From assembly GCA_039024555.1 (NCBI GenBank), contig JBCCQQ010000005.1, positions 32,001-96,000 on the forward strand: a stretch of DNA of 64,000 bases, written 5' to 3'. Made by a program: the position numbers and the translations under genes. The notes beneath the pieces are model-generated. The model was not told where the DNA came from and did not search any database. It worked only from the letters and a program-made list of their open reading frames with translations. The stretch's first letter is position 1, and each line of letters begins with the position of its first letter. Of this stretch, positions 1 to 64,000 are shown one piece after another. The stretch comes from Cyanobacteria bacterium P01_D01_bin.156. GTDB taxonomy: Bacteria; Cyanobacteriota; Cyanobacteriia; Phormidesmidales; Phormidesmidaceae.

Positions 1-99
1 ACCTAAGGCGAGTTTCATATCATCCGCCGCTTGAGCTGCTACTGCTACTGCTAGGGGCAAAACTACCCCCCCTAATTTAAGGATTGTTGATTTCAACAT
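1..99 (-). CDS. 5' end of a gene running off the window edge; N-terminus looks like a Sec signal peptide (MLKSTILKLGGVVLPLAVAVAAQA|ADDMKLALG...)
   Basis: Manual translation: ATG at 99..97 preceded by GAGG on the minus strand; open to position 1; hydrophobic stretch ending in A-Q-A. Confidence 0.6.
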   Translation of the reverse strand, partial: MLKSTILKLGGVVLPLAVAVAAQAADDMKLALG

Positions 100-456
100 A
101 GTCGTACCTCAGGATCACACACAGGGACGATATTTCATCATAAACGTCCGTCGCAAATGCCAATTCAATGCGTTAGAACAGTTAAAAATAGACACAGTTC
201 TAAGGTATTAATTTCGTTGCCCAGTAACGCACTGAAGATGACGCTTTACCTTACTGGTACATCTGTAGCGGCATCAGGACAAAAAGTCATCTTTTGCATC
301 TAAAGTTCATCTTTTGAGAAAGGAGTAGGCAGTTTGCTGCTTAGGGAGTTCGCTAAGGAATAGAGCAGCTGTTAGAACGTTGATTCACCAGAGAATAGTC
401 TGGCTGCCCATCCTCAGCTTCCCGACCTTACCTAGAGTTTTATGGTTAGGCATTGC

Positions 457-1212
457 TTAGGAGCGAAAGTTCTCTGCTTGGAAATGGGAAGGATACTCCT
501 TCACGAGTTTTTTCTCCGGCATCCGATAGGTGAGCTGTTTGCTCGTTGTTTTACCAAGGCTCACTAAAGACTCAGCCATTTTGACGGCGGCAGCAACAGC
601 ATCCACAACGGGCACCCCTAATCGGTCTTCTAACTGTTGTTCTAGACCACTCATACCTGCACAGCCCAGGCAGATGGCTTCGGCTCCGTCTTCCTGGATG
701 GCCTGCTGACTCGCCGCTGTTAAAACGTCTAGCGTAGTGCCACGATCTTGTTCCGTATCCAGTACGGCTAGGCGGGTAGTGCGCACAGAAGCACAACGAC
801 TGGTAAGGCCTGTTTTTTCGACCGTTTTTTCCACCATATCTCTCACCCGGTGCAATGTTGTTACCACGCTCCACTTAGCGGCCAACATATTAACCACATA
901 AAGGCTGGCCTCAGCAATGCCAACCACGGGTCGGCGGGTAATTTCTCGGGCAGCTTCCAGCCCTGGGTCACCCCAACAGGCCAAAACAAAGGCATCGGAG
1001 TCAGTGTCTAAAATAATCTGTTCGAGAATACCGGGAATGGCTAGATATTCGTCATAAAAACTCTCAATGGATTCTGGCCCTGCGACCGGTTGTACGGTCA
1101 CAATCTCAGTGTGGGAAAATTTTGCGGCCTGGGCTGAAGCATTGATATTACCTGTCATGGGCTGACAGGTATTGCCGTTAATGATTTTGATACGACAGCT
1201 TGGTGAAACCAT
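457..1212 (-). CDS. Asp/Glu/hydantoin racemase family protein (allantoin/hydantoin racemase-like)
   Basis: RIKIINGNT N-terminus, LACWGDPGLEAARE and ICLGCAGM two-cysteine racemase motifs; start moved to MVSPS ATG. Confidence 0.85.
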   Translation of the reverse strand: MVSPSCRIKIINGNTCQPMTGNINASAQAAKFSHTEIVTVQPVAGPESIESFYDEYLAIPGILEQIILDTDSDAFVLACWGDPGLEAAREITRRPVVGIAEASLYVVNMLAAKWSVVTTLHRVRDMVEKTVEKTGLTSRCASVRTTRLAVLDTEQDRGTTLDVLTAASQQAIQEDGAEAICLGCAGMSGLEQQLEDRLGVPVVDAVAAAVKMAESLVSLGKTTSKQLTYRMPEKKLVKEYPSHFQAENFRS

Positions 1213-1337
1213 GGGTTTAGATAAACACGATAGCACCATAGTCCCATGACTTAGTTGGCTGGACACGCAGGTAGCGCATCTGTATGCTCAGAGGCGGGTA
1301 AGGTTCTTGTAATTCAGAATGTGCAGGGAATTCATCC

Positions 1338-1739
1338 ATGGCCCAATCCATCCTCCACGTTGTTGCCTATGCTGTTGTTGAGCAACAACGACTCTTGACT
1401 GTACGCAAAAGAAACACGCAAAAATTTATGTTTCCTGGGGGCAAATTTCAGCCTGGAGAAGATGCAGAAACGGCTATCTACCGTGAGGTGAGGGAAGAAC
1501 TCAGCTGTGGGATTGATCCTAAAACGTTTCAGTTCCTGGGAAAATTTATTACCACAGCTGCCAATGAAGCCAATACTCAGCTGGTAGCAACAGTATTTCA
1601 GGGTAGTTTGTTGGGTATCCCAACAGCATCCAATGAAATTGAGGAACTGCAGTGGATACCCATTATGGAGAAAAACAATACCCTTGAGTTAGCCCCGTTA
1701 CTGACTGACTGTATTTTGCCAAAGCTCAGACAGCAATAG
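1338..1739 (+). CDS. NUDIX hydrolase (MutT-like)
   Basis: PGGKFQPGEDAETAIYREVREEL Nudix box. Confidence 0.9.
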   Translation: MAQSILHVVAYAVVEQQRLLTVRKRNTQKFMFPGGKFQPGEDAETAIYREVREELSCGIDPKTFQFLGKFITTAANEANTQLVATVFQGSLLGIPTASNEIEELQWIPIMEKNNTLELAPLLTDCILPKLRQQ

Positions 1740-1772
1740 GGCTGATTTAAGAGATACTTATGTCTTCATTCA

Positions 1773-2852
1773 CTATTTACCAGCCTTGTAAAAAGGTCTC
1801 TTCACCACAGTGGCAGGTACAGTCTTTTGGCGAATTTGCACATTTACCACAGTATCTACTTTTGCCATCTCCGGTGGCACATAGGCCAAGGCTACTGGAT
1901 ATCCCAATGTGGGAGAAAGGGTACCACTGGTGACAATGCCAACGGTTTTTTCATTGTTAACAATGGGATAATCATGGCGGGCAATGTTACGACCCTCCAG
2001 CTGTAAACCTACCAAGCGCCGGGTAACACCATCAGCCTTTTGCTTAGCCAATACATCACGCCCGATAAATGTCGGTACCTTATCTAGATGCACTAGCCAG
2101 CCCAGTCCACCTTCGAGCGGGGTGGTTTCATCATTAATATCTTGACCATACAGGGCCATGGCAGCCTCCAGTCGTAGGGTATCCCGCGCCCCTAACCCAC
2201 AGGGTTCAGCCCCTCGTTCCTGTAATGCCTGCCAGATGGGTGCTGCAGCGGCAGTGTCCACCATGACTTCAAACCCATCTTCGCCGGTATAACCAGTGCG
2301 GGCTAGAAAGGCTGGGTGGCCTAGTACAGTGCCACGGGCGTGATTATAGCGGGGAATCGCCTTGAGATCGGTATCGGTGATCTGTTGCAGGGTTTCTACT
2401 GCCTTGGGTCCCTGAATTGCCATTAACCCCTGGAATCGGGAATTGTCCTGTAGCTCCACATCGCTAAGATGCTCTAACAACCAGGTTTTGTCTTTGTCAG
2501 TGGTGGCAGCATTAACAATCAAGCTAACCTGATTATTACCTTCGTCGTAGACAATCAGGTCGTCAATAATACCGCCCTGGGAATTCAGCAAGACCGTATA
2601 CTGGGCTTTTCCAGGAGCTAAGCGGCTGAGGTCAGAGGGGACGAGTTGCTGGAGCGATCGCAACACATTGTTACCCTGTAAAACAAACTTGCCCATGTGG
2701 GAAATATCAAAAATACCCACAGCGTTACGCACAGCTGCATGTTCCTGTTTAATGCCACTAAACTGTACCGGCATCTCCCACCCGGCGAATTCAGTCATAC
2801 GGGCATTAGCTTGAACACATAAATCATAGAGTGGAGTACGAAGCAGGCCCAT
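1773..2852 (-). CDS. gcvT: Glycine cleavage system aminomethyltransferase T
   Basis: LRTPLY, FAGWEMPVQF, FDISHMG, RTGYTGEDGFE, GLGARDTLRLEA motifs; start at MGLLRTPLY. Confidence 0.97.
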   Translation of the reverse strand: MGLLRTPLYDLCVQANARMTEFAGWEMPVQFSGIKQEHAAVRNAVGIFDISHMGKFVLQGNNVLRSLQQLVPSDLSRLAPGKAQYTVLLNSQGGIIDDLIVYDEGNNQVSLIVNAATTDKDKTWLLEHLSDVELQDNSRFQGLMAIQGPKAVETLQQITDTDLKAIPRYNHARGTVLGHPAFLARTGYTGEDGFEVMVDTAAAAPIWQALQERGAEPCGLGARDTLRLEAAMALYGQDINDETTPLEGGLGWLVHLDKVPTFIGRDVLAKQKADGVTRRLVGLQLEGRNIARHDYPIVNNEKTVGIVTSGTLSPTLGYPVALAYVPPEMAKVDTVVNVQIRQKTVPATVVKRPFYKAGK

Positions 2853-3066
2853 GATAGAGATGTAGACAACGGCATACCCCATCCTACTCTCTTCACGAAC
2901 GTTGTTATCGCCATCACTGATTCCAATCATGAACTGTTTTAGTCATCTGCCATAGTTCAACCACAGTTGAACTACAGGCCTATTTTCTGTGGTCAATGCT
3001 TAGCGCCTATTTGCGGGAACACTGAGAAAACTCAGGGAAAAACGCTCAGAGTTAGGGATTCTGACT

Positions 3067-3840
3067 ATGCTATCTATCCGCTCTTCGTTTTGGTTTGCCC
3101 ATCGGTTGCAGTCGTTTATCAATCCGCATTATCTATCTGCCATGTCTCGACCAGCCCATCGTTTTGTTCTCTTTGGTGCGGACTTTAGTGGAGGACGTTT
3201 GGTCATTGATTTACTACGACGGGTGGCGGATGCTCGCTATGGTCCTCTGCCACCTACTTGGCAAGTCGAGTCCCTATTAAAACGACGTCACTTTTTTCCC
3301 CTACGGCATATTAAACAGCAACAGCTAGCCTGTTCAGACTATGCGTTTGGTTTCAAGCTTTCGGCATCGGATCTGATGTCCACTCATCACATGTCTGAAC
3401 CCCATCGATTTATGGAGCTGCTCCATAATCAGGGATATAAAGTGATTCGTTTGCAGCGACGAGACTTGATGCGGCATGGTCTCGCTATTTTGAAAGCCCA
3501 GCAGACCCAAAAGCGATCGATTCATCCGCCGGATCTAGTTGCCACATTCAAACAGTTAGATGAACAGCGCATTGCGGAGGCCGCCATTGTAGCCCAGGTC
3601 CCCCATTTGACCATCACCTATGAAACTGACCTGTTAGATCCCAATGTGCACAACACCACAGCCCAGCGGCTGTGCCATTTTCTCGGACTCAAACAGCGAC
3701 AGCGGGCCCAGTATCCAATGAAGCTGGTACACCAACAAATTTCAGATTTAATCGATAATTATGATGAGGTCCGGGTTGCTCTAGAAAAGTCAGAATATGC
3801 CTACGCATTAACTGAAGCGTCCGCAAAATTGGTGATTTAA
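3067..3840 (+). CDS. Sulfotransferase-like (Stf0-type) protein with degenerate PAPS-binding loop
   Basis: FVLFGxxxSGxxLxxDLL, FGFKL, KVIRLQRRD, LTITYETDL, LIDNYDEV resemble the Stf0/sulfotransferase pattern. Confidence 0.55.
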   Translation: MLSIRSSFWFAHRLQSFINPHYLSAMSRPAHRFVLFGADFSGGRLVIDLLRRVADARYGPLPPTWQVESLLKRRHFFPLRHIKQQQLACSDYAFGFKLSASDLMSTHHMSEPHRFMELLHNQGYKVIRLQRRDLMRHGLAILKAQQTQKRSIHPPDLVATFKQLDEQRIAEAAIVAQVPHLTITYETDLLDPNVHNTTAQRLCHFLGLKQRQRAQYPMKLVHQQISDLIDNYDEVRVALEKSEYAYALTEASAKLVI

Positions 3841-4838
3841 GTTTGGGCAGGTTTCCCCTGCGAGTGCTCCAATACCGCTTTAGCATTGCGTCGCCACATA
3901 GCAGGTTTAATTCGCCTCAGGGCCGATGCCGGAAACCGTCGATCCCAATCTTCTTTAGTCAGGTTAGATAGCTCGTTTAGTTGGGGAGCCACATTGTCTG
4001 GATAAGGATCAAAGTCCTTTACATCAGTGGGCTGAGCAAACCGTTGATTCCAAGGGCATACGTCTTGACACACATCACAGCCTGCCACCCAGTTATCTAA
4101 GTGATCAACGATGGATTTTGGTAGTTGTTCCGTACGATTTTCAATGGTGTGGTAGGCAATACAGCGGTTCGCATCGATCACTCCCGGCGCTCTAATGGCC
4201 TGGGTGGGGCAAGCGTCTAAACAGCGAGTGCAGGTGCCGCAGTGGCTGGTGTGGGGAAATGAGGCAGGCAGCTCCACATTGGTTAGGATTTCCCCTAAAA
4301 ACACCCAAGAACCATAGTTTCGGGTAATCAAATTACCGTTTTTGGCGACCCAGCCCAATCCCGCTTGCTGGGCCCAAAATTTATCCTGAACCGGACCTGT
4401 ATCGGCATAGTATCTAGCCGCAATAAGTCCACCTTGGGGATGGGACTGGGATTGGAGCCATAGGCATAGCTGTTTGAGCTTTTTATGCATCACCCGATGG
4501 TAGTCGCGCCCCCAGCCATAGCGGGCAATCTTACCGTACTTCTCCCCCTCAGGGCGTTGGTGGGGGGTGTAGTAGTTAAGGGCCACACAGATTATCGAGC
4601 ATACGTCTGGCATGACGCGACGAATGTTTTCTCGCTTCGGATTGGCCATCCAATCCATATCAGCCTGATACCCCTGGTGTAGCCACTGACGCAGTCGAGT
4701 TTGCATAGTCTGCTCAGGCGCAGTGGGTTCAGGTGCTACTGCCACAACACCAAAGCGGTGAAATCCAACAGCCTGACTCTGCTGCTCCAGACGCTCAATC
4801 AATGGCGTGGACGTTAGGTTTTGGGAAGAATTTGGCAT
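3837..4838 (-). CDS. queG: tRNA epoxyqueuosine(34) reductase
   Basis: ARYGWGRDYH, DTGPV, CGTCTRCLDACPT and GCDVCQDVCPWN Fe-S motifs. Confidence 0.96.
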   Translation of the reverse strand: MPNSSQNLTSTPLIERLEQQSQAVGFHRFGVVAVAPEPTAPEQTMQTRLRQWLHQGYQADMDWMANPKRENIRRVMPDVCSIICVALNYYTPHQRPEGEKYGKIARYGWGRDYHRVMHKKLKQLCLWLQSQSHPQGGLIAARYYADTGPVQDKFWAQQAGLGWVAKNGNLITRNYGSWVFLGEILTNVELPASFPHTSHCGTCTRCLDACPTQAIRAPGVIDANRCIAYHTIENRTEQLPKSIVDHLDNWVAGCDVCQDVCPWNQRFAQPTDVKDFDPYPDNVAPQLNELSNLTKEDWDRRFPASALRRIKPAMWRRNAKAVLEHSQGKPAQT

Positions 4839-5353
4839 TGCATTACCACACGCACCTGACGATTGAATCCATGGCGTTCTTCATGGTTCACAATGGCGCG
4901 GATGTCTGGAGTGTACTGGGCTGGAACAACAATTTCAAATCCCAGACGACGATAAAACGGAATCGTCCAGGGAACATAGCGAAACGTCGTCAACGTGACC
5001 TCAGCTAAGCGCTGTTGGCGCGCTTCTACTAATACCTGATTGACCAGGGCAGAACCAATACCTTGACGGCCATAGTCAGGAACCACATCCAACTCCACAA
5101 TAAAAAAACCGTTAGCTAGCCACTCCACAACGACAAAACCAACAGGCGCACCATATTGGGGTAATACTGCAACCCATAAATGCTGTTGACACTGAGCTTG
5201 ATGCAGAAAATCAATCGAAACAATGTTCTCTAAATGTTTTTGGGTCAGCCCCAACTGAGACAGATAAGGTCGATACTGTTGTGCCGCCGCCCTTTCAATG
5301 CCAGGCAGATGCCCAACGTCTGCGGTAGTGGCGACCCGAACTTGATAGTCCAT
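4814..5353 (-). CDS. GNAT family N-acetyltransferase
   Basis: ELDVVPDYGRQGIGSAL acetyl-CoA motif; LTTFRYVPW..PFYRRLGF. Confidence 0.9.
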   Translation of the reverse strand: MDYQVRVATTADVGHLPGIERAAAQQYRPYLSQLGLTQKHLENIVSIDFLHQAQCQQHLWVAVLPQYGAPVGFVVVEWLANGFFIVELDVVPDYGRQGIGSALVNQVLVEARQQRLAEVTLTTFRYVPWTIPFYRRLGFEIVVPAQYTPDIRAIVNHEERHGFNRQVRVVMQCQILPKT

Positions 5354-5415
5354 AGATTTGAAACGAGCAGAGTGAGGGTCATAAGCTCTTTCTAAAGAGC
5401 TACAAAGTCACTTCA

Positions 5416-5772
5416 CTATTGCGTTTCCAGTAGATGCTGCACAGACGACAGCCACTGTTTTAGCAGCGTATCCAAACTGTCATCTTCAGGCTCAACATGC
5501 TCTACGGTTGCGACTACCTCCCCAAACCAGTCCAGAGCAGATATTTGCTGAGGTAGGGCTTCTCGAATGGGAGTTTCAGCAGGGTTAGTCAGTGCAGGCT
5601 CGATAGTCACTAACGACATCTGTTCGTCACTATCAATGGGATAGCCCGGTTTCATTCCAGATTCCGACAGGGTTGACGCCTTTGAAACACTTACACCAAA
5701 GCACAGGATACTAATGGTAACAACCAAGATAAATCTAATCCACCACCGGATGGGCTTATCTACTCGTTTCAT
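5416..5772 (-). CDS. Hypothetical secreted or membrane-anchored protein
   Basis: 118-aa ORF with N-terminal hydrophobic segment. Confidence 0.55.
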   Translation of the reverse strand: MKRVDKPIRWWIRFILVVTISILCFGVSVSKASTLSESGMKPGYPIDSDEQMSLVTIEPALTNPAETPIREALPQQISALDWFGEVVATVEHVEPEDDSLDTLLKQWLSSVQHLLETQ

Positions 5773-6087
5773 TTCCCTGATTTTACTTCTGCCAGATTCG
5801 GTTACATTTTTTACTGGAGATGAGTATTCAATCCCTTCTGTTTCTTTTCAAAGAGTAGATAACTATCTCCCTATCAATCATGATTTAAAGCTACTTTTTT
5901 CAACACATTGTTGCAAAGCATTTACCACATCTTTAAGATTGTTAACTCAACTCAAATTTCAAGAACAAATTTTAGGCCAATCTTTTCTTAAGAGACCGTC
6001 TAGATCCGATGTAGCAAGGAGATAGTAGCGTACTGAGACCCATGAAAAAATAGGTGGTAGTACCTGGAAGATAAGGTTTTAGCCCCT

Positions 6088-6115
6088 CAAAGTCAGATAA
6101 ATTTATCTGACTTTG
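6088..6115. repeat. Perfect 28-bp palindrome CAAAGTCAGATAAA/TTTATCTGACTTTG
   Basis: Read directly; no spacer. Confidence 0.9.
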
Positions 6116-6171
6116 GCTATGCCCATTTTTTTTAATGTTGAAAATTAACTTTGTTATCTTGTCTTATTTTT

Positions 6172-6185
6172 GTAACAAGTTATAC
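6172..6185 (+). promoter_or_regulatory. NtcA-binding site (tGTAacaagttaTAC) upstream of the guanidine operon
   Basis: Exact GTA-N8-TAC; AATACT -10-like hexamer 22 nt downstream (6208-6213), alternative TACAAT at 6223-6228; precedes a nitrogen-scavenging operon. Confidence 0.75.
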
Positions 6186-6232
6186 TTTTTCTGGATTGAC
6201 AAACTTGAATACTAGAGCCGACTACAATATTA

Positions 6233-6344
6233 GGTTTCTAGGGTTCCGGTTTAGCCATCAATGAGCAAACTGTTCTGGATTAAATGTCTGGACCGAGAGA
6301 AATCGCCAGCTTTCTGGTACACGGCGGGATAAAAGCCCGGGAGA
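6233..6344 (+). ncRNA. Guanidine-I (ykkC-yxkD) riboswitch aptamer
   Basis: TTTCTAGGGTTCCG...CTGGACCGAGAGAAA...CACGGCGGGATAAAAGCCCGGGAG conserved blocks; lies upstream of gdmH. Confidence 0.95.
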
Positions 6345-6396
6345 AGTCATTTAGCAGGGTATGTCTGCTATTAGATTCTCTCGGGCTTTTGGTATT
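6331..6396 (+). terminator. Riboswitch expression platform (intrinsic terminator overlapping aptamer 3' tail)
   Basis: AAAAGCCCGGGAGAA (6331-6345) pairs with TTCTCTCGGGCTTTT (6376-6390); inner TAGCAG/CTGCTA hairpin. Confidence 0.85.
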
Positions 6397-6452
6397 TAGG
6401 TGTTTGCCGGCTGGTCCAGTAGTTTGCACTGTTATCGCTACCCATTGACATC

Positions 6453-7631
6453 ATGAGTGATACGCCCACATTTCGTAGTCCTGCTGATTCAGAGGCGAAT
6501 CGTGCCCTGGAACTTGAGGCCCAGTTACCCCTTACGGGCTGGCAACAGGAAGTGTCTCAGGGGTTAGAGTATGGCCTGGAGGCTGCTGAGAGTATTCGCG
6601 ATCGCAGCATTCCCACCTTCTCTCGTGGTGAACTCCCCCACTACGCAGGTATCAACACGTTTCTCAAAGCGCCCTACATTGAAGATGTGCGCAAAGTAGG
6701 AGAATACGATGTGGCCATTGTCGGCGTACCCCACGATTCGGGAACGACCTATCGGCCCGGTACCCGATTTGGTCCCCAAGGAATTCGACGCATTTCTGCC
6801 CTTTACACTCCCTACAATTTTGAAATGGGGATTGATCTGCGGGAACAGATTACCCTGTGTGATGTGGGCGACATTTTTACAATTCCGGCCAACAACGAAA
6901 AATCCTTTGACCAAATCTCTAAAGGGGTGGCCCACGTTTTTAGCTCCGGTGCCTTTCCCATTATTCTGGGCGGCGACCACTCCATTGGGTTTCCTACAGT
7001 GCGAGGCGTCTGCCGTCACCTAGGGGATAAAAAAGTAGGTATTATCCACTTTGACCGCCATGTGGATACCCAGGAAACAGATCTAGACGAGCGCATGCAC
7101 ACCTGCCCCTGGTTCCATGCCACCAATATGGCCAACGCTCCAGCGAAAAACCTTGTACAACTGGGTATTGGCGGTTGGCAAGTGCCGCGTCAGGGCGTCA
7201 AAGTGTGTCGCGAACGGGCCACGAATATTCTGACAGTCACCGACATCACCGAGATGGGCTTAGATGCAGCAGCTGATTTTGCCCTAGAGCGTGCCCTCGA
7301 CGGTACCGACTGTGTTTACATCAGTTTTGATATCGACTGTATTGATGCTGGATTTGTCCCCGGTACCGGTTGGCCAGAGCCTGGTGGTCTGTTGCCCCGC
7401 GAGGCTCTATATCTATTGGGCAAAATCATTCGCAGTGCCCCAGTGTGCGGTCTTGAGGTGGTAGAAGTGTCTCCCCCCTATGACATCAGCGACATGACCT
7501 CCCTCATGGCAACCCGGGTTATCTGCGATGCGATGGCTCACCTGGTGCAGTCTGGTCAGCTACCGCGCTCTGGCACCCCCGACTATATTCACGCCGAGGC
7601 CAACATGGGTGTCGGCAGCGATTGGCAGTAA
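6453..7631 (+). CDS. gdmH: Ni2+-dependent guanidine hydrolase (ureohydrolase/agmatinase superfamily)
   Basis: GGDHS, HFDRHVDT, SFDIDCID metal ligands; MHTCPW and GTGWPEPGG variants typical of GdmH; riboswitch and hypA/hypB context. Confidence 0.93.
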   Translation: MSDTPTFRSPADSEANRALELEAQLPLTGWQQEVSQGLEYGLEAAESIRDRSIPTFSRGELPHYAGINTFLKAPYIEDVRKVGEYDVAIVGVPHDSGTTYRPGTRFGPQGIRRISALYTPYNFEMGIDLREQITLCDVGDIFTIPANNEKSFDQISKGVAHVFSSGAFPIILGGDHSIGFPTVRGVCRHLGDKKVGIIHFDRHVDTQETDLDERMHTCPWFHATNMANAPAKNLVQLGIGGWQVPRQGVKVCRERATNILTVTDITEMGLDAAADFALERALDGTDCVYISFDIDCIDAGFVPGTGWPEPGGLLPREALYLLGKIIRSAPVCGLEVVEVSPPYDISDMTSLMATRVICDAMAHLVQSGQLPRSGTPDYIHAEANMGVGSDWQ

Positions 7632-7642
7632 GGGAGGTAATT

Positions 7643-7996
7643 ATGCATGAAACCGACATGACCAAAGCTTTAGTCGGCACCATTCGAGACTGGTGGGACT
7701 CCCAACCAGAGCGCCCCACGATTCAAAAAGTTCACCTAATTGTGGGAGCCTTTACTTGTGTAGAACCCGCCAGCCTTAAATTTGCCTTTGATGTACAGAC
7801 CCAAGGCACCTTTCTCGATGGGGCACAGTTAGTCATTAAAGACGTTCCGCTGGTGGCTCACTGCCATACTTGCCATACCGATTACCGTCCCGAGTTTGGT
7901 AGTCAATATGCTTGCCCCACCTGCAATAGTCCCATGGACGATATTCGTTCAGGTCGAGAGTTAAAAATCGACCGCTTGGAATGCGTTACAGCCTGA
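7643..7996 (+). CDS. hypA: HypA-type nickel metallochaperone (GhaA-like)
   Basis: MHE N-terminus after GGAGG SD; CHTC and CPTC zinc motifs; SGRELKI. Confidence 0.93.
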   Translation: MHETDMTKALVGTIRDWWDSQPERPTIQKVHLIVGAFTCVEPASLKFAFDVQTQGTFLDGAQLVIKDVPLVAHCHTCHTDYRPEFGSQYACPTCNSPMDDIRSGRELKIDRLECVTA

Positions 7997-8107
7997 AATG
8001 CATTGCCATGGCTATCGATTGTTGGGTTGCATCGGTAGATGACTTTTAAAAAGAGACAAAGCCTACACGCTTTAACCCAACCGACTGCTGATTTACCCTT
8101 CCAAAAA

Positions 8108-8803
8108 ATGCACCAAACCTTTGACGCCGCCCTTGAAATGAACCTGCTCCATGCGAATCAGCAGGGTGCCGATCACAATCGCGCCCATTTTGATCAGTGG
8201 GGCATTACCTGCATCAACTTGATGAGTAGCCCCGGTGCCGGTAAAACTCAGCTATTAGAAGCCACCCTCAGAGACCTAGACAAACTTGAGGTGGCTGTTA
8301 TCGAAGGGGATATGACCACAGAGCTGGACGCCAATCGTTTACGACAGTATGGCGTTCCTGTGGTTGCCATTAATACAGGTCGGGCCTGCCATCTCGACTC
8401 AAAAATGGTAGCAGGTGGCATCCATCAGCTACAGCATGACTACACTCCAGCCACCATTGACTTGGTGGTTGTAGAAAATGTGGGCAATTTGGTCTGCCCT
8501 GCAGAATTTGAAGTGGGAGAGCACACCAAGGTAGCACTGCTTAGCGTTACAGAGGGAGAAGACAAGCCGCTTAAATATCCCGTAATGTTTCGAGAAGCGG
8601 ATTGCTTATTGATTACAAAAACAGATTTAGCCCCCTATCTAGACATTGATTTAGACCAAATTGAGGCAAATGTGCGACAAATTAATCCCAATGTCACCAT
8701 CATTCGTATCTCTGCCAAGACCGGAGAAGGTCTAACCACTTGGTTGGATTGGGTGCGTCAAACAGTAAATGAGCAAGCAAACCGTTTACAGCTCACAGTA
8801 TGA
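8108..8803 (+). CDS. hypB: HypB-type nickel-insertion GTPase (GhaB-like)
   Basis: SSPGAGKT P-loop, [33 protein letters not shown]. Confidence 0.94.
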
Positions 8804-8873
8804 GCACCTAGGGTCCTGTAAAAACGGTATGATTGCTGACCTGCAAAAGGGTTAACGTGTAGTGAGGTACGAA

Positions 8874-9914
8874 ATGCGACGACAACAATTTATATCGACC
8901 TGTTTAGCATTCATCTTTGGGTTGGTAGTGGCCGTGGGCTGTAGGGGCAATGCTCCAAATACGGTCGCTGACCCTACTGAAACAGCAGCGCCTGAAACAG
9001 CGCCTTTAGTAATTGGTTACAGCAACTGGGCTGGTTGGTGGCCCTGGGCGATCGCAGAAAAAGAAGGTCTGTTTGAAACCAACGGGGCTAATGTGGAATT
9101 AAAGTGGTTTGATAGCTACATTGCTTCTATGGAGGCCTTAGCTGCTGGACAGTTGGATGGCAACTGTCAAACCCTTAATGACACTATTTCTTTTGCCGCT
9201 GATGCGGTTAATGGAGAGGTAGCCGTACTAGTAAACGACAACTCAGCCGGTAACGACAAAATTATTGTTACTGAGGATATCAACACCATCCAAGAGCTCA
9301 AAGGGAAAAAAGTTGCCATTGAAGAAGGTGTCGTTGATGACTTCTTATTGACCCTGGCTTTAGAAGAAAATGGCATGTCGCGAGATGATGTGGAAATTTT
9401 ACCCCTGGAAACAGGGGCTGCTGCTGCCGCATTTGCCGCTGGTCAAGCCGATGCAGTAGGGGCATTTCCTCCATTCTGGCTGACTGCCCTTGAACGGGAA
9501 GGTAGTAAGGAACTGATTACCTCCGCTGAGTACCCCGGAGCCATTCCCGACTTGTTAGTTGTGACTCAAAAGGTCATCGATGAACAACCGGAGCAGGTGC
9601 AGGCCTTGATTAATACCTGGTTTGATATTTTGGCCTTTATGGAAGAAAATCCCGAGCGCTCTGATGAAATCATGGCTGAGCGAGCTGGGGTCACCACGGA
9701 AGAGCTGCAGCTCTTTAAAGAAGGGACTCGCATGTTTACCCTGGAAGATAACCTAGAGGCCTTTAGCCCTGGCGATAGCATGAAGCACATGCCCTTTGCG
9801 GCGAAACAAATGGCTGACTTTATGGTGAATGTTGGGTTTATTCCAGAAGCGCCCGACCTGGATACTATTCTGGACGATCAGTTTGTGCGAGCCTACGCCG
9901 AATCAGCAAGCTAA
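8874..9914 (+). CDS. ABC transporter substrate-binding lipoprotein (NitT/TauT-type; probable guanidine binding)
   Basis: Lipobox VAVGC; GYSNWAGWWPW and DNSAGNDKI motifs; position in guanidine operon. Confidence 0.88.
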   Translation: MRRQQFISTCLAFIFGLVVAVGCRGNAPNTVADPTETAAPETAPLVIGYSNWAGWWPWAIAEKEGLFETNGANVELKWFDSYIASMEALAAGQLDGNCQTLNDTISFAADAVNGEVAVLVNDNSAGNDKIIVTEDINTIQELKGKKVAIEEGVVDDFLLTLALEENGMSRDDVEILPLETGAAAAAFAAGQADAVGAFPPFWLTALEREGSKELITSAEYPGAIPDLLVVTQKVIDEQPEQVQALINTWFDILAFMEENPERSDEIMAERAGVTTEELQLFKEGTRMFTLEDNLEAFSPGDSMKHMPFAAKQMADFMVNVGFIPEAPDLDTILDDQFVRAYAESAS

Positions 9915-9929
9915 GCCAAACTTTTGTTG

Positions 9930-9963
9930 AAAGGAGCCCTAAAAGCCGAAAGGGGCTCCTTTT
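9930..9963 (+). terminator. Intra-operon stem-loop after the binding-protein gene (attenuator or mRNA stabiliser)
   Basis: AAAGGAGCCC...GGGCTCCTTT followed by T. Confidence 0.65.
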
Positions 9964-10000
9964 ATGTTGTTGCATTGCCCCCCATTACCGCCACACAGCC

Positions 10001-10837
10001 GTGACCTCTGTATCTAATAGTGAGACGTCATCCCCAGTAACCCAAAAACGAACGTCAATCTTCTGGCGATTAGCAGAGGATATTCCCCCTGGTCTGGACA
10101 CCGTACTGCGTCTAATTTCAGTCATTGTGCCCCTTGGCCTCTGGTGGTTAATTGCCAGTTTGGGGGTAGTTAATGCTAAGTTTCTGCCGTCTCCTGTAGA
10201 AGTTATCCAGTCTCTGTGGGTTTTCTGGGAGAAGGGCCTACTGGTGGAAGATACTTTAGCCAGCATTTTTCGAGTTACCACCGGGTTTTTGTTGGCAGCA
10301 ATTCTTTCCATACCTGTGGGTATCGCCATGGGGGCATTTGCCAGCATCCGGGCTCTGTTAGAACCGATTATGGGCATTGTGCGCTACATGCCTGCAACGG
10401 CATTTATCCCACTGTTGATTATCTATTTGGGTTTGGATGAGCCTCCTAAAATAGCTCTGATTTTTATTGGGGTAATTTTCTTCAACACCCTAATGATTAT
10501 GGATGCCGTTAAATTTGTTCCGAAAGACTTGTTGGAAACGACCTATACCTTAGGGGGCTCGAAGCGACAAACCCTATTTCGGGTAATTACCCCCTATGTG
10601 GTTCCCAATATTCTAGATACATTTCGGATTAATATGGCTGCCGCTTGGAACCTAGTCGTGGTAGCAGAGCTTCTCGCAGCTAATGAGGGATTAGGGAAGA
10701 GAATTCAACTGTCCCAAAAGTTTTTTAGGACAGACGATATCTTTGCCTATCTAATTATCCTGGGAATTATTGGATTTATCATTGATCTCTCACTGAGATT
10801 GATTTTACGGCGTACCTGTAAATGGGCGTTTGATTAG
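10001..10837 (+). CDS. ABC transporter permease (NitT/TauT family)
   Basis: Multiple TM helices, LPSP, RYMPATAFIPL, WNLVVVAELL. Confidence 0.92.
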   Translation: MTSVSNSETSSPVTQKRTSIFWRLAEDIPPGLDTVLRLISVIVPLGLWWLIASLGVVNAKFLPSPVEVIQSLWVFWEKGLLVEDTLASIFRVTTGFLLAAILSIPVGIAMGAFASIRALLEPIMGIVRYMPATAFIPLLIIYLGLDEPPKIALIFIGVIFFNTLMIMDAVKFVPKDLLETTYTLGGSKRQTLFRVITPYVVPNILDTFRINMAAAWNLVVVAELLAANEGLGKRIQLSQKFFRTDDIFAYLIILGIIGFIIDLSLRLILRRTCKWAFD

Positions 10838-10893
10838 AGATTTTCTACTGTTACAGGGTATGGGCAACAACAATCCAGACGTCTGAAATCATC

Positions 10894-11661
10894 ATGCATT
10901 TAGAAGTGTCTCAACTGCACAAGCAATTTATGACCGATCAGGGACCGCTTACGGCCCTGGAAAATATAAATTTGCATGTGGAAACAGGAGAATTGATTTG
11001 TGCAGTGGGAGCATCCGGTTCGGGAAAGTCTACGTTACTACGCCTAATTGCGGGGTTGGACTTTCCCACAGCAGGTGAAATTCGGGTAGATGGAGAATTG
11101 GTAACAGGTCCAGGGGCCGATCGGGGCATGGTGTTCCAGCGCTATACCCTCTACCCATGGATGTCGGTTCAAAAAAATGTGGAGTTTGGTCTTAAGCTGC
11201 GAGGTATTTCTAAGATAGAACGCCGAAAACAGGCGTCCTATTATTTGGATATGGTGGGGCTGGCTGACTTTGCTAGCTCGCTACCGAAACAGCTATCGGG
11301 AGGGATGAAACAGCGGGTTGCGATCGCACGAGCCCTAGCCAATCAACCCAAAATTCTGCTTCTTGACGAACCCTTTGGAGCTCTGGACGTACAAACCAAA
11401 GAAACCATGCAGCAGTTTTTGCTCGATCTATGGCAGCGAACAGGCGTCAGCATTTTAATGATCACCCATGATGTCGGTGAAGCCGTTTTTCTAGCCCAGC
11501 GCATCTATGTTATGACAGCTCGACCGGGCACCATTCAACAGGAAGTTCGGGTTAATTTACCCGTTCAGCGCGACTACACCATCAAACGCCAAACCCAATT
11601 TCGTACCTATCAAGATGACATCACCGATCTACTCAGGGACACAAACCCCATATCGCTGTAG
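10894..11661 (+). CDS. ABC transporter ATP-binding protein
   Basis: GASGSGKST, LSGGMKQR, LLLDEPFGALD. Confidence 0.95.
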   Translation: MHLEVSQLHKQFMTDQGPLTALENINLHVETGELICAVGASGSGKSTLLRLIAGLDFPTAGEIRVDGELVTGPGADRGMVFQRYTLYPWMSVQKNVEFGLKLRGISKIERRKQASYYLDMVGLADFASSLPKQLSGGMKQRVAIARALANQPKILLLDEPFGALDVQTKETMQQFLLDLWQRTGVSILMITHDVGEAVFLAQRIYVMTARPGTIQQEVRVNLPVQRDYTIKRQTQFRTYQDDITDLLRDTNPISL

Positions 11662-11924
11662 CCAGCCCATGAGTATCTTGCTGAAGAGCTCAAAGGCTCG
11701 TAACACAAACGCTGCGGTATTCTAACTTGGTCACACAGTTAATTCTGGGAAAAATGGTCTCAATGGCAGGTTACCAGTACCAGTCTGTGATGCTCAGCTG
11801 AGACCCATAGCAAAACGGCCCAATGTATCAAGCGTAGCTTTTAGAATTTTTTCTAGGCCTTCTCAGCCAGGCTTCAGAAATAACCTGTAGTTTCGAGAAT
11901 GAAACCCATAAGGAGCAGTGAACG

Positions 11925-13352
11925 ATGGCAGTTGAGTACGATCTTGTTGTAATTGGGGGAGGTTCCGCCGGATTAGTCGCCGCCAGTGCCGGCGCTCAGC
12001 TCAATGCTCGAATTGCTCTAGTTGAAAAACATCTCCTCGGTGGAGACTGTCTGCACTATGGCTGTGTGCCCAGCAAGTCCCTCATCCATGCTGGTCAAGT
12101 AGCTCACCATGTACGCACAGGCTCCCAGTTTGGTATCTACACCTCCACACCCACAATCAAATTTGAAGAAGCCATCAACCACGTTCAAAACGTTATTGGT
12201 GTGATTCAAGAGCACGACTCGACCGAACGGTTTGAAGCATTAGGCGTAGATGTATTTTACGGCTCAGGCAAATTTACCGATGCGCGCACATTTGAGATTA
12301 ACGGAAAGCAGCTCAAAGGTCGCAATTTTTTAATTTCCACAGGTTCTCGTCCGGCAATTCCCCCTATTGAGGGCCTTAAAGAAGCTGGCTTTTTAACCAA
12401 TGAACAAGTTTTTTCCCTCAAAGAGCGTCCCGACTCTTTAGCCGTCATTGGAGCAGGTCCCATTGGTTGCGAGTTGGGGCAGTCCTTTGCTCGATTAGGA
12501 GCAGACGTAACCATTATTGCCAGCCGTAATCAAATTATGCCAAAGGAAGAATCCGAAGCGGCAGCCGTAGTGCAAAAGCAGCTGGAATCTGAAGGTATCC
12601 GAGTCCTTACCCAAAGCCGTGCCCAAAAAGTGGAGGTCATCGACGGCAAAAAGCACCTCTACGTGGGAGATCAAGTCGTGGTAGTCGATGAAATCTTGCT
12701 ATCCACCGGACGTATTCCAAATATAGAATCCCTGGGGCTTGATGCCGCAGGTGTTGACATTGGCAAAGCTGGGATTAAAGTCAATGAAAAACTCCAAACC
12801 AGCGTCAAGCATATCTATGGCGCAGGAGACGTCATTGGTGGCTATCAATTTACCCATGTAGCTGGTTATGAAGCCGCTGTAGTGATTCAAAATGCCCTTT
12901 TCTTACCCACCAAAAAAGCAGATTATCGCGTGATTCCCTGGGCCACCTTCACCGAACCAGAGTTAGCCCGCGTGGGGTTGACGGAAGATCAGGCACGAGA
13001 GCGCTATGGCGATGATATCGCCGTACTAAAGCACGACTTTAAAGATGTTGATCGGGCCTTAGCAGAAGCTGCGGGTTATGGATTTGCTAAGTTTATTACC
13101 CGTAAAAATGGAGAAATTCTAGGAGCTCATATTGTGGGTCCCCATGCTGGAGAACTCATTCATGAAGTTGTCCTAGCCATGAGCTACAAGATGAAGATTG
13201 GCGCTATTAAGAGCATCATCCACGTTTACCCCACACTATCAGAAGTAAATGCTAAGGCCGCTCTTCAGCTGACTAAACAGAGCTACGCTAAAAATGATCG
13301 ACTACAAAATATACTTCGCCGTTTCTTTAATTGGCGGCGTTCCTTAGTGTGA
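11925..13352 (+). CDS. Pyridine nucleotide-disulfide oxidoreductase (MerA-like/dihydrolipoamide dehydrogenase family)
   Basis: GGGSAG FAD motif, GGDCLHYGCVPSK redox disulfide, IHVYPTLSE; no C-terminal Cys-Cys pair. Confidence 0.88.
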   Translation: MAVEYDLVVIGGGSAGLVAASAGAQLNARIALVEKHLLGGDCLHYGCVPSKSLIHAGQVAHHVRTGSQFGIYTSTPTIKFEEAINHVQNVIGVIQEHDSTERFEALGVDVFYGSGKFTDARTFEINGKQLKGRNFLISTGSRPAIPPIEGLKEAGFLTNEQVFSLKERPDSLAVIGAGPIGCELGQSFARLGADVTIIASRNQIMPKEESEAAAVVQKQLESEGIRVLTQSRAQKVEVIDGKKHLYVGDQVVVVDEILLSTGRIPNIESLGLDAAGVDIGKAGIKVNEKLQTSVKHIYGAGDVIGGYQFTHVAGYEAAVVIQNALFLPTKKADYRVIPWATFTEPELARVGLTEDQARERYGDDIAVLKHDFKDVDRALAEAAGYGFAKFITRKNGEILGAHIVGPHAGELIHEVVLAMSYKMKIGAIKSIIHVYPTLSEVNAKAALQLTKQSYAKNDRLQNILRRFFNWRRSLV

Positions 13353-13612
13353 ATAGTTAGCATAGATACAACACATTTGCTGCTGCTGATGTGTTGTATG
13401 AAACGATCTGTACAACCAGCCAGAGTTATGAATTTGGCAGATAAAATTATCCCCAGGATCAGCAATGCTACACATTTTATTGGCTAGGCATGGGTAGCAT
13501 TGGCTCCTGTTGTCAGTGTGATCGCTGTCATGTGCGATGCAAATCAGTTGGGGTAGCATACGCAATATAGTTCCCTAGCAGCGCATCTACTGATTTTTAG
13601 GAGATTCACTCC

Positions 13613-13804
13613 ATGCCTTTTTTACCTTTGTTTGTCGTCATCGGTATCTTTTTAGCAGCGAGTAAAATTCTACAGCCCAAACAACAGCAGGCCGAGTCAA
13701 CGGTAAAAGAATACGACGAGCGTATGTTGAACCAGGCTCTAATTGACTACATTGCTCGCGAAGCTCGCCATCAGCCTAAGAGTAGCAAAGCCTCTAAAGT
13801 GTGA
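13613..13804 (+). CDS. Small single-TM hypothetical protein
   Basis: AGGAG SD before ATG, N-terminal TM helix, hairpin downstream at about 13848-13887. Confidence 0.55.
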   Translation: MPFLPLFVVIGIFLAASKILQPKQQQAESTVKEYDERMLNQALIDYIAREARHQPKSSKASKV

Positions 13805-14439
13805 GGCGCTATTTTTAGAGATTAACTGATATGCGTTTACAATCTGTGATGGCGCTATCCTAGTCTTTCTTCTAGGGCAGCGTCATCGTTCGGAAACAGC
13901 ATATCCCCTCACCTAGTATTCAGGCCCAATACAGCTTTATTCAGAACATAGGTGATTCCTAAACCTAGAGGATCATCAGCTTAGGTATTATGCTCAGGCA
14001 ACTACAATACCTTGGCGAAAATCTCATGCCTGCATAAGTATAACTACGGTTTTAGCCTTGCTCTAGAATGCTTTAGAAAGATAGAGGAATGTAGGTTTAA
14101 GAGTTCTAGCACTCTATAGCCCCTAGTCAGGCACAGATAACAACATTGTTGAAGTTTATCTTTAGTATCTCAAAACAGTTAGGAAATAAACGGTACCACC
14201 GATTTCCGGTATGGTCTCATCTGTTTTATCTAACTCTCTGATACATCAATAACTTTCATATCCTTTAAACCAACAACAGCATAGTCTTCTGCAGGAACCT
14301 TCCTAGCTCAGATAACCTGCATAAGGCTAACAATAGCAGCCGCTAGCTTTGGGTCTGAGATAACCTAAAAGACCAGCAATCCCTGACCACTCCTTAAACT
14401 ATTAGACCGCAGCATACCAATTCAATTCAAACAGTTCAT

Positions 14440-15168
14440 ATGGCATTCACTAATATTGCATTCAAATTAAGCTCTTTCTATTCCTATTCCCAATGGAGAC
14501 GCTATGGGATTTTAGGGATGGCTGTTGTATTGGGAGCACTTTCATTTCCTGTGGCTACTTTTGGTGCAGATGAAGACCAAGTGCGCCAAGGATTACCAGG
14601 ACGGCGAATTAGTGGAGCTTCACGACTACCCTCTAATGCCTGTATTCAAACAACAGAACCTTTAGTTGCTATTGTTCCTGAAACTAACTTAGGTAAAACT
14701 GCAGTAGCAGAACCAACACTTTGGTTGAGTGTCCCCGAGGTGAACACGGAAAAGCAATTAGAGTTCTATTTGTTTAATGCTCACAATCAGATTATTTATC
14801 AGACGAGCCTGATCGTAAAACCAACCTCAGATTTAGTCGGTTTAGATCTGAGTACTATGGTCAACGCACCTGAGTTAGAAATTGATCAGCGCTATCGTTG
14901 GGCAGCTTCAATCGTATGCAATCCCAATAACATTTCAGAAAATATTTCTGTAGAGGGATGGGTTGATCGAGTTGCCCCATCAACCCCAGAAAATCATGGA
15001 CTTTGGTACGACGACCTGGGGCTATTGGTGGAGCAGTTACAACACCAACCGCACAATCAAGATGTACTAAGCCAGTGGCAGAGACTCATGGCTTCAGCTA
15101 GATTAGACAGAATTGTTCCCACAGAAGTAGATGCTAATTCTGTAAGCATTAGCACTGCAGGTAATTAG
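14440..15168 (+). CDS. DUF928 domain-containing protein
   Basis: PGRRISGASR, LVAIVP..PTLWL, YRWAASIVC, VEGWVDRV, GLWYD. Confidence 0.85.
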   Translation: MAFTNIAFKLSSFYSYSQWRRYGILGMAVVLGALSFPVATFGADEDQVRQGLPGRRISGASRLPSNACIQTTEPLVAIVPETNLGKTAVAEPTLWLSVPEVNTEKQLEFYLFNAHNQIIYQTSLIVKPTSDLVGLDLSTMVNAPELEIDQRYRWAASIVCNPNNISENISVEGWVDRVAPSTPENHGLWYDDLGLLVEQLQHQPHNQDVLSQWQRLMASARLDRIVPTEVDANSVSISTAGN

Positions 15169-15268
15169 TCTCACTAGCCGTATTTTGCCAAGTAAAGGTT
15201 AGAGCCCGGTGCATGGGGCCTTGGAAACAACTGAAAAGTCCTTGTCCAACCGAAATGTTTTGTTATGG

Positions 15269-15655
15269 TTACCGCTGATAGGCAGCCTTTCGTTGACTTA
15301 GTTTCCACAGTCGAAAAATCAGCCGTTCACACTCACGGTCAAGGTTTGCCATAAAAATACCGGCTTCAGGATTGGTATTTGTTCCAATCCAATGCCCTTT
15401 AAAAGTGACTTCAACACAGTCTTCATCTACCTTATCGATGGTGATTTCACTTGAGATATAGCTTCTCAGGGTATCTTCTAACCGTTTCACACCTGGCAAA
15501 GCAACATTTAATAGCAAAGACGCTTGCCCTCGCTCTAGACTTAAGCGCCCACCAGTACGAACAGCCAGCTTTGCTCGATCAGCGATCGCGATATCTGAGG
15601 GGGTATCAACCCATTCCAGCCACAAATCAAAACTAGTGCAATCTAACTTCAACAT
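15269..15655 (-). CDS. Conserved cyanobacterial protein (alr0857-like family)
   Basis: MLKL..., RAKLAVR.G, ASLLL, VEVTFKGHWI, EAGIF pattern recalled for this family. Confidence 0.6.
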   Translation of the reverse strand: MLKLDCTSFDLWLEWVDTPSDIAIADRAKLAVRTGGRLSLERGQASLLLNVALPGVKRLEDTLRSYISSEITIDKVDEDCVEVTFKGHWIGTNTNPEAGIFMANLDRECERLIFRLWKLSQRKAAYQR

Positions 15656-16204
15656 TGCGGATAGCCTCCAGATACCTTCGCAGCAAAGGTGCCGTTGGCA
15701 ATGTAGGTATCTTTGCAGGAATGACAGTAAATAAACGTGGTAACTTGCTCTAGCAGCTTGGCTTGGCCAGTGAAAAATGCAACGATTAATTGCTTCAGAC
15801 TAATGCGCACCATGGCAAATAGTTATCAGACAGAATAACGACAGATCATGGGTTGGTTGATAATTTGGTATACGGTCGAGTTTTAGCGTTTAAGCTCTTT
15901 GCAGCCCATAAAGCCATCAAAATTGACCCGCTATCATCTCCATAAAGCGAGGGCAGTAAAAACTTAGAGGATAAAGGTGAGGGGATCAGCGACTGATGTT
16001 AAGCGCGATTTTCTAGGCTATGGTCTTATTTCATGAGATTTTCAGTGTTTTCTAGGTCAGATACTGTAGACCTACAAGTGAACTTTTTAGGCTGCTCACA
16101 ATTAGAAACACATGGCATTGCGATGATTCCAGACTAACCATCAAGCTTTGTTGATTAGTTGTGGTTAACAGTTTTCAACTTCTGAGAAAATCCGTGCATC
16201 TGAT

Positions 16205-16876
16205 TTAAGAATATGTCTGCTGCCGTTCACTCAAGTAAAAATGCCACAGTAGTCTGGCAGCGACCGCTCGCCAAGGGTGCCATTGTGCACTCATGATGGC
16301 TGCCTCTTCAGCGGTGGGACGTTTGGGTAAAGCTTTAACCGTTTGAATGGCTACTTGGAGCGCGAGATCTCCCTTTGGCCAAACATCAGGTCGCCTTAAA
16401 GCCATGAGTAGATAGGTATTGGCCGTCCACACGCCAATCCCCTTAATCCCCATTAAATGGTCTCGCACTGCTCCATCATTTAGGGTTTCTAATTGCCCCA
16501 AAGCCAACGTATTATCTAGTATTGATTGCGCTATAGCCCTACCATAGCCTGTTTTTTGACGACTAAATCCGATTTGTTTGAGGTCTGAGTCAGTTAATTG
16601 TAAAAAGTTTTGGGCCGTTAATGGACTGCAGCGCTTTAGTAGACGGTTATAGGCAGCCTGGGCAGACGCTAGGGAAACTTGCTGTTCGAGAATAATGTGG
16701 AGCAGTGTGGGGAATCCAGGTTCTCGTTGCCAAAATGGAGGCAGGCTGTAACGACTGACGATGGTTGCAAACATGCGATCGCGACTAATCAATTCCTCCA
16801 CAGCTTGTGCCATCATGGCAGGCGTTAATAAATCTGGCATGGTTAACCCCAAAGCGACCAGCAACAATAAAGCCAA
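16205..16876 (-). CDS. DNA-3-methyladenine glycosylase II (AlkA/HhH-GPD family)
   Basis: ILEQQVSLASA, IKGIGVWTA HhH motif, DVWPKGDL, WHPWRAVA; true start may be the internal ATG (MPDLL). Confidence 0.9.
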   Translation of the reverse strand: MALLLLVALGLTMPDLLTPAMMAQAVEELISRDRMFATIVSRYSLPPFWQREPGFPTLLHIILEQQVSLASAQAAYNRLLKRCSPLTAQNFLQLTDSDLKQIGFSRQKTGYGRAIAQSILDNTLALGQLETLNDGAVRDHLMGIKGIGVWTANTYLLMALRRPDVWPKGDLALQVAIQTVKALPKRPTAEEAAIMSAQWHPWRAVAARLLWHFYLSERQQTYS

Positions 16877-16976
16877 CCGCTTCAGGAACGATTACTCTAC
16901 CGTGATAATTATCAGTGTCAGCCGGTTTCTCAGACTAGGATTAAACCGGTGAAGATTGGTCGCTTTGGATAATCCA

Positions 16977-18104
16977 TCAGTTGGAATACACATCATAATC
17001 AATCGCTCTGGCCGTTCTCACCGGAGGCTCAGGCTCATTTTGAATCGAAGTAATGGCTGTGTACCCCAATGGCAGAGATGCCAAAACACACATCACACCT
17101 GTACCCACTAGGGATAAACGCCTCACCGCTTTAGATGCCCGCAACGCATCCGGATATTGCCCTGTACGATAAAACCGTCTTACCTGACTAGCATAGAGTA
17201 ATGCTGTTACGCCCATCGGTGGAAATGTCACCAGCGCCGCTAATGCCGTTGGCCAATGGCACGGTGGGCAAGGCTGTCCCTTATACAGGTCGTAACCTTT
17301 TTCCCACTCGGGACCACGCACATTTCCGACGTAGCCTATCAACTTAAACTTAGTAAATTCTGAAAGTTCTAACGGCAACAACAGATCACGAATCTGGTCT
17401 GGCAAGCTAAAGTAGCTAATCCCTTCTCCAACCTGTCGTCTTATGGAAATTTCTAACGTCTGTCCCTGTTGTTTTACAGTCACTTCAAACGGCTGAAGAG
17501 ATTGTTGTAAGACATTTTTAACGGGGGCCAAGCCATCTGGCTGAGCTACGGTAGGCACGGCTAGGGCAAGGGAGGCATCATTGAGAGTTGCCAGATGCCA
17601 ATCCGCTTTAGCTCCTGCTAAATCGTTTAAGCTCTGCCGCACATATCCCCGCTGCAAGTAAGCATCGGCTCGATTGGGGTTAATGTCCAAAACCCGATTA
17701 AAATTGACCAGAGCTGCTGCATTGTCGCCCGTCTGTTTATGTAGTAAACCCAGCTGATAATGAGCATCCGTATAGTTTGGATTAGTTTCAATCGCCTGCT
17801 GCCACTGATTAAAAGCATTGGTCAGGTCACCCTGTTTGTAAGAGAGTTGACCTAACTGAAAACAAGCCACCGCTGGTTGCTTGGAACTTGCTGCTGTAAA
17901 GTCATGGTGAGCTTGGTCTAGCTGTTCTAACGCGCTATAGCTAAGACCACGGGAGATATAAACATCAGCTACATTTGGATGGCTATCCAGGGACTGGGTG
18001 AACAGTGCGATCGCAGGTTGGTGATTGCCTTGACGTGCTAGATTACATCCACGCCTGTAGACCAAACGAGCCTTTTGTTGTTCATACCAATTATGTTTAT
18101 CCAT
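16977..18104 (-). CDS. TPR-repeat protein with C-terminal CD225/dispanin-like membrane domain
   Basis: Several TPR units (AHYQLG, AYLQRG); FPPMGVTALLYASQV..GQYPDALRASKAV plus TM helix. Confidence 0.75.
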   Translation of the reverse strand: MDKHNWYEQQKARLVYRRGCNLARQGNHQPAIALFTQSLDSHPNVADVYISRGLSYSALEQLDQAHHDFTAASSKQPAVACFQLGQLSYKQGDLTNAFNQWQQAIETNPNYTDAHYQLGLLHKQTGDNAAALVNFNRVLDINPNRADAYLQRGYVRQSLNDLAGAKADWHLATLNDASLALAVPTVAQPDGLAPVKNVLQQSLQPFEVTVKQQGQTLEISIRRQVGEGISYFSLPDQIRDLLLPLELSEFTKFKLIGYVGNVRGPEWEKGYDLYKGQPCPPCHWPTALAALVTFPPMGVTALLYASQVRRFYRTGQYPDALRASKAVRRLSLVGTGVMCVLASLPLGYTAITSIQNEPEPPVRTARAIDYDVYSN

Positions 18105-18509
18105 ATAAATAAATATTCCTGCTGGTTGTAATCACTCTAGAAATCCGCAACCTACCTTCAGGCTCAACAGAAATCAGCGCAACAACAGCACCTCAGGTCC
18201 CAGAGAATTAAATAAATTTAGTGTTTACCACTACCGGATGAATATCAGTAATCCACCACGACTACCCCATCCTTCACATCAATTGTGCTTATTTCCTCAA
18301 GGAATTTCCAACAAAAAAAATTCCTTACAAAAAATCTGCGATATCAAGGGCTTAGCTCATATTGCCTAAACAGGCTAAACCAATGGCCGTAGCCACCCTT
18401 AGTCAATTTTGAATGCTGTGAAAGGACTATAAAGTCTAGCCTTCCCTATTCATCGTTAAATAAACCCTATGTGATGCCCACAACAGTCCATAGTCATCTC
18501 TAAATGAGC

Positions 18510-18553
18510 TGTGATAGCGTCAGTGAGAATACTGATACAGTGACGCTATCACA
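18510..18553. repeat. 13-bp perfect inverted repeat TGTGATAGCGTCA/TGACGCTATCACA just upstream of ATG 18560
   Basis: Read directly; 18-nt spacer. Confidence 0.85.
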
Positions 18554-18559
18554 CCAGCA

Positions 18560-19000
18560 ATGACGGCTATTGCACTAAGGACAGAGTTAGATGTGGCGGA
18601 ATTATTATTGGCAAAGGGCTGGTTACCTGAAGAAATCAATAGCATTCTTGAATTTCCTCTGCCCAAGGCTGCCTTTCATCATCTTCCTACTGCCCGTGCA
18701 ACCCATCAGCAACCAGCTGTTACAAAAGTTACCGCCACCCCTGTGCAATACGCCAGACAAATACTTCAGGCTGCCGGATGGCTGGAGCAAGAACTGGATT
18801 CTCTCTTAAAACCCTGTTTGCCCACCATCAATCCTTGGCTCAATCAGACAGTCCAAGCACAGTCGCCAACAGCCTGGCTAAAACTCGCTTCACCAGCAGT
18901 TTCTCTCCAACAGTATCGACGCACCATGGCGATCAAACGTCTCAGCAGCTTTAGCTGTGTAATTACTGGGATATGTCTGGCTGTGGCATTGGCCAGCTAG
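18560..19000 (+). CDS. Hypothetical tail-anchored protein with duplicated LxxxGWxxxE(I/L)xSxL motif
   Basis: Internal repeat; C-terminal hydrophobic helix. Confidence 0.65.
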   Translation: MTAIALRTELDVAELLLAKGWLPEEINSILEFPLPKAAFHHLPTARATHQQPAVTKVTATPVQYARQILQAAGWLEQELDSLLKPCLPTINPWLNQTVQAQSPTAWLKLASPAVSLQQYRRTMAIKRLSSFSCVITGICLAVALAS

Positions 19001-19032
19001 CGATGCCAGCCGACCTGTAACTTGTCAAACTA

Positions 19033-19977
19033 TCAACTCAAAAATCTATCTGTAGCCTCCACCAAAGCACTTAAAATGCCAGGCTCAGTGGCAGAATGAC
19101 CAGCGTTGGGCACAACAATTAGTTCTGCCTCAGGCCAGGCTCGGTGTAGTTCCCATGCCGATTGCATAGGGCACACCACGTCATAGCGCCCTTGTACAAT
19201 CACTGCTGGAATATGGCGGATGGCAGAAACATTTTGCAATAGCTGATCGGCAGACTTAAAAAAGCCTCCATTCACAAAGTAGTGGCATTCAATTCGAGCG
19301 AAGGCATCGGCAAACGTATCATTGCTAAAGCGCTCGATAGTCTCCTGGTTTTGTATCAAATAGCTGGTACTGGCTTCCCAAATGGCCCAAGCTCGAGCAG
19401 CCTGCTGCCGTACCTGGGCATCAGGACTGGTAAGTCGTTGGTAATAGGCGGCTACCAAGTCGTGGCGTTCGTTCTCAGGAATGGGTTCTAAATAGTGCTC
19501 CCAGGCATCAGGAAAAATATAGCTGGCTCCTTCCTGGTAAAACCAACGAATCTCCTTAGGACGCAGCATAAAAATGCCCCGCAAAATCAGACCGGCACAG
19601 TACTGAGGGTAAGTTTGAGCATAAGCCAACGCCAAGGTGCTGCCCCAGCTACCACCAAATACGGTCCATTGCTCAATGTTTAAGTGGACCCGCAACCGTT
19701 CAATATCATCCACCAGATCCCAGGTGGTGTTTTCAAGGAGTTCAGCATGGGGCGTGCTTTGGCCACAGCCCCGCTGATCAAATAAAACAACACGCCAGCG
19801 GTCAGGATTAAAAAACTGTCGATAAAATGGAGTCGTCCCTCCACCAGGCCCACCGTGGAGAAATACTACCGGTTGCCCTTGGGGATTGCCCACCTCTTCA
19901 AAATGCAGCGTATGACGGTCAGAAACCGATAAGTTTCCTTGGTGGTAAGGCTCAATGGGCGGATAGGGCTGACGCAT
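19033..19977 (-). CDS. pip: Proline iminopeptidase
   Basis: LHGGPGGG, DQRGCGQS, FGGSWGSTL, GRYDVVCP, AGHS; start at MRQPYPPIE. Confidence 0.96.
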   Translation of the reverse strand: MRQPYPPIEPYHQGNLSVSDRHTLHFEEVGNPQGQPVVFLHGGPGGGTTPFYRQFFNPDRWRVVLFDQRGCGQSTPHAELLENTTWDLVDDIERLRVHLNIEQWTVFGGSWGSTLALAYAQTYPQYCAGLILRGIFMLRPKEIRWFYQEGASYIFPDAWEHYLEPIPENERHDLVAAYYQRLTSPDAQVRQQAARAWAIWEASTSYLIQNQETIERFSNDTFADAFARIECHYFVNGGFFKSADQLLQNVSAIRHIPAVIVQGRYDVVCPMQSAWELHRAWPEAELIVVPNAGHSATEPGILSALVEATDRFLS

Positions 19978-20176
19978 AGTGAGCGTGAAAAATAGCCATG
20001 CTATTGTCGCACCCAAACTCCAAATACTCCAGACATCCAACTAGAGTAAATTATGCCGTTACTGATTTAGGGGATGAAACGATCTGTAGCCCCTAACCGT
20101 TGCCTGGATTTGACACATAAAATCATCCCAAGGATCAGCAAAGCCCAAATTATCTAGGCAGCATTGACCTAAAAAT

Positions 20177-20380
20177 TTAGCTAGCAGATGAATACACTAA
20201 GCCATTGGGTTGGATCGCCACGGGCTTTGGCATGACCACATACCACCGACCCGTTTTGGGATCGCGGTACGCGTCAAATGGTTGTTGCTTCAATGGCTTA
20301 GTACAGACTTTCGGCACTGAATTAGCGATTTTCACGACTCTTTGTGAAGGATTATGGATAAAACGCTCAGCTGAATACAT
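20177..20380 (-). CDS. Small hypothetical protein with PFxxYRDPxTGRW motif
   Basis: 67-aa ORF; motif resembles small cyanobacterial hypothetical proteins (recollection, not searched). Confidence 0.5.
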   Translation of the reverse strand: MYSAERFIHNPSQRVVKIANSVPKVCTKPLKQQPFDAYRDPKTGRWYVVMPKPVAIQPNGLVYSSAS

Positions 20381-20908
20381 TCATCAGACTGCGACCGTTG
20401 ACATTAACAATCGGTCCATCTATTGTGGCTTGCGGGCCTATGGAGTTTGGGTGACTAAATCAAAAGGACGATGTGATTTTTATCACAAAATATTAGGGAA
20501 ACCTGGTATCTTCCCTGACCGCAGGTTAGTCAGCTACAGACATCGTTCCGCTTAACGCATCGGTAATGTAGGGGGTTAGCCCTTACCCCTATAGATAACG
20601 CTTAAAAGCACCCCCCAGGGGGACAATGAGCACCCCCGTAGAAATAGCAATGATGACTTAATGCCCCAGGTAGAGCTTCGTGTCGAGGTTAAGAAAAGTA
20701 AGGCGTTTAATTCGAAAACTAGTTGGTCAAGTGGCGGTGGGATTAATCAACCAAAAAGCTTGCCAGGGGTCCCTGGACACTTCATTTATGCGTCATTTAT
20801 GCGTTACGAAACCATTTGAAGTACGGATGTCATTGCTGGATTTTGCTATGCTCATAGCAAAATATTTTGGTTTTAAAGTGATAGCGAAAAAAACAGGGGC
20901 CTTACCAT

Positions 20909-20946
20909 ATAGAACAGCCTAGATAAGATAGAACAGCCTAGATAAG
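20909..20946 (+). repeat. Exact 19-bp tandem duplication ATAGAACAGCCTAGATAAG x2 in the glgX leader
   Basis: Read directly. Confidence 0.9.
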
Positions 20947-20967
20947 ACAGTTTTGGTATCATCCACC

Positions 20968-23163
20968 ATGTCGGCAGCAGTATGGCCCGGTCGTTCTCAC
21001 CCGTTGGGAGCCACTTGGGACGGTCAGGGAACCAATTTTGCAATCTTTTCAGAAAATGCCACGGCCATGGAGCTGTGCCTTTTTGATGAAGAGGGCAATG
21101 AGCGCCGACTGGCATTACCGGAAATGACCAACCATGTGTGGCATGGCTACCTGCCAGGTGTGGGACCGGGGCAGCGCTACGGCTACCGGGTCTATGGTGC
21201 TTACAATCCCAAAGAGGGACAGCGGTTTAATCACCACAAGCTACTGCTGGACCCCTATGCCCGCGCCATTGGCGGGGATATGAAATTTAGCACAGCCATC
21301 TTTGGCTATCCCATGGATCGCTTTGCCGATAGCGATCGCGACCTGGAAAAATCCACCCTGGATGACCTCAACCAAGTTCCTAAGGCCATTGTCACGGACG
21401 ATGGATTTGATTGGGGAGAAGATTGCTATCCCGATACGCCGTGGCATGAAACCATCATTTATGAGGTACACGTCAAAGGATTTACTCGCAAACATCCCCA
21501 CATTCCTCCTGAAATCCAGGGTACCTATGCGGGATTGGGGCACCCTGCCGCCATTGAACACCTAAAAAAACTAGGGGTAACCGCCGTTGAGCTGCTCCCC
21601 GTGCACCACTACAATGCTTACCCCGGTCATCTGATAGCAGTAGGTCTGCACAACTATTGGGGTTACGACTCGATTAACTACTTTGCTCCCTATGCAGGCT
21701 ACAGCGCCGCTGGTGATACGGGGCAACAGGTCAAAGAATTTAAGGCCATGGTCAAGGCCCTGCACCAAGAGGGCATCGAGGTGATTTTGGATGTGGTGTA
21801 CAACCACACCGGTGAAGGCAATCACTTTGGTCCTACCCTTTCTTTGCGGGGTATTGACAATGAAGCCTACTATCGTTTAGTAGACGGCAATCCGCGCTAC
21901 TACATGGACTTTACCGGCTGTGGGAACTCCCTAAATGTGCGGCATCCCCAGGTGCTAAAGCTGATTATGGACAGTTTGCGCTACTGGGTATTAGAAATGC
22001 ATGTGGATGGCTTCCGGTTTGATTTAGCCTCAGCCCTGGCCCGAGAACTTTATGAGGTGGATAGTCTCGCCGCCTTTTTTGACATCATTCACCAGGATCC
22101 GGTGCTTTCCACTACTAAGTTAATTGCAGAACCGTGGGACCTAGGGGAGGGGGGGTACCAAGTGGGTAATTTCCCATTGTTATGGTCGGAGTGGAACGGC
22201 AAGTACCGCGATACCATGCGAGACTTTTGGCGCGACCACAACTGCCGTTTGGGAGAATTTGCCTTTCGGTTTACGGGGAGCTCAGACCTTTATCAGGCCA
22301 ATGGCAAACTGCCCCATGCCAGCGTTAACTTTATCACCGCCCACGATGGCTTCACCCTAAGAGACTTGGTGAGCTACAACGAGAAACATAATGAGGCTAA
22401 TGGTGAAGGTAACCGAGATGGGGAAAGTTACAATCGGTCCTGGAACTGTGGGGTGGAAGGAGAAACGGATAATGAGGCTATTTTAGCGTTGAGATCGCAA
22501 CAACAGCGAAACTTGCTTGCCACCCTATTTCTCTCCCAAGGGGTACCTATGATGCTGGGAGGGGACGAAATGGGACGTACCCAGCATGGTAACAATAACA
22601 GCTACTGTCAGGATAATGATGTTGCCTGGTTTGACTGGAGCTTTTGTGAACAAAATAAAGAACTACTCACCTTTACCCAACAGCTGATTAGTTTCCGTAA
22701 ACAGCATCCGATTTTCTGTCGTCGCCAGTGGTTCCTAGGCCGTGAAATTCATGGTTCTGGCGTTATTGACATTGGCTGGTTTAACCCCGATGGCACCATT
22801 ATTAGCGAAGAAGAATGGCAGGACGGTAGTTCCAAAACCATTAGCATCTTTCTCAATGGTGAAGAAATTCTCACCACCGATAAACGAGGACAGCGTGTCA
22901 TTGACGACAGTTTTTTGTTGTTTTTTAATGCCTATCCTGAACTACAAGAATTTTCCATTCCTACTTCCGTAGATCGAAAAGAATGGCGTGTCATTCTAGA
23001 CACTAAGCATCCCAGCGGCTTTGTGGACGATGGCAACATTTATAATCAGGCACAAAAGGTACCCGTGGCTGCCCGCTCGTTAGTTTTGTTGGCCTGTCCC
23101 CACTGTTTTGATACGTCCTCGGGGGCAGACGGAGCCACATGTACATTACCTAAGCGAGGGTAA
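20968..23163 (+). CDS. glgX: Glycogen debranching enzyme (isoamylase)
   Basis: PLGATWDG, NYWGY, DVVYNHT, DGFRFDLA, LIAEPWD, FITAHDGFTL. Confidence 0.97.
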   Translation: MSAAVWPGRSHPLGATWDGQGTNFAIFSENATAMELCLFDEEGNERRLALPEMTNHVWHGYLPGVGPGQRYGYRVYGAYNPKEGQRFNHHKLLLDPYARAIGGDMKFSTAIFGYPMDRFADSDRDLEKSTLDDLNQVPKAIVTDDGFDWGEDCYPDTPWHETIIYEVHVKGFTRKHPHIPPEIQGTYAGLGHPAAIEHLKKLGVTAVELLPVHHYNAYPGHLIAVGLHNYWGYDSINYFAPYAGYSAAGDTGQQVKEFKAMVKALHQEGIEVILDVVYNHTGEGNHFGPTLSLRGIDNEAYYRLVDGNPRYYMDFTGCGNSLNVRHPQVLKLIMDSLRYWVLEMHVDGFRFDLASALARELYEVDSLAAFFDIIHQDPVLSTTKLIAEPWDLGEGGYQVGNFPLLWSEWNGKYRDTMRDFWRDHNCRLGEFAFRFTGSSDLYQANGKLPHASVNFITAHDGFTLRDLVSYNEKHNEANGEGNRDGESYNRSWNCGVEGETDNEAILALRSQQQRNLLATLFLSQGVPMMLGGDEMGRTQHGNNNSYCQDNDVAWFDWSFCEQNKELLTFTQQLISFRKQHPIFCRRQWFLGREIHGSGVIDIGWFNPDGTIISEEEWQDGSSKTISIFLNGEEILTTDKRGQRVIDDSFLLFFNAYPELQEFSIPTSVDRKEWRVILDTKHPSGFVDDGNIYNQAQKVPVAARSLVLLACPHCFDTSSGADGATCTLPKRG

Positions 23164-23164
23164 T

Positions 23165-23515
23165 ATGCCCAATAGCTATGAACGCATTTATGCTGTGGTT
23201 CGCCAGATTCCGGCAGGCACGGTCGCTACCTATGGTCAGGTAGCTGAACTGGCTGGACTAATTGGTAAACCTAGGGTGGTGGGCTATGCGCTCTATAAAG
23301 TAGCCCCCGACGATGATATTCCCTGGCAGCGGGTGATCAATGCTAAAGGAGAGATTTCTACATCCGCGTTTCGCGATGGTTCAGATGACCTGCAGCGCAT
23401 CCTTTTAGAAGAGGAAGGAATCAAGTTTGAAAAAAACAAAATTGATCTGACTAAATATCGCTGGCAGCCACCGCAGGAGGTGATCGAAGCCATTGAGTTT
23501 GACGAAGAGGAATAA
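23165..23515 (+). CDS. Alkyltransferase-like protein (ATL, YbaZ/Atl1 type)
   Basis: IPAGTVATYGQVA, PRVVG, PWQRV (Trp replaces the catalytic Cys of PCHRV). Confidence 0.88.
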   Translation: MPNSYERIYAVVRQIPAGTVATYGQVAELAGLIGKPRVVGYALYKVAPDDDIPWQRVINAKGEISTSAFRDGSDDLQRILLEEEGIKFEKNKIDLTKYRWQPPQEVIEAIEFDEEE

Positions 23516-24125
23516 ACTTTCGACTCAGCTCAACACATCCATATTACACAAAAACCTGGTAGTCCTATACGAGTAAGGATTGGTGCTCAATCCATCGTGC
23601 AGTTCCCACCGCCAAAAGAAACAGCATATACCAGCTTAGCGAGAATCATGGCCTGTGCCAGTTGCAACGCTACAGAGCAGATTAGAGATAATAACATGGA
23701 CCATTGTAGTTTTCTGCAAAGTTAGCTCAACCCTATAATAACTAGCCGGTTTAGCTATTGAAAGGTCATGGCAGTAGGGTCATCAGCAACCGAATAGCCG
23801 CCTGTCCAAGGTCTTTTCACTATGCCACTTCAAAAGGCGTAACGTCACCATAAGGATTTTGAAAACAGCTCTTGTTACAGTCAACTCGTGAATCAGGTTG
23901 ATTATCATTCAACAGTCTGCATTAAGAGATTAGACCAAATGCCTGTAGGGATAGCAACTCTCTCTTAATGCATCTGTCCATTGTGGCTTCAGTCTTTTGT
24001 GCTTATAACCTTGTAGGATCTGAAGAACTTTTTTTTGGCAATTGTTTCAATTTTTTTTGCGTGAGAAGTAACAGATAGTGTCTCTAGAGATTTTTTTGTT
24101 TTTGATATCTTCACTGTATTGAACT

Positions 24126-25358
24126 ATGCGATATTTTCAAACAACAACGGCTTTACTGATTGCCTTGAGTATGGGTGCAGGTGCGATCGCACCGCTCGCC
24201 ACTCCCACGCCCGTCATTGCCCAAACCCAAATCCAATTTACCGATGTTTCCTCTAACTACTGGGCTAAGCAGTTTATCGTTAGCCTAGCTGAGAGAGGCA
24301 TTATTGCTGGTTTCCCCGATGGCTCATTTCGTCCTGATGAGCCTGTGACCCGTGCCCAGTATGCTGCCATGGTACGCAAGGCATTTAACATAAGCAATGT
24401 TCGCAGCTCCACCTCATTTGTCGATGTCTCCAGCAATTTTTGGGCAGCTGACGCTATTGATGAAGCCTATCGTATGGGCTTTTTATCCGGCTATCCTGAT
24501 AATGTGTTTCAGCCAAACCAAAATATTCCCCGTGCCCAGGTGCTAGTTTCCCTCGCAAATGGCCTTAACTATCAGGCAAGTACGATTGCCAGTGCTAACG
24601 TTTACCGCGATTCTGGGACTATCCCCAACTATGCGTTTGCCAGCATTGCCGCTGCCACTGAACAACGCCTGGTGGTTAACTATCCTGATGTGCAAGCACT
24701 GCGCCCCAATCAAACTGCAACACGGGCAGATGTAGCTGCTTTTATTTATCAGGCACTCGCCAGCCGCAACCAGGTGGCCACAGTTCAGTCCCCTTATATT
24801 GTCCAAATCAGACAAACAACGACGGCTCAGTCCTCAGTTTTATCTGGCACGAGCATTGCAGTCACCTATCCCGATAGTGACAAGATTGTTTTGTTGCCAG
24901 ATGAAACATTACCTTTAACACTACAGGTTGCTGAAACTGTTAGGGATAGTCAAGGTCAAATACTCATTCCTCGCAATAGTGAGATCATTGGTGAGTTACG
25001 CCCTGTCACTGTGAGGTCTCAGCAGGGCACTCAGTTTGTTGCTCAAACTCTGGTACTAGAGAGCGGTCGTCGAGTAGCTCTACAAGCTCAGTCCAATGTT
25101 GTAACTACCACTGAAACCATCCGTCGCGGTGCCAGTATTGGTGAGATATTTGCTGGTGCTGTCCTGGGGTCTGGCGCTGCTGCCGCTATTGGTTCGGTCA
25201 CTGGAGATGATGAGATTCAGACCTGGGAAGTGTTGACGGGTACTGTGGCTGGAGCGCTCGGTGGTTTGGTGTTAGGACGAGAGCGGGTGGAGGTTATTTC
25301 GGTTAATCCTGATAGCGATCTATCACTTGTCGTTAGTCAGTCTGTAGCTTTGAATTAA
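24126..25358 (+). CDS. S-layer homology (SLH) domain protein
   Basis: Signal peptide; three SLH repeats (FTDV..WA..GFPDGSFRPDEPVTRAQ; GYPDNVFQPNQNIPRAQ; ATRADVA); C-terminal glycine-zipper-like region. Confidence 0.88.
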   Translation: MRYFQTTTALLIALSMGAGAIAPLATPTPVIAQTQIQFTDVSSNYWAKQFIVSLAERGIIAGFPDGSFRPDEPVTRAQYAAMVRKAFNISNVRSSTSFVDVSSNFWAADAIDEAYRMGFLSGYPDNVFQPNQNIPRAQVLVSLANGLNYQASTIASANVYRDSGTIPNYAFASIAAATEQRLVVNYPDVQALRPNQTATRADVAAFIYQALASRNQVATVQSPYIVQIRQTTTAQSSVLSGTSIAVTYPDSDKIVLLPDETLPLTLQVAETVRDSQGQILIPRNSEIIGELRPVTVRSQQGTQFVAQTLVLESGRRVALQAQSNVVTTTETIRRGASIGEIFAGAVLGSGAAAAIGSVTGDDEIQTWEVLTGTVAGALGGLVLGRERVEVISVNPDSDLSLVVSQSVALN

Positions 25359-25477
25359 TAAAGAGAGTGTTGCAAAGGCAATCGGAGATTGTACAGTAAT
25401 TTCCGATTATCCTCGACTCATATTTTTTTGAGCTGATGCCACTCGGATTCAATCAGATTCAACTTTGAACACTAATT

Positions 25478-26131
25478 TTAATAACCAGTCAGATCGATGC
25501 GAATTTCCTCAGTGTGTTCCCCTGCCTCGATCACGACGACATTGCCTTCCAACCACAGGTTTCGACTATCTCGGTTCCCTAACCCATAGCTCCCCATTCG
25601 TTTCATAATCAAACGCGGTCGGGGACCAGGACCATCTACATAGAAATATTCCGTATCCATCAAAAATCTAACAAACAACAGCGATGTAAATACACCACTA
25701 CCTCCAGTATTCTGCGTCACTCGAAGAATATGGAGCCCATTATCCAATTGCCCCAACCATCTGTAGCCAGTGGTATAGCTAATCTCTTCACCGAGCCAAG
25801 GTTCCCAAGTCGCCCTCACAGTGCCTATCGCTGTATTTTCCACTTCCGCCCAGTAGCGGTTAGTGTCGGCCATACTCCCTTCCACATCTAACGCAATGGA
25901 GCCTGGTTTCATATCCGATAGCCATGGAAGTAAATCCCCCACAGCCCGTGGGTTAATGGGCTCTCCCCGAAACATAAAGAATCTGTTGGCAGCTTCCAAT
26001 GACTCTAGGGGAGTCAAGGATAAATCTGTTGGTGGTTCTGCTGCAACAGAAACCAATGGAAGTAACAGTGGATTGCATAGAAGTGCAATACCGCCGAGCA
26101 TCACCATCCAACAACATTTACTATTTAACAT
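25478..26131 (-). CDS. Hypothetical secreted protein
   Basis: 217-aa ORF with N-terminal hydrophobic segment. Confidence 0.65.
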   Translation of the reverse strand: MLNSKCCWMVMLGGIALLCNPLLLPLVSVAAEPPTDLSLTPLESLEAANRFFMFRGEPINPRAVGDLLPWLSDMKPGSIALDVEGSMADTNRYWAEVENTAIGTVRATWEPWLGEEISYTTGYRWLGQLDNGLHILRVTQNTGGSGVFTSLLFVRFLMDTEYFYVDGPGPRPRLIMKRMGSYGLGNRDSRNLWLEGNVVVIEAGEHTEEIRIDLTGY

Positions 26132-26180
26132 TTGTCAACCTAATATTTATTCACCCTAACCAAGAGCAGCTATTTCCTAA

Positions 26181-27098
26181 TTACTGAATCGGCTTACCTG
26201 CTTCATTCAAATAGCCAGTTTCCATCAAAAATAATTTTAAAGCCGTTGGAAAATCACGGTGCTCCCCAACTTGTTCACCGTCCTCATAGATTTCTAATCC
26301 CCAACGAGGCTCTGGGTCGTAGTTGTCCAGCATAAACTGCCATGCAACTTCAAACTCTTCATTGAGCATGGCATGGTAGGCAACATAACTCGCTAACATG
26401 CTGTTGGAAACAATCTCATACTCACTCTGAACTTCAAAAAAAGTTGTCTTTACCGTTTCTGCCTGTTCCCGTAATTGTTCAGGAAACTGTCGAGTAATAT
26501 CAACCAGCTCATCACCGCGATAGGCAAAAATATTGGTGGGTGGAAAAGACTCTACATAGCTACCAAACCGATATAAAAAAGATTGATCCAGGATAGTTAC
26601 TTCTGCAGTACCATCTCCATCAATATCTTTTATCCATGCCCCCATGCCATCAATGTAGCCCGTTTCTGTAGTTACAAACTCTGTGCCACTCCAGCGATGA
26701 ATGGCCGTATTCGTACAGCAGTGGGCACCACCAGAATAATTGCGCGCAATTACCTCAGCAATACCGTCACCATCCAAATCTCGCAGTTCAAATTCTGCAA
26801 ATACAAAGGTTAGCTCATCCAGCTGCTGGCGATCTTCTTCCTGGTAGACCAGCTGGTACCGCAGGTTAGTGTCATCCGCTTCTGCCAAGTTATCGTACTG
26901 GTCGTAGCTTACACGTACACCAATATCGCCATCGGTTAGCTCTAGGTTTTCAAAAGATGATGTATCAGGACTTAACCGCAATATAGACTGGGCCTGGGCA
27001 GCCGTTGCCAGCAACGGTATCCCGGCCAAGCTTACCGTAAGGACTTTCAATAGCTGATTGACGGATGGCCTTAACATGACTAACTCCCTGAACACCAA
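26181..27098 (-). CDS. Secreted protein with FG-GAP/VCBS-like Ca-binding loops
   Basis: Signal peptide (AAQA), DLDGDGIAE and DIDGDGTAE, SGGAHCC. Confidence 0.7.
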   Translation of the reverse strand: MVFRELVMLRPSVNQLLKVLTVSLAGIPLLATAAQAQSILRLSPDTSSFENLELTDGDIGVRVSYDQYDNLAEADDTNLRYQLVYQEEDRQQLDELTFVFAEFELRDLDGDGIAEVIARNYSGGAHCCTNTAIHRWSGTEFVTTETGYIDGMGAWIKDIDGDGTAEVTILDQSFLYRFGSYVESFPPTNIFAYRGDELVDITRQFPEQLREQAETVKTTFFEVQSEYEIVSNSMLASYVAYHAMLNEEFEVAWQFMLDNYDPEPRWGLEIYEDGEQVGEHRDFPTALKLFLMETGYLNEAGKPIQ

Positions 27099-27242
27099 AT
27101 ATTTACCTCAAAGGTGAACTGCCTGCCTGTTTTCCTTTACTATGTGTCTTCCCATGATTCAGCTTAGATTCCTAATGGCTATTGCCATCCTTCAAGAATC
27201 GTTTAGGCTAGGCATAATCGCAGCTTGCCCGTTTTGTGCCCT

Positions 27243-28157
27243 ATGGCCTCACTTCCAGTTTTAGATCTTCGTGCGTTTCTCCAGGGTTCAGCCACTCAAC
27301 AGGAAGAGTTTGTCCAGACTTTAGGTCAGTCCTTGGAAACGGTGGGCTTTTTTGCCCTGGAACACCACGGTATTGCTCCCAGCCTGATCGCAGCTGCCTA
27401 CGGTGCCGCTGCAGACTTTTTTACCCTACCAGAGGCCATTAAACAACGCTATGAGCGGCCAGAACTTCATCAACAGCGGGGGTTTACACGCTTTGGTCAG
27501 GAACATGCCAAAGACAGCAATGCAGCGGATCTAAAAGAGTTTTGGCATGTCGGTCGGGAGACAGAACTGCCAAATCCCTGGCCTCAGGAAGTACCCCAGT
27601 TTCAGCCAGCCATGGTGGAACTGTATCAGCAGTTAGAGGAATGTGCAGCCCATCTGTTGCGCGCCTGTGCCTTATATCTAGATTTACCAGGTAGTTTCTT
27701 TGCAGCGGAAGCTACCGAGGGCAAAAGTATTCTACGCATCTTGCACTATCCGCCATTACCAGAGGGCATTCCCCCTAACAGTCTGAGGGCCGCTCCCCAC
27801 GAAGATATTAATTTGATTACGTTGCTATGTGAGGCGACAGAACCGGGACTAGAACTTCTACACAACAATGAATGGCTAACGGTTGAAGCCCTACCCGGTC
27901 AGATTATTGTGGATACAGGGGATATGCTGCAGGCACTAAGCAATGGACTGTTTAAGAGCACCACCCATAGAGTGGTAAATCATGATATTCAAAGCACTCG
28001 CAGGTTTTCCCTACCCTTCTTTATGCACCCACGCCCAGATTTTGACCTCACACCGCTACCGGGCTGTGTTGCGCGCACAAGGGGACAACCCAAGTTTCCA
28101 GCCCAGACCGCAGGACAGTATCTGCACCAGCGACTTCAGGAAATTGGCCTAGCTTAG
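27243..28157 (+). CDS. 2-oxoglutarate/Fe(II) dioxygenase, isopenicillin N synthase family
   Basis: LPVLDL, DLKE, HEDINLITLL (HxD), STTHRV, RFS. Confidence 0.92.
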   Translation: MASLPVLDLRAFLQGSATQQEEFVQTLGQSLETVGFFALEHHGIAPSLIAAAYGAAADFFTLPEAIKQRYERPELHQQRGFTRFGQEHAKDSNAADLKEFWHVGRETELPNPWPQEVPQFQPAMVELYQQLEECAAHLLRACALYLDLPGSFFAAEATEGKSILRILHYPPLPEGIPPNSLRAAPHEDINLITLLCEATEPGLELLHNNEWLTVEALPGQIIVDTGDMLQALSNGLFKSTTHRVVNHDIQSTRRFSLPFFMHPRPDFDLTPLPGCVARTRGQPKFPAQTAGQYLHQRLQEIGLA

Positions 28158-28228
28158 TTGTCCGTGTCCCTATTCAAAAGCGTAGGCTGCTACCATTCAA
28201 TGACAGATGCAGGTTTGCTAGTAAACGT

Positions 28229-28840
28229 ATGTCCAATAATGCCCCTTAAAAATATCGGCCTCAGCAAACTTTCAGGCACTGTTACCTCAGCAGCGTATTA
28301 GCTTGCTAGTCCCACCTATCAAGCCGGTAAGCTAATGGTTTTGCGGACAGATCAGGGCAAGCTGAACGTTCACTGATATTGAGACCGATAACATTATTTC
28401 TCAAGGTTTATCAATGCCCCATTTCCCTCGTTGGTATCGAGATCACCTTTAGGTACTAGAGTCGGGTCAGGAGACTTTAGCAACGGTGGACTTAGCCAGT
28501 GGTCATTTGGATGCTGTGGCTTCCTGGATGTACTCGAGGTATTGACTTTGCAGGCCCATCTGCATTTATTGGCCTATCGTAAGTGAGAGAAAGCGTTGTT
28601 TTTAGTGGTTTACCCATAACGGAGCAGCTCAACGAGCGTGTCTGTGATGTTTGGATTATCAATATTGAAACTGGAAAAACTGTGGCGCAAATGCGATTTG
28701 AATCTGGCATGGAAGAGATTTTTGCAGTACTGGTGTTGCCTGGTATTTGTTTTCCTGAAATTTTGCCCTAGGACAATCCACTGTTGGAAATGTCCTACTC
28801 CCTACCGCCTGAGACCCTAGCTGAAATTAAGAGTGGTTAG
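28229..28840 (+). pseudogene. Decayed TIGR03032/DUF4915-family gene
   Basis: Fragments TYQAGKL, GLSMPHFPRWY, TRGIDFAG..FIGLS*VRES, FESGMEEIFAV; internal stops (28450, 28580, 28769), frameshifts and a large internal deletion. Confidence 0.8.
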
Positions 28841-28965
28841 CATATCGGGAAAGGACAACCCCACGGCATAATAATGTATATAAGCTGTGTGGCAAGTGTC
28901 CGTTGGCCACAAACCTTGCTCAGGGCAATTGCTCTCGTCTGCTGCATTTGTTTCTTTCCTACCCT

Positions 28966-29889
28966 ATGGATATTGCACCCATTATTCCCACCGCTGTTGT
29001 TACCCTACGGGAAGGTGTGGAAGCAGCATTGGTGGTGGGTATTGTACTGGCTTGCTTAAATAAAGCAGGGCAAACAGAACTCAACCGCTGGGTCCTGGGT
29101 GGGGTATTGGCGGGGGTATTAGGTAGTGCCTTAATTGGCTCCTTTTTGGGGTTAGGCATCCAACAGCTGCAATATGCTATGCCCAATGCTCAGCAATTGC
29201 TTAAACCCATATTGGGAATTTTATTTGGCAGTATCGCCATTGTGATGCTGAGTTGGATGTTGCTATGGATGACCCGTCAGGCTCGCTTGTTAAAGACAGA
29301 AATTGGCAATAGCGTCACAGATGCTCTTTCCAGTGAAGCGGCAGGACTCAGTATTTTTAGCTTGGTCTGCATTGCAGTGCTTCGAGAAGGATTCGAAGCA
29401 GTTTTATTTTTGTTTACCCAGCAATCCCAGCCCTTGGCAACTAGCTTACTAGGTGTTTTTGTAGGGCTCTTGGGTGCTGTTTTAGTTGGATTTAGTCTGT
29501 TTAGGTGGGGCGTTCGCATCGACTTAAAACTATTTTTTCAGGTGATGGGGGTGTTACTACTGCTAATTATTGCGGGGCTGGTGGTGTCAGTATGTCGAAA
29601 TTGTGATGTTACGTTTGCGGTACTCAGCAATATGACCACATTGGATCTGTGTGTTGGCTTTGGGCAGTCTTGCGTGCTGGGTCCTCTGGTATGGGATACC
29701 AGCAATATTTTGCCGGATAAGCAATTCCCTGGGGTAATTTTAAAAGTACTATTGGGGTATCGCGATCGCATCTATATCGTTCAACTGCTAGCCTACGTCC
29801 TGTTCTGGCTTGTCATTGGTAGCCGATACTTCCGCAGTCTTAACCACCCCCCCCAAAGCAAAACGATATCCACTGCTAAACCTCTCTAG
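28966..29889 (+). CDS. FTR1/EfeU family iron permease
   Basis: Two RExxE motifs (LREGVEA, LREGFEA); about 7 TM helices; start at MDIAP. Confidence 0.92.
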   Translation: MDIAPIIPTAVVTLREGVEAALVVGIVLACLNKAGQTELNRWVLGGVLAGVLGSALIGSFLGLGIQQLQYAMPNAQQLLKPILGILFGSIAIVMLSWMLLWMTRQARLLKTEIGNSVTDALSSEAAGLSIFSLVCIAVLREGFEAVLFLFTQQSQPLATSLLGVFVGLLGAVLVGFSLFRWGVRIDLKLFFQVMGVLLLLIIAGLVVSVCRNCDVTFAVLSNMTTLDLCVGFGQSCVLGPLVWDTSNILPDKQFPGVILKVLLGYRDRIYIVQLLAYVLFWLVIGSRYFRSLNHPPQSKTISTAKPL

Positions 29890-29914
29890 GCGTAGGTGTT
29901 TAGCCGATAAAGCA

Positions 29915-29963
29915 ATGCTGGCAATCGACTGATTACATACAGCCGATTGCCAGCATAAAAAAA
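29915..29963 (-). terminator. Intrinsic terminator between convergent genes
   Basis: ATGCTGGCAATCG...CGATTGCCAGCAT with adjacent A7 run on the plus strand. Confidence 0.65.
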
Positions 29964-30100
29964 GTTAAGCGTTGCCAATCCTCAGGATGGCTTCAGTGCT
30001 CAAATTCTGAACCTTGCAAAGTTCTGTGGGGCGTTTTGATTCCTAAATCAGCAACGGTAGCGCCGCAGGCTCTAGCGGTTAAACCAGCAGCAATCCGCTT

Positions 30101-30475
30101 TTAAGAGCTTTTGGTACTATCAGAGTCGCTTTGATCCAACAGGCGCTCAAAGCGATCCTTCGACCAACGGTCCGTGGCGTAGGAAATGGCACTAATTTCG
30201 GCTAATCGAATCAACCAAACTGTCCGCTGATAGGGATCATCGGGTAGCTCATCATCTTCGTAACCCTCAGCAACATCCACATCAACCACTTCCACATAAT
30301 CACTGTCTAAATAAATAGGGATGCCTACTAATCTTGTCCCTGGCATCCGAAACCAAACTTCACTACCGGTATGGAGTGCCTCTTCTAGTCGCTTATAGAG
30401 GCGTGTTGGTTTAGACGTTTTGTAAACGGTGGGCTCTGGTTCATGCTGGATGAGTGGTCGAGGGGTATCTTGCAT
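30101..30475 (-). CDS. Conserved hypothetical protein, possible Sm/LSm-like beta fold
   Basis: GGAG SD before MQDTP; VWFRMPGTRLVGIPIYLDSDYVEV...VWLIRLAEISAI. Confidence 0.65.
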   Translation of the reverse strand: MQDTPRPLIQHEPEPTVYKTSKPTRLYKRLEEALHTGSEVWFRMPGTRLVGIPIYLDSDYVEVVDVDVAEGYEDDELPDDPYQRTVWLIRLAEISAISYATDRWSKDRFERLLDQSDSDSTKSS

Positions 30476-30785
30476 GCTTCTCTCCTTTTGCTCAATACAC
30501 AAGGCCATATATAAGGCCACCGATTTCACTAAACAAAGATGGCTCCGCTTAGTCCAAACCAGTGGTTTTAGAGCTGGATATTTGGCATCTATCTACCGAC
30601 GCAACACCTCCCAATCCATCGTTAACAACAGGTAAATAGAATCAGCCTAGGGTTTCTACACTGCTCTCCAATAGTTATAGACAGCCCAAAAAGCCACTGG
30701 AAAGCTACGTCTGTAACTTTTAGGTAAGTCTACACCATACTAATTTAGACGACCATTTAATAACCTTGTGGGATTCCCTAAATCC

Positions 30786-30825
30786 TTTAAGCAAAGTGCA
30801 CTAGGTCTAGTGCGCTTTGCTTAAA
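30786..30825 (-). terminator. Hairpin downstream of accB
   Basis: TTTAAGCAAAGTGCACTAG/CTAGTGCGCTTTGCTTAAA near-perfect stem. Confidence 0.65.
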
Positions 30826-30897
30826 TCTAAAAATTAGGCTTGAGACAACAAGTGGAGGTCCAATTTAGCAACGTTTTAGCTAATATCTCAAACAAAA

Positions 30898-31398
30898 CTA
30901 ACTCTGCTTAATGCGCATCAGGGGCTGGCCAAATTCTACAGGCTCAGCATTTTGTACCAGGATTTCCACCACTTCACCAGAGACTTCAGCCTCCAGCTCA
31001 TTCATTAGCTTCATGGCTTCGATAATGCAGACCGTTTGGCCCACCTTAATGCGATCGCCTGCATCTACAAACGGTGCTTCATCAGGAGCCGGGGACCGAT
31101 AAAACGTACCCACCATCGGAGAAGTAAGCTCATAAAGATCAGACGCTACCGCAGGAGGAGCCACAGGTTCTGATGTTGCAGCAGGCGCTGGCACCGCCGC
31201 CGCGACTGGGGCGGACATGGACGATACCGGTGCCGCCTGCATAGAAGACGCATCAGAAGCAACTACCACCGCCTGACTAGGGGCAGTTGCTTTACGCAAC
31301 GTCAGCTCGAACTGAGGATTTTTGAGCGTCAGCTCAGCAATATCTGTCTGGTCTAGGGCCGCGACTAGCTGACGAAGCTCGCTAAAATCCAAATCCAC
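30898..31398 (-). CDS. accB: Acetyl-CoA carboxylase biotin carboxyl carrier protein
   Basis: [21 protein letters not shown] biotinylation motif; follows efp. Confidence 0.97.
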
Positions 31399-31472
31399 TG
31401 TTTACAACTCCTAATGAACGATAAAGGCACCCCTGCAATATTGCCTGGATGCATAGGGGACTGAGTTTCGCC

Positions 31473-32030
31473 TTATTCTCGACCCAGGTAAGAATCGTTA
31501 CGGGTATCGATTTTAATTCTCTCGCCAATTGAGATAAATAAAGGCACCATTACCTGAGCGCCGGTCTCTACGGTGGCTGGCTTTGTTCCGCCTGTAGCCG
31601 TGTCTCCCTTAACACCGGGGTCGGTTTGAGTCACCTCTAGCACCACTGAGTTGGGTAGATCAACTTCTAAAACCTGGCCGTTCCAAGTTAGAACCGTTAC
31701 TTCCATCTCTTCTTTCAAGTACTTAACCTGAGGACCAATTTGCTCCGCTGTTAGGCGAGATTCCTCATAGGTTTCCATATCCATAAAGACATATTGCTCC
31801 GCCTCTCGATACGTATGCTGCTGCACGCTCTTCTCTAGAATTGCCTGGGGAACTGTTTCACCCGCTCGGAATGTACGCTCGACTACGCTGCCCGATTGTG
31901 CATTCTTCAGCTTAGTGCGAACAAATGCGGCTCCTTTTCCAGGTTTCACGTGAAGAAATTCCACAACTCGCCACACGGAACCATCAAGTTCAATGCTAGT
32001 ACCGGTACGAAAATCATTACTAGAAATCAT
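31473..32030 (-). CDS. efp: Elongation factor P
   Basis: [25 protein letters not shown]. Confidence 0.98.
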
Positions 32031-32172
32031 TGTGCTGGCAAACAGTAGGGTGATAGTCAGCGGTTAACAGTCGGCCATTATTGTACAGCTCAGTGGCCAT
32101 TTATATCTGAGACGCCCCGCACTATGGCAAGATCGTAAAGGTATATTTTGCCGTTGTCGTTAGTCACCAGCT

Positions 32173-33312
32173 ATGGCTCGTTTTCAATCCAGGTTTTTCA
32201 ATGCCTTTTTGAGTTGTTTGGGCGTCAGTCTCAGCATTTTTCTCACCATGGGTTGGTTCTTTGTACCTGCGGCTCAAGCAGTTTCCATAACCAGCACTGT
32301 CCTACCTTTAGCCTATTTGCCCCCTGGAGATGCAATCACTGACCCCCAGGCTCTACTACGCTATTCCCTGCCCATTGATAGCCCGGAAATTCGTAAGGTA
32401 CAGGACACCTTGGAAGGACTCAACTATGCATTGCGTACAAAGCAATGGGGACGGGCCAACCGGGAAATTACCAGAACTACTAAATTTTTTAATCGAAAAA
32501 AGCCAGCGATTTTAGAGGCCGTGATCCAAAACCAGCGGGAAGCGGCTGAACCGTTAATGGCTCAAATCGTCGCTCAGTTGGAAACGCTACAAACCGCAGC
32601 TAAGTCTAAAGATCTAGAAACCCTATGGTCTACACGCCGTTCTGTACTGGGCACCATTGGTGATTTAGAATTTCTAATGCTAAAGGAATTTCCCTATGAC
32701 GTTCCTGAGGATTATGACAACTTACCTCAGTTGAAGGGGAGAGCCACGATTGAAATTAAAACTAATCAGGGGCCAGTGACTGTAGTTGTGGATGGCTACA
32801 GTGCACCCGTTACAGCAGGTAATTTTGTCGATTTAGTTAACCGTGGTTTTTATGACGGTATGACCTTTGACCGGGCTGAAGAAAACTATGTGCTGCAAAC
32901 AGGCGATCCAGATGGTCCTGAAACAGGGTTTATCGATCCCAAAACCAATCTATATCGGGCAATTCCGTTAGAAATTTTGGTAGAGGGAGATAGTGCACCT
33001 ACCTATGGTGCCACCCTGGAGGAACTCGGGCGCTTTCTGGAAAAACCGGTCCTTCCCTTCAACTCTTTTGGTGCTCTTGCCCTAGCACGTCCCGAATCGG
33101 ATCCAGATGGGGGATCTTCTCAGATATTTTTCTTTCTGTTTGAGCCTGAATTAACCCCAGCTGGACTTAACTTACTGGATGGTCGCTACGCCGTGTTTGG
33201 GTACACCATTGATGGCAAGGATGCTTTAGATGTTATGGGGCGTCAGGGCGGCAAAATTATCTCTGCCAAGGTCATTGATGGTTTGGAAAACTTTGTCGAG
33301 CCCAAAGTTTAA
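32173..33312 (+). CDS. Cyclophilin-type PPIase (CYP38/TLP40-like thylakoid lumen protein)
   Basis: Helical N-domain then LPQLKGRA, DGYSAPVTAGNFVDLV..GFYDG, LDGRYAVFGY. Confidence 0.9.
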   Translation: MARFQSRFFNAFLSCLGVSLSIFLTMGWFFVPAAQAVSITSTVLPLAYLPPGDAITDPQALLRYSLPIDSPEIRKVQDTLEGLNYALRTKQWGRANREITRTTKFFNRKKPAILEAVIQNQREAAEPLMAQIVAQLETLQTAAKSKDLETLWSTRRSVLGTIGDLEFLMLKEFPYDVPEDYDNLPQLKGRATIEIKTNQGPVTVVVDGYSAPVTAGNFVDLVNRGFYDGMTFDRAEENYVLQTGDPDGPETGFIDPKTNLYRAIPLEILVEGDSAPTYGATLEELGRFLEKPVLPFNSFGALALARPESDPDGGSSQIFFFLFEPELTPAGLNLLDGRYAVFGYTIDGKDALDVMGRQGGKIISAKVIDGLENFVEPKV

Positions 33313-33327
33313 GCAAATCAGTGGGAT

Positions 33328-34314
33328 GTGCAGACTGTGACCACCATTGCTGATCTTGGTGAACAGAAGGTGCTGGAGCGGCTGCGGCAATTTTGTTCCC
33401 AGGTTGTCGGGGATGATGGTGCAGTGTACCCGCTCCCTGCCGATAAACAGCTGGTGGTAACTACTGATGTACTGGTTGACGGGGTGCATTTTAGCGATCG
33501 CACCCTGCCGCCTGTGGAGTTAGGTTGGCGGGCAGCAGCGGTCAATCTTTCAGACCTAGCCGCTATGGGGGCGATGCCCATAGGAATCACGGTTGGCTTA
33601 ACCCTGCCGCCCGATACTCCCTGGCCCTGGCTAGAGGGGGTATATCAAGGATTGTCTGCTTGTTTGGGAAACTATGGCGGTGCCGTCATTGGGGGAGATT
33701 TATGCCGCGGTCCCCATCGCAGTTTAGCGATTACGGCATTAGGCGCAGTCAATAGGCAGCAGGCACTCTATCGCTATGGAGCTGAGGTGGGTCAGACCCT
33801 TATTAGCACCGGAGCACACGGTGCGTCGCGGGCTGGGTTAGCCATGTTATTAGGGGAACTAGACTATACGCACAACAATGGCAAGTCATGGATTCTTGCC
33901 CATCAGCGTCCTCAACCTCGCTTTGATGCCATGGACGTCTTACGTAGTTTATGCCCTATGGCTAGTCGCATTGCGGCAATGGATACCAGCGATGGCCTGG
34001 CCGATGCAGTGATTCAAATCTGTTCCCAAAGCCAGGTAGGGGGAACCCTATTGAGATCGCAATTACCCCTTCCTGCGGGGTTGGTGGATACGGTGGGAGT
34101 AACGACCGCCACCCAGTGGACTCTCTACGGTGGCGAAGATTTTGAATTGGTACTTAGTCTACCCGATCGCTTAGCTAAAGCATTTGTAGAAGAGCTCCCC
34201 GGTAGCTGTGTCATCGGCTTTACAACGGAGGAGCCGATTGTACGTCTGGTGGATGATGTCACCCACGGCCCGGATCTGCTTCTAGAGCAAACCCAGGGAT
34301 TTCAACACTTTTGA
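33328..34314 (+). CDS. thiL: Thiamine-monophosphate kinase
   Basis: GDDGAV, VDGVHF, NLSDLAAMG, MDTSDGL, GGEDFEL. Confidence 0.95.
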   Translation: MQTVTTIADLGEQKVLERLRQFCSQVVGDDGAVYPLPADKQLVVTTDVLVDGVHFSDRTLPPVELGWRAAAVNLSDLAAMGAMPIGITVGLTLPPDTPWPWLEGVYQGLSACLGNYGGAVIGGDLCRGPHRSLAITALGAVNRQQALYRYGAEVGQTLISTGAHGASRAGLAMLLGELDYTHNNGKSWILAHQRPQPRFDAMDVLRSLCPMASRIAAMDTSDGLADAVIQICSQSQVGGTLLRSQLPLPAGLVDTVGVTTATQWTLYGGEDFELVLSLPDRLAKAFVEELPGSCVIGFTTEEPIVRLVDDVTHGPDLLLEQTQGFQHF

Positions 34315-34347
34315 GGTTCAACCCAAAGTTTCTGCCCCTCCAGAGGT

Positions 34348-35313
34348 TCAATAGATTTTCCAAACCTTCATGGCATAGCCAAACTCGCACTCGTCCGGAT
34401 GCAAAATCTCAGCCAGAATTTCTAAAGAGTCCACCAGTCGGGGGCCGGGGCGATTAAAAAATTGATTACCGTCCACTAAAAATACCCGGCCTTCCCGCAC
34501 GGCTTTGAGGGCCTGCCAGGGAGGTGAGGTCATCAGCTGATCTACAGCCTGACGACTTTGGTGAAGGTCGTAGCCACAGGGCATTATCACCAGCATGTCT
34601 GGTTCTGCTGCGATTAAATCTTCCCAAGGTAGCCAGGGCGAATGCCGACCCACATGGCCAAAGAGGGGATGCCCCCCAGCCATAGATACAAGTTCAGGCA
34701 CCCAGTTACCGGCCCCCATCAGCGGATTGGTCCACTCTATACAGGCTACGGTGGGCTGGGGTAAGGTGTCTGGAACTTTTTGTAAACAGTTTTGCAATCG
34801 CTGCTGCAGCTGGGTGATGGTCAGATCTGCGATCGCATCTCCATTCACTGGATCCAAGCTAACAGAAACCTGACGCAGGTCATCCCACAGATCGGCTAAT
34901 ACCTGAGGCTGTAAAGAAATCACCGTAGGTGGAAACTCAAATATCTGATCCACAGCCTTTTGAACATCAGCCAAACTGGCGGCACACACCTCACATTGAG
35001 CTTGGGTCAAAATATGGGTGGGACGCAGTTCCCGCAGCTGGTCCACATCGATTTCATAGACGCTTAGCCCCCGCTGCAGCAGTTCAGTAACCCGATCATG
35101 AATTTCTCGACTTTGACCTTCAGGATCAAAACTGGGCGCTGTACACACAGGCAGTGCCTGCACACTTGCCGGAAAATCACAGGAATGGGAGCGACCCACC
35201 AGAGCTTCACCAAATCCAAGTTGGATAACAATTTCAGTCGCGCTGGGGATTAAAGAAACAATTCGAAGCTCAGACATAGCAGCGCTGATGGGGCAGTGTA
35301 AGGGGTGAGGCAA
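34348..35313 (-). CDS. Cobalamin/Fe-siderophore periplasmic-binding-fold protein (BtuF-like)
   Basis: RIVSLIPSATEI, VGRSHSCDFP, FNRPGPRLVDSLEILA; probable start MSELR. Confidence 0.85.
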   Translation of the reverse strand: MPHPLHCPISAAMSELRIVSLIPSATEIVIQLGFGEALVGRSHSCDFPASVQALPVCTAPSFDPEGQSREIHDRVTELLQRGLSVYEIDVDQLRELRPTHILTQAQCEVCAASLADVQKAVDQIFEFPPTVISLQPQVLADLWDDLRQVSVSLDPVNGDAIADLTITQLQQRLQNCLQKVPDTLPQPTVACIEWTNPLMGAGNWVPELVSMAGGHPLFGHVGRHSPWLPWEDLIAAEPDMLVIMPCGYDLHQSRQAVDQLMTSPPWQALKAVREGRVFLVDGNQFFNRPGPRLVDSLEILAEILHPDECEFGYAMKVWKIY

Positions 35314-35399
35314 AATCCCGTTTCAAGGGTATCCCAGCTTTACCTGGGCCATTGTTACAGGCGTGTGAGGTTTCTGTAGATTTTTATGATTGTGCCCCA

Positions 35400-36323
35400 C
35401 TAACGAGGACGAAATTCCACTGAATTTGCCTGTAGAATCACATCGTAATTTTTATAAACATCATTGCCCAAAAGACCAATGGGAACTGCATCCCCAATGC
35501 TGACAGGCAGGTTAGAGCGCTGGATACCGCCTACTTGAATTGACGTTACATAGCCTACATCCACTAGGGCTTGGCTGCTACTGGCCGTTGCCACCGATGT
35601 TTGTCCTAGCACCTGGATACCCAGTTCATTGGCCATGGTACGGGGCAAATGGGTATGACTGGCACCGGTATCTAAGATCATGGGATAGGGGTTGCCATTG
35701 AAGGTCACCTCGATAACCGGAGTCCCTCCTCGGCGTTCAATAATCGGCACAACGGTATTGCCACTCACCGTGGCCAATGTCGACGGCGATGGGGTTGCTG
35801 CTAGGGCTGAATTCTGAGCTACAGGAATTTCCGATGGCGGTTGCTGCAGTATGGCTAGGCGTTGTTGAGCCTGGGCTAAATTTTGCCCATAGTTCTCAAG
35901 CTTGGTCTGAGCTAACGTATAGTCAGCATCCTCTAGGGTTACCTGCTCAAGTTTTTCTATGGCTTGCTCCCAACGGCCCACAATTAAGGACCAATCGTCT
36001 AAGGATGTTGCCTGATTCCCCAGAATTATGGCCCCTGACGCTAGATTGACAGCATCCTGATAAGCGGTGGATTTTGCAACCGGCGCGGGTGTTGATGCAG
36101 CTGGCTCTGGAGTGGCGATTTCTGGGGTGACGGCTGGAACGACTAAAGCATTGGCTTCGGACGAATTATTTGGACCTGAGTCCTTGGGCAACTGCTGAGT
36201 TGCCGACTCGGCCTGACAAGCTACGAGCACACTCAGACACAGAATTTGAATAAATTTCAAATGTTTTTTTTCAACCATGGTCCAAATGTTACCTATGACC
36301 TCTAGGATGGTACCGGTCCCCAT
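35400..36323 (-). CDS. Retropepsin-like aspartic protease lipoprotein
   Basis: Lipobox LVAC, MILDTGAS, GLLGND. Confidence 0.85.
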   Translation of the reverse strand: MGTGTILEVIGNIWTMVEKKHLKFIQILCLSVLVACQAESATQQLPKDSGPNNSSEANALVVPAVTPEIATPEPAASTPAPVAKSTAYQDAVNLASGAIILGNQATSLDDWSLIVGRWEQAIEKLEQVTLEDADYTLAQTKLENYGQNLAQAQQRLAILQQPPSEIPVAQNSALAATPSPSTLATVSGNTVVPIIERRGGTPVIEVTFNGNPYPMILDTGASHTHLPRTMANELGIQVLGQTSVATASSSQALVDVGYVTSIQVGGIQRSNLPVSIGDAVPIGLLGNDVYKNYDVILQANSVEFRPR

Positions 36324-36471
36324 AAATGAAATGGGCGTTGCTAATTGGGGCAGTAGTCTTCAGAATTCATGCTACCGAGCTTTTCAGTAGATCGTGTCCT
36401 TGATAAATCAGCAACGGTAAAGTTCCGCACTTTTTATTGGGTTATGTTCCCTGGTTTATTTGTTGTAGCTT

Positions 36472-37635
36472 ATGTCTATTTTTTCCACTAGTTCCCAACC
36501 GGCACTACTGGTGTTAGCCGATGGGTCTGTTTTTCGTGGCTGGTCTTTTGGAGCCAAGAGCACTGTGGTGGGTGAAATTGTGTTTAACACTGGCATGACG
36601 GGCTACCAGGAAGTGTTAACCGATCCTAGCTATCGTGGTCAAATTGTGACATTTACCTACCCTGAACTGGGGAATACGGGGGTTAATACTGAGGATGAGG
36701 AGTCGGCCGCCCCCCAAGTAAATGGAGCGATCGCAAAAAATATTTGTGAACGGCCCAGCAACTGGCGCTCTACCCAACCGTTGCCGGACTATCTAAAACA
36801 GCACAATATTCCAGGAATATATGGAATTGATACCCGCGCCTTGACCCGCAAACTACGGACAGTGGGTGCCATGAACGGGGCTATTTCCAGTGACATTCTG
36901 GACCCCGCTCAGCTGCTGCAACAGCTGCAACAGCTGCCCAGCATGGAAGGCCTCAACCTAGTGCAGGAGGTCAGTACGCCAAAGTCCTACGAATGGACTG
37001 AGGCAACCGTCCCTAACTGGGAGTTTGCCGATATGGCTGCTAATCAAAACGATCAGCCTCTAACGGTGGTAGCTATCGACTTCGGCGTCAAGCGCAACAT
37101 CTTAAGACGCCTAGCCAGCTATGGTTGTCGCGTCATTGTAGTGCCCGTAAACACTCCCCCCGAAGAGATTCTGCAACACCAACCCGATGGTATTTTTCTC
37201 TCCAATGGTCCCGGCGATCCGGCGGCGGTTGAATCAGCCCCAGAACTGGTCAAAGCGCTCCTGGAAAATCAGCTACCCACCTTTGGTATCTGTATGGGGC
37301 ATCAAATTTTAGGATTATCCCTTGGGGCTAAAACCTTCAAGCTCAAGTTTGGGCATCGTGGACTTAATCAACCCTGCGGCCTAACTCGACAGGTAGAAAT
37401 TACCAGTCAAAATCATGGCTTTGCCATCGACGCTGATACAATTCCTTCTACAGATGTTGAGGTCACTCATTTCAACCTGAACGATCGCACCGTTGCTGGA
37501 CTCCAGCACAAAACTCTGCCTATTTTTTCAGTGCAGTATCATCCAGAGGCTAGCCCTGGCCCCCATGATGCAGACTACTTGTTTGCAAAGTTTGTAGGTC
37601 TGATGCATGATCATCGGACTTCGCGAGTTGGGTAA
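36472..37635 (+). CDS. carA: Carbamoyl-phosphate synthase small subunit
   Basis: [40 protein letters not shown]. Confidence 0.98.
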
Positions 37636-37805
37636 TCTAGGGCTCCATCAGCTTTAAAGACGCTGTTGGGAAGTCTCATATGAGACTGAATTTTAGCTCC
37701 AGGAAAACCCATTTACGTTTCGCTCATTTTTCTTGCGGTCAGCGGGATCCTGACCTAAAATTAAACGTCCGATTTTGCCGTATTTATGACCGTTAGGAGG
37801 TTATT

Positions 37806-38177
37806 ATCGCTGAATCACTGACCCTAACCGTAAGTTTAAGAGGCACCCGTGATGTTAGGGGAAAATGCCAAGTCTTTCGCCTCACCGGGCTTTTAGATGC
37901 GTTTTCAGAACCTACCTTTAAAAAGGTCCTGAATCGCTATATCGAAGAAGGCCCAACTCACATTATTCTCGACCTGTCCGCTATTGATTTTGTCGATAGC
38001 TCTGGACTCGGTGCACTGGTCCAACTGGTGAAGAAGGCCAAGGGGGAGAGTGGTAGTGTACAGGTTGTTACCAATGCTCGGGTTACCCAAACTGTAAAGT
38101 TGGTTCGCCTAGAAAAGTTTCTTTCATTACAGCCTTCCGTTGAAATTGCCCTTGAGAATCTCAACAAGGATTCTTAG
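37806..38177 (+). CDS. STAS-domain anti-sigma-factor antagonist, apparently starting at a non-AUG codon (ATC)
   Basis: Manual translation: (I/M)AESLTLTVSLRGTRDV...LTGLLDAFSEP...LDLSAIDFVDSSGLGALV...RLEKFL*; AGGAGG at 37795-37800; absent from the ORF track. Confidence 0.88.
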   Translation: MAESLTLTVSLRGTRDVRGKCQVFRLTGLLDAFSEPTFKKVLNRYIEEGPTHIILDLSAIDFVDSSGLGALVQLVKKAKGESGSVQVVTNARVTQTVKLVRLEKFLSLQPSVEIALENLNKDS

Positions 38178-38245
38178 GTGGCTATGTACAGCCCAGGGAA
38201 TGTAGAGTTCAGTGGGGTAAGTAGGCACATGTTGCCTAGGAATCC

Positions 38246-38695
38246 ATGATGGACGGTTGCGACCAAGCTGGCATTTCAGCTGACCTATCCGACCTTGCCT
38301 ATTTTGGGGTGACTGTTCCGTGTGTTCAATCACTTTCGCCAGTATCCTTGGCCTACATAGGGGATGCTGTATTTGAGCTTTATGTCCGGATGCATCTTCT
38401 CTGGCCGCCCCAGCGAATCCAGCAATTCCATCAGCAGGTGGTAAGTCGCGTTAAAGCAGAACAACAAGCTAGTTACCTAGCCCAACTACTCCCCCATCTC
38501 AACGATGCAGAAGCAGATGTGGTACGTCGAGGGCGAAATGGCAGTTCTAAAGCGCCTAAGCGCCTATCAACCAAAATTTATCGACAAGCAACGGCGTTTG
38601 AAACCTTGATTGGCTACCTCTACATTACCAATCAGGAACGTCTGTGGCAGCTGTTGAAAGAGTTAAGGGTTTCTGCAACACCTGAATTCAGCTGA
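38246..38695 (+). CDS. mrnC: Mini-ribonuclease III
   Basis: LAYIGDAVFELYVR, RRGRN, YRQATAFETLIGYLY. Confidence 0.92.
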   Translation: MMDGCDQAGISADLSDLAYFGVTVPCVQSLSPVSLAYIGDAVFELYVRMHLLWPPQRIQQFHQQVVSRVKAEQQASYLAQLLPHLNDAEADVVRRGRNGSSKAPKRLSTKIYRQATAFETLIGYLYITNQERLWQLLKELRVSATPEFS

Positions 38696-38742
38696 AATCT
38701 CAGTGAAGCGGTATGATGTGACTCCGCTTCTACTCCAAAGTC

Positions 38743-39723
38743 ATGGTTAAACCCGCCGACAACCGTCCTCGTCCAGATAGGGGAAAGTCTCGCCCGTCTC
38801 GTAAAGGGAAGCCAAAACTATCATCGAGAAAGCCATTTAAGAAACGTCGTCCCGCTCCCACTTCTCAGGAGTCTGCTAGACCGGCTCGACCTAGCCAGGC
38901 TCAACCCCTTGACCGGGAAGCTACTCTTCAGGAAGAGCGTCCAGATTTGGTCTACGGTCGTCATTCTGTCGAAGCTGCGATCGCAAATCAGCGACCTATC
39001 AATAAGCTTTGGGTTAACTCACGGCTGGTCTTTGATGGTCGATTTCGCCCACTCATTTTGGATGCAAAGGCAAATGGAGCCGTTGTTGACGAAGTTAACA
39101 CCCAGCGGCTCAATCAACTTACCCAGGGAGCTAATCACCAGGGAATTGTGGCCCAAATTGCCTCCCACAACTACATCGAACTAGCTGACTTAATTACCGA
39201 TGCTAAAGCCGCTTGCCGCCACCCGGTAATTGTTGCTGCCGATAGTATTACCGATCCCCATAATTTAGGGGCCATCATCCGCACCGCCGAAGCTTTAGGA
39301 GCCCAGGGAGTCGTCATTCCTCAACGACGTGCCGTGGGGATTACCCCAACGGTGGCTAAAGTCGCGGCCGGAGCCTTAGAAACATTACCAGTAGCACGGG
39401 TCGTTAACTTAGGTCGGGCTTTAGAACAACTTAAAAAAGACGGGTTCTGGGTATATGGAACAGCCTCGGATGCAACTCAAACCGCCCACGCCACCAAATT
39501 TGATCGCCCCATTGTCTTAGCCATTGGTGCAGAAGGGAACGGTCTTAGCCTATCGATCCAAAATCTTTGTGATGTTCTAATATCGATTCCCCTAGCCGGG
39601 AAAACCCCTAGTTTGAATGCATCCGTTGCTACTGGTATGGTCCTGTATGAGATTTATCGGCAGCGTTGGCTTGAAAAATTACCTACAATTAAGCTTGGCG
39701 GGGATCAAAATCACACTGTATAA
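38743..39723 (+). CDS. rlmB: 23S rRNA (guanosine-2251-2'-O)-methyltransferase
   Basis: [43 protein letters not shown] motifs. Confidence 0.95.
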
Positions 39724-39788
39724 ATGTTATATGCGCGGTTTGTTGGCTGCAAACACTGGTCTTTTAAAAAACAACAGGCTCACATTTT

Positions 39789-40058
39789 ATGAAAAACTTT
39801 TTGAGTAATCTTTTCGGCTCATTCTCCAAACCTTGGTGGGTTGAAATTTCCACTGCCCAGCCTCGCTGTCTTTACTACTTTGGTCCGTTTAATACCGAAG
39901 TTGAAGCATCCCAGTACCAAGCAGGATACATTGAAGATTTAGAGCAGGAAGGCGCTCAGCAGATTGATGTGAGTATCAAAAGCTGTGCTGCACCCGCTCA
40001 CCTAACCGTAATTTATACTGAACCTAGCAATGTCGGGTCACCAGTTTATCAAAACTAG
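39789..40058 (+). CDS. DUF1816 domain protein
   Basis: WWVEISTAQPRCLYYFGPF...GYIEDLEQEGA. Confidence 0.85.
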   Translation: MKNFLSNLFGSFSKPWWVEISTAQPRCLYYFGPFNTEVEASQYQAGYIEDLEQEGAQQIDVSIKSCAAPAHLTVIYTEPSNVGSPVYQN

Positions 40059-40115
40059 TTGCTCACTGAGCTTTGAGCGACTCCTCTCAAGCGTCACCGT
40101 TCAATAGTTTTCACG

Positions 40116-40171
40116 TTTTTTAGCGGCAAAGGGTTCCTAGCTATTTCCAGGAACCCTTTGCCGCTAAAAAA
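40116..40171. terminator. 23-bp perfect inverted repeat between convergent genes (probable bidirectional terminator)
   Basis: TTTTTTAGCGGCAAAGGGTTCCT / AGGAACCCTTTGCCGCTAAAAAA with 10-nt loop, followed by GTTTTTT. Confidence 0.75.
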
Positions 40172-40374
40172 GTTTTTTGATTGTATCTAAAAAGACAACT
40201 AAAAGACTTTTTATAGGCCACTACTGACACAAACTAGGGCTTTATGTCAGTGACTGTCGGTCAGATGTATAGCAAACTACCAGACACATTCAACCGCGTG
40301 CTTTTCACATAACGGTTGCTACCTATGGCTTTTAGCGAGCGCTGATATTGTCAACTATGGGCTCTGAGCTATCT

Positions 40375-41190
40375 CTAGCGGCTTGCTATAAACCTATGTT
40401 TTTGGAGCCACTGGTTTATATCATCACAAAGCTGAGCACCAATCTCCCAGGGCATTAGATGAGCGACATCATCGTAGAGTTTCCAGTCACAGTTGGGTAA
40501 CCCTTCAGCGGTTTCTCGACTAGACTCTGGGGTAATGTGCACATCGTTAGCGGCCGCTAACATCAGACAGGGTTGCTGTATCCGATAGAGTTCACCTAAA
40601 CGGTTATAGCCCTGCTTTAGGGCTCTGTTTAGGGCACGATTTGCAAAAGCAGAAGTTCGTAAAAAAGCGGGTGTACCCTCTCGGGCAATGCGCGTGTAGG
40701 CCTGGGGGGTGTGTTGCGAGATCAAATACCGGAAGAGTGAACGCTTTCCTAGGGTTTGAATCATCCAAGGCCAGCCTGGAGCAATCCAGTTCAAAATACC
40801 TGCAACTCCGGTAAAAAGATTGTCCTGCCAAGAGATAACAGGATGACAGCCTGCAGGTCTAGCTGCCGTGCCAATCAAGATCATGCCGCGAATACGCTCG
40901 GGATATTTGAGGGCAAGTTCAATGGCTAAAATCCCTCCTAGGGACCAGCCTAAAACTATACAGGGCTGGTCCAAAGAGCACAAAATCTGATCTAGATCAT
41001 CCAGATGTTGTTCCATGGTAAATGGACCGGTTGATCGGCTATCGCCATAGCCTCGCAGGTCTGGAGCTAGGGTTTGAAAATTGCGGGACAGGGCATCGGT
41101 GAACACTGACATACAGAGGCCGGTCCCTGGATGACCATGAAGGCATAGAACGGGTATACCCTCACCCCGATACTCAATTGCTAGCTCCAT
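40375..41190 (-). CDS. Alpha/beta fold hydrolase
   Basis: LHGHPG, PDLRGYGDS, GWSLGG nucleophile elbow, Asp/His triad residues. Confidence 0.9.
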   Translation of the reverse strand: MELAIEYRGEGIPVLCLHGHPGTGLCMSVFTDALSRNFQTLAPDLRGYGDSRSTGPFTMEQHLDDLDQILCSLDQPCIVLGWSLGGILAIELALKYPERIRGMILIGTAARPAGCHPVISWQDNLFTGVAGILNWIAPGWPWMIQTLGKRSLFRYLISQHTPQAYTRIAREGTPAFLRTSAFANRALNRALKQGYNRLGELYRIQQPCLMLAAANDVHITPESSRETAEGLPNCDWKLYDDVAHLMPWEIGAQLCDDINQWLQKHRFIASR

Positions 41191-41198
41191 GGGACCGT

Positions 41199-41603
41199 CT
41201 ACACGTCTTCCTTAGGAACAAAATCTAGGGATGCTGAGTTCATGCAGTAGCGTTGTCCCGTAGGCTGAGGACCGTCACCAAATACATGGCCTAAATGGGC
41301 ATCGCACACAGCACACAGGACCTCAGTACGAATCATAAAGTGGCTAAAGTCTCGCTTAGTAGCTACATTGTCATCCTGACTAGGCGCCCAAAAGCTAGGC
41401 CAGCCAGTGCCAGAGTCGTACTTGGTTTCTGAGGTAAAGAGTTCAGCACCACAGCAAATACAGTTATAGGTGCCGGCAGCTTTGTTGTCATGGTACTTAC
41501 CACTAAAGGCACGCTCAGTACCATGCTGACGGGTAACTTGATATTGCTCAGGGGTAAGCTGCGCTTGCCATTCTGTGTCTGTTTTTTGAATTTTTTCTAC
41601 CAT
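41199..41603 (-). CDS. msrB: Peptide-methionine (R)-S-oxide reductase
   Basis: [35 protein letters not shown]. Confidence 0.97.
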
Positions 41604-41656
41604 TGTCGTACTTCAGTCGTGGATTCAGAAGGTTAGTTACAGCTTCCTTAGTGATC

Positions 41657-43789
41657 CTAACGCAGATTAGGAAGGACCTTGGTTGCTGGTAGAAACTGAC
41701 GCCGCTGGTGGTAGCTGCGGTATAGCAATAGCCCACTACTGGCTAGAGTAAATGCAGCCAGTGGCGCAACTACGGGCACCCAGGCATTGGTTAAGAAGAA
41801 GCCGATGGTAGTCCCTGAGATCACTATCACCCCGATGCCATAGGCCATTAGCAAATATCGTCGATGACGCAGCTGCCAAACCACCAGGCTACCGCCCCCA
41901 GCCCAGCCTAAAATCCATAGGATCTCCAGGGCATCTGGCCAAGCCCAGGCCAGAGGATACCCATCTAATACTGCGGTGAGAAATTGACTGACCATATGCA
42001 GGTGTAACTCCACACCGGACATTTGATAGTTGTTATCGCTAATATCACTACGCAGGGTATAGGGAGTAAAGAACTTGTCGTTACTGGTGTAGGCTGTGTT
42101 ACCAATCAGTACAATTCTGTCGCGAATCAGCTCCGGATCAACTCGATTCTCTAGAACATCCGTTAAGGATACTTGCTCAGCCACTTGGATAGGGGTGCGA
42201 TAAGTAATGGGGATCTGGTAGCCCGCCGTATCCGCAGCTTGATAGCCCCCGAAGCTAGGGTCCATAAGGGTGAAGCCCACATCACCAATGGTCATAAACT
42301 CGGTATCCCTATCGCTTTCTGCAGGCTGCAGTCGATGCTGCTCATAGAGATAGTGCATCGCCACCATCAGCCCAAAAGAGGTGTAAACTGGCTCATCTTC
42401 ATCATTAGAGAAGCTGGCAAACAATAAATTACGGCGAATTTTGCCATCGGGATCCAGAGGGAAGTCATTAAAACTGACTTGTTCAGGCGCTAACTCTGGT
42501 GGCGGCGGAATACTCTCACCGTCCGCATCCCCCAGTTTCGTAATACCAATAACATTAGAAGCGGCTAAGGTACGAGCCAGAGCCGCTCGCCCCTCACCGA
42601 CTGCAAAGTTACGATGGAGGTCAAGGCCAATGGTGCTCGGATTATGGCTCTGAATAATATCTAGGGCATCGGCGATTGATTGATCTGAGGGGGTATCACT
42701 TTGTTGGTTATTTAGATCCTGCTCGTTAATACCCACCAACAAAATTCGAGGGTCAGGTCCGAGGTCTCGTTGATAGGCGACTAACGTGTCGTATACCCTC
42801 AGTTCGAGAGGGACCCAGGCTCCCAATTGCCGCAGCCCCAGGGTCAGAGCGCTGGCTACAACAGTTGCGATCGCTACAGCCCGCACCCCCTGTTTCCGGG
42901 TGGGTTGCCAAACCGTTTCCTGAGGCAAAACGGTTTCGGCCATGGTCGGCGCATCCACTTCCTGGGCCAATTCATCGAGACGGCCTAAATCATGGAGCAC
43001 CTCAGCCGTGGTCTGATAGCGCTGGTAAAAATAATGGCACACCATTTTTCGCAACAGGCGCTTTAACCCGGGGCTAACATTGGCATAGTTCTCCCAGCGC
43101 AATTCTAGGGACGAGATATCTTCAGGTAAATCCGTTGGCTTACGTCCCGTCAACCCGTGAATCGCCGTCATTCCTAGGGCAAAAATGTCACTGCTAAATC
43201 TCGGTTTTCCCGCTAGTTGCTCGCTGGGGGTATACCCTTGGGTGCCAATACCGACCGTTAAGCTCGTAAGCTCACTGTCCATGAGTTGGGTACGAATTTC
43301 CTTGACTGCCCCAAAGTCAATCAAACACAGTTTGCCATCGTGAGCCCGCCGAATGAGATTGTCTGGCTTCAGGTCCCGATGAATCACTCGACGATGATGA
43401 ACAAATTGCAGAAGGCTTAAGGTTTCCTGCAGTAGTTCAATCACCTGGGACTCACTTAATCGACCCAGGCGATAGATTTCGTCCCCTAGGGATTCTCCAT
43501 CAATCAGTTCCTGAACCAGATAAAACTCTTGCTGTTCCTCAAATGAATCTAGGAGCTTAGGAATGCAGCTGTGGCTTCCTAAGCGCTTGAGCGTAGCAAC
43601 TTCGGTTTCAAACAACCGTCGGGCCACTTTCAGAAAGGTGGCATCGGTGCTGGCTGGCTTTAACTGCTTGACCACGCAGTCAGGCATTGTGGGTTGAGAT
43701 AAATCCCGCGCCACATAGGTTTGGCCAAAGCCTCCTGACCCCAATGTTTGCATTAATTGGTAGCGTTCCTTGAGAACCTTACCCAACAT
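41657..43789 (-). CDS. Ser/Thr protein kinase with C-terminal CHASE2 sensor domain
   Basis: LGSGGFG, VVKQL, HRDLKPDN, DFG; then TM, DPRILLVGI, DGKIRRNLL, SGVELH and 3 TM helices. Confidence 0.92.
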   Translation of the reverse strand: MLGKVLKERYQLMQTLGSGGFGQTYVARDLSQPTMPDCVVKQLKPASTDATFLKVARRLFETEVATLKRLGSHSCIPKLLDSFEEQQEFYLVQELIDGESLGDEIYRLGRLSESQVIELLQETLSLLQFVHHRRVIHRDLKPDNLIRRAHDGKLCLIDFGAVKEIRTQLMDSELTSLTVGIGTQGYTPSEQLAGKPRFSSDIFALGMTAIHGLTGRKPTDLPEDISSLELRWENYANVSPGLKRLLRKMVCHYFYQRYQTTAEVLHDLGRLDELAQEVDAPTMAETVLPQETVWQPTRKQGVRAVAIATVVASALTLGLRQLGAWVPLELRVYDTLVAYQRDLGPDPRILLVGINEQDLNNQQSDTPSDQSIADALDIIQSHNPSTIGLDLHRNFAVGEGRAALARTLAASNVIGITKLGDADGESIPPPPELAPEQVSFNDFPLDPDGKIRRNLLFASFSNDEDEPVYTSFGLMVAMHYLYEQHRLQPAESDRDTEFMTIGDVGFTLMDPSFGGYQAADTAGYQIPITYRTPIQVAEQVSLTDVLENRVDPELIRDRIVLIGNTAYTSNDKFFTPYTLRSDISDNNYQMSGVELHLHMVSQFLTAVLDGYPLAWAWPDALEILWILGWAGGGSLVVWQLRHRRYLLMAYGIGVIVISGTTIGFFLTNAWVPVVAPLAAFTLASSGLLLYRSYHQRRQFLPATKVLPNLR

Positions 43790-43861
43790 CAGCCCTTGTC
43801 ACACCTCAACTGCTTACAGAAGATAGTCGGTCCCCTAACCTTACAGGTGTATACCCAAACT

Positions 43862-46150
43862 CTAGCCACGTTGAGTCAAGGATTGAGTTAAGGATTGAAT
43901 CGTGTTGAGCAATTTAGGTGGGGCAATAGGTTTCACTAAATGGGCATCAAAGCCTTGCATAGGAATGCTGTGGGTATTGTCTATATCATCTGCATCCACG
44001 AGAGAAATCACCTTAATGCCAGACGTCGCCACGTAACGTTTGAGATCATCCACAATGTACTGACTATTGCCACTGACTAGATGCTGATTCAAAATTATGG
44101 CCACCGGCTGCAATATTTCTACCTGGTGCACAATCCGGGATCCTTCAATCACCCAAATCACTTGGTAATTGGCAGCCGTTAACAAATCACAAATTAAGCT
44201 GGCACTGCTCTCATCATCCTCTAGCAAGATAATGCGCCCCGTGGTGGGTTCCACAGAGTGAAATGAATTGATCACCCCATCGGGATGCTGGATGGGAATA
44301 CGTACGGTAAACATGGAGCCTTTGCCAGGGGTAGACACCACTTGAATCGAACCATTATGCAGCTCAACCAGTTGCTTAGTCAGGGCTAATCCTAAACCTG
44401 TTCCTGGATACTGCCGCTGCCGAGTAGTTTCCAATTGCTTAAATTTTTCAAATAAGACAGCCTGCTGAGCTTCAGGAATCCCAATCCCTGTATCTTCTAC
44501 CTGAAACATCACATTATGGGGGTCTCGCCAAACCCGCAAACTTATGCGGCCATCTTTGTCTGTAAATTTAACCGCATTACTTAATAAATTAGCCAAAATC
44601 TGACGTATGCGCCGGGGGTCAGCCCTAAAACTATCTTCACCTTCCGAAAGCCGAAGATTAATTCGTAGGTCTACTCCTTTAGCCTGAGCTTCTTCTCGAA
44701 AACTCTCCAAACTACTGCGGGCTAAATTCGACAGAGAAAAATCGTTAATTTCCAGAACTGTTCGTCCCGCTTCAATTTTAGCAACATCCAAAATGTCATT
44801 GATAATATCTAAAAGCTGTTCTCCACTGCTATGGATGGTGTTGAGATAGTCTCGCTGCCGTGAGCTCAATTCTCCAAAAGACCAGCGCAATAGGGTGGCA
44901 GACATCCCAATGATGTAAGTCAGAGGAGTACGCAGTTCATGACTCATCGTAGCCAAAAATTCACTTTTGGTCTTATTGGCAGCTTCTGCAGCCATCAAAG
45001 CATCCCGCAAATTTTGAGTCCGCTCATCCACCTGGTTATTGAGCATAAGTTTTTGGTTTTGAAGTTGGTGTTCTAAATGAGCCTGGTGCAATGCGATCTC
45101 AACATGGGTTGCAACTTGAGATAAAAACTGACCTTCCCAGGATTGCCAGCCACGATGGCTTTTCTGGGAAGGTTGAGCTCTACAACGCTGGCCAACCAAT
45201 AACCCCCAAACCTCACCATCAAGACGTATGGGCACTATCAGCTGAGAGCGCACCTGAGCTTTTTCCAACCGCTCCACCAAACATGGAAACTGTTGATAGT
45301 GCTCGATCACATTATCAACAGCGTAGTAAGCGCTAGTATCGGTTGTGTAGCGCTGCTGCCAGGAGGCATCCTGTTGACAATGGATATCGGTCTGGTGCAA
45401 AACAGATACTATTGCTGAAGACTTACATACTTCATAGGCAACATGAGGCATAAACTGACTCTCCTCTGGTAGCCTCAAAGCTCCTTTTGCATCAGCTTGG
45501 TAGATATAGGGACCAGCATCAACAGCCTGAAAAATAAATAATCGATCCAGACATAGCCAAGCACAAACATCCTCTAAGGTAGACCGTATTAATCCGTCAA
45601 AGGACTGCTCAGGCTGATTCAATCGTTCTGCGATACGTTGCAAAACTGCAGCGGAGGACACCGAAATCTGAGAATCTGTCAAAATATCTAGACCACTGTC
45701 CTCAAAAATTAGCCGATGTATCCATTGCAGCAACGTAGGATTATCAAACGGCAGTACAGGTAGAGCTGGCGAAACTGTTGACATCATCCCCTGTTGCAGA
45801 TTCTCCCAGTGGGTATAGCGACTCGGACTCAGGTGTTTTTTTAACCACGGCAGCGACAAAAATTCTCTAATGACAGCCGGGTTGGCACACAGGCACACCC
45901 GATAGTCCTCTCCAGGTTGTTCCTGAGCTAGTAACAAAAGGCATCCCTGCTCGGTTACAAGCAGCGTAAACCGATCGAGATCAGCCGTTTTAGGCAATTG
46001 GTCTAGATCCTGTTCCGACAGCGCAACCACAGTCGGTACTTCAGCCAAGCTCCTGTGCAATTGTTCAAATACAGGATACGGCACACTTTGATAATTCAAT
46101 GCTGAAGAGAAGCTAGACATGGCCACTATGACATCTCTGGCAGGCAACAA
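43862..46150 (-). CDS. cikA: Circadian input kinase A (GAF-HisKA-HATPase-pseudo-receiver)
   Basis: GAF domain; EFLATMSHELRTPLTYIIGMSATLLRW; NLLSNAVKFT, GTGLGL; receiver with Asn at the phospho-Asp position (AIILNQ). Confidence 0.88.
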   Translation of the reverse strand: MLPARDVIVAMSSFSSALNYQSVPYPVFEQLHRSLAEVPTVVALSEQDLDQLPKTADLDRFTLLVTEQGCLLLLAQEQPGEDYRVCLCANPAVIREFLSLPWLKKHLSPSRYTHWENLQQGMMSTVSPALPVLPFDNPTLLQWIHRLIFEDSGLDILTDSQISVSSAAVLQRIAERLNQPEQSFDGLIRSTLEDVCAWLCLDRLFIFQAVDAGPYIYQADAKGALRLPEESQFMPHVAYEVCKSSAIVSVLHQTDIHCQQDASWQQRYTTDTSAYYAVDNVIEHYQQFPCLVERLEKAQVRSQLIVPIRLDGEVWGLLVGQRCRAQPSQKSHRGWQSWEGQFLSQVATHVEIALHQAHLEHQLQNQKLMLNNQVDERTQNLRDALMAAEAANKTKSEFLATMSHELRTPLTYIIGMSATLLRWSFGELSSRQRDYLNTIHSSGEQLLDIINDILDVAKIEAGRTVLEINDFSLSNLARSSLESFREEAQAKGVDLRINLRLSEGEDSFRADPRRIRQILANLLSNAVKFTDKDGRISLRVWRDPHNVMFQVEDTGIGIPEAQQAVLFEKFKQLETTRQRQYPGTGLGLALTKQLVELHNGSIQVVSTPGKGSMFTVRIPIQHPDGVINSFHSVEPTTGRIILLEDDESSASLICDLLTAANYQVIWVIEGSRIVHQVEILQPVAIILNQHLVSGNSQYIVDDLKRYVATSGIKVISLVDADDIDNTHSIPMQGFDAHLVKPIAPPKLLNTIQSLTQSLTQRG

Positions 46151-47052
46151 ATTTTACGGCGAAAAATACTCAAAACAGGTACTTCGTTTCAACAAAAACG
46201 GTAGGGCGACTGAATTAAAACTCTTGTTATGAGACGATAGGGATTAATTTTGAATAGACTTAAATGTCGATGGAGACAGCTTTTATGTATCCATCAATCT
46301 TGAAACCTACTCTAATACCCAGCTCACAACTGCTGCAGACAACAGTCCATTTACTTTCTAAACATTTTTAGAGGATTGAATCATCGGTAGTCAGGGCTTA
46401 CACAAGCCTAGAAAAGATATCATCAGTGCTTCAACACCACAGATTCCTTAACGATAAAACCGGTATTTGAGCCTCAAAGATCACCCTAATGAGATTCTTT
46501 ACCATTTACTTTCAAAGAATAATTTAAATACAACAAACCTCATTAAGTAAAAAGTACTAGAACCTTTGCCTAAATTGATACAAAATCGGAGTAAACAGTA
46601 ATTATTAAGTCTCTAAATGAAGCTTTCCAAATATTTACTAGGACAAGTTTGAGAAGCCATTAAATGAAAATCATTTGTTTGGATTAGGCGTTTTTTTTGA
46701 AAGAAGAAGTATAAAAATAGACGACATAATCTGTCTTTGCTGACTTAGGATATGAAATGCTCAATAAAACCAGCTGCAGGCTAGATATGAGGGATAAAGT
46801 TATCTCGATAATCGGCAATACCTACAACTTTCACAAGCCTAACTCTGGAAAATTGTTAGCAGATTAAAACCCTAGACTTCCTTCACAATTTAATGCCAAC
46901 AGTTGCAGAGTATAGATATTCAGTAATAAAGTGCAGCCGATGACTGCTAAATACCGGATTGGTTGGCCAGCCGTTTGTTGAGGGCAACAGCGCGTCGCCA
47001 TCGCAAAAGTCGCAGACCATTGGCCTGCACTACCTAAAGCAGAAACCTTGAT

Positions 47053-47087
47053 GTGATTTTATTTTTTCACTCAAAAAATAAAATCAC
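47053..47087. promoter_or_regulatory. 15-bp perfect inverted repeat in the cikA/ArsR divergent region (candidate operator)
   Basis: GTGATTTTATTTTTT-cactc-AAAAAATAAAATCAC. Confidence 0.5.
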
Positions 47088-47180
47088 TCTATTGCTATTG
47101 ATAAATATGTTGTTACAATACCCATCAGATTTTGATACGGCAAATATGACCGTTTCCTTGAGGGTTTTGGAGGTCCTGCA

Positions 47181-47564
47181 ATGGAGCCTATCTCCGCTGA
47201 AGTGATTCAGCAAGTGGCTGATTATTTCAGCGTTCTAAGTGAACCTATGAGACTCAAGATCTTGAATCTTCTAGGTAGCGGTGAAAAGTGCGTGCAGGAA
47301 CTGGTTGAGGTGACTGAAACGAGTCAGGCCAATGTTTCTAAACATCTGAAGGTGATGTTGCAGGCAGGTATATTGGTCCGTCGTACTGAGGGCACATCTT
47401 CGTTTTATCGGGTCGCAGACGATCTAAGCTTCCAGCTTTGCAGCCTGGTGTGTGATCGCATTGCTAGCCGGATTGAAGAGCAGGCAAAGCATTTTCGGGC
47501 CTTTAGCTTTTCAAACCAGGAAATGGCTACTCAAGAAGTTAGTGAAGCTAACGTAGCCGGATAG
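47181..47564 (+). CDS. ArsR/SmtB family transcriptional regulator
   Basis: FSVLSEPMRLKIL, CVQEL, SQANVSKHLKVM..AGIL winged HTH. Confidence 0.92.
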   Translation: MEPISAEVIQQVADYFSVLSEPMRLKILNLLGSGEKCVQELVEVTETSQANVSKHLKVMLQAGILVRRTEGTSSFYRVADDLSFQLCSLVCDRIASRIEEQAKHFRAFSFSNQEMATQEVSEANVAG

Positions 47565-47630
47565 GCCACATCCGCAAGAATTAAACCTTAAAGCTGCGGG
47601 CACAGGGTACTGTGAATCAGCTAATGCCAG

Positions 47631-49757
47631 TTAAACCAGACTGTAGTGGCAGCCCACCGTAGCCCACTGAGCCGTGTTTAAGGTGTAACTGTCAGTATCG
47701 TTTTCAGCCGCTTTTGGATCGTTTAGATCATCCATCAACGCTTGAATCAGCCGTAAAGCATGCTCTCCTAAGGGAACTCGCTGATTATTAGTCGTGTTGA
47801 CCAACGTCAGTAACTCTTGCCAGCACTGGGTCAGGGGTCGACTGCTACAAACCAGGTATGTTTCCACCCGCCCCTCTGAGTCATCTACTAGCCAGGTGGT
47901 TTGACTCGGCATAGCTGTGGCCGTCCCTGGTGCCAATGTGAGAGCAGTTTGCAACGTCTCCAGGGTATAGGACTGACCATCGCTAGACGGGAAAAAGGCC
48001 ATCATTCGATCGTGGGCATCAAATCCCAGCAGCATACTGTATACCGGAGATTCACCAAAATTCAGGGCCTGATAGCGGATTTGGGAGCCTTTTGAAAATT
48101 CAACGGGATAGTTCTGACGGTTTACCGCATCTGCTAAACGGCTTTTGGAGGATTTACCTGAAGCACGCCGGGTTTCCCGTTGCAAAACTAACTTATCGGT
48201 TTCACCTGCCAACAGTAGATTAAGTCGAACCGCTAGATGCGATGAAGCTTGGTTCTCACTTAACCGTAGCAGCTTCATTGCCAGGATAGTTTTAAGCTTA
48301 GGGGCCAGACGACTCACTGCCATTTTTACCGCCTCGTCCTGTTTTGCTAACGATCCCACAATCAACTCTCGAGTAGGCGTAAACAATCCATAAATCTGTT
48401 TGGTGCTCGTTCTAGATACGGCCATCTCAGTGACTTTATCCGGTGGGACCTTGCCCAACATACAGTCAGCAGGGTGCGTATCATCAGTGGAGTCCACAAA
48501 GGATAGGGCCGCTAGGGCACTGGTGGCATCAACTCGTTCAATTCTTGCTAGATCAGAATCTAAGGAAACGACTAAGGGCAATGCCTTGGGTAAAATACGG
48601 GTGATCTCATACAGGGGCTGTCCTACCACAGCGGTTTCCCCCTCAGGCAGCTTTAGCCGTCCGGTTAATCCAGCGTGAGCGCGCGCCATAAATTTGGGGA
48701 CGTTGCTATCCGATTGCTGTGATAGTCCAAATTTTTCGCCATACTGCACCACATCGGCTGGCAGACCGCCCAACCAGAGGCTGACCGAACGACCATCAAC
48801 TGCAGTGATCACTGCATCCAAAGATGGCAAATCAGTTTCTCCGTAAATCGTATGCTCATCAGCGGTGCGGGTAGTCCAATAGGGGGTCTGATTCGGGACC
48901 AGGGGTAATATCAATTCCTGAGCCCCCCGCATGGCGGCCGATAGTCCAGCTGGCAATTGAGCAGACCAAAGGTAACGTGTCAATGCATAGGTAAATAAAC
49001 CTGCCCCAAAATCATCCCACTGGCGTTCAATTACCGGTTGGCCATCGCGTGCGGCCAACAACAAATCACCCGGAAAAAACGCAGGTTCGGTTCTCGTTTG
49101 TATTTTCTCCAGCTCTGATGCAAGAGACGCCGACACCTCAGGGAAATCAATCCCATCCACGGTAGGGATATCTGTGCGAGCACGACCGTAATAGCCACCG
49201 GACAAACTAATTGGCTGACTATGACCGGCATCCACCACCGTAAATACCTGTTTAGTCTTCAGTTTTGCCAGAATTTGTTTTACCCATGGCACAGGCACAT
49301 CTTTAGACATAGGATTGTCTGATGTTGGCAATACACCGTCCACCGGCACCCAGGTCTTAACAGCTTTACCGTCCAACATCACTTGAGCACCATAGCCACT
49401 AAAGTGCACAATCACACAGTCGTTGGCCACCGAGGTGTCGGCTAATTGAAAAAGAGCTTCTAGAATCCCTGCTTGAGTAGCCTGGGCATCCACCAGAGTA
49501 ACAATGTCATCATCGGCAAACCCAAAGCGATGAACTAACAACTGTCGCTGAAGTTCAACATCCGTCACGCAACCATGCAGCGGTTTTAGCTTTGGACCCA
49601 ATACCGCATTTGGATATTGATTGATCCCAATCAGCAGTGCCCGTTTTCGACGGGCAGTGTCGGCTAGTGCCTGTTGCCACCCTAAAAGCCGGGACTGACT
49701 CAGCCCCAAGCCTCCTAAAATGACACCTGTTGCTGACAAAAACTCTCGTCGCTTCAC
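47631..49757 (-). CDS. Tat-exported caspase-family (C14) pseudo-enzyme with C-terminal DUF4384-like region
   Basis: MKRREFL twin-arginine signal; ALLIGINQY, LHGCVTDVE; HFSGYG and DAGHS in place of the His/Cys dyad. Confidence 0.85.
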   Translation of the reverse strand: MKRREFLSATGVILGGLGLSQSRLLGWQQALADTARRKRALLIGINQYPNAVLGPKLKPLHGCVTDVELQRQLLVHRFGFADDDIVTLVDAQATQAGILEALFQLADTSVANDCVIVHFSGYGAQVMLDGKAVKTWVPVDGVLPTSDNPMSKDVPVPWVKQILAKLKTKQVFTVVDAGHSQPISLSGGYYGRARTDIPTVDGIDFPEVSASLASELEKIQTRTEPAFFPGDLLLAARDGQPVIERQWDDFGAGLFTYALTRYLWSAQLPAGLSAAMRGAQELILPLVPNQTPYWTTRTADEHTIYGETDLPSLDAVITAVDGRSVSLWLGGLPADVVQYGEKFGLSQQSDSNVPKFMARAHAGLTGRLKLPEGETAVVGQPLYEITRILPKALPLVVSLDSDLARIERVDATSALAALSFVDSTDDTHPADCMLGKVPPDKVTEMAVSRTSTKQIYGLFTPTRELIVGSLAKQDEAVKMAVSRLAPKLKTILAMKLLRLSENQASSHLAVRLNLLLAGETDKLVLQRETRRASGKSSKSRLADAVNRQNYPVEFSKGSQIRYQALNFGESPVYSMLLGFDAHDRMMAFFPSSDGQSYTLETLQTALTLAPGTATAMPSQTTWLVDDSEGRVETYLVCSSRPLTQCWQELLTLVNTTNNQRVPLGEHALRLIQALMDDLNDPKAAENDTDSYTLNTAQWATVGCHYSLV

Positions 49758-49903
49758 AGCTCTACCCCATTGGCTTTAGGAATGAGTACAGCCATCGTTC
49801 TTACGAATCAGAGCATGGAAAATGGCCTCACGGGGACAAGAGTACCGTATTGGCGCTGGATTAATTGCTAAGATTGCCCGATCCCTAGAAAAATGGCTAC
49901 TAA

Positions 49904-50962
49904 TTACAAAAATGGTCGAATAATACCACCACCGAGGACTCGATCTTCACTGTCATACCAGACCGCAGCCTGCCCCGGTGAAACACTAAATTGAGGTTCC
50001 TCAAAAACCAGTTTGATAGAGCCATCGGCTAGGGGTACAACCGTGGCAGGTACGGCAGCAGACCGATAGCGAATTTGAACAGTCACCAAGATCGGTGTGT
50101 CGGGCGCTGAAATAGATACCCAGTTAACCCGATCCACCATACAGTCAGGCTGATGAACACTATCTCGTTCTCCCACCACCACCTGATTACGAGCAACGTC
50201 TATGGCCACTACATATAAAGGTGCAGGAGCGGCAATGCCCAAGCCTTTGCGTTGGCCGATAGTGTAGTGGTGAATTCCCGTATGCTGCCCTAGCACCTGC
50301 CCTTCAGTATCAACAATATTCCCTGGTTTAGGAGCCAAGTATTTATCCAAAAAGGCTTGCATGGAACCATGTTGCTCAATTAAGCAAAGATCCTGGCTTT
50401 CAGGCTTTTCAGCCGTATGCAGACTCAGCTGAGCAGCCATCGCCCGCGTTTGTACTTTCGTTTGCTCCCCTAGGGGAAACTGGGTTGCGCCTAATTGTTC
50501 CTGGGTCAAATCGTAAAGAAAATAGGACTGGTCCTTAGAGCGGTCTACGGCACGACGCAATTCATACCGTTCCGTCTGGGGATTGTGGGTAATCCGAGCG
50601 TAGTGGCCAGTGGCAATGGTATCGGCCCCAAATTCTTGACGGGCGTATTCCAACATAGGGCCAAACTTGACAGTGCTATTGCACTGGGAGCAGGGTAAGG
50701 GCGTCACTCCCTGGCTGTACCCTTCCACCAAATAATTGATAATCTTCTCTTCAAATAGCTCACGGGTATCCACAACATGGTATGGCACCTGCAACTCCTC
50801 ACACAGCTGAGCCGCATCTACCATACCTTCGGAGCAGCACTGCCCCTTACCCTTCATTAGCCAAAGGGTAAGACCAATAACTTCATGTCCCTGTTGGTGT
50901 AATGTGGCAGCCGCCACTGAGCTATCAACTCCACCAGACAGACCTACAACAACTTTTCCCAT
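49904..50962 (-). CDS. mnmA: tRNA 2-thiouridine(34) synthase
   Basis: [46 protein letters not shown]; start at MGKVV. Confidence 0.97.
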
Positions 50963-51115
50963 GTGCAAACCGACCAAGATGCCATTTCTTAGGCTAGCAT
51001 TCCAATCACAAAACCGTGGCGGTTCTTGAGGACTTTTTAGAGACCAAAAATAGCTCGGAGTCCCCAACGCTTAGCCCGCAGTCAAAAAAGTCCCAAGCTT
51101 TCCGATGAAATTGAC

Positions 51116-52669
51116 GTGATGACGATTATCCAAACGCGCAACACGATTCAAAGGTTTTGTGTAACGGCCGCTCAAATGCAGGCGATTGAAAAACAAATCT
51201 TTGCTGTGGGGTTTCCCATCGCAGCCTTAATGGAAAAGGTCGCGGCACGTATTGTTACCTACGGGCAACACCATTGGTTAAAGCATCAGCGAATTGGGGT
51301 GTTGGCCGGGCCGGGGCACAATGGCGGGGATGCTCTGGTGGTGGCCCGAGAGCTATTTTTGCAGGGGTATGAGGTAATCATTTACAGTCCATTTGAGCGC
51401 TGTAAACCCCTAACGGAAGGCCATGGACGCTACTGCCGCAGCCTAGGTATCCCCTGGTACCAGACTGATCTAGAAGCTATTTTGGGGCAATGCCACTTAG
51501 TCCTCGATGGACTATTTGGATTTGGACTCAATCGTCCACTAGTGGGCGCTCTTGCTGCAGATGTAGAGTCTTTGAATCGGCACTCCGTGACGGTGGTCAG
51601 TATTGATCTACCTTCGGGGCTGCATACCGACACTGGGGAAGTTTTGGGTACGGCAGTTCATGCGAGTACAACACTGTGTCTGGGGCTGTGGAAACAGGCT
51701 TTTCTACAGGAAACGGCTCAACCCTATCTGGGGGAGACCGTGCTGATTGATTTTGATATTCCTTTAGCCAATATTGAGCAGGTACTGGGGACTCACCCTC
51801 AGGTACAGCGTCTAACTGATGTGCAAGCGTTGCAAGCACTACCGCTGCACCGCTCTCCCGTAGCCCACAAGTATACGGTGGGACACCTGTTGCTGATTGC
51901 CGGTTCCAGACAATACATGGGGGCTGCTCTGTTAGCAGGGCATGGCGCCATGGCCAGCGGTGTAGGCATGATTACGCTAGTGGTTCCAGACAGTGTGCGC
52001 CACCAGGCGATTGCTCAACTGCCTGGTGCTCTGGTTATGGGTGTGGAAGAGTCCGCTCAGGGCACCATAGCCACCCTACCGGCGCTGAATTTTAATCGGT
52101 ACGATGCGATCGCGTGTGGCCCTGGACTAGCCCAGGTGCCTTGGCTGACCCAAGTATTAGATAGCGCCGCACCACTACTGCTCGATGCGGATGGTCTTAA
52201 TGGCATCACCGCCCACCAACTGAGCCAGCGTTCCGGGCTGACGGTCATTACCCCCCATCCTGGCGAATTTAAGCGTCTGTTTCCCGATGTTAGCTGTAAC
52301 CATGCGGGGGCTTTGACAGCCGCTCAACAAACCAACATCACAGTTGTTTTGAAAGGGTCTAAGGTCACCATCGCCACCCCCGATGGTCGCCTGTGGCTAA
52401 ACCCCAGCAGTACCCCAGCCTTGGCGCGAGGTGGCAGCGGCGATGTATTAACTGGGCTCATGGGTGGGCTGATGGCCCAAAACAGAATGACCGCAGACGC
52501 TGCTCAAGCGGTTATCAGTGCTGCATTGGGTGCAGTTTGGTGGCATGCTCAAGCAGGCATCTATGCCCACAGACGACGGACCGTTCTGGGGGTTGATCCA
52601 TTAGAACTGTCGCGGGCACTCAATCCTGCCCTGGCAGAGTGTCAAGAATTACTTTCTGAGTTTGGCTGA
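51116..52669 (+). CDS. nnr: Bifunctional NAD(P)H-hydrate epimerase/dehydratase
   Basis: LME..A, GPGHNGGD, DGLFGFG, DLPSG; DADGLN, TPHPGEF, LARGGSGDVL. Confidence 0.93.
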   Translation: MMTIIQTRNTIQRFCVTAAQMQAIEKQIFAVGFPIAALMEKVAARIVTYGQHHWLKHQRIGVLAGPGHNGGDALVVARELFLQGYEVIIYSPFERCKPLTEGHGRYCRSLGIPWYQTDLEAILGQCHLVLDGLFGFGLNRPLVGALAADVESLNRHSVTVVSIDLPSGLHTDTGEVLGTAVHASTTLCLGLWKQAFLQETAQPYLGETVLIDFDIPLANIEQVLGTHPQVQRLTDVQALQALPLHRSPVAHKYTVGHLLLIAGSRQYMGAALLAGHGAMASGVGMITLVVPDSVRHQAIAQLPGALVMGVEESAQGTIATLPALNFNRYDAIACGPGLAQVPWLTQVLDSAAPLLLDADGLNGITAHQLSQRSGLTVITPHPGEFKRLFPDVSCNHAGALTAAQQTNITVVLKGSKVTIATPDGRLWLNPSSTPALARGGSGDVLTGLMGGLMAQNRMTADAAQAVISAALGAVWWHAQAGIYAHRRRTVLGVDPLELSRALNPALAECQELLSEFG

Positions 52670-52673
52670 GCCT

Positions 52674-53762
52674 CTATTTCCTGAGCTTGGCTGAACCAAA
52701 GCGCGATCGCAGGGTAATCATCGTTAGCCCTAGGATTGTCATAGGTACAATCACATACATTAGGGCTGCACCAAACATAACCGTATTATCATGCTCGGTT
52801 GTTTTCATCACCAAGTACAAGGTATAGGCTAAGTAATAAACCAGCAGTAACAGACCTTCCCAACGGCTCACCAAATTGTCGTTAAAACAAATGGGAAAAC
52901 ACATGATCGCCACCCCAATCATCACTGGAATATCAAAGGCCATCACTGATGGTTCAATTAAAACGCCTCCAGGAGATAGGGTACTGGTCACTCCCAGAAC
53001 TACCAAAATATTAAAAATATTGCTACCAACCACATTACCTACCGCGATGTCCCGTTCACCGCGAAATGTGGCCACCATCGATGTTGCCAACTCCGGTAGA
53101 GACGTCCCCAAAGCCACCACAGTTAATCCAACAATTAAAGGATTAACATCAAACGCATCAGCAATGGAAACCGCACCACGTACCAATAGTCTAGACCCAA
53201 CTACCAAACAGGCCATTCCCCCTAAGAAGGCCGCACATTCCACACCTACCTGGGACCAAGAAAACTCTTTTGAGCCATACTCCTGCTCATATTCGCTCTG
53301 CACCTCAGGGTTTGTCTCTCGACGGCTCTGATACAGCAAAAACAGGGTATACCCCACACCGCCTAACACTAAAACAATGCCGTCAGAGGAGTTGATTCGT
53401 CCGTCCAAACCAAAGAAAAACAGTAGTCCTGATACCCCAATCATGATGGGTACATCGAGACGGATTAGCTGTTGTGCCACCACGAGAGGGGCCACTACCG
53501 CTGATGCCCCCAAAATCAACAGCACATTGCAGATATTGCTACCAACGACATTGCCAACCGCTAAACTTGCTTGGTTGTTAAGCGCTGCATTTAGACTCAC
53601 TGCCAGTTCTGGTGCGCTAGTGCCAAAGGCAACCACCGTCAGACCAATCACCAGGGGAGAAATACGGACCATGGAAGCCAGATTGGAGGCACCGCGTACT
53701 AGAAAGTCGGCTCCACCCACTAAAAAGGCAATTCCCAATATGAGAAGAACAGTGGCGGTCAT
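52674..53762 (-). CDS. Calcium/sodium antiporter (YrbG-type CaCA)
   Basis: Two alpha repeats GTSAPE..GNVVGSN and GTSLPE..GNVVGSN. Confidence 0.93.
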   Translation of the reverse strand: MTATVLLILGIAFLVGGADFLVRGASNLASMVRISPLVIGLTVVAFGTSAPELAVSLNAALNNQASLAVGNVVGSNICNVLLILGASAVVAPLVVAQQLIRLDVPIMIGVSGLLFFFGLDGRINSSDGIVLVLGGVGYTLFLLYQSRRETNPEVQSEYEQEYGSKEFSWSQVGVECAAFLGGMACLVVGSRLLVRGAVSIADAFDVNPLIVGLTVVALGTSLPELATSMVATFRGERDIAVGNVVGSNIFNILVVLGVTSTLSPGGVLIEPSVMAFDIPVMIGVAIMCFPICFNDNLVSRWEGLLLLVYYLAYTLYLVMKTTEHDNTVMFGAALMYVIVPMTILGLTMITLRSRFGSAKLRK

Positions 53763-54230
53763 GACCCTACAGGCTATCTCCTTTGAATACGATATTTGCC
53801 ATTGCCGAGCTAGACATAGAACAGTCCATTAAATATCCTATGCATCCGTACTTTGTAGATGAAATCATACCGGGGATCAGCAACACCTTATTTTTAATTC
53901 TGACGTTAATTTCTTAGGTTTGCCTACCACAGGTTTGCATTGTGCCCATATTTCATAACCTAGGGATTGCTAGAAACCTTAAGCCATAACAACTATGAGC
54001 AATGCAAACGAAAAAGTATTTAACCTTTCGCACCAGCCCAAAACCTTAGCTATATGTAAGAGTCTAACGGCTTCTAGACCTAAACAATGACGATCGACAT
54101 GAAGCAATCCCTTATGACAATACTGCAATCTAATTTATATGTACGTCATTGAGAACAAGATTGGGTATCGTAGAGCCAACCACTGTTCGTGTAAGCTGCC
54201 AATTATTCTGCCCAAACTTGGACTGCTTCC

Positions 54231-54791
54231 ATGACCTTCGCTCCGTGGCGCTCTATCCTAGCGCGAGCCCTACATCGCAATCGCTCCCGCCCCTACTGCC
54301 GATACATGCAGCTAGCCACTATTAACAAACGGGGTAAACCCGCTAATCGTACTGTGGTTTTTCGAGGCTTTGTTCAAGATTGCCTGCAAATCATCACGGA
54401 TGGACGCAGTGAGAAGATAGATGAAATACTGGCCTGCCCCTGGGCTGAGGTTTGTTGGTATTTCACCGTCACCCGAGAACAGTTCCGGATATCTGGTCAG
54501 CTCACTGTGGTTGGAGCTGACAATCAAACTAATATTCGGCTACAGGCTTGGCAAGGGCTATCTCCAAAAGCTCGCCAACAGTTTTATTGGCCTCACCCCG
54601 GCCACCCCAGAGCTGAGAGCAGCAACTTTGAAACTGAGGCCATGGTGTTGGAACAGCCTCCAGATAGTTTCTATGTATTGCTGCTGGGGGTGCAACGAGT
54701 GGACCATTTAAATCTTAAGGGAGAGCCCCAGAACCGCTGTATCTACGAATATACCGATCAAGGTTGGACGATGGGTGCCGTTAACCCCTAA
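54231..54791 (+). CDS. FMN-dependent PPOX-type flavoprotein (Npun_F5749-like)
   Basis: QLATI...PANRTVVFRGF, TDGRSEK, CWYF..TREQFR, VNP C-terminus. Confidence 0.85.
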   Translation: MTFAPWRSILARALHRNRSRPYCRYMQLATINKRGKPANRTVVFRGFVQDCLQIITDGRSEKIDEILACPWAEVCWYFTVTREQFRISGQLTVVGADNQTNIRLQAWQGLSPKARQQFYWPHPGHPRAESSNFETEAMVLEQPPDSFYVLLLGVQRVDHLNLKGEPQNRCIYEYTDQGWTMGAVNP

Positions 54792-54800
54792 GCAAGCCCT

Positions 54801-55553
54801 CTACTTAGTTAGAGATGGGCAGCTATTTAAAAATTCTTCAATTGCCCGATCCGTTAACCGACAACAGTCTCCTTCATCATCCTGTTCCTGCGCTAGGGAC
54901 GACAACATTTCTAGCGGTGCTGTTTGTTTTTGTAACTGAGCAATCTGTCTCTCTAGGGTTTCAATTCGATCCACTAAGGTGCGGATGACGGCCGCTTCAG
55001 AGTCAGGCAACTGACCATGTTCCAGAGGTGCGGAGCGACTGGAGCGATGGACTATTCTTCCAGGTATACCGACCACCGTGCAGTCAGAGGGCACATCTCT
55101 GAGAACAACTGAACCTGCACCAATACGAACATTGTTACCGATTTGCAGATTGCCAAGGACTTTTGCGCCAGCACCGACAACCACCTGGGTACCCAGGGTG
55201 GGATGACGTTTACCAGTTTCTTTGCCTGTCCCCCCTAGAGTAACCCCCTGATAAATCAGAGAATAATCTCCCACAATGGCTGTTTCACCAATCACCACTC
55301 CCATACCATGGTCAATAAATACCCCATGACCAACGGTGGCTCCTGGGTGAATTTCAATTCCAGTCATCAATCGAGCCACATGGGAAATAAACCTAGGAAA
55401 GAAAGGAAGACCTAGGTTCCAAAAAGCATGGGCGACTCTATGTAGCAGCAAGGCATGTAGTCCTGGATAGCATACCAGTACTTCTAAAACGTTACGGGCA
55501 GCGGGGTCCCGCTCAAATATCACTTTAAAGTCGGCAATAAAATTTCGTAACAC
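54801..55553 (-). CDS. cysE: Serine O-acetyltransferase
   Basis: ERDPAA, TGIEIHPGA, FIDHGMGVVIGETA, GKRHPT hexapeptide region. Confidence 0.96.
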   Translation of the reverse strand: MLRNFIADFKVIFERDPAARNVLEVLVCYPGLHALLLHRVAHAFWNLGLPFFPRFISHVARLMTGIEIHPGATVGHGVFIDHGMGVVIGETAIVGDYSLIYQGVTLGGTGKETGKRHPTLGTQVVVGAGAKVLGNLQIGNNVRIGAGSVVLRDVPSDCTVVGIPGRIVHRSSRSAPLEHGQLPDSEAAVIRTLVDRIETLERQIAQLQKQTAPLEMLSSLAQEQDDEGDCCRLTDRAIEEFLNSCPSLTK

Positions 55554-55890
55554 GTAGACGTCCTCAAAGCTAATAGAGTGTGGCTGCAGTTAGTGACTAG
55601 CCTAAGGCTATTTGATATCGGTTGTATAAGAATTCTCAGCCAATAGATTTAGATGGACAAGTGGCACAGCCTAGTCAAAATACCGTGGATACCGTTGAGT
55701 ACAATCATCAGCAATCACGGTGGCTCTGGCCCATCTAGCTGTGGCTGTCAGACCTGGCACCTAGCATACCGCAGGGATTGAAGTTCAACCTGAGGGTTGG
55801 CTTAATTTCACCCCAGTGACTGTAGACGGAACTGTTCGGTGGCATGGCCTCTGCTCACTCGCGTCTTTCGTTTATTCCATTTGACTCACC

Positions 55891-56838
55891 ATGGCTGATA
55901 TCCAATCGCCCTATGTCTTATTTGTGCAGCACGGTTGGCATGATACCAACCGCCGCATTTATCAACTAGGTCGTGCCCTCGCCGATGAACAAACAGAGTT
56001 AGTTGCCCCAAACCTGGGGTTAGTTAAAACCTGGTGGCGGCTCGAACCCTTAATCCACCAAGTCGAGGAGGCTGCGATCGCAGCCCAGCAGCAGCATCCC
56101 GACTGCCCCTGGCGGATTGTGGGCCATTCCATGGGAGGCTTAATTTGGTTGGAACTTCTACAACGTCATCCCGAATGGTGGCCCCGTATCGCATCCGTTA
56201 GTTTAGTCAGCTCCCCCGTAGGTGGGGCTGACTTGGGCCGAATTTTGGATCCGTTTTGCTGGGGCATTGGTATTGCTAGAGATTTAGGCACCGACCGCCG
56301 ACCCATAGCCGAACATCTAGCCCAGCACATTCCTGTGCAAACCATCGCCAGTGATTACGATGGCGGCAGTGATGGCACGGTCCCCATCCAGTGCTCCCAG
56401 TTTCGCCATGGCCGCTACACACAGCTACGGGGCATTCGCCATGACAACACCAAAGACCATCCCAACGTGATTCAAGCAATTCAAACCTTTTGGAACAGCT
56501 TAGAAATCCCAACTACCGATATCGCTGACAACGACAGTCCATGGGAAAACAACATCATTGCTCAATTGCATCGTATCCCTGGCATGACCGATGCCCATCC
56601 TCGCGATTTTGAGCGCGCCCAAGTCTGGGCCAGGTTGGAAGATGGATTTACCCTCAGAATTTGGCGTAGCCCCCTGGGCATTCATCACATATTTTTAGCC
56701 AACCATCAAAACGCATGCCGGTTTGCTGGCTTTGTCGGCTGGCCCCACACCCGTGGACTGTACGAACACCTGACCAAAATACAGCAACAACACGGCTCCT
56801 CAGCCATGCCTAAAAAATCTATAGAGCAATTTTTATAG
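55891..56838 (+). CDS. Alpha/beta hydrolase (lipase/esterase-like)
   Basis: QHGW, VGHSMGG, SDGTV, IRHD. Confidence 0.85.
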   Translation: MADIQSPYVLFVQHGWHDTNRRIYQLGRALADEQTELVAPNLGLVKTWWRLEPLIHQVEEAAIAAQQQHPDCPWRIVGHSMGGLIWLELLQRHPEWWPRIASVSLVSSPVGGADLGRILDPFCWGIGIARDLGTDRRPIAEHLAQHIPVQTIASDYDGGSDGTVPIQCSQFRHGRYTQLRGIRHDNTKDHPNVIQAIQTFWNSLEIPTTDIADNDSPWENNIIAQLHRIPGMTDAHPRDFERAQVWARLEDGFTLRIWRSPLGIHHIFLANHQNACRFAGFVGWPHTRGLYEHLTKIQQQHGSSAMPKKSIEQFL

Positions 56839-56900
56839 GTATTGGGCACGCTGTTAGCACGGTCTTCAAGACTCTAAGTCCTTCTATCGTCACATTCAAC

Positions 56901-57917
56901 GTGTATCTAGCGTCCCCTCAAATTACCCCGCGAGTGCAGCCGCCAGAACTAGCACCAGAACTGTCGATTGTGGTGCCCCTATACTGTGAAGAATCGAACG
57001 TTGACTATTTATTTCAGCGTCTAGAAGCCGTAGCCCAAAATTTGGGAGTGACCTACGAAATTGTCTGTGTAGATGACGGCAGCAAGGACCAGACTCTGCT
57101 GCGGCTGATTGACCACCATCGCCGTAACCCATCCATTAAGGTTGTGTCCCTGGCTCGTAACTTTGGTAAAGAGCTGGCCCTAACGGCAGGAATTGATTAC
57201 AGTCGGGGGCAGGCCGTTGTTCCCATCGATGCCGACCTACAGGACCCGCCTGAATGTATTCGGCAGCTTATCGAAAAATGGCGCGAAGGCTACGATGTGG
57301 TTTACGCCAAACGCCGCAGTCGTTCGGGGGAAACCTGGCTCAAGAAATTCTCAGCCAACGGATTTTATCGAATCATTGGTCGTATGAGTCAGGTACCCAT
57401 TCCCCAAGATACTGGGGACTTTCGGCTGATGGATCGGCGGGTAATTGAGGCCCTTAAGAAGCTGCCAGAGCGCACCCGGTTTATGAAGGGTCTGTTTGCC
57501 TGGGTGGGCTATCAGCAGACATTTATTATTTATGATCGCGACCCGCGCCACAGTGGCAATACCAAGTGGAACTATTGGAAGCTGTGGAATTTTGCCATTG
57601 ATGGCATCGTTTCGTTTAGCTCTACTCCTCTGAGGGTGTGGGGATATTTGGGGGTAGCGATTTCTATCCTCTCCTTTTTGTATGCCTCATTTTTGATCAT
57701 TCGCACCCTCATTCTCGGCATTGACGTCCCCGGATATGCGTCCCTAATGGTCGCGATTCTCTTTTTAGGTGGGATACAGCTCGTCAGCTTAGGAATTATC
57801 GGAGAATATTTGGGCCGAGTGTATGAAGAAGTAAAGCAGCGCCCCTTGTATTTGGTGCGGGAGTTCTATGGAGAGAAGGCAGAGGAAGGTCAGGTAATAT
57901 CTCCCACTCATGACTAA
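56901..57917 (+). CDS. GT2 polyprenol-phosphate glycosyltransferase (GtrB/YfdH-like)
   Basis: VDDGSKD, RNFGKE.A..AG, DADLQDPP, GDFRLMDR, two C-terminal TMs, GEYLGRVY. Confidence 0.93.
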   Translation: MYLASPQITPRVQPPELAPELSIVVPLYCEESNVDYLFQRLEAVAQNLGVTYEIVCVDDGSKDQTLLRLIDHHRRNPSIKVVSLARNFGKELALTAGIDYSRGQAVVPIDADLQDPPECIRQLIEKWREGYDVVYAKRRSRSGETWLKKFSANGFYRIIGRMSQVPIPQDTGDFRLMDRRVIEALKKLPERTRFMKGLFAWVGYQQTFIIYDRDPRHSGNTKWNYWKLWNFAIDGIVSFSSTPLRVWGYLGVAISILSFLYASFLIIRTLILGIDVPGYASLMVAILFLGGIQLVSLGIIGEYLGRVYEEVKQRPLYLVREFYGEKAEEGQVISPTHD

Positions 57918-58584
57918 TATTAAACGCTTTATTTTGCTAATTGCGCTGGTGTGTATTATCGCCACCGGGATTGTCATGTTCTCTTTGGGGGGCATTGACC
58001 CAGCCTGGTTACGGGCCACCCTCGACCGGGCTGGAATTTGGGGACCGATTATCTACATTGTTATTTATACTGTAGCGACTATTCTGGTCCTACCGTCTAC
58101 GGTGCTAAACCTAGCGGGGGGAGCGCTGTTTGGCCCCTGGTGGGGGTCTCTCTGGACCACCATTGGTGCCCTAGTAGCGGCTGTTGTCGCCTTTGGGTTT
58201 ACCCGCACCATCGGACGCGAGCTCGTAGCCAAACGGCTAGCGGGCTACTGGCAAACCATCGATGCGGAAATTTGCAATGGCGGCCTAGTCTATATGCTCT
58301 CCATCCGTCTGTTGCCGGTCATTCCCTACGGATTGGTAAATTTTGCTGCAGGGCTCACCTCCATTAGCTGGAAAGACTATGTCGTGGGCACTGCACTGGG
58401 GACGTTACCTGGTGTTTTACCGTTTGTACTGTTGGGTAGTTCTGGCCTTACCCTATCCCAAACAGGAGATCTGGTACCGCTGGTGGTGGCCCTCACATTG
58501 ATTGGGATGTTAGTGGGTGGAGCTACCTGGTACCGACGACGAACCAGTCCTAACGTTACCCCCAAAGGTCAAGATAATCGTTAG
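57910..58584 (+). CDS. TVP38/TMEM64 (DedA superfamily) membrane protein
   Basis: LPST.LNLAGGALFG, RLLPVIPYGLVNFAAG. Confidence 0.9.
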   Translation: MTNIKRFILLIALVCIIATGIVMFSLGGIDPAWLRATLDRAGIWGPIIYIVIYTVATILVLPSTVLNLAGGALFGPWWGSLWTTIGALVAAVVAFGFTRTIGRELVAKRLAGYWQTIDAEICNGGLVYMLSIRLLPVIPYGLVNFAAGLTSISWKDYVVGTALGTLPGVLPFVLLGSSGLTLSQTGDLVPLVVALTLIGMLVGGATWYRRRTSPNVTPKGQDNR

Positions 58585-58592
58585 CCCTACCT

Positions 58593-60257
58593 ATGAACCG
58601 TTCCGATTCAACCTTTTTTTTGCCCCTAGAAGCCATTTTGATTGGCGTCATCGGTGTCGCGATCGCAGTGCGGTTTTTGCTACTGGATCGCCATGAGCTT
58701 TGGTACGACGAAGCCCTAAGCATTTTACTCTCAACCGGGCAACGGCTCACCTATCAAGCTCCTAGCGATATGCCCGTGGCGCTCCAAGACTACAGCCAGC
58801 TGCTCCAGATACCGGTGGAGCAGGGTCTGGGGGACATGATCGAAACCTTCAAGAATATTCTCAAAGGTATTTTAGGAGATGCCCATCCGCCGTTGTTCTA
58901 TTTGAGCCAGCACCTGTGGATGCGCCTATTTGGGCCGGGTATTGCCGCCCAGCGTAGTCTGGTGGTGTTAACCAGCATTGGCACCATTGGCTGTGGCTAC
59001 GGGTTGGGGCGATTAGTGCTACAACACCGAGGAGGACTGGTTTTAGCGGCGCTGCTAGCCACCAATCCGTTCTTTTTAGCCCATTCCTTGAACCTACGCA
59101 TGTATGCCCTGCTCACCTTTTGGGCCGTGCTGAGCCAGCTGTTGCTACTGTTGTTGTTAGACTACGGCGACAAAAAACGAAATTATCCTCTGCGCCCCAT
59201 CTGGCTAGGGCTGGCGGTGGCAGTGGCAGGCGGGTTATTAAGCCAATATCTCTATGCCTATTGTTTAATGAGTCTGGGGTTGGCGGTATTAGTACTGGGG
59301 CGACGATACTGGTGGCGATGCGGCAGTGCCTTGGCAGCAGGGGTGATTTTGGCAATGCCCTGGGTGCTGTGGGGTACACGCCAGCAAGCCAACAATCGAG
59401 CTGATGTGTTAACTCAAATTTCAGTGACGGGCAGCCCAGCCACCATCGCTTTTAGGCATTTTCAAGACACTGCCCACACCCTGGCCAATCATCTACTGCT
59501 GGGCCATTGGACCACTGGCTTCGAACCCTACGGAGAGACTATTAAACCCACAGCTGTGTTTGTTGGCATTGGGGTGATTCTCTTTCTGGGATTTGTTATT
59601 TGGCAGCTGCGGCGAGAACGACGAATCCTGATGACGGGACTGGTGCTAGGTGTGGCACCGTTGTTGATTGCCCTCAGCCTAGATATTCTGACCAACAAGT
59701 TTACGGTGGGCTTTGGTTGGGGCCGGTCCACCATTGTGGCGTTGCCGGGATGTTTGTTGTTAATTGCTAGCTGGCTGATGACGTTGCGGCGGTGGCAGCA
59801 GCCGGTAATTTTAGGGGTGTTGTCGCTGTATTTGGTGGTGGGCGTAGGTGGTTTTGTGGGACGCGATCGCAGCATTTTTCGCACTATTAACACCTTAGTA
59901 GCACCGGGACAGCGTACATTGATAGCGATAAATTCAAGGGCCTGGGGAAATGTGAGCCGCTTAGCCTATCACGTTGATGGAACTGAGCAGGAGATCGATA
60001 TGCTGATGTTGAACCCAGAAGATTTAGCCGCTGCCCTAGAAACTGCTGTGGATAATAGCAATTATGATCAGGTGTTACTGGCAAATACTCGCTATCCCGT
60101 TTGGAATACGCCAAAAACTGATGAGGCCGCAGATGATTTTTATCGAGATACTCAAACTGCGCTAGAACCTAATTATTTACTGACTGACCAAACGTTTTTA
60201 CCTGGCACGATGAAACTGGACCGATTTGAGATTCGAGCATATCAATATAATCCATAG
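58593..60257 (+). CDS. GT-C fold membrane glycosyltransferase (GT39/ArnT-like)
   Basis: LWYDEA, HPPLFY, RMY motifs; many TM helices. Confidence 0.88.
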   Translation: MNRSDSTFFLPLEAILIGVIGVAIAVRFLLLDRHELWYDEALSILLSTGQRLTYQAPSDMPVALQDYSQLLQIPVEQGLGDMIETFKNILKGILGDAHPPLFYLSQHLWMRLFGPGIAAQRSLVVLTSIGTIGCGYGLGRLVLQHRGGLVLAALLATNPFFLAHSLNLRMYALLTFWAVLSQLLLLLLLDYGDKKRNYPLRPIWLGLAVAVAGGLLSQYLYAYCLMSLGLAVLVLGRRYWWRCGSALAAGVILAMPWVLWGTRQQANNRADVLTQISVTGSPATIAFRHFQDTAHTLANHLLLGHWTTGFEPYGETIKPTAVFVGIGVILFLGFVIWQLRRERRILMTGLVLGVAPLLIALSLDILTNKFTVGFGWGRSTIVALPGCLLLIASWLMTLRRWQQPVILGVLSLYLVVGVGGFVGRDRSIFRTINTLVAPGQRTLIAINSRAWGNVSRLAYHVDGTEQEIDMLMLNPEDLAAALETAVDNSNYDQVLLANTRYPVWNTPKTDEAADDFYRDTQTALEPNYLLTDQTFLPGTMKLDRFEIRAYQYNP

Positions 60258-60604
60258 ACCATATTAGGTAGCCGTCTATTTATTCTTATCCCAAGCGACC
60301 ACCGCCGCTGTCAGCATGGAGGGCGACGCCTTTCTAAAGGAGGGGCTCTGCCAACAGCAGCTTGTCATGAATTTATTAAGCATTATTGACTTATTTTAAA
60401 AAAGAACACTAAAAGAGACTGTTTCTAGCAGGTGTGTTAAACCAATAGCGACGGGTTATGCATTGACACCTTCTAAATAATACATTTTATCTCTTTGAGA
60501 CCGCCAAAGACTTATCGGACAAGGTTTTATTGAGTTTGAATACCTCCAGTGAGTAGTCTCACAGTGGAGACTCCACGTAGTGCACTAATATTTTTGTCTA
60601 AACT

Positions 60605-60937
60605 ATGAAAATGCCTGAATTCGTCAAACCTGAATTTGTCAACGCTGAAGAGCTTCAACATGTAAGAGTTCCCTGCAGTATCCATCTGTGGCAGGTATTG
60701 GAGGGACAACGAAAAAGTCTGACCAACAGCCAAAGTATAAAAACGATGGAATCTCAAAAGGGGTTTACGGAAAAATCTTTTTGGGATGAGTGGCTAGAAA
60801 AATATGATGGACGACTTCCCAATGGTTTTTACTGGATTGACCACCAGGCGAATAATCCAAATATGGTCCTAAGTAATAACTGGTTTGCGGCTGAATATCA
60901 ACTAGAACAAAAAGGCGTTGTTGTTTTTCCAGAATAG
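60605..60937 (+). CDS. Hypothetical protein
   Basis: 110-aa ORF in an otherwise empty region. Confidence 0.55.
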   Translation: MKMPEFVKPEFVNAEELQHVRVPCSIHLWQVLEGQRKSLTNSQSIKTMESQKGFTEKSFWDEWLEKYDGRLPNGFYWIDHQANNPNMVLSNNWFAAEYQLEQKGVVVFPE

Positions 60938-61259
60938 TGGCGTGAGAGTCCTGGCAAAGACCATCAATAGGTGATGTAGAAGGTGAATGGTTCTCGTTAA
61001 TGCATTTTTCGGCGGCTTCTACCGAGCCAAAGCTCCCTAGAAATCGTTCTTTTAGAACGGCAAACGGTCACGCTCTTGATAAGGTACTAGCTCAGGTGGC
61101 CATGTGGCATCCCCAGGTAGCAATATAACATTACAAATCAGGGGAGGGGTTTCTCCTCTAATTTGTTGGCTGGTTAAATTTTGGGCTGTGGATAATCGAG
61201 TGCCCAACTACCTCAAGGTTCTTTGTTAGCCTAGCTGTATAGCAACGAACCCATCAGAT

Positions 61260-61817
61260 ATGAAAGACTCATTCAAGGACGTTTCTATTTCATCGTCAGC
61301 GCCCAAAACGGGTGAAATGTTTTTGCAAGAATTAGAAGACGCTCGTCGAGAGAAGATTCTTCAATTTCATGAGATCCATCGGGCTGAAATCGAATCTTCT
61401 TGGGGGTCAAAATCCAAGCATCAGGCCTGGCCAGGTGGCTACATGGACCATCTAACCGAAACGTTTCGAATGGTTGAGACAATGTACGAAGGACTCTCTA
61501 AATTACACCCACTGCCATTTTCAAGAGACTCAGCCATCATTGTCCTTTACTACCACGATGTTGAAAAGATCTGGAAGTACACAGTGGGACTGCCTAAAGA
61601 CTTTGACAAAGGTACATTTCTTTTCGAAACACTTGCCACAGACTACAAGATTAAGTTTTCTCCTGCAGAAGTCAACGCCCTTCGATATATTCATGGCGAA
61701 CCTGAGGCAGAGTACAACCCAGATACTCGATTGATGGGACCTTTAGCAGCATTCTGTCATTCCATCGACACCATGTCAGCAAGAATGTGGCATCACGAAG
61801 GTCAAGGGCTTGGATAA
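61260..61817 (+). CDS. Stand-alone HD-domain phosphohydrolase (YhaM-like motif order)
   Basis: KHQAWPGGYMDH, YHDVEK, IHG, HSIDTMSA. Confidence 0.7.
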   Translation: MKDSFKDVSISSSAPKTGEMFLQELEDARREKILQFHEIHRAEIESSWGSKSKHQAWPGGYMDHLTETFRMVETMYEGLSKLHPLPFSRDSAIIVLYYHDVEKIWKYTVGLPKDFDKGTFLFETLATDYKIKFSPAEVNALRYIHGEPEAEYNPDTRLMGPLAAFCHSIDTMSARMWHHEGQGLG

Positions 61818-61928
61818 CTCTGCTGATCAATTAAAAGCTTCGCTGTTAGCTGCAATATATTACTTTGCAAGTGAAAATTGATAGAGCAAGTAACGCTAAA
61901 AATCTTAATACTTAAAATCAGACAAACC

Positions 61929-61942
61929 GTATTAATAAATAC
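61929..61942 (+). promoter_or_regulatory. Candidate NtcA site (GTAttaataaaTACa) upstream of the second riboswitch
   Basis: Exact GTA-N8-TAC, but in AT-rich DNA and about 150 nt upstream of the aptamer. Confidence 0.45.
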
Positions 61943-62093
61943 AGTTCTACTCAGTTCAATGCTGTTACTAATTAATAGTATGAAGTTCAATATGTAAGTG
62001 CTCTATTGGTTTATTTGAATCAATTAATTTTTTCAAAAACTTTTTTTTGCACTGATTTTTGAGTATTTCAGCGTAGTCTAAAAACAACAATTC

Positions 62094-62191
62094 GGCATCT
62101 AGGGTTCCGACTTAATTGCGTTAAGTGCCTGGTCCAAGAGATGCAGTCAGGCCGTTAAGCCTGATTCACGGAGGGATAAAAGCCCGGGAGG
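62094..62191 (+). ncRNA. Second guanidine-I (ykkC-yxkD) riboswitch aptamer
   Basis: GCATCTAGGGTTCCG...CTGGTCCAAGAGATGC...CACGGAGGGATAAAAGCCCGGGAG; GCATCT/AGATGC and TCAGGC/GCCTGA stems; TAGTCT -10-like hexamer at 62074-62079. Confidence 0.93.
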
Positions 62192-62245
62192 AGTCACTCA
62201 GCTAAATGCTGATTTGATTTTCACTCCTGGGCTTTATTTTATTTT
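62178..62245 (+). terminator. Riboswitch expression-platform terminator
   Basis: AAAGCCCGGGAG pairs with CTCCTGGGCTTT (62224-62235), followed by ATTTTATTTT. Confidence 0.85.
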
Positions 62246-62301
62246 AGTCCTCAATTTTAGATGTTTTTAGTTGGCATGTTTGATTTTAGGAGATGGGTTG
62301 C

Positions 62302-63801
62302 ATGGAAAATACAGCTTTTTCCTGGGGAATTATCGTATTTCTCCTAGGAACGTTAGGCATTGGTGTGTGGGCATCTAAACAAATCAAAGGCGATAGCGTC
62401 AATTTTTTAGTCGCCGGCAGAGGCCTCGCTCTACCTCTTGCTGCAGCTACATTAATGGCCCAGTCAGTTGATTCAAACGCCACCTTGGGTAACACTGACC
62501 TATCGTCAGAGTTCGGCTTTTGGGCAGGGGCCGCTTTACCCATCGGGTTATCGCTATGTTTACTGTTGACCGGACTGTTCATAGCAAAACCCATGAACCG
62601 CATGGGGTTAATTACTATTCCCGATTTTTATCGTGTGAAATATGGACGTACGGTTGAGTTAATTGCGGCCTGCATTATGACCGTCAGTTTCTCATTCTTA
62701 CTAGCTGGCAACCTGGTGGCTGGTGGCTATATGTTCGAGAACTTTCTGGGCCTAAGCTATCTCGGTGGCATCACCTTACTCGCTGTTTTAGTATTTGCCT
62801 ACACCGTCTCCGGCGGTCTGTTTGCTGTTGCCTACACTGATTTTATTCAGGTCTTTATTGCCTTGTTGGGCTCTTGGGGATTGTTAATCTATGTGCTGGC
62901 AAATTTTGGCTTAAACATTGAGCCCGGAATGGGACCTTTGGCATTTGACCAGCTCACCGCCGTTAGTTCAGGGGCTGCCATTAACTGGGCCAGTATCATC
63001 GCCCTTGGGTTTGGCAATATGGTAGCCATTGACTTTATGGCTCGAATTTTTGCGGCGGATAGTCCACAAACTGCCCAAAGAGCGTGCTTATTTGCATCTG
63101 CTGGCACATTAATTATCGGTATTCCATTTTCGATTATCGCTCTGGGTTCAAACAGTATTTTTAGCCAATTGGGGATTACGGCGGATGGTCCCGTGCTGTT
63201 TTCTCTCCTAGAAAATGTGATTCCCCCCTTCCTCGGTTTGTTAGTGTTGGCGGCCATCCTATCAGCCTCACTATCTACGGCAGATGGTGCCATCCTGGGG
63301 ACCTCATCGGTTTTGGCTCACAATGTTTTCGGTATTCGGCATGCCAATGCCCATGGCGCAGGTGGCGACAAGCTACTGTTGATCACCCGTTTGATGGCTA
63401 TTGTAATTACGCTGCTTGGTCTCTTCTTAGGGTTGCGGGTACCCCAAACAGGGGTATTGTTACTGCTAGCTTTTGATATGAGCTTTGCAGGCTTGGTGGT
63501 ACCTCTGATTGGTGGTTTATTTTGGGAAAAGTCAACAGCACAGGGTGCGCTGGCCTGTATTCTGGCAGGGTCCATCACTCGGTTTGTATTCTTTGCCCTA
63601 ATGCCAACAATGTTTGGCGTTGACAATACGCTGCTGTATATACCCAATGGCATTTTTACCATTGATTTTGATGGCTTTCCCACCCTCATTTGTCCATTAA
63701 TCGGACTGATCGCGTTTATTGTTATCTCCAAGATTACCTATCGCGAAAAGAGAGGCGACCAGGAACAAGCTAGGGTGATGGCTAAAGTTCGAGGGCTGTA
63801 G
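62302..63801 (+). CDS. Sodium:solute symporter (SSS/SLC5 family) under guanidine riboswitch control
   Basis: FLVAGRGL, TIPDFYRVKYG, YTVSGGLFAVAYTDFIQ, AAILSASLST; about 13 TM helices; AGGAG SD fits ATG 62302. Confidence 0.92.
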   Translation: MENTAFSWGIIVFLLGTLGIGVWASKQIKGDSVNFLVAGRGLALPLAAATLMAQSVDSNATLGNTDLSSEFGFWAGAALPIGLSLCLLLTGLFIAKPMNRMGLITIPDFYRVKYGRTVELIAACIMTVSFSFLLAGNLVAGGYMFENFLGLSYLGGITLLAVLVFAYTVSGGLFAVAYTDFIQVFIALLGSWGLLIYVLANFGLNIEPGMGPLAFDQLTAVSSGAAINWASIIALGFGNMVAIDFMARIFAADSPQTAQRACLFASAGTLIIGIPFSIIALGSNSIFSQLGITADGPVLFSLLENVIPPFLGLLVLAAILSASLSTADGAILGTSSVLAHNVFGIRHANAHGAGGDKLLLITRLMAIVITLLGLFLGLRVPQTGVLLLLAFDMSFAGLVVPLIGGLFWEKSTAQGALACILAGSITRFVFFALMPTMFGVDNTLLYIPNGIFTIDFDGFPTLICPLIGLIAFIVISKITYREKRGDQEQARVMAKVRGL

Positions 63802-63879
63802 ATAGATTGCCAGCTGTGTGGTAATTTGAACGCGATAGTCAACGTAAATGGCTAGAAAGCCTTAGATGGCAAGTTAAGC

Positions 63880-63919
63880 ACACAGTAAGCCGCTGAACAT
63901 GTTCAGCGGCTTACTGTGT
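63880..63919. repeat. Perfect 40-bp palindrome downstream of the symporter (terminator or cruciform)
   Basis: ACACAGTAAGCCGCTGAACA/TGTTCAGCGGCTTACTGTGT. Confidence 0.85.
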
Positions 63920-64000
63920 ATCTGGATAAAATCTCGGTATAGGAAAGCACATTGAGCCAACTTAGATATCAGACATTACAGAACCTGCTGATATTTTCTG

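Follow-up and report, generated by a model that had tools for sequence, protein, structure and literature searches.

A single transporter gene placed directly behind a guanidine riboswitch raises the question of what the transporter carries, and in which direction. Such a gene lies near the end of the window, by which we mean the whole stretch of 64,000 nucleotides that was analysed. A sequence-only reading of this DNA had proposed that it encodes a second, non-ABC importer, driven by Na+, for guanidine or a guanidino compound. The features of the locus are the following.

61929..61942, plus strand: NtcA box GTA-N8-TAC, a putative nitrogen-limitation promoter element seen in the sequence
62088..62192, plus strand: Guanidine-I (ykkC subtype 1) riboswitch aptamer, Rfam RF00442, full model
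62138..62139, plus strand: G-A bulge, its A at the position that discriminates between guanidine and ppGpp/PRPP (mapped by way of the Rfam alignment)
62180..62245, plus strand: intrinsic terminator with the aptamer 3' tail as its 5' strand (ON-switch expression platform), from the MFE and centroid folds
62288..62292, plus strand: Shine-Dalgarno sequence AGGAG, 9 nt before the ATG at 62302
62302..63801, plus strand: sodium:solute symporter (SSS/SLC5) of 499 aa, candidate guanidinium importer; Pfam SSF, best solved relative CHT1, AlphaFold model
63880..63919, no strand assigned: perfect 40-bp palindrome, 79 nt after the symporter stop codon, a possible 3' stem-loop or terminator

The Rfam model RF00442 (Guanidine-I) matches 62088-62192 on the plus strand with 90.4 bits as compared to a gathering threshold of 63 (E 6e-15, model positions 1-107), and the ykkC-type aptamer that the sequence-only reading had placed at 62094-62191 lies inside this match. 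The whole genome contains exactly two Guanidine-I matches, this one and another at 6227-6345, before gdmH. Folded alone, the aptamer takes on the expected P1 and P2. When 62085-62250 was folded, the 3' tail of the aptamer, GCCCGGGAG (62182-62190), paired with CTCCTGGGC (62224-62232) ahead of a U-rich run at 62233-62245, which is the overlapping terminator in ON-switch layout that had also been claimed. None of 200 shuffles was equally stable (z = -4.69), and the inner hairpin at 62198-62212 was the sole report of a simple terminator scan. In ykkC RNAs the bulge base equivalent to A46 is A in guanidine aptamers and a pyrimidine in ppGpp/PRPP aptamers (PMC6031431, PMC8457001). Here the base is A62139, according to a mapping that we infer from the Rfam alignment, and this discriminator A rules out a switch of the ppGpp/PRPP type. 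By its predicted structure the leader RNA would be a Guanidine-I ON switch that responds to guanidine. The sequence-only reading had started its locus at 61929, which is the first base of the GTA-N8-TAC box; this motif is the NtcA consensus as cited in PMC12704784. No public RNA runs are listed for the window, which weighs neither for nor against the proposed regulation.

The reading frame behind the leader ends at 63801 and has its likely start at the ATG at 62302, which gives 499 aa, and another in-frame ATG is present at 62293. The protein matches Pfam SSF with E 7e-36 and 124 bits, as compared to a cut-off of 22.8, in agreement with the SSS/SLC5 transporter of roughly 500 aa that had been claimed directly downstream of the aptamer. 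It had also been claimed that no catabolic gene stands beside it, and the adjoining genes are indeed an HD-fold gene upstream and metal-ABC-like genes downstream. A 185-aa gene at 61260-61817 has no Pfam or NCBIfam match, its look-alikes in the Atlas are HD-domain proteins, many of them viral, and it is not linked to the symporter in the homologue loci. A 110-aa ORF at 60605-60937 also gave no Pfam or NCBIfam match.

The enzymes for guanidine use are encoded at the other end of the window, where the sequence-only reading had placed gdmH at 6.4 kb, correctly so.

6227..6345, plus strand: the other Guanidine-I riboswitch, at the head of the operon for guanidine hydrolase; Rfam 79.3 bits, same terminator layout
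6453..7631, plus strand: gdmH, guanidine hydrolase; the diagnostic Thr, His and Trp required of guanidinases (PMC11410670, methods) are all present
7631..8803, plus strand: ghaA and ghaB (HypA-/HypB-like nickel chaperones); Pfam HypA and cobW/HypB, ORFs
8862..11661, plus strand: gimABC-type ABC importer (binding protein, permease, ATPase); ORFs, SsuA-family binding protein and BPD_transp_1, assigned by gene order as in PMC12704784 and not by comparison with Sll1080-1082

The operon has the order riboswitch-gdmH-ghaA-ghaB-gimABC and is situated 56 kb from the symporter gene. The two Guanidine-I riboswitches, although this far apart, belong to the same regulon. Urease is also present in the source genome.

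A scan of GTDB contigs gave 73 symporter loci, of which 10 were dropped, 9 because they lacked the 5' end or enough upstream DNA and one as a 25% paralogue. Among the 63 cyanobacterial homologue loci that were kept, which include many close kin, 59 have a Guanidine-I switch at most 700 nt upstream. Computed folding found a terminator overlapping the 3' tail of the aptamer in 56 of the 60 riboswitch-bearing loci, the window counted, and 42/59 loci have GTA-N8-TAC within 250 nt upstream of the aptamer, as compared to about 7% in shuffles. The discriminator was scored as A by script in 50 of the 59; two loci were unscored, and the seven exceptions are mis-anchored or non-matching, with 4-5 of them reading A by eye. 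The flanking genes differ among the loci, and the switch and the symporter gene remain paired. The riboswitch belongs to the symporter gene.

At least a dozen copies of the cyanobacterial type have no switch or gdmH nearby (among them L038, L040, L055, G329 and G233, and the metagenome loci L096, L100, L104 and L106). For the five of these unlinked copies with testable genomes, gdmH was found elsewhere in the genome. A guanidine riboswitch was not found by cmscan in L038, L040, L055, L065, L084 and L088, and when a degenerate riboswitch was sought in 20 upstream regions of unlinked copies, using a profile from 89 instances, it was found in L110 only. The Prochloron locus (L065, 7500-8000) has no riboswitch between gdmH and the divergent symporter gene, and two tandem GTA-N8-TAC boxes are located upstream of the latter. 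On the conjugative plasmid pREB7 of Acaryochloris marina (L090, 403-5503) the riboswitch-symporter unit follows genes for an ammonium transporter and a potassium channel, which implies that the unit can be mobile.

In 401 genomes sampled evenly across the phylum, the symporter was found in 9 and gdmH in 56, and all 9 symporter genomes have gdmH. When the symporter genomes were extended to 58, comprising 50 of the 73 loci and 8 sampled relatives, gdmH was present in 52, and the 6 misses are all MAGs. In 5 of the 8 sampled relatives ghaB is immediately followed by the symporter gene, in the slot occupied by gimABC in the source genome, and the symporter gene is divergent from gdmH in five further loci (L028, L030, L036, L049 and L065). 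The symporter gene belongs to guanidine catabolism.

The relation to the ABC importer was compared in the same genomes. GimA-like proteins were not found in 9 of the 56 gdmH genomes, and the symporter is present in 6 of these 9 as compared to 3 of the 47 with GimA, the source genome counted. The 6 genomes span 5 families, and the naive Fisher p of 2e-4 is overstated since kin genomes are not independent. GimA was found in 2 of the 10 genomes where the symporter gene is behind ghaB or divergent from gdmH, as compared to 35 of the 48 other symporter genomes. A GimA orthologue is nevertheless present in 37 of the 58 symporter genomes, and the source genome likewise has both, which shows that the symporter is often not a replacement and rules out strict replacement of GimABC as a general rule. 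Three gdmH genomes (G047, G133 and G179; L171-L173) gave neither a GimA nor a symporter match, and no other transporter was seen beside gdmH in the stretches examined, one of them cut off by the end of a contig; these genomes may use yet another guanidine uptake route. In one family (f3) a GimA-like protein was found in 16 of 26 genomes and a gdmH match in 0 of 26, and the GimA-like proteins there may serve another guanidine pathway or substrate.

Relatives were also found outside the cyanobacteria. Guanidine-I, gdmH (59% identical, with the Thr, His and Trp kept), the symporter gene (56%), formamidase and urease are found together on a Rubrobacter plasmid, and in Nonomuraea gdmH is divergent from the symporter gene, with no switch found. 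Among the best 80 of 277 metagenome loci, many of them on short contigs, a GdmH-type gene was seen in 19 and a riboswitch motif in 26. Three high-GC metagenome loci (L151, at 3877-4169, L153 and L163), which group with actinobacterial proteins in a quick tree, have Guanidine-I before the symporter gene and, back-to-back with it, Guanidine-III before a divergent gdmH. Here two RNA classes indicate the same ligand. The quick tree gave long-branch warnings and is used only for its three well-supported clades, not for donors or the order of events; it places separate cyanobacterial, haloarchaeal and actinobacterial-type clades inside one supported subfamily.

The haloarchaeal clade is about 55% identical, and a riboswitch was not found in it. 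Genes for a regulator with AbrB/PhoU domains and for a ureohydrolase that shares only about 35% identity with GdmH adjoin the haloarchaeal symporter gene. The best solved match of this ureohydrolase is GdmH, with the Thr and His kept and the diagnostic Trp replaced by Glu. The Glu for Trp, the low identity to GdmH and the lack of a riboswitch imply that the substrate of the haloarchaeal members may differ. This conserved module (L085 6956-11368, L086 4255-8548, L089 7001-14489 and many of L103-L148) often includes a JAB/MPN-domain gene, and urease or formamidase is encoded nearby. Formamidase (fmdA) is found near the symporter gene in both Rubrobacter and Haloarcula (L087 8556-9800 and L086 13195-14466), and in Natronorubrum bangense an IS200/IS605 element interrupts the symporter gene (L089 7001-9296).

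The coexistence with GimA in most carriers, and the haloarchaeal clade with its non-GdmH ureohydrolase, could be explained if the symporter imports a substituted guanidine or guanidino compound, such as methylguanidine, guanylurea, agmatine or guanidino acids, intracellular breakdown of which yields guanidine, the symporter then having another substrate than GimABC where it occurs beside it. Enzymes degrading methylguanidine can also occur in guanidine riboswitch operons (PMC12508155). No converting enzyme, however, is seen repeatedly around the cyanobacterial copies (25 largest clusters), the operon partners of the symporter are gdmH and ghaAB, and the symporter is enriched where GimA was not found. 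We regard this explanation as unlikely, and as the most probable of the rivals.

The AlphaFold model of the symporter has a mean pLDDT of 90 and the LeuT-type SSS fold. In a Foldseek search its best solved relative was human CHT1, with a TM-score of 0.78-0.80 and about 23-25% identity. Using the Na2, Na3 and choline-site residues of CHT1 as named in PMC11589582, the Na2 residues A60, V63, A343, S346 and S347 of CHT1 align at the sequence level with A53, V56, A322, S325 and T326 of the symporter (TM1/TM8), and two of the three Na3 residues are kept, D180 and D328. These two Asp are often lost in actinobacterial members, which implies that the coupling ion may vary. The aromatic residues of the choline cage, W62, Y67, Y91, W141, W254 and W406 of CHT1, correspond to S55, A60, L83, L133, A242 and L387, so that none of the six is aromatic. 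In an alignment of 454 sequences D57, N137, D244, F391 and D392 are conserved to 93-100% in every bin above 35% identity, and in the bin below 35% Trp occupies the W62 and W141 positions in 75-79%. The invariant Asp57 belongs to the loop that binds chloride in CHT1. A site lined by carboxylates, as predicted from the alignment to CHT1 at 23-25% identity, would suit guanidinium.

That the protein might transport only urea, proline or choline had been raised as one case against the sequence-only reading. The choline cage is absent, and every named SSS equivalog scores below its NCBIfam cut-off; PutP, PanF, ActP and MctC are all far below, for instance PutP with 107 as compared to 515.5, and TIGR00813 reaches 119.6 with a cut-off of 184. 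The lost cage residues and these scores rule out the identities of choline, proline, pantothenate and acetate transporter.

It is conceivable that the distinct SSS subfamily in cyanobacteria, actinobacteria and haloarchaea is dedicated to guanidinium as a whole, with the carboxylate of D57 taking the place of the CHT1 chloride and binding a small planar cation. The haloarchaea would then possess an unrecognised archaeal module for guanidine assimilation, with the divergent ureohydrolase and, instead of the riboswitch, a protein regulator of AbrB/PhoU type. We offer this extended idea tentatively, and as doubtful in its present form.

Urea is a different matter. The DUR3 urea transporters share the fold, an NtcA box would fit the import of urea or another simple nitrogen source that is merely co-regulated with guanidine use, and urease genes are found near the Rubrobacter and haloarchaeal copies. 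In the fold search, however, DUR3 came far below CHT1 (E about 1e-9 as compared to 2e-17), a guanidine switch on a urea importer would be of no clear use when GdmH yields urea inside the cell, and the pattern against GimA is left unexplained, which makes import of urea or another such nitrogen source very unlikely. Even less probable is a supply of Ni2+ for GdmH and urease. It could be argued from the acidic residues in the core and from several operons in which the symporter gene immediately follows ghaAB for the nickel chaperones, but there is no invariant His, Cys or Met in the symporter alignment (A1), the enrichment in genomes without a match to the guanidine-binding ABC system indicates the same cargo, and we know of no SSS metal transporter. 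SSS proteins are importers, the symporter always occurs with gdmH in the sample of 401 genomes and the NtcA box implies induction under nitrogen shortage, which leaves detoxification by export of guanidinium, as carried out by Gdx, as the least probable explanation of all, even if a gene that stands alone behind a guanidine switch often encodes an exporter (PMC12186494).

The explanation that we prefer, and consider probable, is that the symporter takes up guanidinium by secondary-active, Na+-coupled transport and supplies it to GdmH and urease for conversion to ammonium, with NtcA and the riboswitch forming an AND gate on its expression. The RNA, the terminator, the NtcA motif, the fold, the Na2 residues and the genomic associations are observed, and the comparative evidence supports the explanation well; from these observations we infer the response to the ligand, the direction, the substrate, the coupling ion and the binding residues. 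During nitrogen limitation NtcA would activate the promoter at 61929, and transcription would end at the terminator except where the aptamer, having bound guanidinium, retains its own 3' tail. With a promoter under NtcA and a terminator released by guanidine, production of the carrier would require both a shortage of nitrogen and the presence of guanidine. The carrier would then bring in guanidinium together with Na+ bound at the Na2 site, and perhaps a second Na+, the guanidinium being held by acidic and polar residues for which D57, N59, N137, D244 and D392 with F391 are candidates. Inside the cell guanidinium would be processed by GdmH, and the product by urease, to ammonium. The symporter may stand in for GimABC where this is missing, and in the source genome it may work beside GimABC as a possibly cheaper, inducible route. 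The riboswitch in 59 of the 63 loci, gdmH in all 9 sampled symporter genomes, the lost choline cage and the discriminator A all support the Na+-driven importer of the sequence-only reading, in which guanidine as the substrate and the coupling to Na+ are the predicted parts.

Guanidine has only recently been recognised as a source of nitrogen, and in the literature searched GimABC is the one importer with experimental support. If our explanation is true, a single-gene, ion-coupled importer would be the third transporter family for guanidine uptake, and it would explain how guanidine is taken up in gdmH-bearing cyanobacteria without gimABC. Many proteins that are at present annotated as 'Na+/proline symporter' or 'choline transporter' would also be assigned a function, it would become clear how a CHT1-like fold switches from quaternary ammonium to guanidinium, and guanidine-inducible expression tools would gain a convenient partner consisting of one gene.

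In the literature searched, which did not extend to Nelson 2017, Sinn 2021 and Funck 2022, whose context tables could list the family, we found no report that connects an SSS protein with guanidine. No SSS protein is named in the available text of PMC12186494, PMC12623156, PMC12508155, PMC7266159 and a preprint on picocyanobacteria, and symport is absent from the text and supplement of PMC12704784, as from the preprint text, as far as these were available. PMC12704784 mentions a low-affinity route of guanidine uptake, with which we do not equate the symporter. The part of the sequence-only reading that concerned a second, non-ABC guanidine importer held with respect to the SSS family, which is not linked to guanidine in the literature found, but the non-ABC idea itself is not new, as an APC-superfamily permease has been predicted to be an ATP-independent guanidine importer in comammox Nitrospira and betaproteobacterial ammonia oxidisers (PMC11410670). 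By its comparative evidence the symporter is a strong candidate for a new transporter family doing a known job.

The closest functional parallel is GimABC (Sll1080-1082), the experimentally supported ABC importer of guanidine in Synechocystis sp. PCC 6803 (PMC12704784). The symporter is in the same regulon, with putative NtcA control and the link to gdmH-ghaAB, it has the same proposed cargo and in several genomes it takes the same operon slot. GimABC is driven by ATP and gimABC is described with an NtcA promoter, whereas the symporter is predicted to be a single-protein secondary carrier and has its own guanidine riboswitch. The comammox APC permease is also controlled by a riboswitch, independent of ATP and predicted to import guanidine, and it adjoins a guanidinase. 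It belongs, however, to the TIGR03428/PTHR45649 models with predicted proton symport, whereas the symporter matches SSS models and has an Na2 site; identity of the two is ruled out, since TIGR03428 gave no match at E 0.001 among the 9 families listed. The nearest solved relatives are CHT1 (SLC5A7) and its prokaryote-type homologue (PDB 9rws), which share the Na2 site and two of the three Na3 residues, but the symporter is without the aromatic choline cage of CHT1 and has the invariant Asp57 in the chloride loop. The Gdx/SugE exporters of the SMR family resemble the symporter in being lone transporter genes behind a guanidine riboswitch (PMC12186494, PMC12623156), but they are unrelated proton antiporters of 100-150 aa that export guanidinium.
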